A DNA stretch of 38,549 nt from Candidatus Aerophobota bacterium (GTDB lineage Bacteria > Aerophobota > Aerophobia > Aerophobales > JAGGXI01). Location: positions 1 through 38,549 of the forward strand of contig JAYEHT010000251.1 of assembly GCA_034659655.1 (NCBI GenBank), read 5' to 3'. The translations under genes were made by a program, and so were the position numbers. Shown piece by piece: positions 1 through 38,549 of this stretch (within the stretch, counting starts at the first letter, position 1; each line of letters begins with the position of its first letter). Below the pieces are notes generated by a model. The model searched no databases. It saw only the letters and a list, made by a program, of their open reading frames with translations, and was not told the DNA's origin.

Positions 1-2845
1 AGAGAAGAATGAGCTCATAGCTATCGACTCTCCCTATAGTTTAAAGAGAGTGGAGGATTTTATCTCAAGTATAGATAATCCCCAAAAACAGATGAGAGAA
101 GAGGATTTCCAGATAAAGTATGCTCAACTGGAGAAGGTAAAATCATCTATTGAAGAAGAGCTCTCCTCTTATGGAAAGTTAAAAGTAGATAGAGAAAGGT
201 CCCTTCTTCTTGTAGGAGATTTCTCTTATAATCTGGAGAAAATAGAGAAGATTATTAGCCGGCTGGACTCTTTTAAACCCGAAAGGAGAATTTATTCCAT
301 CAGATTTGCCCCCCTCTCTCAAGTAGAAAGAGAGATAAAGGTGCTTCTCTCGGATAAGGGAAAGGTGAAGGTAGATGAGAAGACAGATACTCTTCTCGTT
401 TCAGATGTAGAAAAGAGCTTACTGAAGGTGGATGAGCTGATTAGCAAGCTGGATGTTTTAAGCTCCCAGCTAATTGGCAAGGTAAATTTTAAGGAGGAGG
501 ATTTGAGAGATGCCCTGGATGCAATATCTCTTAAGACAGGTTTAAATATTATTATAGGTCCTCGGGTAGAAGGGAAAGTAACGGCGAGTTTCCCAAGACC
601 AACCCCTGTATTAAAGGCTCTTCAAATAATTCTTGAGGGAAGTGGCTGCGAGTACAGAAGAGAAGATGATGTTATAAAGGTGGCAAAGGCAGGAGTCCCT
701 CTTCCTATTCTCACAAGGAGTTTCCAGATAAAGTATGCCCTGGGTACTGAACTTGTCTCCTCCATTAAGCCGCTTCTTTCTGATAAGGGAACTCTTAAGG
801 TCAACGAGCAGGCAAATACTTTAATAGTTACCGATGCCCAAAAGAATTTAACCGGCATAAAAGATGCTATCTTAAAGCTGGATGAGCCTGTAAGACAGAT
901 GCAGACAAGGAACTTCTCCTTGAGGTTTATCCAGGCTAAAAAAGCTGGCTCTATTTTAAAGAGCCATCTAAGCAAAGCAGGAGAAATTGAAGTCGACTCT
1001 TCAGCCAATTCTCTTCTTGTAAGAGACGTCGCTTATAAGATGAAGGAGATACCATCTTTTCTCTCTTCTTTAGATGTTTTTAAGGAGGCTTTAAAAGTTT
1101 TCCCCCTTAAATTTGCTCTGGCAAGCGAAGTCTCAGAGCTTATTTCTGCTTATCTTAGTCCTGAAGGCAAGCTGAATGTAAACAAAGAGAAGAATGAGCT
1201 CATAGCTATCGACTCTCCCTATAGTTTAAAGAGAGTGGAGGATTTTATCTCAAGTATAGATAATCCCCAAAAACAGATGAGAGAAGAGGATTTCCAGATA
1301 AAGTATGCTCAAATGGAGAAGGTAAAATCATCTATTGAAGAAGAGCTCTCCTCTTATGGAAAGTTAAAAGTAGATAGAGAAAGGTCCCTTCTTCTTGTAG
1401 GAGATTTCTCTTATAATCTGGAAAAGATCAAGAGGATTATTAACCGGTTAGACTCTTTTAAATCCGAAAGGAGAATTTATTCCATCAGATTTGCCCCCCT
1501 CTCTCAGGTAGAAAGAGAGATAAAGGAGCTTCTCTCGGATAAGGGTGAGGTGAAGGTGGATGAGAAGACAGATACTCTTCTCGTTTCAGATGTAGAAAAG
1601 AACTTACTGAAAGTGGATAAGCTGATTAGCAAGCTGGATGTTTTAAGCTCCCAGCTAATTAGCAAGGTAAATTTTAAGGAGGAAGATTTGAGAGATGCTC
1701 TCCATACAATATCTCTTAAGACAGGTTTAAATATTATTGTAGGTCCTCGGGTAGAAGGGAAAGTAACGGCGAGTTTCCCCAGACCAACCCCTGTATTAAA
1801 GGCTCTTCAAATAATTCTTAAGGGAAGTGGCTGCGAGTACAGAAGAGAAGATGATGTTATAAAGGTGGCAAAGGCAGGAGTCCCTCTTCCTATTCTCACA
1901 AGGAGTTTCCAGATAAAGTATGCCCTGGGTACTGAACTTGTCTCCTCCATTAAGCCGCTTCTTTCTGATAAGGGAACTCTTAAGGTCAACGAGCAGGCAA
2001 ATACTTTAATAGTTACCGATGCCCAAAAGAATTTAACCGGCATAAAAGATGCTATCTTAAAGCTGGATGAGCCTGTAAGACAGATGCAGACAAGGAACTT
2101 CTCCTTGAGGTTTATCCAGGCTAAAAAAGCTGGCTCTATTTTAAAGAGCCATCTAAGCAAAGCAGGAGAAATTGAAGTCGACTCTTCAGCCAATTCTCTT
2201 CTTGTAAGAGACGTCGCTTATAAGATGAAGGAGATACCATCTTTTCTCTCTTCTTTAGATGTTTTTAAGGAGGCTTTAAAAGTTTTCCCCCTTAAATTTG
2301 CTCTGGCAAGCGAAGTCTCAGAGCTTATTTCTGCTTATCTTAGTCCTGAAGGCAAGCTGAATGTAAACAAAGAGAAGAATGAGCTCATAGCTATCGACTC
2401 TCCCTATAGTTTAAAGAGAGTGGAGGATTTTATCTCAAGTATAGATAATCCCCAAAAACAGATGAGAGAAGAGGATTTCCAGATAAAGTATGCTCAACTG
2501 GAGAAGGTAAAATCATCTATTGAAGAAGAGCTCTCCTCTTATGGAAAGTTAAAAGTAGATAGAGAAAGGTCCCTTCTTCTTGTAGGAGATTTCTCTTATA
2601 ATCTGGAAAAGATAAAGAGGATTATCAATCGGCTGGACTCTTTTAAATCCGAAAGGAGAATTTATTCCATCAGATTTGCCCCCCTCTCTCAAGTAGAAAG
2701 AGAGATAAAGGTGCTTCTCTCGGATAAGGGTGAGGTGAAGGTAGATGAGAAGACAGATACTCTTCTCGTTTCAGATGTAGAAAAGAGCTTACTGAAGGTG
2801 GATAAGCTGATTAGCAAGCTGGATGTTTTAAGCTCCCAGCTAATT
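1..2845 (+). repeat. Intragenic tandem repeat, period 1185 bp (395 aa = 1 STN + 5 N-domains), about 2.4 copies visible
   Basis: AGAGAAGAATGAGCTCATAG recurs at 1, 1186 and 2371. Similarity ends after AGCTCCCAGCTAATT at 2845. Confidence 0.97.
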
Positions 2846-3358
2846 ACAAAAAAATATTTTTTAAAATATTTAACCTCTAAGGAGGCTAAATTTTATCTTC
2901 AATCAGTAATCAGTGAATATGGAAAGATATCTTTACCTCAAGTTAAAGCCGCAGAAGAGGGAAAAAAGAATATTAAAGAAGATTATATTATCATTCCCCA
3001 GGATAAGAGTGAGAAAGAAATTAAATCTAAATCCCTTAAAGAGAAGGACTCTCCAAAAAATAGCCTTTATGAAGATAAAAACATAATTTATGTAACTGAT
3101 TTAAAAAAGAATATTTCCAGGATAGATGAGAAGATTTCAAGAATGAACAGCTCTTCTATAGGAGAGGCAGAAGATACCAAAACATTTTATATTGAAGAAG
3201 GTTCCCTGGATAATATAGCTCTTACTATAGCCAATATGATTGGAGTAAAACCTGAAGATATAAAAGGAATAGAGTTGACTGAGAAAGAAGGTCAATGGAT
3301 GAAGATGAATGTTCCTTCGCCAAGCATTAATTTAGGGACAATAGGACCCGGAAAATAA
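2..3358 (+). CDS. Giant secretin N-domain (NolW-like/STN) repeat protein, 5'-partial; no secretin beta-barrel in the visible part
   Basis: Frame is open from base 2. About 13 complete ~63-aa N-domains (pattern F-x-L/I-K-Y/F-A ... LS-x-x-G-x-L/V-x-V-D/N ... L-I/L-V-x-D ... LD) and 2 STN/N0-like domains (NFKEEDLRDAL..ISLKTGLNII.GPRVEGKVT). Ends SINLGTIGPGK with no barrel motifs. Confidence 0.85.
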   Translation, partial: EKNELIAIDSPYSLKRVEDFISSIDNPQKQMREEDFQIKYAQLEKVKSSIEEELSSYGKLKVDRERSLLLVGDFSYNLEKIEKIISRLDSFKPERRIYSIRFAPLSQVEREIKVLLSDKGKVKVDEKTDTLLVSDVEKSLLKVDELISKLDVLSSQLIGKVNFKEEDLRDALDAISLKTGLNIIIGPRVEGKVTASFPRPTPVLKALQIILEGSGCEYRREDDVIKVAKAGVPLPILTRSFQIKYALGTELVSSIKPLLSDKGTLKVNEQANTLIVTDAQKNLTGIKDAILKLDEPVRQMQTRNFSLRFIQAKKAGSILKSHLSKAGEIEVDSSANSLLVRDVAYKMKEIPSFLSSLDVFKEALKVFPLKFALASEVSELISAYLSPEGKLNVNKEKNELIAIDSPYSLKRVEDFISSIDNPQKQMREEDFQIKYAQMEKVKSSIEEELSSYGKLKVDRERSLLLVGDFSYNLEKIKRIINRLDSFKSERRIYSIRFAPLSQVEREIKELLSDKGEVKVDEKTDTLLVSDVEKNLLKVDKLISKLDVLSSQLISKVNFKEEDLRDALHTISLKTGLNIIVGPRVEGKVTASFPRPTPVLKALQIILKGSGCEYRREDDVIKVAKAGVPLPILTRSFQIKYALGTELVSSIKPLLSDKGTLKVNEQANTLIVTDAQKNLTGIKDAILKLDEPVRQMQTRNFSLRFIQAKKAGSILKSHLSKAGEIEVDSSANSLLVRDVAYKMKEIPSFLSSLDVFKEALKVFPLKFALASEVSELISAYLSPEGKLNVNKEKNELIAIDSPYSLKRVEDFISSIDNPQKQMREEDFQIKYAQLEKVKSSIEEELSSYGKLKVDRERSLLLVGDFSYNLEKIKRIINRLDSFKSERRIYSIRFAPLSQVEREIKVLLSDKGEVKVDEKTDTLLVSDVEKSLLKVDKLISKLDVLSSQLITKKYFLKYLTSKEAKFYLQSVISEYGKISLPQVKAAEEGKKNIKEDYIIIPQDKSEKEIKSKSLKEKDSPKNSLYEDKNIIYVTDLKKNISRIDEKISRMNSSSIGEAEDTKTFYIEEGSLDNIALTIANMIGVKPEDIKGIELTEKEGQWMKMNVPSPSINLGTIGPGK

Positions 3359-3392
3359 GGATTAGAGGATTAGAGGATTAAAGGATTAGAGG
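3359..3392 (+). repeat. 8-bp tandem repeat (GGATTAGA)x4
   Basis: ggattaga ggattaga ggattaaa ggattaga gg directly after the stop codon at 3356-3358. Confidence 0.85.
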
Positions 3393-3439
3393 GAAAAAAC
3401 AAAAAAAGAGAGAAAAAACAGTATTAGAGGAAGGGAAAG

Positions 3440-5740
3440 ATGAGAAAAATTAAGGCGTTGGTTACAATTTTCTTAGTGGTGATTTTATTTTCTTTCTTTG
3501 ATTTTAAAGTTTTTGCAGAACCCTCCATTATGGTGGATACCTCTACGGGGAGAATTACGGTAAGAGCCCCCAGGAAGAAGTTAAAAGAGATAGAGAAGAT
3601 GATTCCTCAATTCCCCTTAGAGACAAGACAGGTTCAAATTAAGGCAAGAATACTGGAACTTACAGAAAGTGGTGCTCGAAGTTTTGGCATATATATAAAG
3701 AGATTGACGGGTGTTAAGGCTCCTGAAGGAACCGAAGGTGAGGGAACTATTTTAGAGTACGGCCCCAAGACACTTACAGAAATAGCAAGTAAAGAGATAG
3801 GCGGTCTTGGTTTTACTTTTTATAGATTATTAACTGGAGAAGAAGAATTTCAAGCTCTTTTAAATATGCTTGTCTCTAAGGGAGAGGCAAAAGTTCTTTC
3901 CGAACCTCGGGTAACTACCATAAGTGGAGAGGTAGCTGGCATTTATGATGTTGAAGATGTCTCCTATCTTTCCAAGGTAACTACTACAACAGAAGCGGGG
4001 GTCACCAAAGAGACTAAAGAGTATACCTATGTTACCGTAGGGGTAGTTCTTCAAGTGCTTCCCAGGATTATAGGAGGGGAATATGTTCAAGTCTCTATTG
4101 TTCCCTTGTTGAGTGATTACAGCACTGAAAAATTTGGGGCAGACCGTCCTGTGTTTTCTCGTCGTGTCTCTCCCACTAATATTACCGTAAGGAGCGGGGA
4201 ACCTATCATTATTGGAGGATTGATAAAGGAGAAAAAAGAGGAGACTAAAAAGGGCCTTCCTATTCTCTCTGACCTTCCCATTATCGGTGATATTTTTACG
4301 AGCAGAAAAACAACAAAATCGAGAAAAGATCTTCTCATAACTCTCATCCCCCATATACTTAAGCCGAGAGAGATAAAGGGGAGATCTAAAAGGGTTTTCA
4401 CCTTTAAATATGCTCTTGCAGAAGAGGTAGCCAATCGAATAAAAGATATTATCTCTTCTCGAGGGATGATGGAGCTGAATCCAGAAGAGGCCCCTCCTAA
4501 TTCAATTTTAGTAAGGGATTCCGAAGATAAAGTAGAGGTAATCCAGAAGATGTTAAACAGGATAGGGACTTTTGAAGAGCAGAGAAGAGAAGAAGTCTTT
4601 CCTCTAAAGTTTTCTTCTCTCGAAGAGGCCAAAGAGGCCCTCTCTCCTTTACTTTCTTCAAAGGGGAATATCCGTATAGATAAAGAAAAGTATAGTTTAA
4701 TAATAGAAGATGGGGCATATCAATTGATGAGGATAAGGGAGGCTTTGTCTTCTCTCGAGAAACATAATCAAAAGCTACAAAGAAAAAGCTTTTCTTTAAA
4801 ATATGCTGAAGGAAGGGATATTATTCCTCTTTTAAGAGAATTTCTCTCTCCGCGGGGAAATATTTATATAAAAGAGGACAGGTTAGTGGTGGTAGATAAT
4901 AACTGGGTGATTCAGAAGATAGCTGAGGAAATACGGAAATTAGATGATTTTGACTCTCAAAAAAAGAGCAAGGTCTATCTCTTAAAATATGTGAGAGCTG
5001 AGAGACTCTATTCTTCAGAAGAGTTTAAGAGGACACTTTCTTCTATTCTTTATGATAAAGCTACTGTAAAGGTGGATGCTAAGAGAAATGCTCTGGTGGT
5101 TACTGCTCTAAAAAAGGGTCTAGGTAAGGTAGAAAAAGAGGTAGAAAACTTTGATATATATCGACCTGAGGAGATGAGTTATCAGGCAAAATACTGTTTT
5201 GCCGCTAGTTTGTCTAAAAAGATAATTCCTCTTTTGTCTGATAAAGGAGAGATTAAAGTTAATGAGGAGAAAAATTCTATTTTTGTGAAAGATTGTCCCT
5301 ATTATTTGAGTTTAATTAAAGAGAATTTATCCTCTTTTGATAGTTTTAAAAGAGAGAAGAGAGAAGAGACTATTCGTTTAAAATACGCTCCCCTTCCTCA
5401 AATTATCCAGATAATAAGAGAGCTTAAGTCTCCCTCAGCGAAAATTTTAAGTAAAGATAAAGAGAAAAATGAATTTGTGTTTCAGGAAGCCTTGTACCCC
5501 TTAAAGATAATTAAACAAAAAGTTCTTGCTCTGGATAAGTTTGATAAGTGGAAGGGAAAAAGAGCCTACAAGTTAAAGTATATAGAAGCCTCAGATATTG
5601 TTCCTATTATTCGCCTTTTTTTATCAGATAAGGGAAATATTATAATTCATAATCATAATAAAATAGCAGTAATTGATACTCCCTATTATCAAGCTAAAAT
5701 AAAGAATTCTATTGAAGTTTTGGATGCTCCACTGCCATAA
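3440..5740 (+). CDS. Secretin (PilQ/GspD superfamily) with the secretin core near the N-terminus and 7 N-domains at the C-terminus
   Basis: Sec signal peptide MRKIK-hydrophobic-VFA. Secretin motifs QVQIKARILE, VLSEPRVTTISGEVA, VGVVLQVLPRI, SGEPIIIGGL, GLPILSDLPIIGDIF and DLLITLIPHI lie within about aa 65-306, followed by 7 LKY-type N-domains. Confidence 0.88.
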   Translation: MRKIKALVTIFLVVILFSFFDFKVFAEPSIMVDTSTGRITVRAPRKKLKEIEKMIPQFPLETRQVQIKARILELTESGARSFGIYIKRLTGVKAPEGTEGEGTILEYGPKTLTEIASKEIGGLGFTFYRLLTGEEEFQALLNMLVSKGEAKVLSEPRVTTISGEVAGIYDVEDVSYLSKVTTTTEAGVTKETKEYTYVTVGVVLQVLPRIIGGEYVQVSIVPLLSDYSTEKFGADRPVFSRRVSPTNITVRSGEPIIIGGLIKEKKEETKKGLPILSDLPIIGDIFTSRKTTKSRKDLLITLIPHILKPREIKGRSKRVFTFKYALAEEVANRIKDIISSRGMMELNPEEAPPNSILVRDSEDKVEVIQKMLNRIGTFEEQRREEVFPLKFSSLEEAKEALSPLLSSKGNIRIDKEKYSLIIEDGAYQLMRIREALSSLEKHNQKLQRKSFSLKYAEGRDIIPLLREFLSPRGNIYIKEDRLVVVDNNWVIQKIAEEIRKLDDFDSQKKSKVYLLKYVRAERLYSSEEFKRTLSSILYDKATVKVDAKRNALVVTALKKGLGKVEKEVENFDIYRPEEMSYQAKYCFAASLSKKIIPLLSDKGEIKVNEEKNSIFVKDCPYYLSLIKENLSSFDSFKREKREETIRLKYAPLPQIIQIIRELKSPSAKILSKDKEKNEFVFQEALYPLKIIKQKVLALDKFDKWKGKRAYKLKYIEASDIVPIIRLFLSDKGNIIIHNHNKIAVIDTPYYQAKIKNSIEVLDAPLP

Positions 5741-5819
5741 AGAATAGAATTAAGCATTGAGAATTAAGGTTTAAAAGGGTTTTTCTTAGTTCTAAATCCT
5801 TATTTCTCAATTCTGAATT
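5741..5819. repeat. Heptamer-repeat (AGAATTA/TAATTCT) imperfect palindromic intergenic element
   Basis: agaatagaattaagcattgagaattaag ... ttcttagttctaaatccttatttctcaattct. Related to 10066-10229. Confidence 0.6.
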
Positions 5820-5841
5820 AATTATAGAGGAGGAGATTTTA

Positions 5842-6312
5842 ATGGTTGCATCTCAAGTAAGCGTGGTGATGGGAAGTCAGTCTGATTATTCTGTGATGGA
5901 AAATTGTTTGAAGATGCTGGATAAATTTGGTATTTCTTATGAAGTGAAGGTTTTATCGGCTCATCGAATGCCAGAACTCACTTTAAATTATGCGAAAAGT
6001 CTTAGAGACAGAGGAATAAATGTTGTTATCGCCGGGGCAGGAGGGGCGGCTCATTTAGCAGGGGTAATTGCTGCCAATACAACTCTTCCCGTAATCGCTG
6101 TTCCTTTAAATTCTTCATCTTTGCAGGGTGTGGATGCCTTATATTCTACGGTCCAAATGCCTTCTGGTGTGCCTGTAGCCTGTATGGCTATAGGAATAGC
6201 AGGGGCAAAGAATGCATCTATTCTGGCTGCTCAAATACTATCTCTCTCCTCTTCAAATATAGAAAATAAATTAAAGAGATATAAAGATGAGCTTGCCGAA
6301 GGAAAGGGTTAA
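5842..6312 (+). CDS. purE: N5-carboxyaminoimidazole ribonucleotide mutase
   Basis: MGSQSD, SAHR, AGAGGAAHLAG, SLQGVDALYSTVQMPSGVPV motifs; GAGGAG RBS. Confidence 0.97.
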   Translation: MVASQVSVVMGSQSDYSVMENCLKMLDKFGISYEVKVLSAHRMPELTLNYAKSLRDRGINVVIAGAGGAAHLAGVIAANTTLPVIAVPLNSSSLQGVDALYSTVQMPSGVPVACMAIGIAGAKNASILAAQILSLSSSNIENKLKRYKDELAEGKG

Positions 6313-7590
<1,278 letters not shown>

Positions 7591-7594
7591 AGTC

Positions 7595-7622
7595 TTGTAT
7601 TCTTTTTTATTTATGCTAAAAT
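7595..7622 (+). promoter_or_regulatory. Putative sigma70 promoter of ftsH
   Basis: TTGTAT-16 nt-TAAAAT with a TGn extended -10. Confidence 0.45.
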
Positions 7623-7664
7623 ATAATTGAGTCATAAAAAGAGGTTAGCTTAAAGGGGGAGAAA

Positions 7665-9548
7665 TTGAAAGATAGAGAAAATCAAGGTAGAAAAAAAAAT
7701 CAAAATTTTTTCAGGAGAAATAAATTTGGAGGGAATCTTCTCCTTCTTCTTATAATATTTATAATTGTAATTTCCTTTTTCAATTTTATCCATCTTGGTC
7801 CTGCGGCAAGAGAAACCGAGCTTTCCTATACTCAGTTTCTAGGAATGGTGGAAAATCGTCAGATTAGAAGGGTTGTTATAAAGGAAGATCTTATAAGTGG
7901 AAAGATAGATGAGACTACTTCATTTCGAACTGTTGTTCCGAATGATCCTGAATTGATAAAGATACTACGAGAAAACGGGGTTGAGATCGAGGTTCGTCAA
8001 GAATCTTCTCCCTGGATAACTAATTTACTGGGAACTCTGCTCCCCATTTTAATCTTTATTGGAATCTGGGTGTATATCATTAAACGAATGAGCAGAGGAG
8101 GGGGGCAGGTCTTTTCTTTTGGCAAAAGCAGAGCTAAGCTGGCTTCTAAAGAGAAAGTTAAGGTAACTTTTAAGGATGTAGCGGGAGTAGAAGAAGCTAA
8201 AGAGGAATTAAAGGAGATAATCGATTTTTTAAAAAATCCCCAAAAGTTCCAGAGATTGGGAGCAAAAATCCCTAAGGGGGTACTTTTAGTGGGTCCCCCT
8301 GGATGCGGAAAGACTCTTTTAGCAAAAGCGGTAGCTGGTGAGGCCGGTGTTCCCTTCTTTAGCATTAGTGGTTCTGATTTTGTGGAGATGTTTGTAGGAG
8401 TGGGTGCTTCCCGGGTAAGGGATCTGTTTGAACAGGGGAAAAGAAATGCACCCTGCATCATCTTCATTGATGAACTGGATGCTGTAGGAAGACAACGTTT
8501 TGCTGGTATAGGGGGAGGACATGATGAAAAAGAGCAGACTTTAAATCAGCTTTTAACAGAATTGGATGGTTTTGATACTCGTGAGGGAGTTATAATTATA
8601 GGAGCAACTAATCGTCCCGATGTCTTGGATAGTGCTCTTCTTCGACCGGGAAGGTTTGATCGCCGCATTACTGTGAATATACCTGATTTAAAGGAAAGAG
8701 AGGAGATTTTAGCTCTTTATGTAAGAGATAAACCGGTAACTGATGAAGTAGATGTTAAAGTTCTTGCTCGAAGAACTCCCGGTTTTGTAGGTTCAGATAT
8801 AGAAAATTTAGTTAACGAGGCTTCTTTATTGGCAGCTCGTAAAAACAAAGGTAAAATTGGGATGGAGGAATTTGAAGAAGCTATTGATAGGGTGATAGCG
8901 GGTCCGGAGAGAAAGTCAAGGGTTATGCGAAAGAAAGAAAAGAGAATTATTGCATATCACGAAAGTGGTCATACTCTGGTAGCGAATCATCTTCCGTTTG
9001 CTGACCCTATTCATAAGGTGTCTGTTATTCCCCGGGGTTCGGTTGCTCTGGGATATACTTTACAACTACCCCTGGAAGACAAATATTTAGCTACTAAGTC
9101 GGAGTTGATGGATAAGATTATTGTTCTTCTTGCAGGACGTGCAAGTGAGGAGATTATGTTTAAAGAAGTGAGTAGTGGAGCTCAAAATGACCTTGAACAA
9201 GCTACTCATCTTGTGAGGAAGATGATTTGTGATTATGGAATGAGCGATAAACTCGGCCCGGTAACTTTAGGTGGAGGAAATAACAACGTTTTTCTGGGAA
9301 GGGATTTTCTTAAGGAAAAGAATTATAGTGAAGAATTAGCTTTCGATATAGATAAGGAGATACATCGGATAACTCAAGATTGTTACGATAGAGCACTAAA
9401 GATATTAAGAGAGAATAAGGATAAATTGATAGAATTAGCTGAACTTCTGGAAAAGAAGGAAATCCTGGTAAAGGAAGAGATAGAAAAGATTTTAGGTAAG
9501 AAAGTAATCAAAGAAGACTCCTCTTCAAAATTAAAGAAAGGAGATTAA
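7665..9548 (+). CDS. ftsH: ATP-dependent zinc metalloprotease FtsH
   Basis: Two N-terminal TM helices, Walker A GPPGCGKT, Walker [27 protein letters not shown], zinc motif HESGH. Confidence 0.99.
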
Positions 9549-9551
9549 CTA

Positions 9552-10052
9552 ATGTTCATCCTGGGAATAGACCCAGGAACAGCAATTACAGGATATGGTC
9601 TGCTTGAGATAAAAAAATCTCCTCAGGCGATAAAATATGGGTGTATTCGCACTTCTGCCTCTGACGAAATGCCTGATCGATTGAGAATTATTTATGAGGG
9701 AGTAATTGATATTATTAAAAAATATCATCCCCAGGAAGTAGCCATTGAGGAGATTTTTTTTAATAAGAATAGTAAAACTGCCCTTTCTATAGGTCAGGCG
9801 CGGGGAGTAATTATTTTAGCTGCATTTTATGAAGGAGCGAAAATTTTCAGTTACACGCCTCTGGAGATAAAACAGGCTATAACCGATAATGGAAGAGCAG
9901 AAAAGAGTCAAGTTCAGTTTATGATTAAAAAACTGCTCTGTTTACCTCAAATTCCTTACCCTGATGACACTGCTGATGCTCTTGCTGCGGCTCTTTGTCA
10001 CTATTACTCCCGAAAACTCAAGAAGTATGAAAAGAATCTCTCACCTAATTAA
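9552..10052 (+). CDS. ruvC: Holliday junction resolvase RuvC
   Basis: ILGIDPG, VAIEEIFF, IGQARG, YTPLEIKQAI, DDTADALA. Confidence 0.96.
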   Translation: MFILGIDPGTAITGYGLLEIKKSPQAIKYGCIRTSASDEMPDRLRIIYEGVIDIIKKYHPQEVAIEEIFFNKNSKTALSIGQARGVIILAAFYEGAKIFSYTPLEIKQAITDNGRAEKSQVQFMIKKLLCLPQIPYPDDTADALAAALCHYYSRKLKKYEKNLSPN

Positions 10053-10065
10053 CTAACCTCTTTAT

Positions 10066-10229
10066 AATTCAGAAATAAGAATTAAGAACTAAGAATTAAG
10101 AAGTAAAAATCCAATAAGACCTCTCCTGCACGATTAAGCTGTAATATTAGTATTTTAGGATAACTTTAATGAATATTATTTAAATTACCAAATTCAGGTT
10201 TAAATCTCATTTCTTAATTCTCAATTCTG
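10066..10229. repeat. Heptamer-repeat palindromic element (AGAATTA tract ... TAATTCT tract)
   Basis: aattcagaaataagaattaagaactaagaattaagaa (10066-10102) and atttcttaattctcaattctg (about 10209-10229). Confidence 0.6.
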
Positions 10230-10236
10230 TCTTTTC

Positions 10237-10264
10237 TTGACAAACGCCTTAAATGAAATATAGT
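10237..10264 (+). promoter_or_regulatory. Putative sigma70 promoter upstream of the acyl-CoA dehydrogenase/etf operon
   Basis: TTGACA-16 nt-TATAGT. Confidence 0.55.
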
Positions 10265-10331
10265 AGTAGGTAAGTCTTTCTAAAAGAGGTGAAATTCCAA
10301 ATTCTAATATCTAAATCCTAAACAATATCAA

Positions 10332-10388
10332 ATGACCAAAATCCAAAATTCAAAACAATGCGGGTTAGAAGAACAAACATTAATTTAA
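10332..10388 (+). pseudogene. Relic 5' end of a four-helix-bundle (23S rRNA-IVP-like) gene
   Basis: MTKIQNSKQCGLEEQTLI* resembles the ..NSKQYDLEERTL.. start I recall for these proteins, which are commonly flanked by heptamer tracts. Recognised from memory only. Confidence 0.4.
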
Positions 10389-10472
10389 AAAGAGCGTAAC
10401 TATTTAACCGCGGGTGGACACAGGTAAGTTTAAAGTAGATGATTGATATATAATAAAAGAAAAATATCAGCG

Positions 10473-10510
10473 TAAACCCCGTTAGATAGCTTTGCATCTA
10501 ATGGGGTAAA
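10473..10510. repeat. REP-like palindrome, copy 1
   Basis: TAAACCCCGTTAGAT-agctttgc-ATCTAATGGGGTAAA. Confidence 0.75.
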
Positions 10511-10692
10511 TCTGTGGCTGAATAGTAATTAGTTTTGAATTTAGATATTTGAATTTAGGATTTGGTGCTTAGGATTTAGAATTTAGGGAGGTCTAAGCTT
10601 TATAGAAGCTAATCTACTACTTACATTCACTCTTTTAGGAAAACTAACCTATTACGGGAAAATTACATATTAATTGGAATGAGGAGATAGAG

Positions 10693-11835
10693 ATGGATTT
10701 TGAAATAAGCGATGAACAGAAAGTAATTTTAGATTTAGTAGAAGAAGTTTGTCGCAAAGAATTAGCTCCCTTGGCTGATGAAATTTCCCGGGAAGGAAAA
10801 TTTCCTGAGCAAAATATAAAAAAGTTAGCGGAGCTGGATTTATTTGGCATTACTGTTCCTGATGAATATGGGGGAGTAGGAATGGATTATCTCACCTGGA
10901 CCTTGATTACAGAGAAGATTTGCAAGGCTTGTGCTACTACGGGTTTAGTTTTTGGAGCAAACTTACTTTGCACATATCCTCTCTTGAAATTTGCAAGCGA
11001 GGAGCAAAAGAAGAAATTTCTTCCTTCCTTAGCTCAAGGTAAATCACTGGGTGCTTTTGCTTTAACTGAGCCAGAGGCAGGCTCGGATGCTGGAAATGTC
11101 CAAACTACAGCAAAAAAAGAGGAAGATGGTTATATTTTAAATGGAAACAAAATCTTCATTACTAACGGAGAAGTGGCCAATATCTATATTGTGATTGCTA
11201 ATGTAGATAAGCGGAGTGGAGCACGAGGATTAACTGCTTTTATTGTAGAAAAAGGAAGAAGAGGATTTACTTTTGGACAGCATTTTAAAAAAATGGGTCT
11301 TAATGCTTTGCCTAATGTGGAGTTAATTTTCGACAATTGTAGAGTCCCTCTAGATAATCTTCTATATAAAGAAAGAAGGGGATTTAGGATAGCTATGGAG
11401 ACCTTTGCTGCAGGAAGAATCGGGGTAGGGATAGGGGCTCTGGGGATAGCGGAGGCAGCCTTTGAGAAGGCAAAAGAGTACTCAAAACAGAGAGTGCAGT
11501 TTGGAAGACCTATTTCCAGCTTTCAGGCCGTTCAGCATGCCCTGGCTGATATGGCTACCCAGATAGAGGCAGCTAAACACTTACTTTATCAGGCAGCCTG
11601 GCTTTTAGACCACGGTAAACCTTTTGAGAAGATGGCTTCTATGGGAAAGCTTTATGCCTCAGAGACAGCAATGAAAGTATCTGCTAAAGCAGTTCAAATT
11701 TTTGGAGGATACGGTTATATGAAGGATTATCCTGTCGAGCGTTATATGAGAGAAGCTAAACTTTTTGAGATTATTGAAGGAACCTCGGAAATTCAAAGAG
11801 GAATTATTGCCAACCTGCTTTTTAAGGAAAAGTAA
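10693..11835 (+). CDS. Acyl-CoA dehydrogenase (Bcd/CarC-like)
   Basis: GAFALTEPEAGSDA, NGNKIFITNG, RVQFGRPI, QIFGGYGYM, catalytic IIEGTSEIQR. Confidence 0.95.
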   Translation: MDFEISDEQKVILDLVEEVCRKELAPLADEISREGKFPEQNIKKLAELDLFGITVPDEYGGVGMDYLTWTLITEKICKACATTGLVFGANLLCTYPLLKFASEEQKKKFLPSLAQGKSLGAFALTEPEAGSDAGNVQTTAKKEEDGYILNGNKIFITNGEVANIYIVIANVDKRSGARGLTAFIVEKGRRGFTFGQHFKKMGLNALPNVELIFDNCRVPLDNLLYKERRGFRIAMETFAAGRIGVGIGALGIAEAAFEKAKEYSKQRVQFGRPISSFQAVQHALADMATQIEAAKHLLYQAAWLLDHGKPFEKMASMGKLYASETAMKVSAKAVQIFGGYGYMKDYPVERYMREAKLFEIIEGTSEIQRGIIANLLFKEK

Positions 11836-12627
11836 ATGAATATCATTGTCTGCATTAAACAGGTTCCAAGTACAGAGGAATTACAAAAGGTAAGAATAAA
11901 TCGTGAGAATAACACTTTAATTAGAGAGGAGATCGAAAATATAATAAACCCTTTTGATGAAAATGCTATTGAAGAAGCTCTAAGGTTAAGAGAGAAAAAA
12001 GGGGGTAAGGTTGGAGTTATTTCTATGGGGCCTCCCCAGGCAAAGAGAGCTTTAGAAAGAGCTTTAGCTATGGGAGCAGATGAGGCTGTTCTTTTAAGTG
12101 AGGTCTCTTTTGCAGGGTCCGATACTCTGGCTACTTCTTACACTTTATCTATGGGGATTAGAAAGATGGGGAAATTCGACTTAATTTTATTAGGGAAGCA
12201 GGCTATCGATGGGGATACAGCACAGGTAGGGCCAGGATTAGCTGAATGGCTGAATCTACCTCAGATAACCTATGCTCGAAAAATAGAGATTAATAGCAAG
12301 AAGGTAATATCCGAAAGAAGCCTTGAGGATTCATTTGAGGTTGTGGAAGCTCCTCTTCCTGCTCTGGTTACCGTAACTAAAGAGATAAATGAGCCTCGTT
12401 ACCCTTCCTTAAAGGGAGTTCTTGAAGCAAAAAAGAAGAGGATAACTGTATGGAAATCGGACGATTTAAAGCTGGATAAAAGAAGGATAGGGTTAAATGG
12501 TTCTCCTACTCAGGTAATCAGAATTTTTACTCCCCAATCTCCCGAGAAGGGTGAGATTTTATCAGGAGAAATTTCAGAGGTAGCTGATAAGTTAATTAAA
12601 CGCTTAGAAAAAAAGAAAATTATTTAA
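11836..12627 (+). CDS. etfB: Electron transfer flavoprotein beta subunit
   Basis: IIVCIKQVP, INPFDENAIE, AGSDTLATS, GKQAIDGDTAQVGP, INEPRYPS. Confidence 0.96.
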   Translation: MNIIVCIKQVPSTEELQKVRINRENNTLIREEIENIINPFDENAIEEALRLREKKGGKVGVISMGPPQAKRALERALAMGADEAVLLSEVSFAGSDTLATSYTLSMGIRKMGKFDLILLGKQAIDGDTAQVGPGLAEWLNLPQITYARKIEINSKKVISERSLEDSFEVVEAPLPALVTVTKEINEPRYPSLKGVLEAKKKRITVWKSDDLKLDKRRIGLNGSPTQVIRIFTPQSPEKGEILSGEISEVADKLIKRLEKKKII

Positions 12628-12631
12628 GTTT

Positions 12632-12872
12632 TCTTGATAGCAATAAGAAAGTATTAGATTTCAGGGGATTTATATAGGTATCGAGGGACTTTTCCCGAAG
12701 GAGCCTTATAGGAGCTACCTTAACGAGCCTTCGAGTTGAGGAAAAAGAAAAAATTTATGTTTGAGGAGCGAAGCGAGGAGTTTAAATTTTTCCCGTAGCT
12801 AAGAAGACGAGCAGAAATAATTCAAAGCGGATATACTCTGGCGGTGAGGAAAGAGTCCCGAGATATTCTTGA
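12632..12872. repeat. About 240-bp self-complementary intergenic element (MITE-like or structured RNA), full copy
   Basis: tcgagggacttttcc pairs with ggaaagagtcccga. Internal aaaaattta-tgtttgaggagcgaagcgaggagt-ttaaattttt hairpin. Both ends recur at 36080-36155. Confidence 0.7.
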
Positions 12873-12884
12873 AGGAGCTACTTA

Positions 12885-14087
12885 GTGGAAGGAATTAAAG
12901 TAATACAGGAGAAGTGCACCGGGTGCAAGAAGTGTGTCCCTGCCTGTCCCTTTTCTGCTATTAAAATGGAGAATAAAAAGGCAAAAATACTTTCCAATTG
13001 TAATCTTTGTGGCGCTTGTGTAGATGTTTGCCCTTATGAGGCTATTTTGATAGAAAAAAGAGAGGTAAAGGTAGACGCCTCTTCTTATAGAGGTGTATGG
13101 GTGTTTGCTGAGCAGCGTGAAGGAAAAATAATGCCGGTAACCTATGAGCTTTTGGGAGTGGGGCGGAAATTGGCTGATATATTGGGCGAGGAGCTTTCCG
13201 CTTTTCTTTTGGGAAATGATATGGGAAAAGAAGCTGGCAGATTGCTTTATTATAATGTAGATAGAGTTTATTTAGTAGAAGATAAGATACTCAAGGTTTA
13301 TAGAACTCTTCCTTATACACAAGCTATAGTAGATTTGGTGAGAAAAAACTTTCCCGAAATTATTCTTATGGGAGCTACGAGCATAGGAAGGGACCTTGCT
13401 CCCAGGGTAGCTACTCGCTTGAGGACTGGATTGACAGCTGATTGTACGGGTTTGGAGATAGATAGAAAGGAGAAAAGTCTCATTCAGACTCGCCCTGCGT
13501 TTGGGGGCAATATTATGGCTACCATAGTTTCAGCTCACTCGCGCCCTCAAATAGCTACAGTAAGAGCTAAGGTAATGAAGAAACCCGAGCTCCTCAAGAG
13601 GAAAAGTAAGGGAAAAGTTATCAAAATTAAGCCTCACTTTACTCAAAAAGATAAAATTTTAGAAGTTATTAAATTAATTAAAGAAGAAAGAGAAGTAGAA
13701 GATTTACAGGAAGCAGAGATAATTGTTTCCGGGGGAAGAGGTTTAGGAAAAGCGGAAAATTTTTCTCTTATAAGGGAATTATCTGGGCTTTTAGGAGGAG
13801 CGGTAGGAGCCTCACGAGCGGTAGTAGATGCGGGATGGATTCCTTCTTATCACCAGGTAGGACAGACAGGAAAGACAGTGCAGCCTAAATTATATATTGC
13901 CTGTGGTATTTCGGGAGCTATTCAACATCAGGTAGGAATGAGAACTTCTGAGGTTATTGTAGCTATAAATAAAGACCCTAATGCTCCTATTTTTAATATT
14001 GCTACCTATGGAATTGTAGAGGACCTTCACAAGTTTCTTCCTTTATTAATAAAAAAGATAAAAGAGAAGAAAGATGTTTTCTCGTAA
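12885..14087 (+). CDS. etfA: Electron transfer flavoprotein alpha subunit with an N-terminal 2x[4Fe-4S] ferredoxin domain
   Basis: CTGCKKCVPACP and CNLCGACVDVCP, then TGLTADCT, RPAFGGNI, VSGGRG, GASRAVVD, QVGQTGKTV, GISGAIQH. Confidence 0.95.
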   Translation: MEGIKVIQEKCTGCKKCVPACPFSAIKMENKKAKILSNCNLCGACVDVCPYEAILIEKREVKVDASSYRGVWVFAEQREGKIMPVTYELLGVGRKLADILGEELSAFLLGNDMGKEAGRLLYYNVDRVYLVEDKILKVYRTLPYTQAIVDLVRKNFPEIILMGATSIGRDLAPRVATRLRTGLTADCTGLEIDRKEKSLIQTRPAFGGNIMATIVSAHSRPQIATVRAKVMKKPELLKRKSKGKVIKIKPHFTQKDKILEVIKLIKEEREVEDLQEAEIIVSGGRGLGKAENFSLIRELSGLLGGAVGASRAVVDAGWIPSYHQVGQTGKTVQPKLYIACGISGAIQHQVGMRTSEVIVAINKDPNAPIFNIATYGIVEDLHKFLPLLIKKIKEKKDVFS

Positions 14088-14739
14088 CTTAACAGAAAAA
14101 GAGATAAAAATGATTAAGCTTATAGATAATTTTGTTAAAGATAAACACGCCAAATGTTTAGGACATGATTATTCTCATGTTCTTGAAGTTACTCGCTATG
14201 CTATTAAAATTGCTCAGAGAGTTCCTTATCCCGTGGATCCTTTCGTCCTTATTTGCGGAGCTCTTCTTCACGATTTAGGTAGAGTTGGTGTTCCCACAGG
14301 GATTATGCATGGATTAAGGGGGGCTACTTTGGCAGAGCAGTTTCTTCAGGCAAGTTGGGAGGATGAAGAAGCAAACGGAAAGATATTAAGGATTGTCACT
14401 CGTCATACCCCTACCTCACATATACCTCCAGAGTCTGTGGAGGAAAAAATAGTCTTCGATGCAGATACCCTGGATAGATTTGGTATAATTGGCATTTTAA
14501 GAGGAATAATGGGTAAAATAGGTTCTATCAAAGAAATTATAGAAGGAGTAATTGCTAAAAGGAGCAGAGATTATAATTCATTGATATTTGAGGAAAGTAA
14601 AGAAATAGGAAGAGAATCTTACGAAGATTCCTTGTATTTGTTAAGGAAGTCAAGAGAATCTTTAAGAAAGCGATGTAAAGAAGTGAAAGAATTATCTCTT
14701 CCTGATGATTGCTGTAGGAAAAGTGACAAGATAAAATAA
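14074..14739 (+). CDS. HD-domain metal-dependent phosphohydrolase
   Basis: GHDYSH, ALLHDLGR (HD), HGLRGA, RH, DADTLDRFG. Overlaps the etfA stop. Confidence 0.88.
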   Translation: MFSRNLTEKEIKMIKLIDNFVKDKHAKCLGHDYSHVLEVTRYAIKIAQRVPYPVDPFVLICGALLHDLGRVGVPTGIMHGLRGATLAEQFLQASWEDEEANGKILRIVTRHTPTSHIPPESVEEKIVFDADTLDRFGIIGILRGIMGKIGSIKEIIEGVIAKRSRDYNSLIFEESKEIGRESYEDSLYLLRKSRESLRKRCKEVKELSLPDDCCRKSDKIK

Positions 14740-14743
14740 GAAA

Positions 14744-15934
14744 GTGAGAAAAGAAGAGATTCTTAAAGAAGCAGAAGAATATATTTTTTCTACCGGCTTG
14801 AACGATAGCGGGAGTAAGCTATGTAAGGCTAATATGAAGTGGGGATTGGCTAAGATAAATTATTGGCAGGAGATTTTAGGCGTCTCTCCCAAAGCTACTT
14901 TTATTTCTACTCCTGATATGACGATTACTCGAAATACTTCCCGTTGGAAGAGTGGTTTTGGTTATGGAGGAAAAATTAGCTGGGGAGAGGGAAAAGAAGA
15001 ATTTATTGTTTTGGATACTAAACCTAATGCTTGCGGAATGCTGGTGGGAGGGTTAGAGAATTTTCCTGAGGAAGAGGAGATTCTGGAAAGAACGAGGCTT
15101 TTTCAGAAAGAGAGACACTTTATTCAAAAAGCAGAAGTAAAATGGGATTTTAGCGAGGGTAATCATTTTATTGATATTTTCTCTGTTAAACCAGGAAGCG
15201 AAGTTAAATTACCTCCTTATATTTTTATTATTCATGGGTCTGCCGGAGAATTGAAACAGAAGAGTCCTTTAGGATGGGGTCTTTATTATGATAAGTCCCC
15301 TTCTCTTGAGAAGGAAGCAGAGATTGTGGATACTCCCTTTGGTCCTTTACATATTTTAGAGGGAGAAAAAGCAAGGAAATATTTTGAGCTTTATCAATTT
15401 GCTGACCAATTTTCTAAAAAAAGGAGAGAATTAACTGCAAAAAAGCTCTTTGGGGATTATCAGCTAATTTTTAATGAAACCCATCAGGGTCTTTTAAATT
15501 ATAATGAGATTTTGTTAGGGTCTCATTATATAGAATCGGAAGATAAGTTGTATCCCCTGACTTTACGTGGTGATTTACCGGCCTATTTATTAAAAGGAAA
15601 GAAGAATTTAAGCTCGAAAAGCATTGAAAATTTAGGGTTTGAAAAAAGGGCTAAAAGATTAAAAGTGTATCATAGATTAAGAAAAGCTAATCTTATTCCT
15701 CATGGAGGAGGTTATACCTTTCCTCATCTTTTAAATGTAGATGAGATTTATGAAATAAAAGATAGAAGATATTTTAAAGTGGATGTAGCTAATGATCGGG
15801 GGAAGCAGATTTTTTTCAGTGCTCGTGATGTTCCCTATGCATATCGAGGAAGAGAAGTAGTTTTAAAGGCACTGGAACTGGGATTAGGGGAAATAGCGGC
15901 AAAGCTCATCCCCTTATATGTATTGAAGGTATAA
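14744..15934 (+). CDS. Divergent RtcB-like (3'-phosphate/5'-OH nucleic acid ligase fold) protein
   Basis: RtcB-like motifs in canonical order: TPD, GFGYGG, NACG, GNHFID, IHGS, HQ, PHGGG (equivalent to HGAGR), PYAYR (equivalent to PxAYK), terminal LKV. Confidence 0.75.
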   Translation: MRKEEILKEAEEYIFSTGLNDSGSKLCKANMKWGLAKINYWQEILGVSPKATFISTPDMTITRNTSRWKSGFGYGGKISWGEGKEEFIVLDTKPNACGMLVGGLENFPEEEEILERTRLFQKERHFIQKAEVKWDFSEGNHFIDIFSVKPGSEVKLPPYIFIIHGSAGELKQKSPLGWGLYYDKSPSLEKEAEIVDTPFGPLHILEGEKARKYFELYQFADQFSKKRRELTAKKLFGDYQLIFNETHQGLLNYNEILLGSHYIESEDKLYPLTLRGDLPAYLLKGKKNLSSKSIENLGFEKRAKRLKVYHRLRKANLIPHGGGYTFPHLLNVDEIYEIKDRRYFKVDVANDRGKQIFFSARDVPYAYRGREVVLKALELGLGEIAAKLIPLYVLKV

Positions 15935-15935
15935 A

Positions 15936-17174
15936 ATGAGTTTTATTGCTGATTTTCATGTTCACTCCAGGTATAGTCGGGCTACTTCGAAAGATATGGA
16001 TATCCCGCATATAGATAGGATAGCGAGATTAAAAGGGATTAATCTTGTAGGAACGGGGGATTTTACTCATCCACTCTGGTTAAATGATTTAAAAAATGCT
16101 CTTACTCCTCTTGGAAATGGGCTTTACAGATGGGGAGCTACTTTTTTTATGTTGACAGCTGAGGTTAACAATGTATTCTATAAAAAGGGAAGAAATAGAA
16201 AGATACACAATATAATCTTTGCTCCTGATTTTAAGGTAGTAGAAAAGGTAAATAAAGAGATAGGAAAATTTGGAGACCTATTTTCTGATGGCCGCCCTAC
16301 TTTAAATATGGAAGCAAAACATCTTATAGAGGTAGTGCTGGGAGTTAGTGAAAAGGCTTTTGTTGTTCCTGCTCATATCTGGACGCCCTGGTTTTCTCTG
16401 TTTGGAGCTAACTCTGGTTTTGATTCTATTGAGGAGTGCTTCGGGGATTATACTAAGTATATTTATGCTCTGGAAACAGGGTTAAGTAGTGACCCGGCAA
16501 TGAATTGGCGAGTTTCCAATTTAGATAAATTTACTCTTATCTCTAATTCTGATGCTCACTCTCCCTCTAAATTGGGAAGGGAGGCTAATGTTTTTTCTCA
16601 GAAGCTAGATTATGAAGAAATTAGAAACGTCTTCAAAGAAAAAGACAAAGATAAATTTATTTATACTATTGAATTCTTTCCCCAGGAGGGGAAATATCAT
16701 TATGATGGTCATCGTCGATGTGGCCTCTCTTTTTCTCCTGAAGAAAGCAGAAAATGTAGAAATCGTTGTCCCAAATGTGGGCAAGCTTTAACTGTGGGCG
16801 TGATGCACAGAGTAGAGGATTTAGGAGATAAGGAAAAAGGATTTACTCCTCCCGGGACTATTCCCTTTAAACGTATTATTCCCCTGAAGGAGATAATTGC
16901 CAAAGTTTTAAATCAAGGGGTAGATACTAAAGGGGTGAAGGAGAAGTATAGAGAAATTGTTCAGCAGTTGGGAGGAGAGTTTTATGTACTTTTAAATGCT
17001 CCTTACGAGGAGTTAACCCGCTTTATCTCTCCTAAAATTGCTGAGGGAGTAATGCGCGTAAGAGAGGGGAGAGTAAAGATAAAATGCGGTTATGATGGAG
17101 TTTACGGAGAGATTAATATATTTAGCGAAGAAGAAGAAAAGAAAGAAAAAGGAGAACAGCTTAATTTATTTTAA
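15936..17174 (+). CDS. Endonuclease Q family (PHP domain + Zn ribbon) DNA repair protein
   Basis: DFHVHSRYSRATS, GTGDFTHP, PAHIWTPWFS, ETGLSSD, SNSDAHS, GKYHYDGHRRC, CPKCG, GYDGVYG. Confidence 0.92.
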   Translation: MSFIADFHVHSRYSRATSKDMDIPHIDRIARLKGINLVGTGDFTHPLWLNDLKNALTPLGNGLYRWGATFFMLTAEVNNVFYKKGRNRKIHNIIFAPDFKVVEKVNKEIGKFGDLFSDGRPTLNMEAKHLIEVVLGVSEKAFVVPAHIWTPWFSLFGANSGFDSIEECFGDYTKYIYALETGLSSDPAMNWRVSNLDKFTLISNSDAHSPSKLGREANVFSQKLDYEEIRNVFKEKDKDKFIYTIEFFPQEGKYHYDGHRRCGLSFSPEESRKCRNRCPKCGQALTVGVMHRVEDLGDKEKGFTPPGTIPFKRIIPLKEIIAKVLNQGVDTKGVKEKYREIVQQLGGEFYVLLNAPYEELTRFISPKIAEGVMRVREGRVKIKCGYDGVYGEINIFSEEEEKKEKGEQLNLF

Positions 17175-17191
17175 TGGAGATTTAATAGAAG

Positions 17192-18424
17192 ATGCAAAAT
17201 AATGAGCTTTCTTTTATTTTAGAAAATATTGGGAAGGAAAGAGGCCTTTCTTCTGAGATGTTATTAGAAAGCCTTAAACGAGCCTTAGCCTCTGCCTATA
17301 AGAAAAAATACAATCAGATGCCTCAAGATCTGCAGGTGGTTTTAGATAAAGAAAAAGGGGGACTTAAAGCCTTCGCAAGTAAAGAAGTAGTGGAAAAGGT
17401 AAAAAATGTTGGAGGAGAGGTATCTTTAAAGGAAGCAAAAAAAATTAATAAAGAAGTAAAGTTAGGTGAGAAGATAGAGATAGAAGTAGACCCTCTCCAT
17501 TTTAGTAGAATTGCTGCGAGTACAGGTAAATATGTGATGATGCAGCAAATTGCAGAAATGGAGAAAGACCTTATTTATGAAGAGTTTAAAAAGAAGGAAG
17601 GAGAGATAATCAGTGGGACAGTGCGTTATCGAACTGACCATTTTATCCTTATTGATTTGGGCAAAATAGAGGCAGTACTTCCTAAAAAGGAGCAGCTACC
17701 TGATAGGGAATATAAACAGGGAGAGCGAGTAAGAGCTTATGTATTACGAGTTACTCGAGAGCTCAAGGGTCCCCGGATTATCCTTTCTCAAACGCATCCT
17801 AACTTTCTAAGGAGACTCTTTGAGTTGGAGGTTCCCGAAATTACAGAGGGAATTGTTAATATTAAACAGATAAAGCGGGATGCGGGTAGGAGAGCAAAGG
17901 TAGTGGTAGAGTCTAAAGAAGAAAAAGTGGATGCAGTGGGAGCCTGTGTTGGGGTCAGGGGTTCTCGTATTAAAGCTATTTTGCGAGAACTTCAAAGAGA
18001 AAAACTCGATATTATAAGATATAGTGAGGATCCTGCTGTTTTTATAAAGAATTCCCTGAAACCAGCGCAAGTTAAAGAAGTTAAACTTGATGAGATTAAG
18101 AAAGAGGCAAAAGCTATCGTTTCTGATGACCAGCTTTCTTTAGCTATCGGAAGCGGTGGGGGGAATGTGAAATTAGCAGCGAAATTAACTGGATGGCAAA
18201 TTGATGTGCGTTCTGTTGGACAAATAGAAAAGGAGGTAGCTTTTTTAAGAAATCTTCCCGGCGTAGGAGAAAAGATTTTAGTTTTTCTTAAGCAAGCCGG
18301 TTTCTTAACGGGTAAAGATATTTTGAGAGGAGGGGTTGAGGGATTGTGCGAAGTTCCAGGAATCGGCCCCAGGATAGCGGAGAAGATTATAAAAAAAGTT
18401 AGAGAAACAGAAGATAAATCTTAG
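17192..18424 (+). CDS. nusA: Transcription termination/antitermination factor NusA
   Basis: S1 domain, LFELEVPEI, VGACVGVRGSRI, QLSLAIG..G.NVKLAAKLTGW, C-terminal HhH repeats. Confidence 0.97.
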   Translation: MQNNELSFILENIGKERGLSSEMLLESLKRALASAYKKKYNQMPQDLQVVLDKEKGGLKAFASKEVVEKVKNVGGEVSLKEAKKINKEVKLGEKIEIEVDPLHFSRIAASTGKYVMMQQIAEMEKDLIYEEFKKKEGEIISGTVRYRTDHFILIDLGKIEAVLPKKEQLPDREYKQGERVRAYVLRVTRELKGPRIILSQTHPNFLRRLFELEVPEITEGIVNIKQIKRDAGRRAKVVVESKEEKVDAVGACVGVRGSRIKAILRELQREKLDIIRYSEDPAVFIKNSLKPAQVKEVKLDEIKKEAKAIVSDDQLSLAIGSGGGNVKLAAKLTGWQIDVRSVGQIEKEVAFLRNLPGVGEKILVFLKQAGFLTGKDILRGGVEGLCEVPGIGPRIAEKIIKKVRETEDKS

Positions 18425-18442
18425 TATAGTAAAGGAAAGGGA

Positions 18443-20122
18443 ATGATGAGGGTTTATGAGCTAGCAAGGAAATTAAATTTATCCAGTAAAGAATTGTTTA
18501 AGGTTTTTCCAAAATTGGGAATTAAAGCTAAAAGTAATCTCAGTGGTCTCTCATCTGAGGAGGTGAAGAAAATAGAGGAGGTGATATTGGCAAAGAAACC
18601 CTCCGGCAAAAAGGAAGAGGTATTTCCTCCTCGTGCTCCTGTAGTAACCCTTTTAGGACATGTAGACCATGGGAAAACCTCTCTTTTAGATGCTATACGC
18701 AAGACAGCAACAGCTAAAAAAGAGGTAGGGGGGATTACTCAAAGAATAGGAGCTTCGGAAATAGAATTTCAGGATAAGAGGATTGTATTTATTGATACTC
18801 CCGGGCATGAAGCTTTTACTGCTATGCGCGCCCACGGAGCTCGGGTTACCGATATTGCTTTATTGGTAATAGCAGCGGATGATGGTGTTATGCCTCAAAC
18901 TGTAGAAGCGATTAATCATGCGCGAGCAGCTGAAGTGCCTGTTATAGTAACTATAAATAAAATAGACAAGAGTAAAGCTAATCCGAAACGAGTAAAGAAA
19001 CAGTTAACTAAATACGATTTAACTCCTGAAGAGTGGGGGGGAGAAAACATCTGTGTAGAGGTTTCTGCTTTAAAGAGGCAGGGGCTGGATGATCTATTGG
19101 AGATGATTCTTTTGGAAGCAGAGCTATTGGAGCTAAAAGGTGAGCCTGATGGAGAGCTTGAGGCAGTAGTAATAGAAGGAGAGTTAAACAGACAGAAAGG
19201 CCCCTCCTCTACTTTATTGATTCAAAAAGGGACACTTCATATTGGGGATGTTTTGATAGGGGAAGATATTTATGGTAAGGTGAGAGCTTTGATCAATTGG
19301 AAAAATGAGAGATTGAAAAAAGCAGGACCTTCCACAGCAGTGAGAGTTTTTGGGCTTTCTGGTGTAGGAAAACCGGGGGATATTTTCAAAAAGGTGAGAA
19401 ACGAGAAAAAGGCGCGTCAATTAGCTAAAAAGGCTGAAGAAGAGAAGCGAAAAAAGAGTTTAAGGAAGAGGGATGTAGTGGATTTGGAAACTTTTTATAA
19501 ACAGGAGGTGGAGGAGAAAAAAGAGTTAAATCTTATTCTGAAAGCAGATGCCCATGGCACTTTAAGGGCTGTTTCTGATGCGTTAAACAATTTAGAGAAT
19601 GAGGATGTAAAGATAGCTATTCTTCATGAGGGAGTAGGAGAGGTGAAAAGATCGGATATTCTCTTAGCTTCTACTTCAAGGGGAATGATTATCGGTTTTA
19701 ATATTGAAGTAACTCCAGAAAATTTAGCCCTGGCTAAAGAAGAAGACGTTAAGATACAAAATTATCAGATTATATATCAAATTATAGATGATGTTAAAAA
19801 GCTTCTTCAGGGTTTCCTCCAGCCTAAATATGAAGAGGTAATTATAGGAAAGGTGGAAGTTAGAGATATTTTCAATATTCCTAAGGTAGGGGTAGTGGCT
19901 GGTTCTTATGTTACCGAGGGAAAAGTAGTTAAAAGGAGTAAAGTAAAGATTTTAAGGGAAGATAAAGCTGTAGGAGAAGGAGTTATCAGTAGTCTTAAGC
20001 GCTTTAATCAGAATGTAAATGAAGTTCGAGCAGGATTGGAATGCGGAATAAATATAGAAGAGTTCAGCAGAATGAAAAAGGGTGATCTGATAGAGGTCTA
20101 CGAGTTAAAGAAAATAAATTAA
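18443..20122 (+). CDS. infB: Translation initiation factor IF-2 (short, 559 aa)
   Basis: IF2_[41 protein letters not shown]...ECGI. Confidence 0.97.
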
Positions 20123-20125
20123 AAG

Positions 20126-20407
20126 ATGGTTATAGGTATTTTGGAAGTGGATGTCCAATTATTTTATAGCAATTCTTTAAAGGATAAACGTCGTATTGTA
20201 AAAAGTTTAATCGCTCGTCTGAAGAATAATTTTAATATCTCTGTTTCTGAAGTTGCATATCAGAATCTATGGAGAAAAACAAAATTAGGGATAGCTTTTT
20301 TAACGATGGAAGAAAAATTTGCTCAAAATGTCCTTTCTGAGATTATCAGGTTTATCCACAAGGAGAAGAGGATTTCCCTTACCACCTCAAAGATGGAGAT
20401 AATATAA
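20126..20407 (+). CDS. DUF503 (YlxP-like) protein
   Basis: SLKDKRRIVKSL...FNISVSEV..Q.LW; canonical position after infB. Confidence 0.88.
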   Translation: MVIGILEVDVQLFYSNSLKDKRRIVKSLIARLKNNFNISVSEVAYQNLWRKTKLGIAFLTMEEKFAQNVLSEIIRFIHKEKRISLTTSKMEII

Positions 20408-20416
20408 AGGGAGAAG

Positions 20417-21349
20417 ATGCTAGATGGTCTTTTATTGGTGGATAAGCCAAAAGGGATGTCTTCTTATGATGTAGTGAAGAAGATTAGAGAAACCTCAGGG
20501 ATAAAAAAAGTAGGACATACAGGCACTCTTGATCTTTCAGCAAGCGGTCTTGTTTTAATATGTATAGGTAAAGCTACTAAATTAACTCCTTTTTTGCAGG
20601 ATCTGGATAAGACTTATAGAGGTAGAATGATTTTTGGGGTTACCACTAACAGCCTGGATGAAGAAGGAGAAGTTTTAGAGGAAAAAGATGCTTCTTCCTT
20701 AAATAGAGTTGATGTAGAGAAATTATTTTCTCAGTTTAAAGGAGAGATAAGTCAGGTTCCTCCTATGTTTTCCGCCCTTCATTGGAAAGGGAATCGATTA
20801 TATAAATTAGCCAGGAAAGGGATAGAGATTAAGCTCCCTCCGCGGAAAATTCAAGTTTATAAGTTTAAATTGTTAAACTTTATTTCTAAGCACCATCCTC
20901 AGGCAGAATTTGAAGTAACATGCTCCCGGGGAACTTATATCAGAAGTTTATGTTCTGATATAGGAAAAGCTTCAGGATATGGGGCTTATCAGTCTTCTCT
21001 TCATCGAATTAAGATCGGCGCTTTTCATTTAAATAATGCTAAGAGATTAGAAGATTTAGAAAAGGAAATAAGAGAAGGAAAAGTGGAAAGAATCCTTCTT
21101 CCCTTAGCGAGTGCTTTGCCCTATTTTCCTATAGTTAAAGTAAAAAGAGGTGTGGAGAAGATAATTAGAGAGGGTAGATCCCTTTATTTAACTCACATAG
21201 ATTGTCCACCTCCTGCGCTGGAGAAGGGAGATAAGGTTCGTTTGTGCAGGGAGAATGGCCAGCTTTTGGCTATCGCTACAAGTTTACAAAATAGCAGTCA
21301 TTTTTGTAAGTATAAGATGGGTTTTAAATATCTTAGGGTGCTAATTTAA
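20417..21349 (+). CDS. truB: tRNA pseudouridine(55) synthase
   Basis: DKPKGMSS, KVGHTGTLD, QVPPMFSA, CSRGTYIRSL. Confidence 0.96.
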   Translation: MLDGLLLVDKPKGMSSYDVVKKIRETSGIKKVGHTGTLDLSASGLVLICIGKATKLTPFLQDLDKTYRGRMIFGVTTNSLDEEGEVLEEKDASSLNRVDVEKLFSQFKGEISQVPPMFSALHWKGNRLYKLARKGIEIKLPPRKIQVYKFKLLNFISKHHPQAEFEVTCSRGTYIRSLCSDIGKASGYGAYQSSLHRIKIGAFHLNNAKRLEDLEKEIREGKVERILLPLASALPYFPIVKVKRGVEKIIREGRSLYLTHIDCPPPALEKGDKVRLCRENGQLLAIATSLQNSSHFCKYKMGFKYLRVLI

Positions 21350-21402
21350 GGGGGAGCCGCGTAGAAGAGAGGGGGGAATATTTCCCCCTCAAATATCTTA
21401 AA

Positions 21403-22335
21403 ATGGAAATTAGTTATAATCTTTCTGATAATAAAAAATATAAAAATGTTGCTCTTACAGTCGGTTTTTATGATGGAGTTCATAAAGGACATCAAAGAAT
21501 TATTAAGGAACTTGTGAAAAGAGCTAAAATAATAAGAGGGGAAAGTTGTCTGGTTACCTTTAATCCTCATCCTTCAGAGCTTTTTTCTCATCAAATCTTT
21601 CCTCTTTTAACTACTCTGGAGGAGAAAAAGGAGATTTTTGCTAAATTGAATGTAGATTTAGTAGTTGTTTTTAATTTTACTTCACAATTTGCTTCTCTTT
21701 CTCCTGGCTCTTTCATAAAAAGATTAAAGGAGAATATAGATATAAAAGAGATTATTGTAGGAGAGGATTTTGTTTTCGGAAGAAAGCAAGAAGGAGATGT
21801 TCAGTGGTTAAAAAATTCGGAAGGTGTTTTTAGATACAAACTGAGAGTAATTTCTCTTTTAGGAACGGAGGAAGAGAAAATTAGCAGTTCTTTAATTCGT
21901 GAATTGCTAAGAAAAGGAGAGATAGGTAAAGTCATTCAGTATTTAGCCCATCCTCCAACTATTATAGGGAAAATAGTCAAAGGCAGGAGAAGAGGCCATC
22001 TTTTAGGTTATCCTACGGCTAACTTGGAGACCCATCCTTGCAAAATTTTGCCCTCACCAGGCGTATATGCGGGTAAGGTCATTTTGGGAGAAAAAACCTA
22101 TAAGGGCATTGTAAATGTGGGAGATAAACCTACTTTTGGAGATTCTTCTTTTGGTGTGGAGGTTCATATTATAGATTTCAGAGGGGAGATTTATGGAAAA
22201 ACAATTAAAATTGAATTGATAGATAAAATGCGGAAGATAGAAGAATTTCCTTCTCCTCTCTACTTAAGTGAGAAGTTAAAGGAGGATAGAGAAAGAGCAG
22301 AGAAGATATTGAGTGAGGTAGGGAGACAAAAATAG
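21403..22335 (+). CDS. ribF: Bifunctional riboflavin kinase/FAD synthetase
   Basis: GFYDGVHKGH, VGEDFVFG, ISSSLIR, GYPTANL, NVGDKPTF, EVHI. Confidence 0.96.
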   Translation: MEISYNLSDNKKYKNVALTVGFYDGVHKGHQRIIKELVKRAKIIRGESCLVTFNPHPSELFSHQIFPLLTTLEEKKEIFAKLNVDLVVVFNFTSQFASLSPGSFIKRLKENIDIKEIIVGEDFVFGRKQEGDVQWLKNSEGVFRYKLRVISLLGTEEEKISSSLIRELLRKGEIGKVIQYLAHPPTIIGKIVKGRRRGHLLGYPTANLETHPCKILPSPGVYAGKVILGEKTYKGIVNVGDKPTFGDSSFGVEVHIIDFRGEIYGKTIKIELIDKMRKIEEFPSPLYLSEKLKEDRERAEKILSEVGRQK

Positions 22336-22346
22336 GGAGAATCACT

Positions 22347-23141
22347 GTGAAAGAGGCAAAAGATATGGTAGAGTTAACTGAGCAAAAGATGGCGATGGGG
22401 AAAGGACTCTTTGGTAAAAAGATTTATTCGTATGCTCTGGTAAGCTCTACAATGAAAATTGCCTATTCTCTTGCTAAAAAAGGAGCGGAAGAGGGAACAG
22501 TGATAGTAGCTGAGGAACAAACTCAGGGCAGGGGGAGGGGAAATCGTTATTGGTTTTCCCCCCGAGGAGGATTCTGGTTTTCTCTTATTCTTCGACCTCA
22601 AATTACTCTCTCAGATGTTACTCAGTTAAATATTCTGGGAGCGGTAGGAATAGTAGAAGTTATAAGGAAGGATTTCTTTCTTTTATCTCCTCAAATTCGT
22701 TGGCCTAACGATGCTCTAATAAGGAGAAAGAAAGTAGGGGGAGTATTATGCATAGCAAAAAGCATAGATAAAAATGTAGACTTTGTTATTATGGGCATAG
22801 GTATTAACTTGAATATAGATGAGTTTCCTTCTCCTCTCTGTTTTACGGCGACTTCACTAAAAAGGGAGGTGGGACATTATATTCCCAGGGAGGTTTTTCT
22901 TTCCGGAATATTAAGAGAACTGGAAAAGTTATATCTTTCTTCCAGAGAGGGTTTTTCTCTTATTATAGAGAAAGCACGTCTTTTTTCTTCTTTATTGGGG
23001 AGACAGGTGAAAGTGTGCATGGGAAAAGAAGAGTTTGTAGGTTTAGCTCAAGATTTAGATGAGAAGGGGGAGCTGATTATACGCCTGGAGAACGGAACAT
23101 ACAAAAGAGTCGATTCGAGGGAGGATTTTCTTATAAGATAA
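22347..23141 (+). CDS. birA: Biotin-protein ligase without HTH (start may be the ATG about 18 nt downstream)
   Basis: AEEQTQGRGRGNR.W.SP.GG, RWPND, KKVGGVL, GIGINLN. Confidence 0.93.
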   Translation: MKEAKDMVELTEQKMAMGKGLFGKKIYSYALVSSTMKIAYSLAKKGAEEGTVIVAEEQTQGRGRGNRYWFSPRGGFWFSLILRPQITLSDVTQLNILGAVGIVEVIRKDFFLLSPQIRWPNDALIRRKKVGGVLCIAKSIDKNVDFVIMGIGINLNIDEFPSPLCFTATSLKREVGHYIPREVFLSGILRELEKLYLSSREGFSLIIEKARLFSSLLGRQVKVCMGKEEFVGLAQDLDEKGELIIRLENGTYKRVDSREDFLIR

Positions 23142-23143
23142 AA

Positions 23144-23902
23144 ATGAATTTAGTTATAGATGTGGGCAATACCTTAACTAAAACGGGAATATTTGAAAAA
23201 GAGACTCTTCTTTTAAAGGGAGAATGGATGAGCAGAACTCACAGGGAAGCTGATGAATGGGGAGTTTTGCTCTGCGGGTGGAAAAGTAAACTTAATAAAA
23301 AAGTTGAAATAAAAAAAGTGGTTATCTCATCTGTGGTTTCTCCTATATCTCTTATTCTAAAAGATACAATAAGGAAGTATTTTAATTTAGCACCTTTTGA
23401 GGTGAGGGCTGAAAATGTGAAAGTTCCTCTTCTTTGCGATAATCCTCAAGAGGTAGGTGCAGATAGAATAGCTAATGTGGTTGCTGTCACCAGGCTATAT
23501 AAGACCCCTGCCATAGTAGTAGATTTTGGAACAGCTACTGCTTTTGATGTCATCTCGGAAAGAGGAGAGTATTTAGGAGGAGTAATTGCTCCTGGAGTGG
23601 AGACTTCTATATCTAATCTCGCCGAGAAAGCAGAAGCTTTGTTTCCGGTAGAGTTTAAAAAACCGGATAGAGTTATTGGTAAGAATACTAGAGATAGCTT
23701 GATAGCGGGTGTTTTTTATCAATCTTTAGGAGGAGTGGAAAGAATATTAGAAGATATAGGTAAGGAATTGGGGAGGAAAGCTTATGTTATAGCTACAGGA
23801 GGATTGGGGGTTTTAATAGGAAAAGAGTGCAGGAGCGTAGATGAGGTAAATCCAATTCTTACCTTGCAAGGTTTAAATTTTATAGTAGATGAGCGGGGTT
23901 GA
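23144..23902 (+). CDS. coaX: Type III pantothenate kinase
   Basis: IDVGNT, VGADRI, VVDFGTAT, YLGGVIAPG, ATGG, LTLQGL. Confidence 0.96.
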   Translation: MNLVIDVGNTLTKTGIFEKETLLLKGEWMSRTHREADEWGVLLCGWKSKLNKKVEIKKVVISSVVSPISLILKDTIRKYFNLAPFEVRAENVKVPLLCDNPQEVGADRIANVVAVTRLYKTPAIVVDFGTATAFDVISERGEYLGGVIAPGVETSISNLAEKAEALFPVEFKKPDRVIGKNTRDSLIAGVFYQSLGGVERILEDIGKELGRKAYVIATGGLGVLIGKECRSVDEVNPILTLQGLNFIVDERG

Positions 23903-23927
23903 AATAGTGAATTGTGAGTACAAAAAT

Positions 23928-24004
23928 GCGCCTGTAGCTCAGGAGGATAGAGCGGCGGTTTCCTAAACCGCGTGTCGCGGGTTCAAGTCCTGCCAGGCGC
24001 ACCA
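23928..24004 (+). tRNA. tRNA-Arg(CCT)
   Basis: GCGCCTG/CAGGCGC acceptor stem, D-arm TAGCTCAGGAGGATAGAGC, anticodon arm GCGGT-TTCCTAA-ACCGC, T-loop GGTTCAAGTCC, encoded ACCA end. Confidence 0.97.
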
Positions 24005-24024
24005 GCAATCTCATTGCATCTACC

Positions 24025-24090
24025 TTGACAAAGTCAAATTTCAGGTTATACTATGTTTAGTTTTCTAAACAATTGTTTCATAAACTAAAC
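24025..24090 (+). promoter_or_regulatory. Sigma70 promoter with downstream inverted-repeat operator, orphaned
   Basis: TTGACA-16-TATACT (24025-24052), then TGTTTAGTTT...AAACTAAACA, a GAGGT RBS and ATG at 24108. Confidence 0.55.
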
Positions 24091-24260
24091 AGAGGTAGAT
24101 TTGAATTATGAGAATTCAGCAACCACTTAACAAGATTGTAATGGGGGTCAGGTCTTGCAATCACGCAATTTTATCTTTATGCTCTTTTTATAAAGTCCTA
24201 GTTATCATATTCCAGAGTTCAAAGGGTCTTGCTGGCTTACTATATTCTTTATCTGGTATT

Positions 24261-24605
24261 CTATCCCTCCAAATCCTTAATTATTCTTTCAATCAAGAGT
24301 TTAATTTCTGGTAATCGTTTTTTCACAACTTTCCACACTATTTCATAATCTACTCCAAAGTAAAAATGTATGATTTTATCCCTCGTTTTAGCTATCTGGC
24401 TCCATGGGATATCTTTATATTTTTCCCTCATGGATTTTGGTATACTTTTTGCCGCTTCACCCATCACCTCAATTTCCCTTACCACAGCGCTTTTAGTTTT
24501 TTCATCTTTCATAAATTCATCGAAATTCATCTCACCTATAAAATTCTCAATCTTAGTTATACATTCCAGAATATCTTTTATAAAAAGCTTGTAATCTCTC
24601 TTCAT
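24261..24605 (-). CDS. HepT-like (DUF86) HEPN ribonuclease toxin
   Basis: AVVREIEVMGEA, IPWSQI, RX4HXY motif RDKIIHFY. Confidence 0.92.
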   Translation of the reverse strand: MKRDYKLFIKDILECITKIENFIGEMNFDEFMKDEKTKSAVVREIEVMGEAAKSIPKSMREKYKDIPWSQIAKTRDKIIHFYFGVDYEIVWKVVKKRLPEIKLLIERIIKDLEG

Positions 24606-24895
24606 ACATCTACCGCTTCACTCAGAATTTTATCCCGTAATTCCGGCCGCAAAACTGGTTTTCTTACTAAATCTACTTTAACACCTAAAAGATTTTTAAG
24701 ATATTCCTCAATCTCAATAAACTTAAAAAGGTCTGGCACCTCATAAAAATCAACAAGTATATCTACATCGCTTCTCTTTTTCTGTTCATTTCTTACATAA
24801 GAACCAAAAATTTTTATTTCTCTGATTTTATACTTCTTCTCCATCCCTCTTTTATGTGCTGACAACACTTCTTTTATTTCCCTTAAAGTGTTCAT
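24602..24895 (-). CDS. MntA-like minimal nucleotidyltransferase antitoxin
   Basis: GSX10DXD motif FGSYVRNEQKKRSDVD, GVKVDLV; 4-bp overlap with the toxin gene. Confidence 0.92.
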   Translation of the reverse strand: MNTLREIKEVLSAHKRGMEKKYKIREIKIFGSYVRNEQKKRSDVDILVDFYEVPDLFKFIEIEEYLKNLLGVKVDLVRKPVLRPELRDKILSEAVDV

Positions 24896-25081
24896 TTTTC
24901 ATTCTCCACCAAATCCTTCGAATTATGAATGTCTAAGTGAATAATGGGGTCATCTCTTGCAATCACGCATTTTATCTTTCTGCTCTTTTTATAAAGCCCT
25001 ACTGGTTGTAAAAATAGTGAACCACTTATGCTCTGAGCTATTGCTTCATAGTGTTACCTGCATTGCAAGACCTGACCCCCC

Positions 25082-26782
25082 TCATTGAATCAGCTTTTTG
25101 GCAAAATTGATGGCTTTCTCTTTAGTGTTAATTTTTCCTGCTACTTGAGCTTGATGAATTTTATTTAAAATGTATGCAATTTGAGGACCAGCGGAAATTC
25201 CCAATAATTCCATCAACTCTTTTCCTTTAATTAGTCCGGGAGATTGTAGCAGTAAGGAAGATTTTTGAAAATATTCCTGGAGAAGGAAGATAGCAGATTT
25301 TTGAGAGGAGGAGCGCTTAAAATTTACTGTTAAAAAGAGCAACAGAGTTTCTACTGTCTCTTTTCCTGCCTCTATTAAGAACTGAGCTACTAGCAGTGGG
25401 TCTAGTTGCTCTTCTTTCATAATTTTTTCTACATCCGGGTAAACTTTTTCTATCTTTTTCATTGTTTTTATCTGTTTCTGGGTTAACTTCAACTGCTTTC
25501 CCACAGAAGATAAAGGAATTTTTTCTTCCGGGGAAAAAAGCAGAGCAATCAGTTTTAATAAACTCTTCCGACTTTTCTTACCTTGATTGTTTTTCTTTAA
25601 ATGAAGCAGGATTCTCTTTTTAATGTCTCTGGGGATTATTTTATTAGAGGAGAGTATCTCCTCCAGTCTTTTTAGGCTTTCTATATTTGGGTTTTGCTCG
25701 AGTATCTTTTTTAACAATGTTTTTGAAGAGAGATTATCCATATATTTATAAGAAAGAGGAGATTCAAGGAGAAGAAAGATTTCTTCTCTTACTCGCTCCA
25801 CAGAGATGTTTTTAATGAAGATGGATTTTTGCTGGATAAGGGAAGAGAGATTTTCTTCTATAATAAAGTTGAATTGTGCAGCTAAACGGAAAGCTCGCAA
25901 CATACGAAGGGGGTCTTCCTCTATCGACTCTTTTCTCATCAGTTTAATCTTTTTATTTATTAAATCCTCTAAGCCTGTAGAAGGGTCTATAAGGAATAAA
26001 GAAGACAATTCAAGGTGTTCTATATCCAGAGATAAAGCATTAATGGTAAAATCACGTTTGATTAGATTTGTTTGCATTTGTGCAGAGTTTTTAAGAGCAA
26101 AATCGATAGCAATCCCTGAAGGAAGAGTGATTCTCCTTAAGGTAGGCCTCAGGGTAATCAAGCTTCTTTTTATAGATTGTGCAAAGAGTTGAGCGGTTTT
26201 AAAATCGGGATCTTCTTCTATTAAATCCAGATCTTTCTTCTCTTTCCCTAAGAGGAGATTCCGAAGGCATCCCCCCACTAACCAAATTTTTTCTTTCCCT
26301 TTTATCTCAATTAGCTTTTTAAGATAGAGGTCTTTTTTCAGGGATTTTTTTAAATAAGCCCATTTTAAAGAACTGTTTGGACTTCTTTCTTTGCTGATTT
26401 TATCCAGTATTCCATTAACAAATTTTCCTGAATCAGCTGTTCCGTAACGTTTGGCTATTTCTACAGCTTCATTTATACTCACTACGGGAGGTATATCGTC
26501 GAGAAGAAGAAGCTCATAGATAGATAAACGGAGGATGTTTCGGTCTACCGTAGCCATTCTCTCGAGAGTCCAATTTTTAGCGTATTTTTTAATTAAAGAA
26601 TTAATGGGAGGAAGAAATTGATAGGTCCCTAAAACTAACTTTCGGACAAATTTTTTTATCTCTGGCTTGAATCTATAACGAGAAAAGGTGGTCTCCAGAA
26701 CTTTCTCTGCTGTAACTTTTCTTACATCCACCTCATAGAGAATCTGTAGAGCAGCTTCTCTGGCTCTGCGACGGTTTTTCAT
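25082..26782 (-). CDS. nusB: NusB fused to a class II tRNA nucleotidyltransferase (probably CC-adding type)
   Basis: aa 1-130 are NusB (RRRAREAALQILY, VDRNILRL, SINEAVEIAKRYG, FVNGILD). Then WLVGGCLRN..DLD, KRDFTINAL, DPSTGLEDL, EDPLRMLRAFRL, SVERVREE and the C-terminal G.ELMELLGI..GP. Confidence 0.88.
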   Translation of the reverse strand: MKNRRRAREAALQILYEVDVRKVTAEKVLETTFSRYRFKPEIKKFVRKLVLGTYQFLPPINSLIKKYAKNWTLERMATVDRNILRLSIYELLLLDDIPPVVSINEAVEIAKRYGTADSGKFVNGILDKISKERSPNSSLKWAYLKKSLKKDLYLKKLIEIKGKEKIWLVGGCLRNLLLGKEKKDLDLIEEDPDFKTAQLFAQSIKRSLITLRPTLRRITLPSGIAIDFALKNSAQMQTNLIKRDFTINALSLDIEHLELSSLFLIDPSTGLEDLINKKIKLMRKESIEEDPLRMLRAFRLAAQFNFIIEENLSSLIQQKSIFIKNISVERVREEIFLLLESPLSYKYMDNLSSKTLLKKILEQNPNIESLKRLEEILSSNKIIPRDIKKRILLHLKKNNQGKKSRKSLLKLIALLFSPEEKIPLSSVGKQLKLTQKQIKTMKKIEKVYPDVEKIMKEEQLDPLLVAQFLIEAGKETVETLLLFLTVNFKRSSSQKSAIFLLQEYFQKSSLLLQSPGLIKGKELMELLGISAGPQIAYILNKIHQAQVAGKINTKEKAINFAKKLIQ

Positions 26783-26867
26783 CCTTCAAGAAATCCTTCG
26801 CTACCTTATTTAATTGTCAACATTCTACATTTAAATTAGTATATTTTATATCTTTGTCAAGACTGAT

Positions 26868-26896
26868 TTGACAGTTTTTTTGAAATGTGTTATAGT
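26868..26896 (+). promoter_or_regulatory. Strong sigma70 promoter for HU
   Basis: TTGACA-17 nt-TATAGT with a TGn extended -10. Confidence 0.7.
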
Positions 26897-26985
26897 TCAA
26901 TGGTTAAGAGTTGAACTTTGTAGTCTTCTATTAAAGCCCTTTTAAGAAGATAATATTTCAAAAATCTGATAAGGAGGTGAGACAG

Positions 26986-27258
26986 GTGAATAAAGCTGAA
27001 TTAGTGGAGGAGGTATCCTCGGAGGTAGGTTTAACTAAGAAGGATGTTAATAATGTGGTGGATGCTATAACTTCGGTGATTACTAGCTCGTTGGCCCGGA
27101 AGGAAAGGGTTACCCTCGTCGGTTTTGGAACTTTCCAGATGCAGAGGAGAAAAGCAAGACAGGGGGTAAATCCTCAAACTAAAGCTAAGATGAGGATCCC
27201 AGCCAAAGATGTACCCAAATTCAAACCAGGGAAAAACTTAAGAGAAGCGGTAGGATAG
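26986..27258 (+). CDS. hup: Histone-like DNA-binding protein HU
   Basis: GTG at 26986 after AGGAGGTG gives MNKAELV; VTLVGFGTF, GVNPQT, PKFKPGKNL. Confidence 0.95.
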   Translation: MNKAELVEEVSSEVGLTKKDVNNVVDAITSVITSSLARKERVTLVGFGTFQMQRRKARQGVNPQTKAKMRIPAKDVPKFKPGKNLREAVG

Positions 27259-27270
27259 AAAAAATTGTTA

Positions 27271-27317
27271 AAAGAGGCTAAGGGGTGAGGAGCAAAAACT
27301 CCCCTTAGCTTCCTTTT
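27271..27317 (+). terminator. Putative intrinsic terminator after hup
   Basis: Stem GGCTAAGGGG / CCCCTTAGCT followed by TCCTTTT. Confidence 0.6.
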
Positions 27318-27323
27318 AGAGGG

Positions 27324-27671
27324 GTGATTGAAATGATAGATTCTTATGAATTTGGACATATTGTTATTGAGGGGAAAAGTTATACTTCAGATATTATTAT
27401 TTATCCACAAAAAATAGATGCTCATTGGTGGCGAAAAGAGGGGCATCTTCTCCTTCCTCAGGACCTGAAGGAGGTCCTGGAGGAAAAACCCGAAGTTCTT
27501 ATTATAGGTACAGGAGATTCTGGGCTAATGAAAGTTCCCCCCGAAACCCTAATGTATATTAAATCAAAGGGAATTGAAGCAAAAGTTGAACCTACAAGGT
27601 TGGCGTGTCGGCTCTACAACAAAGTTTATAGTTCCCGGAGGACAATCGCTGCTTTGCATTTAACTTGTTGA
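27324..27671 (+). CDS. Mth938-like (DUF498) protein
   Basis: IDSYEFGHI, WWRKEGH, VLIIGTGDSG, ACRLYN, C-terminal LHLTC. Confidence 0.9.
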   Translation: MIEMIDSYEFGHIVIEGKSYTSDIIIYPQKIDAHWWRKEGHLLLPQDLKEVLEEKPEVLIIGTGDSGLMKVPPETLMYIKSKGIEAKVEPTRLACRLYNKVYSSRRTIAALHLTC

Positions 27672-27691
27672 AGAAATACAAAACTTTTTTG

Positions 27692-27731
27692 TAAACCCCG
27701 TTAGATAGAGAAGCTTATCTTCCAGGGTGAA
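27692..27731. repeat. REP-like palindrome, copy 2
   Basis: TAAACCCCGTTAGATAGAGAAGCTTATCTTCCAGGGTGAA. Confidence 0.7.
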
Positions 27732-27777
27732 TTTGACTGATCGGTCTCTTATGCTATTTTAAATTGAGGAGGAGGAT

Positions 27778-28876
27778 ATGGCAGAAAAAGGCGATTTTGA
27801 GTTAACAAATTTAAAGGAAGAAATAGATAAATTAAGAGGGCATCTTTGAAGTAGATAAAATAAAAAAGGAAATTAAAAAATTAGAAAAGGGACTTTCGTT
27901 AAGTTCCTGGAAGGAAGCGGATAAAAAAATAAAGACATCCCAGGAATTACACCATCTAAAGGAAAAAGAGAAAGAATGGGATAGAGTAATGGTTTTGTAT
28001 GAAGAAATATTTACCTTAGAGCAACTTCTAAAAGAGGAGAAAGATGAGAGCCTGGAAGAGGAGAGAAAAAAGAAGCTAATCCTTTTGCAAAAAAAGATAA
28101 AGGAGTACCAGGTAAAATCTTTACTAAAAGGTAAGAACGATCAAGCTAATGCTATTTTATCAATTCATCCAGGAGCAGGAGGTACAGATTCATGTGATTG
28201 GGCAGAAATTCTTCTTCGAATGTATTCAGGGTGGGCAAATAAGAAAGGGTACAGGGTAAGAGTAGTGGAACGAATAGATGGAGAAGAAGCAGGTATAAAG
28301 ACGGCAGTGGTAGTGATTGAGGGAGAATTCGCCTACGGTTATCTTAAACAGGAGGTGGGAATCCACAGGTTAGTTCGTATCTCTCCTTTTGATGCTTCCC
28401 ATCGTCGTCATACCTCTTTTGCTGCAGTGGATGTAATTCCTGAGGTTGATGAAGTTGAAATAGAAATTAAGGAAGGCGATCTCCATATCGATACTTTTAG
28501 AGCCAGGGGACCAGGGGGTCAGCATGTCAATGTTACGGATTCTGCTGTAAGGATCACTCATTTACCTACAGGAATAATTGTGCAATGCCAGAATGAACGT
28601 TCACAGCATAAAAACAGAGCTACAGCAATGAGAATTCTTAAAGCTCGGTTATATAATTTTTATGAACTGGAGAAAGAGAAGGAGTTAAAAAAAAGGCACA
28701 AAGAGAAGACAAGAATAGAGTGGGGCAGGCAGGTGCGCTCTTATATTTTACATCCTTATACTCTGGTTAAAGACCATCGCACTAATATAGAAAAAAGTAA
28801 TGTGGAAAAAGTATTAGAGGGTGAAATTGATGCTTTTATAATTGCTTCTTTAAAAGAAAAAATCTCACTCTCTTAA
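27778..28876 (+). CDS. prfB: Peptide chain release factor 2, expressed via a programmed +1 frameshift
   Basis: GGAGG RBS and ATG 27778, 23 codons to CTT TGA (27844-27849) preceded by an internal SD AGAGGG. The +1 frame from 27848 is open into the 27989 ORF. SPF and GGQ motifs present. Confidence 0.95.
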
Positions 28877-28909
28877 AAGGAAGGTTTTTTTACAAATAAG
28901 GAGGCCGGA

Positions 28910-30064
28910 ATGGGGGGTTTTTATATAGGGAAAGAGAGGAGGGCACGAAAAGCTTATGGACTTGATGAAGTTGCTCTGGTTCCGGGCAATAAGAGTATCG
29001 ACCCTGAGGATATTGACATAAAATGGAGAATGGGAGATATAACTTTTGATGTCCCCATCATAGCTTCGGCGATGGATGGAGTTGTAGATACAGATTTTGC
29101 TGTTCGGATGGGAAAACTAGGGGGATTAGCTGTTTTAAATTTGGAAGGGGTTCAGACCCGCTATAGAGATCCGGAAGAGGTGATGGAGGAGATTGTAAGT
29201 TCTTCTAATGAAGAGGCTGTGAAGATAATCCAGAAGATTTATAAAAAACCGATAAAAGAAGAGTTGATAGAGGAAAGAATCAAACAGATGAAAGAGGGAA
29301 AAGTTATCACTGCTACTTCCTGTACTCCTCTCCAAGCAGCTCGTCTTGGCCCAATTGCTCAAAAAGCAGGGGTAGATATTTTTGTTGTTCAGGCTACAGT
29401 AGCTACAGCAGAGTATATATCCTCCAAGAAGGAAGGATTGAATCTTAAAAAATTCCGCAAAGAGCTTTCTATTCCGGTTATCGCAGGAAATTGTGTTACT
29501 TATCAAACTGCTTATGATCTTATGGAGACAGGAATAGATGCTCTTTTGGTGGGAGTGGGGCCGGGTGCTGCCTGCACTACTCGTGAGGTCTTAGGGGTAG
29601 GCGTTCCTCAGGTTACCGCTACTGTTGATGCTTCTGCTGCCCGGGATGATTATTTTAAGAAAAACGGTCGTTATATCTCCATTATTACTGATGGGGGCAT
29701 GAGGACAGGAGGGGACATCTGCAAAGCCTTTGCCTCCGGAGCAGATGCAGTAATGATTGGCTCAGCTTTTGCTCGGGCTAAGGAAGCTCCAGGGAAAGGC
29801 TACCATTGGGGTATGGCTACCTCGGATGAAAATTTACCTCGAGGAGCAAGAGTGAGGGTAGGAACAACCGGAACGTTAAGAGATATCCTTTACGGCCCGG
29901 CTAAATTAGATGATGGTTCTCAAAATTTAGTCTGGGCGATAAAGACCTGCATGGGTTATTGTGGGGTAGCTAATATGAAGGAGATGCATGAAGTTGAGAT
30001 GATAATTGCTCCCGCCATAAAAAGCGAGGGTAAATTTTTTCAACGTGCTCAATATCTTTTTTAA
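28910..30064 (+). CDS. guaB3: GuaB3-family IMP dehydrogenase-related protein (no CBS domains)
   Basis: RKAYGLDEVALVP, ASAMDGVV, GVGPGAACTTREVLG, ITDGGM, HWGMAT. Confidence 0.9.
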   Translation: MGGFYIGKERRARKAYGLDEVALVPGNKSIDPEDIDIKWRMGDITFDVPIIASAMDGVVDTDFAVRMGKLGGLAVLNLEGVQTRYRDPEEVMEEIVSSSNEEAVKIIQKIYKKPIKEELIEERIKQMKEGKVITATSCTPLQAARLGPIAQKAGVDIFVVQATVATAEYISSKKEGLNLKKFRKELSIPVIAGNCVTYQTAYDLMETGIDALLVGVGPGAACTTREVLGVGVPQVTATVDASAARDDYFKKNGRYISIITDGGMRTGGDICKAFASGADAVMIGSAFARAKEAPGKGYHWGMATSDENLPRGARVRVGTTGTLRDILYGPAKLDDGSQNLVWAIKTCMGYCGVANMKEMHEVEMIIAPAIKSEGKFFQRAQYLF

Positions 30065-30071
30065 ACAAAAA

Positions 30072-30114
30072 TAAACCCTACTAGTAGATAGAGAAGCTTA
30101 TCTAACAGGGTAAA
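30072..30114. repeat. REP-like palindrome, copy 3, between convergent guaB3 and rpmB
   Basis: TAAACCCT-actag-TAGATAGAGAAGCTTATCTAACAGGGTAAA. Confidence 0.7.
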
Positions 30115-30121
30115 GCAAGGG

Positions 30122-30313
30122 TCAGCTCACCTTCTCTATCTTTCCTGAACGAATACAGCTAGTACAAACATAAGCTTTCTTTATCCGATTGTTAATTTTT
30201 ATTTTAATGCGTTGAAGATTAGGAGACCAACTTCTTTTTGTTCTTATTCCGGATTTACTTACTCTATGCCCGCTAGTTGCTCCCCTGCCGCATATCTCAC
30301 ATTTTTTTGCCAT
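30122..30313 (-). CDS. rpmB: 50S ribosomal protein L28 (zinc-binding type)
   Basis: MAKKCEICGR...RTKRSWSPNLQ...VCTSCIRSG; AAGGAG RBS before ATG 30313. Confidence 0.95.
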   Translation of the reverse strand: MAKKCEICGRGATSGHRVSKSGIRTKRSWSPNLQRIKIKINNRIKKAYVCTSCIRSGKIEKVS

Positions 30314-30732
30314 AGTCAGACTCCTTACTTTTAAGTTTAGCATATTTTTAAAAAATAAGTAAATATTCAGTGAACCCCGTCTAAAATTTCCTTTCTCCTA
30401 AGCTGGTAGGCCCACTTTCCTTCTACCTCCCGGCCTTAATCTCCAGTTTCTTATCTTTATTATAATCGTTTTTTTTTGACAAGGGGGCAGCTGAAATTTT
30501 AAACAGCGGGTTAGCTGCTAGCCTTGTTGTGCTCCGCCTCTTAAGATACTGGGAAATTGTCAAAATTTTTAGTCATCCAGTTTAAATCTACAATTTTAAT
30601 CTTACCCTAATTTCTCTTTTAAGGCAAATGGATTTTTTATTCCCCTTTTGTCCCCCCGTCTCAAGTCATTTAACTATGTAACCGAAGTTGCTACCCTAAT
30701 GAACCGCGGTCTTCTTACTATCCAAAAAAGAA

Positions 30733-31036
30733 TTGCTCAATATCAAGGGGAATATTCTTGACCAGGGTTCATCTCCAACTCATAAAGGAATTATTATTCA
30801 GCTTTATGAGAAGAAAATTGCTCCTCCTGACATTGCAAGACAAACTGGACATTCGCTGGAAGCAGTAGATAGATATATCTCTGATTATGAGAGAGTGAAG
30901 ATGCTCCTACGGAAAGGTGCGGATGTAAAAGAGATGAGCCAGCTTAGCTAGAAGAGGCCTTAGCACGGTAAAAGAATATGAGAGAATCACCGTCCTTTAT
31001 CACCCGGAATTAACTACAAGAAAGAGCGAAATTTAA
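30733..31036 (+). pseudogene. DUF1670-like C-terminal fragment, frameshifted near 30946
   Basis: KGNILDQG..PTHK.IIIQLY...DIARQTGHSLEAVDRYISDYERV; continues in the +1 frame as RRGLSTVKEY. Confidence 0.65.
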
Positions 31037-31194
31037 GCCTGAAAGAAGGAAAACTTGATATTCCTGGTTTATCTGGTATCTTTAAAAAAGAAGCACGCAA
31101 GAAGCTCTTTTAAGTGTTTTCTTTGATAGAGTAATGTAAAATATAGCTCATTTACATGATTCCTTGAATGGTTCTTCAATAAGGACCTTTAAGG

Positions 31195-31257
31195 TATAAT
31201 TTCTTTAAGGATAGAGTTACCAATAATTCTGACTATGGGGACAAATGTCCCAATAGT
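31195..31257 (+). promoter_or_regulatory. -10 box with downstream palindromic operator
   Basis: TATAAT (31195-31200); ACTATGGGGACA-AA-TGTCCCAATAGT (31232-31257, 11 of 12 pairs match). Confidence 0.55.
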
Positions 31258-31324
31258 AAATGTAGTAAGAAAATCTGTTTTTCTATTTTTATGAAAGAAT
31301 GCAGATAACTTTAAGGAGAAAAAG

Positions 31325-31498
31325 GTGGTTATTAAACACTACGAAGATGTACCATTGGATCGTGAGTCAAATGGTCAAAAAGCAGGAATTAGATGGTTGA
31401 TTTCGAGAAAAGACGGTGCTGAAAATTTTGCTATGAGGATGATAGAGGTGGAGCCAGGTGGACCTACCCCCTTTCATTCGGTACAAAAAACAAGCTAA
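31325..31498 (+). pseudogene. Truncated cupin-domain protein (not in the ORF track)
   Basis: AAGGAG RBS and GTG start; MVIKHYEDV...IRWLISRKDGAENFAMRMIEVEPGGPTPFHS, then it stops before the rest of cupin motif 1. Confidence 0.75.
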
Positions 31499-31524
31499 AA
31501 GTTATATGTTAAGATAAAGTACCT

Positions 31525-31911
31525 ATGAACAAACAAAGAAAAGTTCTTGTTACTGATTATCCGTGGGAGAGTCTTAAGCCTGGAAGAGAAATGGAAGTTC
31601 TCACTGGTCTTGCATCCGGTGGTTGTCAATTAATTCTTTTCACGACAGGGGTCGGTGCTCCACAGAGATTTCCCTTATGTCCAGTAATTAAAATTTCAGG
31701 AAATAAAAATACTTGTCTGCATCTAAAGGAGCACATAGATGTTGACGTAAGCACAGTCATTAGAGACGAGGAGAGTATTGCAGAGGGAGGAGGAAGGATT
31801 TTTAAGGAAATAATAAAGGTAGCTTCAGGTAAAAAAGTGAAAGCAGAGCTTTTAGATTACGATGCGAATGGGGTAGATACTGATATATACGTTAAGGGTC
31901 CTGTGATTTGA
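31525..31911 (+). pseudogene. Chimera: 2-hydroxyacid-dehydrogenase-like N-terminus fused to a UxaA/GarD C-terminal part
   Basis: KVLVTDYPWESL.P joined to PGREMEVLTGLASGGCQLILFTTG.G...PVIKISGN...IDVD. Confidence 0.65.
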
Positions 31912-31924
31912 AAAAAGAAAAAAC

Positions 31925-32224
31925 ATGCAAAAGATTTTAATAATTAATGAAAATGATAATGTAGCTGTTGCGGTACAACCTTTAAAAAAAGGCGATGAAA
32001 TAGGTATAAACGTTAAAGGTCAAAAGGAGCTGAATAGACTGAGGATATGTCAAAATATTCCTTTTGGCCATAAAATTGCACTTAGAAGAATCAAAAGAGG
32101 AGAAAAGATTATAAAATATGGTGAGCCCGTAGGCGAAGCTACTAAAGATATTAGCGAAGGTGAATATGTCCATATTCATAATGTTGAGAGCAGAAAGGGC
32201 AGAGGAGATCTTCAGATAAGTTAG
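31925..32224 (+). CDS. UxaA-family dehydratase small (SAF-domain) subunit
   Basis: NDNVAVA, IPFGHKIAL, IIKYGEPVG.A..DI..GEYVHIHNV. Confidence 0.88.
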   Translation: MQKILIINENDNVAVAVQPLKKGDEIGINVKGQKELNRLRICQNIPFGHKIALRRIKRGEKIIKYGEPVGEATKDISEGEYVHIHNVESRKGRGDLQIS

Positions 32225-32225
32225 T

Positions 32226-33032
32226 ATGAATTTAATCATACAAGCTGGGGAAAATTTAGTAAGATTTGCTGCGATAAGTGTGGATGGACACAGTTTCTTT
32301 GGCCGTACGGGAATGGGTTGTATACTGGGATCTAAAAATGTAAAGGCGATCTGTCTTAAGGGAGATGAAAAAACCAAAGTAGCAGATAAAGATAAGGTGC
32401 GAGAGCTACGTAAAGAATTAACGAAAAAAATAGCCAAGGCGACAAGTGATTTTGCTGTTGAAGTAAAGGGTATCTACATAGGGGGACACGATCCAAGGGC
32501 AGGTTTTGGGCAGGCTTTAAATTTTGCGAGGGGTCCTGCAGGCCCTCATCATGAAAATGCTAATCTCTCGCTGCCGTATTGGGGAGTTTTGTTACCCGAG
32601 CTTGGAATTGATAAAATACCCGAACGCTTTGAGATGGAAGGAACTGAATACTTGGTGGCAAAATATCAGGACTGGGCAGCTCTATATAACTCCTTAGTTA
32701 TATGTAGATTTATGATGGAAGAGGGGGCTATGACCTTTGGAGATATGAGAGATTGTTTGAATGCAATAACTGGATGGGATATGTCTTTGGATGATGTAGC
32801 GAGGACGACGGAAAGAATATTTACTCTGGAGAGAATGGTTAATGTTAAATTTGGGTTAACTAAAGAGAATGACATGTTGCCAAAGAGAATACTCGAGGCA
32901 ACAAAGGAAGGGCCTCATAGTGGAAAAGTTCCTAAAATTGACTCAGCTCTCAAAAAATGTTATAAGCTAAGAGGATGGAATGAACAGGGGATACCGAAGA
33001 AGGAAAAGTTAGAGGAGTTAGGACTTTTATAA
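32226..33032 (+). pseudogene. Aldehyde:ferredoxin oxidoreductase remnant with N-terminal and internal in-frame deletions
   Basis: AGENLVRFAAI..GRTGMG.ILGSKNVKAI joined directly to FAVEVKG..HDPR, and the C-terminal CYKLRGWNEQGIP. 268 aa against about 600 for the family; the central Cys cluster region is absent. Confidence 0.82.
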
Positions 33033-33260
33033 GAGTGATCAAAAGGTCGTTATGGATGGAGAATTTTAAAAAAACAAGTTTTTATTTTAGGGGAAAGTTG
33101 CTTAGTAAAGTGGGGGGAGTGTTCAATCACACTTGGTAAGTTCTACAGAGAAAACTATAGTTGAAGCTTTGTTCAAAGGGCCCGAACGAAAGTTATGGCA
33201 AGAGAGGTGGATGGTACTAATTTTTGTGCCAACACATCAAGTTGGAAGAGGTAAGTATTA

Positions 33261-34685
33261 ATGATGTACAAAAAAATAACCAAAGAAGTGGCAAAAAAGC
33301 TGGGGGAAATTGTAGGTGAAAACAATATCATTCTGGATAAAGAGAAAATGGTGGATTACTCCCACGATGAGTTCTCCCTTGATTACGCCCAGCACTTTCC
33401 AGAAATAGTAGTAAAACCAACAAATACAGAAGAAATCTCTCAAATTGTGAAACTGGCGAACAAAGAAAGATTCCCCGTTACTCCCCGGGGCGGGGGAACA
33501 GGTCTCGTCGCCGGTTGTGTCCCTATCTATGGTGGGGTGGTGTTACTCCTGGAGAATATGAATAATGTTCTGGAAATAGATAAAGAAAACCTGATGGCAA
33601 CAGTTGAGCCCGGGGTTACCCTGATGGACTTCTACAGCGAGGTTGAGTCATCAGGTCTTTTCTTCCCGCCTCATCCCGGAGATGAGACAGCCCAGATAGG
33701 GGGTGCAATTACAACCAATGCTGGTGGAGCACGAGCGGTAAAATATGGAGTGGTAAGAGACTTCGTGAAGGGATTGGAAGTTGTCCTTCCTACCGGAGAG
33801 ATTGTGCACCTGGGGGGCAAACTTTTAAAAAATTGTACTGGGTACAACCTCCTGCATTTAATAATCGGTTCAGAGGGTACGCTAGGTATTATTGGCAAGG
33901 CAGTAATACACCTACTTCCCCCGCCCGAAAATGTAATGACTCTTGTTATCCCTTACGATTCTTTACATGATGCTATAAAGACAGTCCCTGAGATAATATT
34001 GAGCGGTATACGGCCTATAAGTATAGAGTTTATTCAGGAGGATACTATTCCTCCCTCGGAAAAGCTGCTTGGAAAAAAATGGCCCTGCGAGGTAGGCAGT
34101 GCCTTTCTCATGATAATAGTAGATGGCCCAACTGAGGAGGAGCTGTACAGGTTATGTGAGATAATAGAAAATATATGCTCCGCCAACAAAGCCAGAGATG
34201 TTCTGGTGGCAGATAGCAGAGAAAAGCAGGAGGATATCCTGGCAATTAGAAGTAATATTTATGAGGGTTTGAAGCCGGACACCATTGAAATACTGGATCT
34301 CACAGTTCCTCTCTCTGAGATAGTGAATCATGTAAACAGAGTAAATGAGATATCGGAAGAGCACAGTATATGGCTTCCCACGTACGGTCATGCAGCAGAT
34401 GGCAATGTTCACACCCATATTATGAAACTCAAAAAAGAAGGCGAGGAATTGGAGAGGCTGGAGAAAAAGAAATGGGAAGCAAAATATCCTGTAGTGAGAA
34501 AACTGCTGCATGAGGACTGTATCAAACGGGGGGGAGTAATATCTGGAGAACACTGTATAGGTATCATTAAAAAGGAGTATCTCTCGAAGGCACTGGGAGA
34601 TGCTCACCTTGAAATGTTAAAAAGAATAAAGAGAACTTTCGATCCCCATAATATTTTAAATCCTGGCAAGATATTTGACTTATGA
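33261..34685 (+). CDS. FAD-linked oxidase / D-lactate dehydrogenase (GlcD/LctD-like)
   Basis: TPRGGGTGL, IGGAITTNAGG, GSEGTLGI, GHAADGNVH, ISGEHCIG, DPHNILNPGK. Confidence 0.9.
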   Translation: MMYKKITKEVAKKLGEIVGENNIILDKEKMVDYSHDEFSLDYAQHFPEIVVKPTNTEEISQIVKLANKERFPVTPRGGGTGLVAGCVPIYGGVVLLLENMNNVLEIDKENLMATVEPGVTLMDFYSEVESSGLFFPPHPGDETAQIGGAITTNAGGARAVKYGVVRDFVKGLEVVLPTGEIVHLGGKLLKNCTGYNLLHLIIGSEGTLGIIGKAVIHLLPPPENVMTLVIPYDSLHDAIKTVPEIILSGIRPISIEFIQEDTIPPSEKLLGKKWPCEVGSAFLMIIVDGPTEEELYRLCEIIENICSANKARDVLVADSREKQEDILAIRSNIYEGLKPDTIEILDLTVPLSEIVNHVNRVNEISEEHSIWLPTYGHAADGNVHTHIMKLKKEGEELERLEKKKWEAKYPVVRKLLHEDCIKRGGVISGEHCIGIIKKEYLSKALGDAHLEMLKRIKRTFDPHNILNPGKIFDL

Positions 34686-34814
34686 GAAGGTGTAAGAGAC
34701 AGCAGGTACACTTCTGGTTAAAAGAACATATTTAGGTTTAAATTTTGCTAAATTTTCCCTAAGGGGTAATCTCACATAACCGCCGGGTAGGTATACAAGG
34801 AAACGGTTCCTTTT

Positions 34815-34923
34815 CACCCTGCTTTTGGGGAAAATATAATGGCAAGTATCATCACTCCTTACCACAGGCCTTTTAGGTGGAGCCGTGGGAGCTTCTCGTG
34901 CAGTGGTTGATGGAGGTTAGATA
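34815..34923 (+). pseudogene. Two fused relic fragments of a second etfA gene
   Basis: HPAFGENIMASIITPYHRP, then in the +1 frame GLLGGAVGASRAVVDGG*I. Both match separate segments of the intact EtfA at 12885-14087. Confidence 0.8.
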
Positions 34924-34982
34924 ATCTTTCCTCTGGAGAGAATTAAAAAGGTCATGATACTTCCATCTCGTTCAGGTACGAA

Positions 34983-35801
34983 ATGAATATCCAGGATTGG
35001 AAAAGAATTGGTGTCGAGTATGGGAAGGATATTTTAACAGTAAAAGTCCCTCCATATTGTGATATATTAACAATGGGCCATGTTCCTTCCCTGGCGGAAC
35101 CGGCAAAGAAAATAGAGAACGCTCTGTCCAATCCCATAGGAAGCAAAACTATTGAGGATATAGTTGCTTCTTCTAAGAAACATCCCTTCAGGGTAGTTGT
35201 TGCGGTGATTGTCTCTGACAACACACGTCCTGTTCCCTATAATGCAGGAAGTGGGGAAGGGATACTCTTTCCTATTTTAAAGAGGTTGAAAAAAGTGGGA
35301 GTAAGGAATGAGAACATTAGAATTATTGTGGGTACCGGTACACATCTTCCTACATCCAGTAAGTGGAAAAAAGAAGCCCTTGGAGAGGCCATAGCAGACA
35401 GTTACACAATAATAGACCATGATTCGACCTCCCCTGATCTTTTCTCTATAGGCAACGTAGATGGGATTGAAGTTAAAATAAACAAAGAGTTTATTACTGC
35501 AGATGTTCGCATTGCGACAGGCCTTGTCGAACCTCACTTTACGGCAGGGGTATCAGGTGGAAGAAAGGCGATATGTCCTGGGCTTATGAATCTTGAAGCG
35601 ACGTACCTTTTTCACGGTGTAGAGTTTACAGATAATCGTAATAGTACAAATTTAGTGTTGGAAAATAACCCTTGTCATAAATTTGCCTTGAAAGTCGCCC
35701 GTAAGGTAGGGGGTGGACTTCATTATAAATCTTACTATAAATGGGGATGGAAGATTGACAAGCCATTTTTATTCCACAAGAGGATAAAAATAAGCGTTTA
35801 A
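34983..35801 (+). pseudogene. larA: Nickel-pincer lactate racemase family protein, C-terminally truncated
   Basis: SDNTRP, GTGTH, DHD, EPHFTAGVSGGRKAICPG, FHG, NNPCH. Similarity stops near aa 243 (family is about 420 aa). Confidence 0.8.
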
Positions 35802-35811
35802 AAAACCGGTT

Positions 35812-36039
35812 TTTCTCCTCGAAATCAGAATCTTAGCTATTAATCCACATTTTCACTTGATGGGGTTTAGGGTCAACCGAAGAGAGGATCCTTTGCACCG
35901 CCATATGGTTAATATTGATAGAAAGCTTTTCATTTACCTTTTTCCCAAGTTCCTTGGTAGACCAGTGGGTTATCTTCTCAGGTTTTCTGCAGGTAATCTC
36001 TATTACTTTAAGCCTTATCTCATGGTCAAATTTCTTTGG
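35812..36039 (-). mobile_element. IS630-family transposase fragment
   Basis: Minus strand reads PKKFDHEIRLKVIEITCRKPEKITHWSTKELG...VQRILSSVDPKPHQVKMWINS*DSDFEEK, matching the IS630 HTH region THWS...RIL...KPH...W..S.D..F.EK. Confidence 0.78.
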
Positions 36040-36079
36040 TTCAATGTATGCAGTATCATTATAGCCAAATGAATTTTTC

Positions 36080-36155
36080 TCTTGATCATTATAAGAAAGT
36101 ATTAGTTCAGGGATTTATATAGGTATCGAGGGGAAAAGTCCCGAGATTCTCTTGA
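36080..36155. repeat. Internally deleted copy of the 12632-12872 element
   Basis: tcttgat..ataagaaagtattag..tcagggatttatataggtatcgaggg joined to gaaaagtcccgagat.ctcttga. Confidence 0.8.
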
Positions 36156-36179
36156 CGATTTTGTTAGAAGTAGTAAAAT
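36152..36179 (+). promoter_or_regulatory. Putative sigma70 promoter whose -35 overlaps the repeat end
   Basis: TTGACG-16 nt-TAAAAT upstream of the GAGGAG RBS of the 36207 ORF. Confidence 0.5.
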
Positions 36180-36206
36180 AAAAGTGGTAAAAAGAGGAGA
36201 ATGTAA

Positions 36207-36740
36207 ATGAATCTGTATGAAAAGTGGGAAAAAGCTACTAAAGAAACCAGGATATTAAGGTTTCGCTTACCTAACCTTTTATCTTTCGAGGCTACTACTC
36301 TACCTTATATGTCCTTGGCTGAATCGTCAATCAATACCGGAGATACAGTAGTGAGAAAGGGCGAGGTTGTGGTTCAGAAACCTTTAATTATTCTTCCCTC
36401 AAATCTTCCCCAATTTGAGGGATTTGAATTCGAAGATGATTATCAATTAAACAGCGATGAAATCAGAAGGTTTTTATTAATGAGAGGGGTTTCTTTTCCC
36501 TCTTTAAAATATCGCAATGAAACATATAATGTTGATGTTTATGAGGGATGTTTAAAAAAAGCAATAGAATATTTTTCTCTTCAGATGGAGAAAAGAGAGG
36601 ATGTTCACTCGGGATTAATAGCGGGCCCGGAGGACTGCTGGAAGCTTTCCATTTTAATTTATGTGATAGCTCTTACTTCCAGATCGGCCCCTGAAGATGT
36701 TAGAAAAATTTTGGATAATTTGAGAAAGAAATATAAGTGA
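36207..36740 (+). CDS. Hypothetical protein, function unknown
   Basis: 177-aa ORF with RBS, promoter and typical composition; no functional motif recognised. Confidence 0.75.
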   Translation: MNLYEKWEKATKETRILRFRLPNLLSFEATTLPYMSLAESSINTGDTVVRKGEVVVQKPLIILPSNLPQFEGFEFEDDYQLNSDEIRRFLLMRGVSFPSLKYRNETYNVDVYEGCLKKAIEYFSLQMEKREDVHSGLIAGPEDCWKLSILIYVIALTSRSAPEDVRKILDNLRKKYK

Positions 36741-36751
36741 AATGGAGGAGA

Positions 36752-38549
36752 CTAATTTATCTCTTTATAATACTTTATTTTTAAGGGATGAGCTCCTCTA
36801 TCCAAAATTACTTTTATTTTCTTTTCTGAGGCTAGCTCTCCTGATTTTTTAATCTGGCCAAGGGAGGTTACAGTAAAACAGTTAGAGCGAGTTGTAATTA
36901 AGTTAGAAAGAGAGCGAAATATCATCTCTTTCTCGTCGTCTTCGTCTATATATCCATCTTCATCATCGTCTTTTCCATTATAACCCAGTTTAGCTATGAT
37001 AACAACCTCAAGCATTTCTCCTATTTCATTAAAAGGTCTTCTTTTGCTGTTCCCATAATTTATTATTGCCTTAGCTAAGGAAGAGTCAATCCCGGGTAGA
37101 CTTCTTAAAACCTGGCGGGATGCAGTGTTTATGTTTATCCTTCCTTTTGTGGCTTTCGTAGGGGGATTAACTACAGTAATTTTGTCCAGTATTTGCCAAT
37201 CTCCTCCTGCCCCGAGTTTTATCGTTCGCCACTCTTTTCCTTTATGGATATATCCTACTTCTCCAGTATTAGCAAAAGGCTTATTTTTAACATAAAAACT
37301 GCTGTAGTCATTTTCATCCTTTGCCTCACCTACAGTAGGCATCCAGAACCAGTTGGAAAAGCCAGGGCTTCCTCCAGGAAGGCTACTAACAAACTCTCTT
37401 ACTCGGGGGTCATTTTTTTCAAAAGCATTCCAGGGAGCTCCATAATTTTTATAGGGGACCCTGTCTACTATATTCTTTCCTGCATCTATTAAGATTACTG
37501 TATCACTATTATCATCCAGTAGTTCTTTCCCTATGGTTTTTCCCTCCATTTTTATAACCATATTAAATATGATTCTATAACCCCGGGCAGGCACTTCTCC
37601 CCATAACATCCTTCCTCCCAGGGAAGTTTTTATTCGCCATCCCCATATTTTACAAGAAGTATCATAAGGGTTAAAGAGCTCTATCCATTCCATTTCTATA
37701 TCTATCTTCTTACCCGCCTTTTCTGATGCTTCGGCTCTTTTTTCTTTAAAAATATTTAAAACTCTTCCTATTTTTTCTGCCGGAGTTTTATTTTCTTCAA
37801 GCTCTTCAAGTATCCGTTTCAAATTTTCCTCTTTATTTGAGCTATCTTTTTCTACTTCCTTTTCTATTATTCCTGTAGCTTTCCCTCTTATCTTCTCTTC
37901 CAATTTTTCTCTTGTCTTCTCTTCTATTTTATCCTTGAGAAAGCTTATCCCCCCTTTTGCTAAATCTTTTGCTGCCGTGATTACTGAAGAGGTAAAGTGA
38001 GGCATTACTTCGTTAATATAAGGGGTTCTTTCGATACCATATTTACCTTTATATCCCGTGCAGAAACTATCTTCATCATGAAAGTCAACTATGTTTACAG
38101 CTATCTGATTGGCTTTATCCTGAAGTATGCCTACTTTTTGTAAAGCCTGGCTAATAATAGAAGGCGAAGAGGTATTAATATTAACCCTCAAATTTCCTTC
38201 TTTGTCTACATTTTTATCATAAGAGTAAATAGTAATATAATCCTTTATTTTATTGAAAGTAGCCTCTCCTATTCCCTTAACGAGCCTTACCTCTTCTACA
38301 GTATCAAAGGGATTATCGTCTCCATAGGGTTTATCTGGACAAAACTCATCGGGCTCGTCAATCCCTTCATTTTCTTCATCTATTATACCATCTCCATCGT
38401 TATCTATTCCGTCTGATTGAAGGATATCGTTGTCTTTATCATCATCCACTCCTTTTTTGCCTGGAGAGCTGTCTTTGCCATAACGATAGTTTATGATTGC
38501 CTCCACCTTCTCATTATCAAGCCCGTTTAACGCTCCTAAATTAACCTCG
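36752..38549 (-). CDS. GspK-like (type II secretion minor pseudopilin K family) protein with HhH motifs, acidic Ca-binding-like repeats and a lamin-tail-like domain; 5'-partial
   Basis: Frame is open to the window end. PFDTVEEVRLVKGIG, RVNINTS, GRININTAS..VL.SLPGI, DGIDNDGDGIIDE, INEVM...EWIELFNP, ITTRSNCFTV.S.G. Confidence 0.72.
   Translation of the reverse strand, partial: EVNLGALNGLDNEKVEAIINYRYGKDSSPGKKGVDDDKDNDILQSDGIDNDGDGIIDEENEGIDEPDEFCPDKPYGDDNPFDTVEEVRLVKGIGEATFNKIKDYITIYSYDKNVDKEGNLRVNINTSSPSIISQALQKVGILQDKANQIAVNIVDFHDEDSFCTGYKGKYGIERTPYINEVMPHFTSSVITAAKDLAKGGISFLKDKIEEKTREKLEEKIRGKATGIIEKEVEKDSSNKEENLKRILEELEENKTPAEKIGRVLNIFKEKRAEASEKAGKKIDIEMEWIELFNPYDTSCKIWGWRIKTSLGGRMLWGEVPARGYRIIFNMVIKMEGKTIGKELLDDNSDTVILIDAGKNIVDRVPYKNYGAPWNAFEKNDPRVREFVSSLPGGSPGFSNWFWMPTVGEAKDENDYSSFYVKNKPFANTGEVGYIHKGKEWRTIKLGAGGDWQILDKITVVNPPTKATKGRININTASRQVLRSLPGIDSSLAKAIINYGNSKRRPFNEIGEMLEVVIIAKLGYNGKDDDEDGYIDEDDEKEMIFRSLSNLITTRSNCFTVTSLGQIKKSGELASEKKIKVILDRGAHPLKIKYYKEIN

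What the first reader, a model, noticed from the sequence alone, without database searches (positions are those of the whole stretch)
3172..3640. Split secretin: one N-domain appears divided between two adjacent genes
Seen: the giant repeat protein ends with only the first beta-alpha half of an N-domain (DTKTFYIEEGSLDNIALTIANMIG, compare TRSFQIKYALGTELVSSIKPLLS). After its own RBS and signal peptide, the next protein begins with only the second beta-beta-alpha half (SIMVDTSTGRITVRAPRKKLKEIEKMIPQF), directly before the barrel motif QVQIKARILE. Known: in GspD/PilQ/SctC secretins the N3 domain just before the barrel is intact and needed for ring assembly. Inference: the two proteins rebuild N3 by fold complementation, docking a very long, separately encoded periplasmic conduit onto the pore. 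The second signal peptide and in-frame stops (TAA 3356, TAG 3371) argue against a sequencing error. I know of no described system like this.
Basis: partly seen in the sequence, partly recalled or inferred. Interest (0 to 1): 0.88.

Follow-up and report, generated by a model that had tools for sequence, protein, structure and literature searches.

The report
Two-gene pilus secretin of Aerophobetes
In the uncultured phylum Aerophobetes the outer-membrane pore of the type IV pilus machine is encoded as two neighbouring, separately exported proteins, with the break inside the last small domain before the pore; this is a real and conserved arrangement, but how the two parts join is still unproven.

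Summary
The split is real. ORF1 (2-3358, cut by the contig start) is a signal-peptide/N0/N-domain repeat protein. ORF2 (3440-5740) has its own signal peptide, then only the beta-beta-alpha half of an N domain, then the secretin barrel, then seven complete N domains after the barrel. The pair closes a pilM-pilN-pilO-pilP operon, so together they stand in for PilQ.

The same two-gene layout, the same 61-residue ORF1 tail and the same ORF2 start occur in 21 of 21 loci examined, from 21 of 31 Aerophobetes genomes held. The frame offset between the genes varies. No fused form turned up in three large searches. Misassembly, pseudogene and readthrough are therefore excluded.

The ORF2 half-domain is strongly supported (hhalign 92-98%). 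The ORF1 tail resembles the missing beta-alpha half only weakly (P 0.012-0.019), though in the complementary register, and it carries 38 further conserved residues of unknown fold.

Fold complementation is the most economical docking model but remains untested, because the complex prediction gave no verdict.

Split secretins (rhcC1/rhcC2) are in print for rhizobial type III systems, although those are not broken inside a domain.

New here are a PilQ-type split inside a domain and the N-domain array after the barrel. I rate this a new variant of a known kind, interest about 0.55.

The parts
2..3358 (+). ORF1, the periplasmic part of the split PilQ (1118 aa seen; 5' end cut by the contig start; the start of the gene lies on contig C260 of the same genome)
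   Evidence: Pfam finds Secretin_N in 12 stretches (E 7.9e-93) and GspD N0/STN in 2 stretches. The reverse complement of C260 carries pilM, pilN, pilO, pilP and then a 334-aa open-ended ORF with signal peptide plus N0 that overlaps the repeat at the window start.
1..2846 (+). Tandem 1185-nt repeat inside ORF1 (copies start at 1, 1186 and 2371; 97% identical). Each unit encodes one N0 plus five N domains. Copy number in the genome is unresolved.
   Evidence: Contigs of three DNA runs leave the window sequence at 2846 into the next repeat unit (loose ends).
2846..3151 (+). Penultimate N domain of ORF1 (aa 949-1050), interrupted by a K/E/S-rich insertion
   Evidence: Family N-domain HMM hits at 949-981 (columns 3-35) and 1010-1050 (columns 18-60). 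AlphaFold2 pLDDT is 73-87 for the domain and 32-36 for the insertion.
3173..3355 (+). Conserved 61-aa C-terminal tail of ORF1: a strand-helix (aa 2-23) weakly like the first half of an N domain, then 38 conserved residues of unknown fold
   Evidence: Alignment A1 of 21 tails has invariant F5 G10 S11 A16 G24 G32 W42 G55 G58. Mean pairwise identity is 0.65 for aa 1-24, the highest of all segments measured. hhalign gives P 0.012 and 0.019. AlphaFold2 pLDDT is 42-56, with a strand at 2-5 and a helix at 12-23.
3356..3373 (+). ORF1 stop TAA (3356-3358) and a second in-frame stop TAG (3371-3373)
   Evidence: Read.
3358..3392 (.). Tandem octamer array (AGGATTAG x 4.4) in the intergenic spacer, a repeat dispersed through the genome
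   Evidence: The window query matched 56 places in G000. There are 91 arrays in 44 of 315 contigs.
3427..3435 (+). Purine-rich ribosome-binding-site-like motif GAGGAAGGG, 4 nt before the ATG
   Evidence: Read. GGAG-like motifs stand before the start in most relatives.
3440..5740 (+). ORF2, the pore-forming part of the split PilQ (766 aa)
   Evidence: Pfam Secretin E 7.5e-37 plus Secretin_N in 6 stretches. AlphaFold2 mean pLDDT 88.6. The listed Foldseek matches, ranks 1-28, are all full-length secretin chains (best E 2.3e-12).
3440..3517 (+). Signal peptide of ORF2 (aa 1-26: basic start, hydrophobic core, VFA before the mature end)
   Evidence: Seen in the sequence. An equivalent signal peptide is present in 21 of 21 loci. 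No signal-peptide predictor was available.
3518..3619 (+). Half N domain (strand-strand-helix, aa 27-60) at the mature N-terminus of ORF2
   Evidence: strands at mature residues 3-7 and 12-16, helix at 19-31.
3626..4378 (+). Secretin barrel and gate region (aa 63-313)
   Evidence: Profile A2 matches solved secretins GspD, PilQ, InvG, pIV, RcpA and BfpB, with E down to 1.4e-33. AlphaFold2 strands.
4385..5731 (+). Seven complete N domains after the barrel (aa 316-764)
   Evidence: Family N-domain HMM gives 7 full hits. AlphaFold2 gives seven strand-helix-strand-strand-helix units with block-mean pLDDT of 91 or more. Among 153 barrel-bearing proteins tested, only the 7 of this family have N domains after the barrel.

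Best explanation
This is the PilQ-type secretin of a type IV pilus machine, encoded as two adjacent genes, and both products are exported by their own signal peptides.

The first protein (ORF1) carries what normally forms the N-terminus of PilQ. It has an N0 domain, which is the usual docking site for PilP of the inner-membrane alignment complex. It then has a species-variable number of N0 plus N-domain modules and ends in a conserved 61-residue tail.

The second protein (ORF2) starts, after signal-peptide cleavage, in the middle of the last N domain (N3 of GspD, N1 of PilQ). It continues into the outer-membrane barrel and is followed by 2-7 extra N domains.

I infer that an ancestral single gene was split inside that last N domain. 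In the periplasm the strand-helix at the start of the ORF1 tail would pack onto the strand-strand-helix stub of ORF2, rebuilding the ring-forming domain non-covalently. The remaining 38 tail residues would act as a clamp. That would tether the PilP-binding periplasmic module to the pore.

Shown: the two genes, their domain content, the operon, and conservation of the split and of both junction pieces. Inferred: the physical contact and its geometry, and the role of the N domains after the barrel.
For: - Operon: pilM-pilN-pilO-pilP-ORF1-ORF2 in a relative (Pfam) and in this genome via contig C260.
- Machine parts elsewhere in the genome: PilB- and PilT-like ATPases and BamA.
- ORF2 is a secretin whose mature end is the second half of an N domain (hhalign 92% and 97.9%; alignment to GspD N3).
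- ORF2 has no spare strand-helix of its own. All seven N domains after the barrel are complete.
- The only orphan strand-helix nearby is the ORF1 tail. It aligns to the complementary profile columns (3-24 against 28-62; 26-48 against 52-92) and beats 200 of 200 and 197 of 200 column shuffles.
- AlphaFold2 folds the preceding ORF1 domain confidently (pLDDT 73-87) but leaves the tail at 42-56. That fits a piece needing a partner, though the evidence is weak.
- The junction pieces are as conserved as the barrel or more so: tail 1-24 0.65, ORF2 stub 0.60, barrel 0.57, neighbouring ORF1 domain 0.48 mean pairwise identity.
- The split is present in 21 of 21 loci, with gaps of -1 to 96 nt and all three frame offsets.
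- The tail profile hits 21 of 31 genomes, at 22 places. The 21 places in the loci I fetched lie directly upstream of the secretin. The 22nd (G027:C97) does so by its coordinates.
- No fused form was found. In a profile search of 1.84 billion representatives the family's 5 full-length members all start the barrel profile at residue 22-34, and the next hit drops from 270 or more bits to 168 bits. A search among longer proteins found only 2 distant Planctomycetes proteins at 29% identity.
Against: - The tail's likeness to a first half-domain is not significant by hhalign's own probability (3.6% and 2.5%), and 3 of 200 shuffles reach it against the classical N3 profile.
- The profile of the 21 tails had no significant match to any solved structure. 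A protein-atlas look-up of the window's own tail gave no hit with a named family.
- 38 of the 61 tail residues have no place in a simple half-plus-half model.
- Other secretins in the database begin with a signal peptide and a shortened N domain, or with none at all (P0036, P0094, P0107, P0149). A stub may therefore be tolerated without a partner.
- The number of N domains on both proteins varies (8 to 19 or more per pair), which does not fit a single rigid conduit.
- No contact between the two proteins has been demonstrated by any method here.
Confidence: 0.5

Rival explanations
1. The two proteins do work together as one secretin complex, but they dock in another way. For example, rings of ORF1 N domains could stack on, or nest with, rings of the N domains after the ORF2 barrel. 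The ORF2 stub would be completed by neighbouring subunits or stay a bare hairpin-helix, and the conserved tail would serve another contact such as peptidoglycan, PilP or a pilotin-like factor.
For: - ORF2 has 2-7 complete N domains after the barrel that need a role.
- N domains are ring-building modules that stack in solved secretins. Thermus PilQ has six stacked periplasmic rings (abstract of PMC5745081).
- A separately encoded N0-like protein, BfpG, hoops the N3 ring of BfpB by strand pairing (passages of PMC12531336).
- The tail's similarity to a half-domain is weak, and 38 tail residues are unexplained.
Against: - It does not explain why the break point falls exactly between helix 1 and strand 2 of the last N domain in all 21 loci.
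- It does not explain why the orphan strand-helix is the most conserved segment measured.
- It does not explain why the two pieces match complementary profile columns.
Confidence: 0.33
2. ORF2 alone is a sufficient secretin with a vestigial half-domain, and ORF1 is an independent periplasmic protein that merely shares the operon.
For: - Short secretins exist with a signal peptide and a truncated or absent N domain (P0036, P0094, P0107, P0149).
- ORF1 length is very variable, from 589 to at least 1202 aa in relatives and at least 1394 aa here if C260 joins the window directly.
Against: - ORF2 has no N0 domain, which is found only on ORF1. N0 is the PilP-binding domain in known PilQ/GspD systems (established knowledge), so the pilMNOP products would have no partner on ORF2.
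- The tail and the stub are conserved at the level of the barrel.
- The two genes are adjacent in every one of the 21 loci fetched. The one further tail place found, G027:C97, also lies just upstream of a secretin by its coordinates.
Confidence: 0.13
3. The split is an artefact (misassembly or sequencing error), a recent pseudogene, or is bridged by programmed readthrough or frameshifting into one protein.
For: - In this window the two ORFs are in the same frame.
- A dispersed repeat sits between them, and public contigs break in it: the pieces overlap by only 14 nt (3368-3381), so none of the listed pieces bridges the spacer.
Against: - 20 other genomes of the phylum show the same stop, spacer and signal peptide.
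- Frame offsets are 0, 1 and 2 in 5, 7 and 9 loci, and spacers run from -1 to 96 nt.
- A cleavable signal peptide in the middle of a fused protein makes no sense.
- Contigs of two DNA runs cover the ORF1 stop (3073-3381 and 2892-3381) and the ORF2 start (3368-4072 and 3370-4200) with 0 differences.
Confidence: 0.02

Closest known systems
PilQ secretins of type IVa pilus systems (pilMNOPQ), e.g. Pseudomonas, Vibrio and Thermus PilQ
   Same: - The operon position after pilM, pilN, pilO and pilP.
- An N0 domain, N domains and a secretin barrel that match solved PilQ chains 3jc8, 6ve2, 6w6m and 4av2.
- A stack of many periplasmic N-type rings is known from Thermus PilQ, which has six rings (abstract of PMC5745081).
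   Different: - Known PilQ is one polypeptide. Here N0 and most N domains are on one protein and the barrel is on another, with the break inside the last N domain.
- The barrel subunit carries 2-7 N domains after the barrel. Among the 153 barrel-bearing proteins tested, none outside this family shows that order.
- No AMIN domain was found.
- N0 is repeated inside the chain.
Split secretin of rhizobial-type (Rhc) type III secretion systems: RhcC1/NolW + RhcC2
   Same: A secretin function described as divided between a protein with the N-terminal part and a protein with the C-terminal part, conserved in a whole family of systems, with functional significance stated as unknown (passages of PMC3574062 and PMC3973906).
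   Different: - On pNGR234a, NolW is N0 plus one Secretin_N (234 aa). RhcC2 is a 475-aa protein with T2SS-T3SS_pil_N + BON + Secretin next to a CpaD-family gene. Pfam shows no half N domain at its start.
- The two genes lie about 11.6 kb apart on opposite strands.
- It is a type III, not a type IV pilus, context.
- I did not test whether the Rhc parts share a domain.
BfpB-BfpG (and TcpC-TcpQ) type IVb secretin complexes
   Same: A separately encoded, separately exported small periplasmic protein with an N0-like fold is an obligatory part of the secretin complex. It binds by adding strands to the partner's sheet and stabilises the N3 ring (passages of PMC12531336).
   Different: - BfpG is a complete domain that hoops the outside of an intact N3 ring.
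- BfpB keeps N0 and N3 on the barrel chain.
- Nothing is split inside a domain.
Giant single-chain secretins (2000-4600 aa) in metagenomes
   Same: Very long N-terminal arrays precede a secretin barrel (P0018 4587 aa, P0051 3684 aa, P0076 2385 aa, P0087 2150 aa; two Planctomycetes proteins of 2156 and 2320 aa carrying Secretin_N and Secretin). Their content was not examined here.
   Different: They are fused, with the barrel at the C-terminal end. They are only distantly related, at or below 149 bits against 270 or more bits within the family.

Membership tests
Secretin superfamily (Pfam PF00263; GspD/PilQ/SctC/pIV) | C-terminal secretin domain recognised above the curated threshold | tested here: met
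   ORF2 aa 144-308 scores 127 bits against a cut-off of 27.5. The profile of 21 family members hits 23 solved secretin sequences, with best E 1.4e-33.
Secretin superfamily (Pfam PF00263; GspD/PilQ/SctC/pIV) | Barrel/gate fold like solved secretins | tested here: met
   AlphaFold2 model has mean pLDDT 88.6. The listed Foldseek matches at ranks 1-28 are all full-length secretin chains (9k8v, 5w68, 6ve2, 6pee, 7ofh ...), with E down to 2.3e-12. TM-scores are low (0.13-0.20 on the query) because the model is a long multi-domain monomer.
Secretin superfamily (Pfam PF00263; GspD/PilQ/SctC/pIV) | A complete N domain (N3 of GspD, N1 of PilQ) on the same chain directly before the barrel | tested here: not met
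   Only profile columns 28-62 of 65 are present at the mature N-terminus of ORF2. This holds in all 21 loci.
Secretin superfamily (Pfam PF00263; GspD/PilQ/SctC/pIV) | N0 domain at the N-terminus of the barrel-bearing chain | tested here: not met
   N0/STN is found only on ORF1 and none on ORF2.
Secretin superfamily (Pfam PF00263; GspD/PilQ/SctC/pIV) | Assembly into a 12-17-mer ring in an outer membrane | not testable with these tools
   Only indirect evidence: the genome encodes an Omp85/BamA homologue (160 bits), so an outer membrane is likely.
Type IVa pilus PilQ (pilMNOPQ operon) | Gene follows pilM, pilN, pilO and pilP on the same strand | tested here: met
   Pfam finds PilM_2, PilN, PilO and PilP (the PilP match, 21.7 bits, is below its 25.6-bit cut-off) in the four genes before the ORF1 homologue of L018. 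The same ORF sizes and order occur on G000 contig C260, which ends in the ORF1 repeat.
Type IVa pilus PilQ (pilMNOPQ operon) | Assembly and retraction ATPases present in the genome | tested here: met
   T2SSE family hits on C11 (435 bits, 580-aa frame) and C161 (155 bits, 357-aa frame). Pilins, PilC and the prepilin peptidase were not searched.
Rhc-type split secretin (RhcC1/RhcC2) | C-terminal part built as T2SS-T3SS_pil_N + BON + Secretin, in a type III secretion cluster | tested here: not met
   RhcC2 of pNGR234a has those three domains and ORF2 has none of the first two. The context here is pilMNOP, not type III secretion.
Protein rebuilt by fold complementation of two gene products | The two fragments form one domain in a complex | tested here: inconclusive
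   The sequence registers are complementary, but the first half is weak.

The most novel reading that the evidence does not exclude
Aerophobetes build an obligate two-protein secretin. One ring-forming N domain is reconstituted from a strand-helix supplied by a separately exported periplasmic protein and a strand-strand-helix stub on the pore subunit. The pore subunit additionally hangs a second N-domain array from the C-terminal end of the barrel. The pilus would then pass through, or alongside, two N-domain assemblies whose lengths change quickly by tandem duplication. This would be the first secretin with a domain shared between two chains and the first with ring modules after the barrel.
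Probability: 0.4. Interest if true: 0.72.

Novelty: new variant of a known kind. Interest (0 to 1): 0.55.

Why it matters
[quoted passage not shown] All structurally understood ones carry the last N domain and the barrel on one chain, and that domain drives ring assembly.

A phylum in which the break lies inside that domain would be a natural experiment on how secretin rings nucleate, and on how the pore is aligned with the inner-membrane platform without a covalent link. The variable number of N-domain modules on both partners, and the N domains after the barrel, bear on how envelope-spanning conduits adapt to unusual cell envelopes in uncultured lineages.

It also offers a compact natural split site that could be tested as a docking module. 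If the two parts do not interact through the junction, the finding shrinks to an unusual gene arrangement.

Tried and rejected
1. Complex prediction. Complex prediction was run on ORF2 mature residues 1-300 (alignment A2) with the 61-aa tail (alignment A1). The score was 0.05 in both runs against a mark of 0.32. The verdict was 'no answer', and the partner's fold was uncertain. It counts neither for nor against binding. No second job was available.

2. Tail as a truncated N0/STN domain. hhalign against 15 family N0 domains gave P 0.44, so this was rejected.

3. Tail against solved structures. The best match was E 0.0052 to a designed helical repeat over 23 residues, which is not informative.

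4. Tail in the ESM Atlas. No cluster with a family was found and the best score was 0.92 to unnamed clusters.

5. Word-based homologue search with the last 89 residues of ORF1 among proteins of 614-1957 aa. It found only the query itself. The method needs shared 5-residue words and missed even the known relatives, so it says nothing.

6. Genomic context of short secretins that start with a signal peptide and a shortened N domain (P0036, P0094, P0107). I used the one metagenome scan on them. It returned 49 loci at 20-39% identity. None of the 50 barrel-bearing ORFs had the barrel within 75 residues of an intact N-terminus, so none was a relative of the short forms. Whether other lineages have partner genes stays open.

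7. Circular permutation of ORF2. An orphan strand-helix at its own C-terminus would be expected. This was rejected because the last domain (aa 707-764) is complete.

8. Reads.
- Only assembled contigs of public runs were available.
- In three DNA runs the pieces stop in the octamer repeat and overlap by 14 nt, so none of the listed pieces bridges the spacer.
- Adjacency therefore rests on the genome's own contig and on synteny in 20 other genomes.
- An RNA-library run holds contigs about 96% identical to ORF2 3468-4200 and nothing on the ORF1 tail. This proves neither transcription nor its absence.

9. Tools and papers.
- Supplementary files of papers were not consulted. Additional file 5 of PMC3574062 (alignments of RhcC1 and RhcC2) may bear on where the Rhc split lies.
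- 'Not in print' rests on four full-text searches. None returned a paper on a split PilQ or on N domains after the barrel. Subscription journals are not covered.

10. Genomes left out. Of the 27 relatives with a match, I fetched 20. I left out G005, G007, G015, G016, G021, G023 and G026, whose best matches lacked the N-terminal part of the query or were a different secretin at 28-30% identity.

Full report
WHAT IS THERE

The window is contig C251 of a 315-contig, 85.7%-complete metagenome-assembled genome. Record titles of its relatives name the lineage Candidatus Aerophobetes.

ORF1 (2-3358, + strand) runs off the contig start. The 1118 residues seen hold 12 Secretin_N stretches and 2 GspD-N0/STN stretches. 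They are arranged in a 1185-nt tandem repeat that is 97% identical between copies. Its missing 5' end lies on contig C260. Read in reverse complement, C260 carries four ORFs of 352, 188, 218 and 143 aa and then a 334-aa open-ended ORF. That ORF has a signal peptide and an N0 domain, and it ends in the same repeat with which the window begins. In the relative L018 the four equivalent genes are pilM, pilN, pilO and pilP by Pfam; the PilP match is sub-threshold, at 21.7 bits against a 25.6-bit cut-off.

ORF2 (3440-5740, 766 aa) follows after 81 nt. Downstream are purE, eno, ftsH and ruvC, so ORF2 closes the operon. The genome also encodes PilB- and PilT-like ATPases and a BamA homologue. ORF1 plus ORF2 thus occupy the place of pilQ.

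ANATOMY OF THE JUNCTION

The mature N-terminus of ORF2 is the second half of an N domain. This rests on four results:
- It aligns to columns 28-62 of a 65-column profile that I built from 198 distinct N domains of this family (hhalign prob 92%, E 5.9e-7).
- It aligns to the second half of the last N domain of 65 classical secretins (prob 97.9%, E 6.4e-13).
- It aligns to the end of N3 in solved GspD/ExeD 6i1x.
- AlphaFold2 models it as strand-strand-helix with pLDDT 80-88, followed by the barrel.

The ORF1 side is less clear:
- The last 61 residues form a conserved unit with nine invariant positions.
- Residues 2-23 align to columns 3-24 of the family N-domain profile and to columns 26-48 of the classical N3 profile. 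Those are exactly the columns ORF2 lacks. The alignment is only at P 0.012 and 0.019 (hhalign probabilities 3.6% and 2.5%).
- Of 200 column-shuffled tails, 0 and 3 respectively reached the observed scores.
- AlphaFold2 predicts a strand (2-5) and a helix (12-23) there, but with pLDDT of only 42-56. The preceding N domain is modelled at 73-87.
- The other 38 tail residues (invariant G32, W42, G55, G58) match nothing.

The 'second half' is therefore established. The 'first half' is a reasonable but weak reading.

ORF2 continues after the barrel with seven complete N domains, by the family HMM and by AlphaFold2 (block-mean pLDDT of 91 or more). I tested 153 barrel-bearing proteins: the 150 best representatives of a profile search over 1.84 billion proteins, plus session proteins. 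Only the 7 belonging to this family have N domains after the barrel. My HMM is family-trained and may miss divergent domains.

IS IT REAL AND CONSERVED?

P0002 (ORF2) finds a match in 28 of 31 genomes, G000 included, and these 31 are the whole phylum as held. I fetched the 20 relatives whose match includes the N-terminus.

In all 21 loci (window plus 20):
- A same-strand upstream ORF ends -1 to 96 nt before a secretin gene that begins with a signal peptide and the same stub.
- That upstream ORF ends with the same tail.
- The frame offset between the two genes is 0, 1 or 2 in 5, 7 and 9 loci, which excludes a conserved readthrough or frameshift.

The tail profile hits 21 of 31 genomes, at 22 places. 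The 21 places that lie in the fetched loci are directly upstream of the secretin. The second G027 place (C97) is so by its coordinates.

Mean pairwise identity is 0.65 for tail residues 1-24, 0.60 for the ORF2 stub, 0.57 for the barrel, 0.52 for the rest of the tail, 0.48 for the neighbouring ORF1 domain and 0.27 for its insertion.

No fused relative exists in what could be searched:
- The family forms a discrete group. Its 5 full-length representatives all start the barrel profile at residue 22-34. The next hit drops from 270 or more bits to 168 bits and is a classical secretin.
- A search restricted to proteins longer than 1342 aa found only two distant Planctomycetes proteins.

Public contigs cover the ORF1 stop and the ORF2 start without differences. 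They break in the intergenic octamer repeat, so they do not independently bridge it.

MECHANISM

The chain order across the two genes is that of an unsplit PilQ/GspD: signal peptide, N0, N domains and strand-helix on ORF1, then strand-strand-helix and barrel on ORF2. The simplest history is a fission inside the last N domain, with gain of a signal peptide on the second gene and of a 38-residue extension on the first.

N0, the domain that PilP binds in known systems (established knowledge), is only on ORF1. The pore is only on ORF2. The pilMNOP alignment complex can therefore reach the pore only if the two proteins associate.

The junction pieces are the natural candidates for that contact. They are adjacent in ancestral topology, complementary in profile register, as conserved as the barrel, and the only incomplete domains in either protein. 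I put this composite-domain model at about 0.5.

The main rival (about 0.33) keeps the partnership but places the contact elsewhere, for instance between ORF1 rings and the N domains after the ORF2 barrel.

A point against any simple rigid conduit is the variation in domain number. Whole upstream proteins range from 589 to 1101 aa, with 1-2 N0 and 5-12 N domains, and ORF2 homologues carry 2-7 N domains after the barrel. Within one genus the upstream protein is 605 aa in G001. In G000 it is at least 1394 aa, if C260 joins the window directly.

COMPARISON WITH WHAT IS KNOWN

- Split secretin genes are in print for the rhizobial (Rhc) family of type III systems, as rhcC1/nolW and rhcC2, with the functional meaning stated as unknown (passages of PMC3574062 and PMC3973906). 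On pNGR234a I found NolW to be N0 plus one Secretin_N (234 aa). RhcC2 is T2SS-T3SS_pil_N + BON + Secretin (475 aa), beside a CpaD-family gene about 11.6 kb away on the other strand. That is a different anatomy, with no visible half-domain.
- BfpG/BfpB shows that a separately exported N0-like protein can be an obligatory, strand-paired part of a secretin complex (PMC12531336, passages).
- Thermus PilQ shows long stacks of N-type rings on a single chain (PMC5745081, abstract).
- Four full-text searches found no paper on a split PilQ, on a domain shared between two secretin chains, or on N domains after the barrel. The library lacks most subscription journals.

VERDICT

The finding is a real, phylum-wide, two-gene PilQ with a break inside the last N domain and an unprecedented array of N domains after the barrel. 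The fold-complementation idea is plausible and testable but not demonstrated. It is a new variant of a known kind (split secretins and accessory N0-like subunits exist), of moderate to good interest for secretin and type IV pilus structural biology.

Noticed in passing
window 3358-3392, and 91 places in the genome: The spacer between the two genes holds a tandem octamer array (GGATTAGA-type, 4.4 copies). Arrays of 2-8 units occur 91 times in 44 of 315 contigs. The single octamer is about 4 times over-represented (305 seen against 78 expected). Public contigs break at it, and its word depth is very high in both DNA and RNA libraries.
   Followed up: partly
window 1-2846 and G000 contig C260: The 1185-nt repeat of ORF1 (97% identical copies, each encoding one N0 and five N domains) broke the assembly. 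C260 (pilMNOP plus the ORF1 start) ends in the same repeat, so the true copy number and ORF1 length (at least about 1394 aa) are unknown. The same-genus relative G001 has a single unit (605 aa), which points to recent tandem expansion.
   Followed up: partly
21 loci (window, L010, L017-L035): Domain numbers vary on both partners. The upstream proteins have 1-3 N0 and 5-14 full N domains, taking the whole ORFs and the longest cut ones. The secretin subunits have 2-7 N domains after the barrel, and the two counts show no obvious compensation.
   Followed up: partly
window 2945-3028 (ORF1 aa 982-1009): The penultimate N domain of ORF1 is interrupted between strand 2 and strand 3 by a lysine/glutamate/serine-rich insertion. 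It is present but poorly conserved in relatives (0.27 identity) and AlphaFold2 models it as disordered.
   Followed up: no
G027 contigs C30 and C97: One relative has two copies of the tail-plus-secretin gene pair. The C97 match reads through stop codons beyond about residue 510, which may simply be the end of a short form.
   Followed up: no
relatives, e.g. G014:C18:12993-13826, G027:C130:25708-26553, G028:C28:5211-6062: Several Aerophobetes genomes carry a second secretin in a frame of 550-782 aa, matching ORF2 at 30-34% identity over query residues 25-313. Its upstream domains were not examined. None was found in G000, which is 85.7% complete.
   Followed up: no
window 3468-4200: Contigs from a metatranscriptome library of another study match ORF2 at about 96% identity (7 differences in 171 nt, 22 in 553 nt). 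One carries the relative's ATG and signal-peptide start as a loose end. Nothing from that run lies on the ORF1 tail. This hints at expression of a close relative but does not prove it.
   Followed up: no
L068 (pNGR234a 83000-99500): The C-terminal half of the rhizobial split secretin (RhcC2) has the domain make-up of a Tad-type CpaC/RcpA secretin (T2SS-T3SS_pil_N + BON + Secretin) and sits beside a CpaD-family gene. NolW has a type III N0 domain. The Rhc split secretin may therefore be a pairing of parts of different origin rather than a simple fission.
   Followed up: partly
proteins P0036, P0094, P0107, P0149: Small secretins of 292-362 aa exist in metagenomes. After a signal peptide they start with a shortened N domain (helix-strand-strand-helix) or directly with the barrel. 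Their gene neighbourhoods could not be retrieved, so it is unknown whether they too have separate partner proteins.
   Followed up: partly
window 10693-14087: An acyl-CoA dehydrogenase is followed by ETF beta and a ferredoxin-fused ETF alpha. This layout is typical of electron-bifurcating acyl-CoA dehydrogenase/ETF complexes and is unrelated to the finding.
   Followed up: no

What the first reader, a model, noticed from the sequence alone, without database searches (positions are those of the whole stretch)
3440..5740. Secretin with inverted domain order: barrel first, seven N-domains after
Seen: all secretin core motifs lie within about aa 65-306, followed by seven ~63-aa LKY-type N-domains up to the stop. 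Known: canonical secretins carry N-domains before the barrel and at most a short S-domain after it. Inference: the C-terminal array may form a second periplasmic tube or an outer sheath around the ORF1 conduit, suggesting a new secretin class for a thick or unusual envelope.
Basis: partly seen in the sequence, partly recalled or inferred. Interest (0 to 1): 0.82.

Follow-up and report, generated by a model that had tools for sequence, protein, structure and literature searches.

The report
Barrel-first, two-gene pilus secretin
In the uncultured phylum Aerophobota the outer-membrane pore of the type IV pilus machine is encoded as two genes, and the pore protein carries its ring-type periplasmic domains after the barrel instead of before it, an arrangement not seen in the other secretins examined here.

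Summary
ORF2 (window 3440-5740, 766 aa) has a signal peptide, the C-terminal half of one N-domain (aa 27-58), a secretin barrel (aa 60-313; Pfam Secretin 127 bits) and seven back-to-back 62-69-aa beta-alpha-beta-beta-alpha domains to the stop.

It is not an assembly artefact. A continuous barrel-then-repeats match occurs in 23 of 31 genomes of the same phylum. Trailing domains number 2, 3, 5, 6 or 7.

The gene sits in the pilQ slot of a pilM-pilN-pilO-(weak pilP) operon. Directly upstream lies ORF1, which has a signal peptide, N0 and an N-domain array but no barrel, and ends in a strongly conserved 65-aa tail. So PilQ is split here, and the barrel half is domain-permuted.

Among the 150 best of 32,472 hits in a 1.84-billion-protein library, 139 carry a barrel. 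Only 7 have N-domains after it: 6 family members and one odd fusion.

How the two arrays pack (stacked, coaxial or flexible) is inference only. The complex prediction gave no verdict. I rate it a new variant of a known kind. Four literature searches found no description.

The parts
2..3358 (+). ORF1 (5' end cut by the contig start): barrel-less secretin N-protein with repeated N0 plus Secretin_N domains. Its first 330 aa (signal peptide plus N0 plus N-domains) lie on contig C260.
   Evidence: Pfam Secretin_N 305 bits in 9 stretches, GspD N0 63 bits, STN 42 bits, no Secretin. Own HMM finds 13 full N-domains. N-terminus on C260 follows PilO/PilP-like ORFs.
1..2850 (+). 1185-nt tandem unit inside ORF1: two full copies (1-1185, 1186-2370; 97.7% identical) and about 480 nt of a third. 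One unit is N0 plus five N-domains.
3161..3355 (+). Conserved 65-aa C-terminal tail of ORF1, proposed (inferred) docking module for ORF2.
   Evidence: Dense in invariant columns in a 4- and a 10-sequence alignment. Motif found in the ORF upstream of ORF2 in 12 loci, 10 distinct sequences including the window. No significant match to N-domain, N0 or barrel profiles.
3359..3439 (+). ORF1-ORF2 intergenic spacer with 8-nt AGGATTAG repeats (3358-3392).
   Evidence: Spacers of 13-61 nt in relatives.
3440..5740 (+). ORF2: barrel-first secretin, 766 aa.
3440..3517 (+). Signal peptide of ORF2 (aa 1-26; read from the sequence, no Cys, so not a lipoprotein signal).
   Evidence: Hydrophobic helix aa 2-19 in the model. 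Pattern conserved in homologues. No signal-peptide predictor was available.
3518..3613 (+). Half N-domain (beta-beta-alpha; aa 27-58), the C-terminal half of an N3-like domain.
   Evidence: hhalign probability 90%, E 1.5e-6 to N-domain columns 27-61. Pfam Secretin_N positions 33-63, E 0.019. Model 30-313 aligns with GspD/EpsD 285-593.
3617..4378 (+). Secretin (double beta-barrel) domain, aa 60-313; the Pfam match covers nt 3869-4363.
4382..4579 (+). R1, first trailing N-domain; with its linker it holds a dense cluster of invariant columns.
   Evidence: Pfam E 5.3e-6. Invariant columns E311 G314 R315 K317 Y324 G342 N347 P348 E350 A351 N354. hhalign E 4e-19.
4580..4771 (+). R2
   Evidence: Pfam E 7e-7, 29.8 bits. 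Z 9.5 rmsd 1.9 to EscC N-domain.
4772..4957 (+). R3
   Evidence: Pfam E 5.1e-5. Z 9.0 rmsd 1.6 to GspD residues 102-165.
4958..5164 (+). R4
   Evidence: Pfam E 7e-4. Z 7.7 to HofQ extramembranous domain, and 7.1 to KH domains of PNPase.
5165..5356 (+). R5
   Evidence: Pfam only E 0.023, but Z 11.0 rmsd 1.3 over 64 residues to an XcpQ N-domain. hhalign E 9e-25.
5357..5548 (+). R6
   Evidence: No Pfam hit. beta-alpha-beta-beta-alpha at pLDDT about 90. hhalign E 7e-18 to ORF1-type N-domains. Not among the 50 structural rows listed.
5549..5737 (+). R7
   Evidence: Pfam E 2.9e-7, 31 bits. Z 7.6 to MxiD N1.

Best explanation
ORF1 and ORF2 together take the place of pilQ in the type IVa pilus operon (pilM-pilN-pilO-pilP-like-ORF1-ORF2) of an Aerophobota bacterium with an outer membrane.

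Shown:
- ORF2 is an exported protein. Its secretin domain has the fold of the solved 12-15-mer outer-membrane channels.
- ORF2 keeps only the last half of the usual N3 domain in front of the barrel and has no N0.
- After a short, near-invariant linker it carries 7 N-type (ring-building, KH-like) domains. Relatives carry 2, 3, 5, 6 or 7.
- ORF1 is a separate exported protein with N0, an N-domain array and a conserved 65-aa tail, but no barrel.

Inferred:
- ORF2 multimerises into the gated outer-membrane pore for the pilus.
- Both ends of a secretin domain lie at the periplasmic rim of the barrel (recalled from solved secretins). So the trailing domains can point back into the periplasm and build rings or struts below or around the barrel base, with the highly conserved R1-R2 nearest to it.
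- ORF1 supplies the N0 ring that canonical PilQ uses to meet PilP and the inner-membrane platform.
- ORF1 attaches by its conserved tail to a conserved part of ORF2 (half N-domain, barrel base or R1-R2). The tail stays the same whatever the number of trailing repeats.
- That would put the two arrays side by side (coaxial or interleaved) rather than end to end.

The arrays grow and shrink by tandem duplication and loss. The likely origin is duplication-permutation of an ancestral pilQ plus gene fission.
For: Domain order:
- Pfam Secretin aa 144-308 (127 bits). Secretin_N 130 bits in 4 stretches, best at aa 708-764. Per-repeat scans.
- AF2 model mean pLDDT 78.3, 10-residue blocks across the repeats 80-93 (last, partial block 77).
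- Foldseek E 2e-11 to GspD, PilQ and InvG.
- VIA-align: barrel Z 10-11.6; R5 Z 11.0, R2 9.5, R3 9.0, R4 7.7, R7 7.6 to solved secretin N-domains.
- 7 of 7 repeats match ORF1-type N-domains at E <= 3e-15.
- Half N-domain.

Real and conserved:
- 178 homologues at E <= 0.001; the named ones are mostly Candidatus Aerophobetes.
- 28 of 31 phylum genomes match. 23 show barrel plus repeats in one continuous match, 19 of them without internal stops.
- Open frames only 1-32 aa longer than the match in 9 of the 12 best rows show that ORF2 starts on its own.

Operon: PilM, PilN and PilO hits above cut-off in L010 and L011. PilP is the only or top hit in 3 of 3 intervening ORFs, at E 4e-4 to 4e-3, below cut-off.

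ORF1:
- Adjacent upstream in 16 genomes.
- Tail conserved.

Genome: this is the only Secretin hit in it. PilB- and PilT-like ATPases and Omp85/BamA are present.

Rarity: of the 150 best representatives, 139 have a barrel and 132 have no N-domain after it.

Array lability:
- 1185-nt units 97.7% identical in ORF1.
- Repeat-number clades of 2, 3, 5 and 7.
Against: - No oligomer or ORF1-ORF2 model exists, so ring formation, geometry and the docking site are inference.
- NCBIfam scores are below the curated cut-offs for both PilQ (174.6 vs 284.35) and GspD (251.4 vs 351.35); GspD scores higher than PilQ.
- PilP hits are below Pfam's cut-off.
- The ORF1 tail matches the first half of an N-domain only weakly (probability 7%, E 0.005). 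A split N3 completed in trans is therefore not supported.
- R4 also resembles KH domains of PNPase (Z 7.1).
- Four matches in relatives contain stop codons: G001:C97, G025, G011, G009.
- The genome is a MAG, 85.7% complete, so a second secretin could be unassembled.
- No expression data were examined.
- The library count covers only the best 150 of 32,472 hits and used an HMM built from this family, so distant barrel-first forms elsewhere are not excluded.
Confidence: 0.7

Rival explanations
1. End-to-end conduit. ORF2's trailing domains form the upper stacked rings directly under the barrel. ORF1 continues the same tube below them down to PilP, giving one very long single-walled channel, like Thermus PilQ but made of two chains.
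For: N-domains of solved secretins form stacked rings. Thermus PilQ has six rings in a 350 A complex (PMC5745081, passages read). The repeats follow one another without linkers, with a 62-69 aa period.
Against: The ORF1 tail is conserved although the distal ORF2 repeat it would have to bind differs between the 2-, 3-, 5- and 7-repeat forms. In the window's genome the sum would be at least 7 + 13 N-domains plus N0s. At roughly 3 nm per ring (recalled, not computed) that exceeds usual periplasm widths.
Confidence: 0.15
2. The trailing domains are not channel wall. They would be flexible periplasmic modules that bind something else, such as incoming DNA during natural transformation, peptidoglycan, or assembly factors. 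In that role they would stand in for AMIN or S-domain/pilotin functions.
For: R4's best solved match is the extramembranous domain of the DNA-uptake secretin HofQ (Z 7.7), and the fold is KH-like. A search listing (title only) records that Neisseria PilQ binds DNA (PMC2884949). No AMIN or S-domain was found in ORF2. 29 of the 150 best representatives are giant secretins of 2,766-5,054 aa; the two scanned show 20 and 25 matched Secretin_N stretches. Such arrays cannot all be straight stacked rings.
Against: Every repeat is closest to bona fide secretin N-domains. R1-R2 and their linker to the barrel contain many invariant and near-invariant columns, as expected for a fixed structural ring.
Confidence: 0.12
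3. Artefact or decay: a misassembled or frameshifted pilQ in a fragmented MAG, or a pseudogene, mimics an inverted order.
For: The contig starts inside a 1185-nt repeat of ORF1 and the assembly has 315 contigs. Some relatives have internal stops.
Against: The same gene pair with its own start, signal peptide and stop is found in independent assemblies down to 45% identity. The 32-sequence alignment has 52% mean column identity with invariant glycines and prolines. The AF2 model is confident over the repeats.
Confidence: 0.02

Closest known systems
Thermus thermophilus PilQ (type IV pilus / DNA-uptake secretin with six stacked periplasmic rings N0-N5; PMC5745081, passages read)
   Same: Type IV pilus secretin with an unusually long array of beta-alpha-beta-beta-alpha ring domains, thought to span a wide periplasm; about 760 aa.
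   Different: In Thermus all rings precede the barrel on one chain, and N0 is on the same protein. Here only half an N-domain precedes the barrel, up to seven domains follow it, and N0 is on a second protein.
Canonical T4aP PilQ of Proteobacteria (AMIN(0-3)-N0-N3-secretin; PMC7545093, passages read)
   Same: Gene position after pilMNOP. The secretin domain fold matches P. aeruginosa and V. cholerae PilQ at Z 9.2-10.2.
   Different: No AMIN, and no N0 on the barrel protein. Domain order is reversed. The score is below the TIGR02515 cut-off.
Mitochondrial T2SS-derived GspD / GspDL plus GspDN1-3 of some protists (PMC8134430, passages read)
   Same: The secretin is split into separate polypeptides, a barrel-only protein and N-domain proteins. 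Two of the N-domain proteins are half N-domains, which parallels the half N-domain at the start of ORF2.
   Different: It is eukaryotic, derived from the T2SS, and has no trailing N-domain array on the barrel protein. No direct relationship was tested.
Secretins with other C-terminal additions (S-domain of GspD/InvG; TPR-tailed secretins of the same phylum found here)
   Same: They show that the C-terminus of the barrel tolerates extensions on the periplasmic side.
   Different: Those extensions are helical S-domains or TPRs, not N-domains. Those proteins keep N0-N-N before the barrel.

Membership tests
Secretin superfamily (Pfam PF00263) | Secretin-domain HMM above the curated cut-off | tested here: met
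   127 bits vs 27.5, aa 144-308; 131 bits on the DNA
Secretin superfamily (Pfam PF00263) | Fold of the double beta-barrel protomer as in solved secretins | tested here: met
   Foldseek E 2.4e-11 to GspD. VIA-align Z 10-11.6 over model 60-313. Predicted monomer model only; barrel pLDDT about 60-83, with loops 91-132 and 274-288 under 50.
Secretin superfamily (Pfam PF00263) | N0 and N1-N3 domains N-terminal to the barrel on the same chain (canonical order) | tested here: not met
   Only a half N-domain at aa 27-58 precedes the barrel. There is no N0/STN hit in ORF2. Seven N-domains follow the barrel.
Secretin superfamily (Pfam PF00263) | Homo-oligomer of 12-15 subunits forming a gated outer-membrane channel | not testable with these tools
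   No oligomer modelling was available; inferred from homology.
Type IVa pilus secretin PilQ (NCBIfam TIGR02515) | Score above the curated family cut-off | tested here: not met
   174.6 bits vs 284.35
Type IVa pilus secretin PilQ (NCBIfam TIGR02515) | Encoded at the end of a pilMNOP(Q) cluster | tested here: met
   PilM, PilN and PilO above cut-off in L010 and L011. PilP is weak in 3 of 3. The same order is seen on C260 joined to C251 of the own genome.
Type II secretion secretin GspD (NCBIfam TIGR02517) | Score above the curated family cut-off | tested here: not met
   251.4 bits vs 351.35. The neighbours are pil genes, not gsp genes.
Secretin_N / ring-building N-domain (Pfam PF03958), for the seven repeats | HMM match | tested here: met
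   Whole protein 130.2 bits vs 28.2. Singly, 2 of 7 are above cut-off, 5 of 7 reach E < 0.001, R5 gives 0.023 and R6 nothing. Profile-profile comparison matches 7 of 7.
Secretin_N / ring-building N-domain (Pfam PF03958), for the seven repeats | [quoted passage not shown] | tested here: met
   DSSP order in 7 of 7. Solved N-domain matches are listed for R2, R3, R4, R5 and R7 (Z 7.6-11.0). R1 and R6 are not among the 50 listed rows, so they are inconclusive on this point.
Split secretin (as mitochondrial GspD + GspDN) | Barrel and N0/N-domains on separate polypeptides encoded by separate genes | tested here: met
   ORF1 stops at 3358 and ORF2 starts at 3440 with its own signal peptide. The same split occurs in 16 genomes.
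Split secretin (as mitochondrial GspD + GspDN) | Physical interaction of the two polypeptides | not testable with these tools
   No usable result here; needs a pull-down or a structure.

The most novel reading that the evidence does not exclude
A two-chain, double-array secretin. The barrel protein throws up to seven ring domains back into the periplasm from its C-terminus. A second, barrel-less N0-N-array protein docks by a dedicated 65-aa tail at the barrel base. The pilus conduit would then be built from two coaxial or interleaved N-domain assemblies, a geometry with no solved precedent. It would also be a natural circular permutation of a secretin.
Probability: 0.25. Interest if true: 0.8.

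Novelty: new variant of a known kind. Interest (0 to 1): 0.62.

Why it matters
All solved secretins (T2SS, T3SS, T4P, Tad, phage pIV) are read with one rule: periplasmic rings first, barrel last, one chain.

A whole phylum that breaks both parts of that rule makes two points, provided the protein forms a working pore.
- The barrel would then be able to assemble without a covalently attached N0-N3 stack ahead of it.
- Ring domains can be hung on its C-terminus.

This bears on how secretins fold, gate and connect to the inner-membrane platform, and on how the length of the conduit is tuned. It gives a natural test case for permuted or split secretin designs.

It also matters for annotation. These proteins fall below the PilQ and GspD family cut-offs and are filed as 'hypothetical' or 'NolW-like domain-containing'. 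Pilus or competence capacity in Aerophobota could therefore be under-called.

Tried and rejected
1. Complex prediction of ORF2 aa 27-320 with the ORF1 tail (collected) returned no verdict (score 0.16, mark 0.32; controls not run). It says nothing either way.

2. AF2 of the last 192 aa of ORF1 with a 10-row alignment gave mean pLDDT 34.8, which is unusable. The fold of the tail stays unknown.

3. Split-N3 idea: the ORF1 tail as the missing first half of ORF2's half N-domain.
- hhalign puts tail residues 6-27 on N-domain columns 3-24, but at probability 7% and E 0.005.
- Tail against N0 and against barrel profiles gave nothing (E 0.12 and 0.16).
- Pfam on the last 172 aa gave only a chance-level hit.
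- I keep this as a lead and do not claim it.

4. The ESM Atlas look-up listed only short (292-389 aa) secretin clusters from other phyla. It gave no architecture information and was not used as evidence.

6. Literature:
- 'Aerophobetes' + 'secretin': 1 paper, a general review, listing only.
- 'Aerophobota' + 'type IV pil': 0 papers.
- 'Aerophobetes' + 'pili': 4 papers, none about this by title or abstract.
- 'secretin' + 'circular permutation' + 'outer membrane': 15 papers, 10 listed, none on permuted secretins by title or abstract.
- 'secretin' + 'PilQ' + 'split' + 'two genes': 14 papers. In PMC6668835 the word 'split' refers to tree splits (passages).
Supplementary Data 1 of PMC7545093 (domain architectures of 197 proteobacterial T4aP secretins) and the supplements of PMC6668835 could list odd architectures that I could not see.
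- InterPro architecture tables could not be queried.

7. Tree of 119 barrel domains. Only the quick tree finished; the careful search did not. Many rows come from short contigs and may be cut at the C-terminus, so the counted changes in repeat number (at least 8-9 forced by starred branches) are an upper-biased guess. I use only the existence of coherent clades: 2 repeats (11 rows), 3 repeats (57-row clade), 5 repeats (5 rows) and 7 repeats.

8. Sequencing runs and reads (look-up of sequencing runs, read laying) were not used. Expression and the true copy number of the ORF1 repeat are untested.
Full report
**What is there**

The window is the first 38.5 kb of contig C251 of a fragmented MAG (315 contigs, 85.7% complete). 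ORF2 (3440-5740, +) encodes 766 aa.

Pfam places Secretin at aa 144-308 (127 bits; cut-off 27.5). It places Secretin_N in four stretches, the best at aa 708-764 (130 bits).

An AF2 model built on a 32-sequence alignment of homologues has mean pLDDT 78.3. Its elements are:
- a signal-peptide helix;
- a low-confidence beta-beta-alpha element (aa 29-57);
- the barrel;
- seven beta-alpha-beta-beta-alpha units, with 10-residue-block pLDDT of 80-93 (last, partial block 77).

Foldseek matches the model to solved GspD, PilQ, InvG, RcpA and pIV (best E 2.4e-11). VIA-align places the secretin domain at model residues 60-313 (Z 10-11.6). It also matches single repeats to solved secretin N-domains:
- R5 to XcpQ: Z 11.0, rmsd 1.3 A over 64 residues.
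- R2 to EscC: Z 9.5.
- R3 to GspD: Z 9.0.
- R4 to HofQ: Z 7.7.
- R7 to MxiD: Z 7.6.
- R1 and R6 were not among the 50 rows listed.

Scanned singly against Pfam, five repeats reach E < 0.001, R5 gives 0.023 and R6 gives nothing. Profiles of each repeat were then compared with N-domains cut only from barrel-less ORF1-type proteins. All seven match at probability 98.5-99.6%. One caveat applies: those ORF1 segments were picked with an HMM built from the ORF2 repeats, although Pfam independently calls them Secretin_N.

The mature N-terminus (aa 27-58) aligns to the second half of an N-domain (probability 90%, E 1.5e-6). In the model it lines up with the end of N3 in GspD/EpsD (model 30-313 against chain 285-593).

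A half N-domain precedes the barrel, and there is no N0 in ORF2.

**The neighbour**

ORF1 (2-3358, cut by the contig start) has N0/STN and at least 13 N-domains but no Secretin domain. Its first 330 aa carry a signal peptide and N0. They lie at the end of contig C260, directly after PilO- and PilP-like ORFs.

ORF1 contains a 1185-nt unit (N0 plus five N-domains), present as two full copies at 97.7% identity plus about 480 nt of a third. This repeat explains the contig break. The true copy number is unknown.

ORF1 ends in a 65-aa tail that is dense in invariant columns in alignments of 4 and 10 sequences. The tail was found in the ORF upstream of ORF2 in 12 related loci. With the window that makes 10 distinct sequences.

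**Context**

In L010 (78% identical ORF2) and L011 (45%) the gene order is pilM, pilN, pilO, a 143-148-aa ORF, an ORF1-like gene, then an ORF2-like gene. The small ORF hits PilP as its only or top family in 3 of 3 cases, below cut-off (E 4e-4 to 4e-3).

In the own genome:
- ORF2 is the only Secretin hit.
- There is a PilB-like and a PilT-like ATPase.
- Omp85/BamA is present.

Downstream of ORF2 lie housekeeping genes: purE, eno, ftsH and ruvC.

**Distribution**

The word-index search gave 178 homologues at E <= 0.001. The named ones are almost all Candidatus Aerophobetes, with lengths near 765, 620-630, 495-520 and 441-460 aa. Sequences show that the short forms end after R2 or R3.

In the phylum's 31 genomes (7 families, 15 genera):
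- 28 have a match.
- 23 show barrel plus following repeats in one continuous match. Four of these have internal stop codons.
- 3 have none at E <= 1e-10; these are 69-84% complete.
- 16 have an N-array ORF directly upstream on the same strand.

HMMER against 1.84 billion representatives found 32,472 hits. I classified the best 150 with my own barrel and N-domain HMMs:
- 139 carry a barrel and 11 are barrel-less N-arrays.
- 7 of the 139 have N-domains after the barrel. Six are this family. One is a 2,113-aa BlaR1-peptidase/multi-secretin fusion.
- 132 have none after the barrel.
- Other secretins with long C-terminal parts carry TPRs or unassigned sequence.

The second secretin examined in each of four other genomes of the phylum had the canonical order N0-N-N-Secretin-TPR (4 of 4). 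A 265-aa barrel-less N0+N protein lies upstream of it in the two loci where that ORF was scanned, and an upstream ORF of 263-264 aa in the other two was not scanned. The inversion is therefore specific to the pil-linked secretin and is not a property of all secretins of the phylum.

**Mechanism**

Shown: the anatomy, the operon position, the conservation and the fold.

Inferred:
- ORF2 forms the gated outer-membrane pore.
- The trailing domains turn back into the periplasm. This is topologically possible because both ends of a secretin domain lie at the periplasmic rim, which I recall from solved structures and did not compute.
- R1-R2 and the linker after the last barrel strand carry many invariant and near-invariant columns. 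They probably form a fixed ring at the barrel base.
- ORF1 supplies N0 for the PilP contact, by analogy with canonical PilQ (recalled).
- ORF1's tail docks on a conserved part of ORF2, because the tail is constant while the number of trailing repeats varies.

That last argument favours two arrays side by side over one end-to-end tube, but it remains an argument and has not been tested.

The array as a whole is homologous to ORF1-type arrays (29% identity over 352 aa, E 2e-36, in several registers). This fits an origin by duplication-permutation plus fission.

**Comparison with known systems**

Closest in function is Thermus PilQ: 13 protomers, six stacked rings and a 350 A complex, but in canonical order (PMC5745081, passages). 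Proteobacterial T4aP secretins are AMIN(0-3)-N0-N3-secretin (PMC7545093, passages).

The only split secretin I found in print is the mitochondrial GspD/GspDL with GspDN1-3, including half N-domains (PMC8134430, passages). It has no trailing array.

Four searches found nothing on Aerophobota secretins or permuted secretins.

**Verdict**

The feature is real, conserved and unusual. It is a new variant of a known kind: a split, domain-permuted type IV pilus secretin.

- Identity and anatomy: high confidence.
- Geometry of the two arrays and the ORF1-ORF2 contact: open.
- Interest: 0.62.

Noticed in passing
window 1-2850 (ORF1) and contig C260 of the same genome: A 1185-nt tandem unit encoding N0 plus five N-domains is present as two full copies (97.7% identical) and part of a third, so N0 recurs inside one protein. 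The contig breaks in this repeat, so the copy number is unknown.
   Followed up: partly
library proteins P0132-P0262: 29 of the 150 best library hits are giant canonical-order secretins of 2,766-5,054 aa. The two scanned have N0 and 20 or 25 matched Secretin_N stretches, with the barrel at the C-terminal end. Their source organisms are unknown. Arrays this long can hardly be straight stacked rings.
   Followed up: partly
L025-L028 (genomes G008, G001, G007, G006 of the same phylum): A second secretin system with canonical order N0-N-N-Secretin, in three of the four plus a C-terminal TPR tail. It is preceded by a 263-267-aa ORF that is a barrel-less N0+Secretin_N protein in the two loci scanned (L025, L026). 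In L025 and L027 a neighbouring ORF gives a sub-cut-off DUF3426 hit. It is absent from the window's genome as assembled.
   Followed up: partly
P0248 (2,113 aa): One library protein joins a BlaR1-type M56 peptidase with four matched Secretin stretches and five STN domains in one frame. It could be a fusion or a merged gene call.
   Followed up: no
window 3358-3429: The ORF1-ORF2 spacer holds 4.4 copies of AGGATTAG and 2.4 copies of a 19-nt A-rich unit. These may be Shine-Dalgarno-like repeats ahead of ORF2.
   Followed up: no
L011 / G019: The public record is titled 'uncultured Clostridia bacterium', but the genome is placed in the same order as the window's Aerophobota genome and carries the same operon. 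Part of its ORF1 region reads as masked N.
   Followed up: no
window 14744-17174: Two adjacent ORFs of 396 and 412 aa after an HD-domain gene have no Pfam match at E <= 0.001.
   Followed up: no
ESM Atlas clusters: Short secretins of 292-389 aa, with a barrel and little else, form clusters in Omnitrophota, Rifleibacteriota, Melainabacteria and others. Secretins separated from their N-domains may therefore occur beyond Aerophobota.
   Followed up: no
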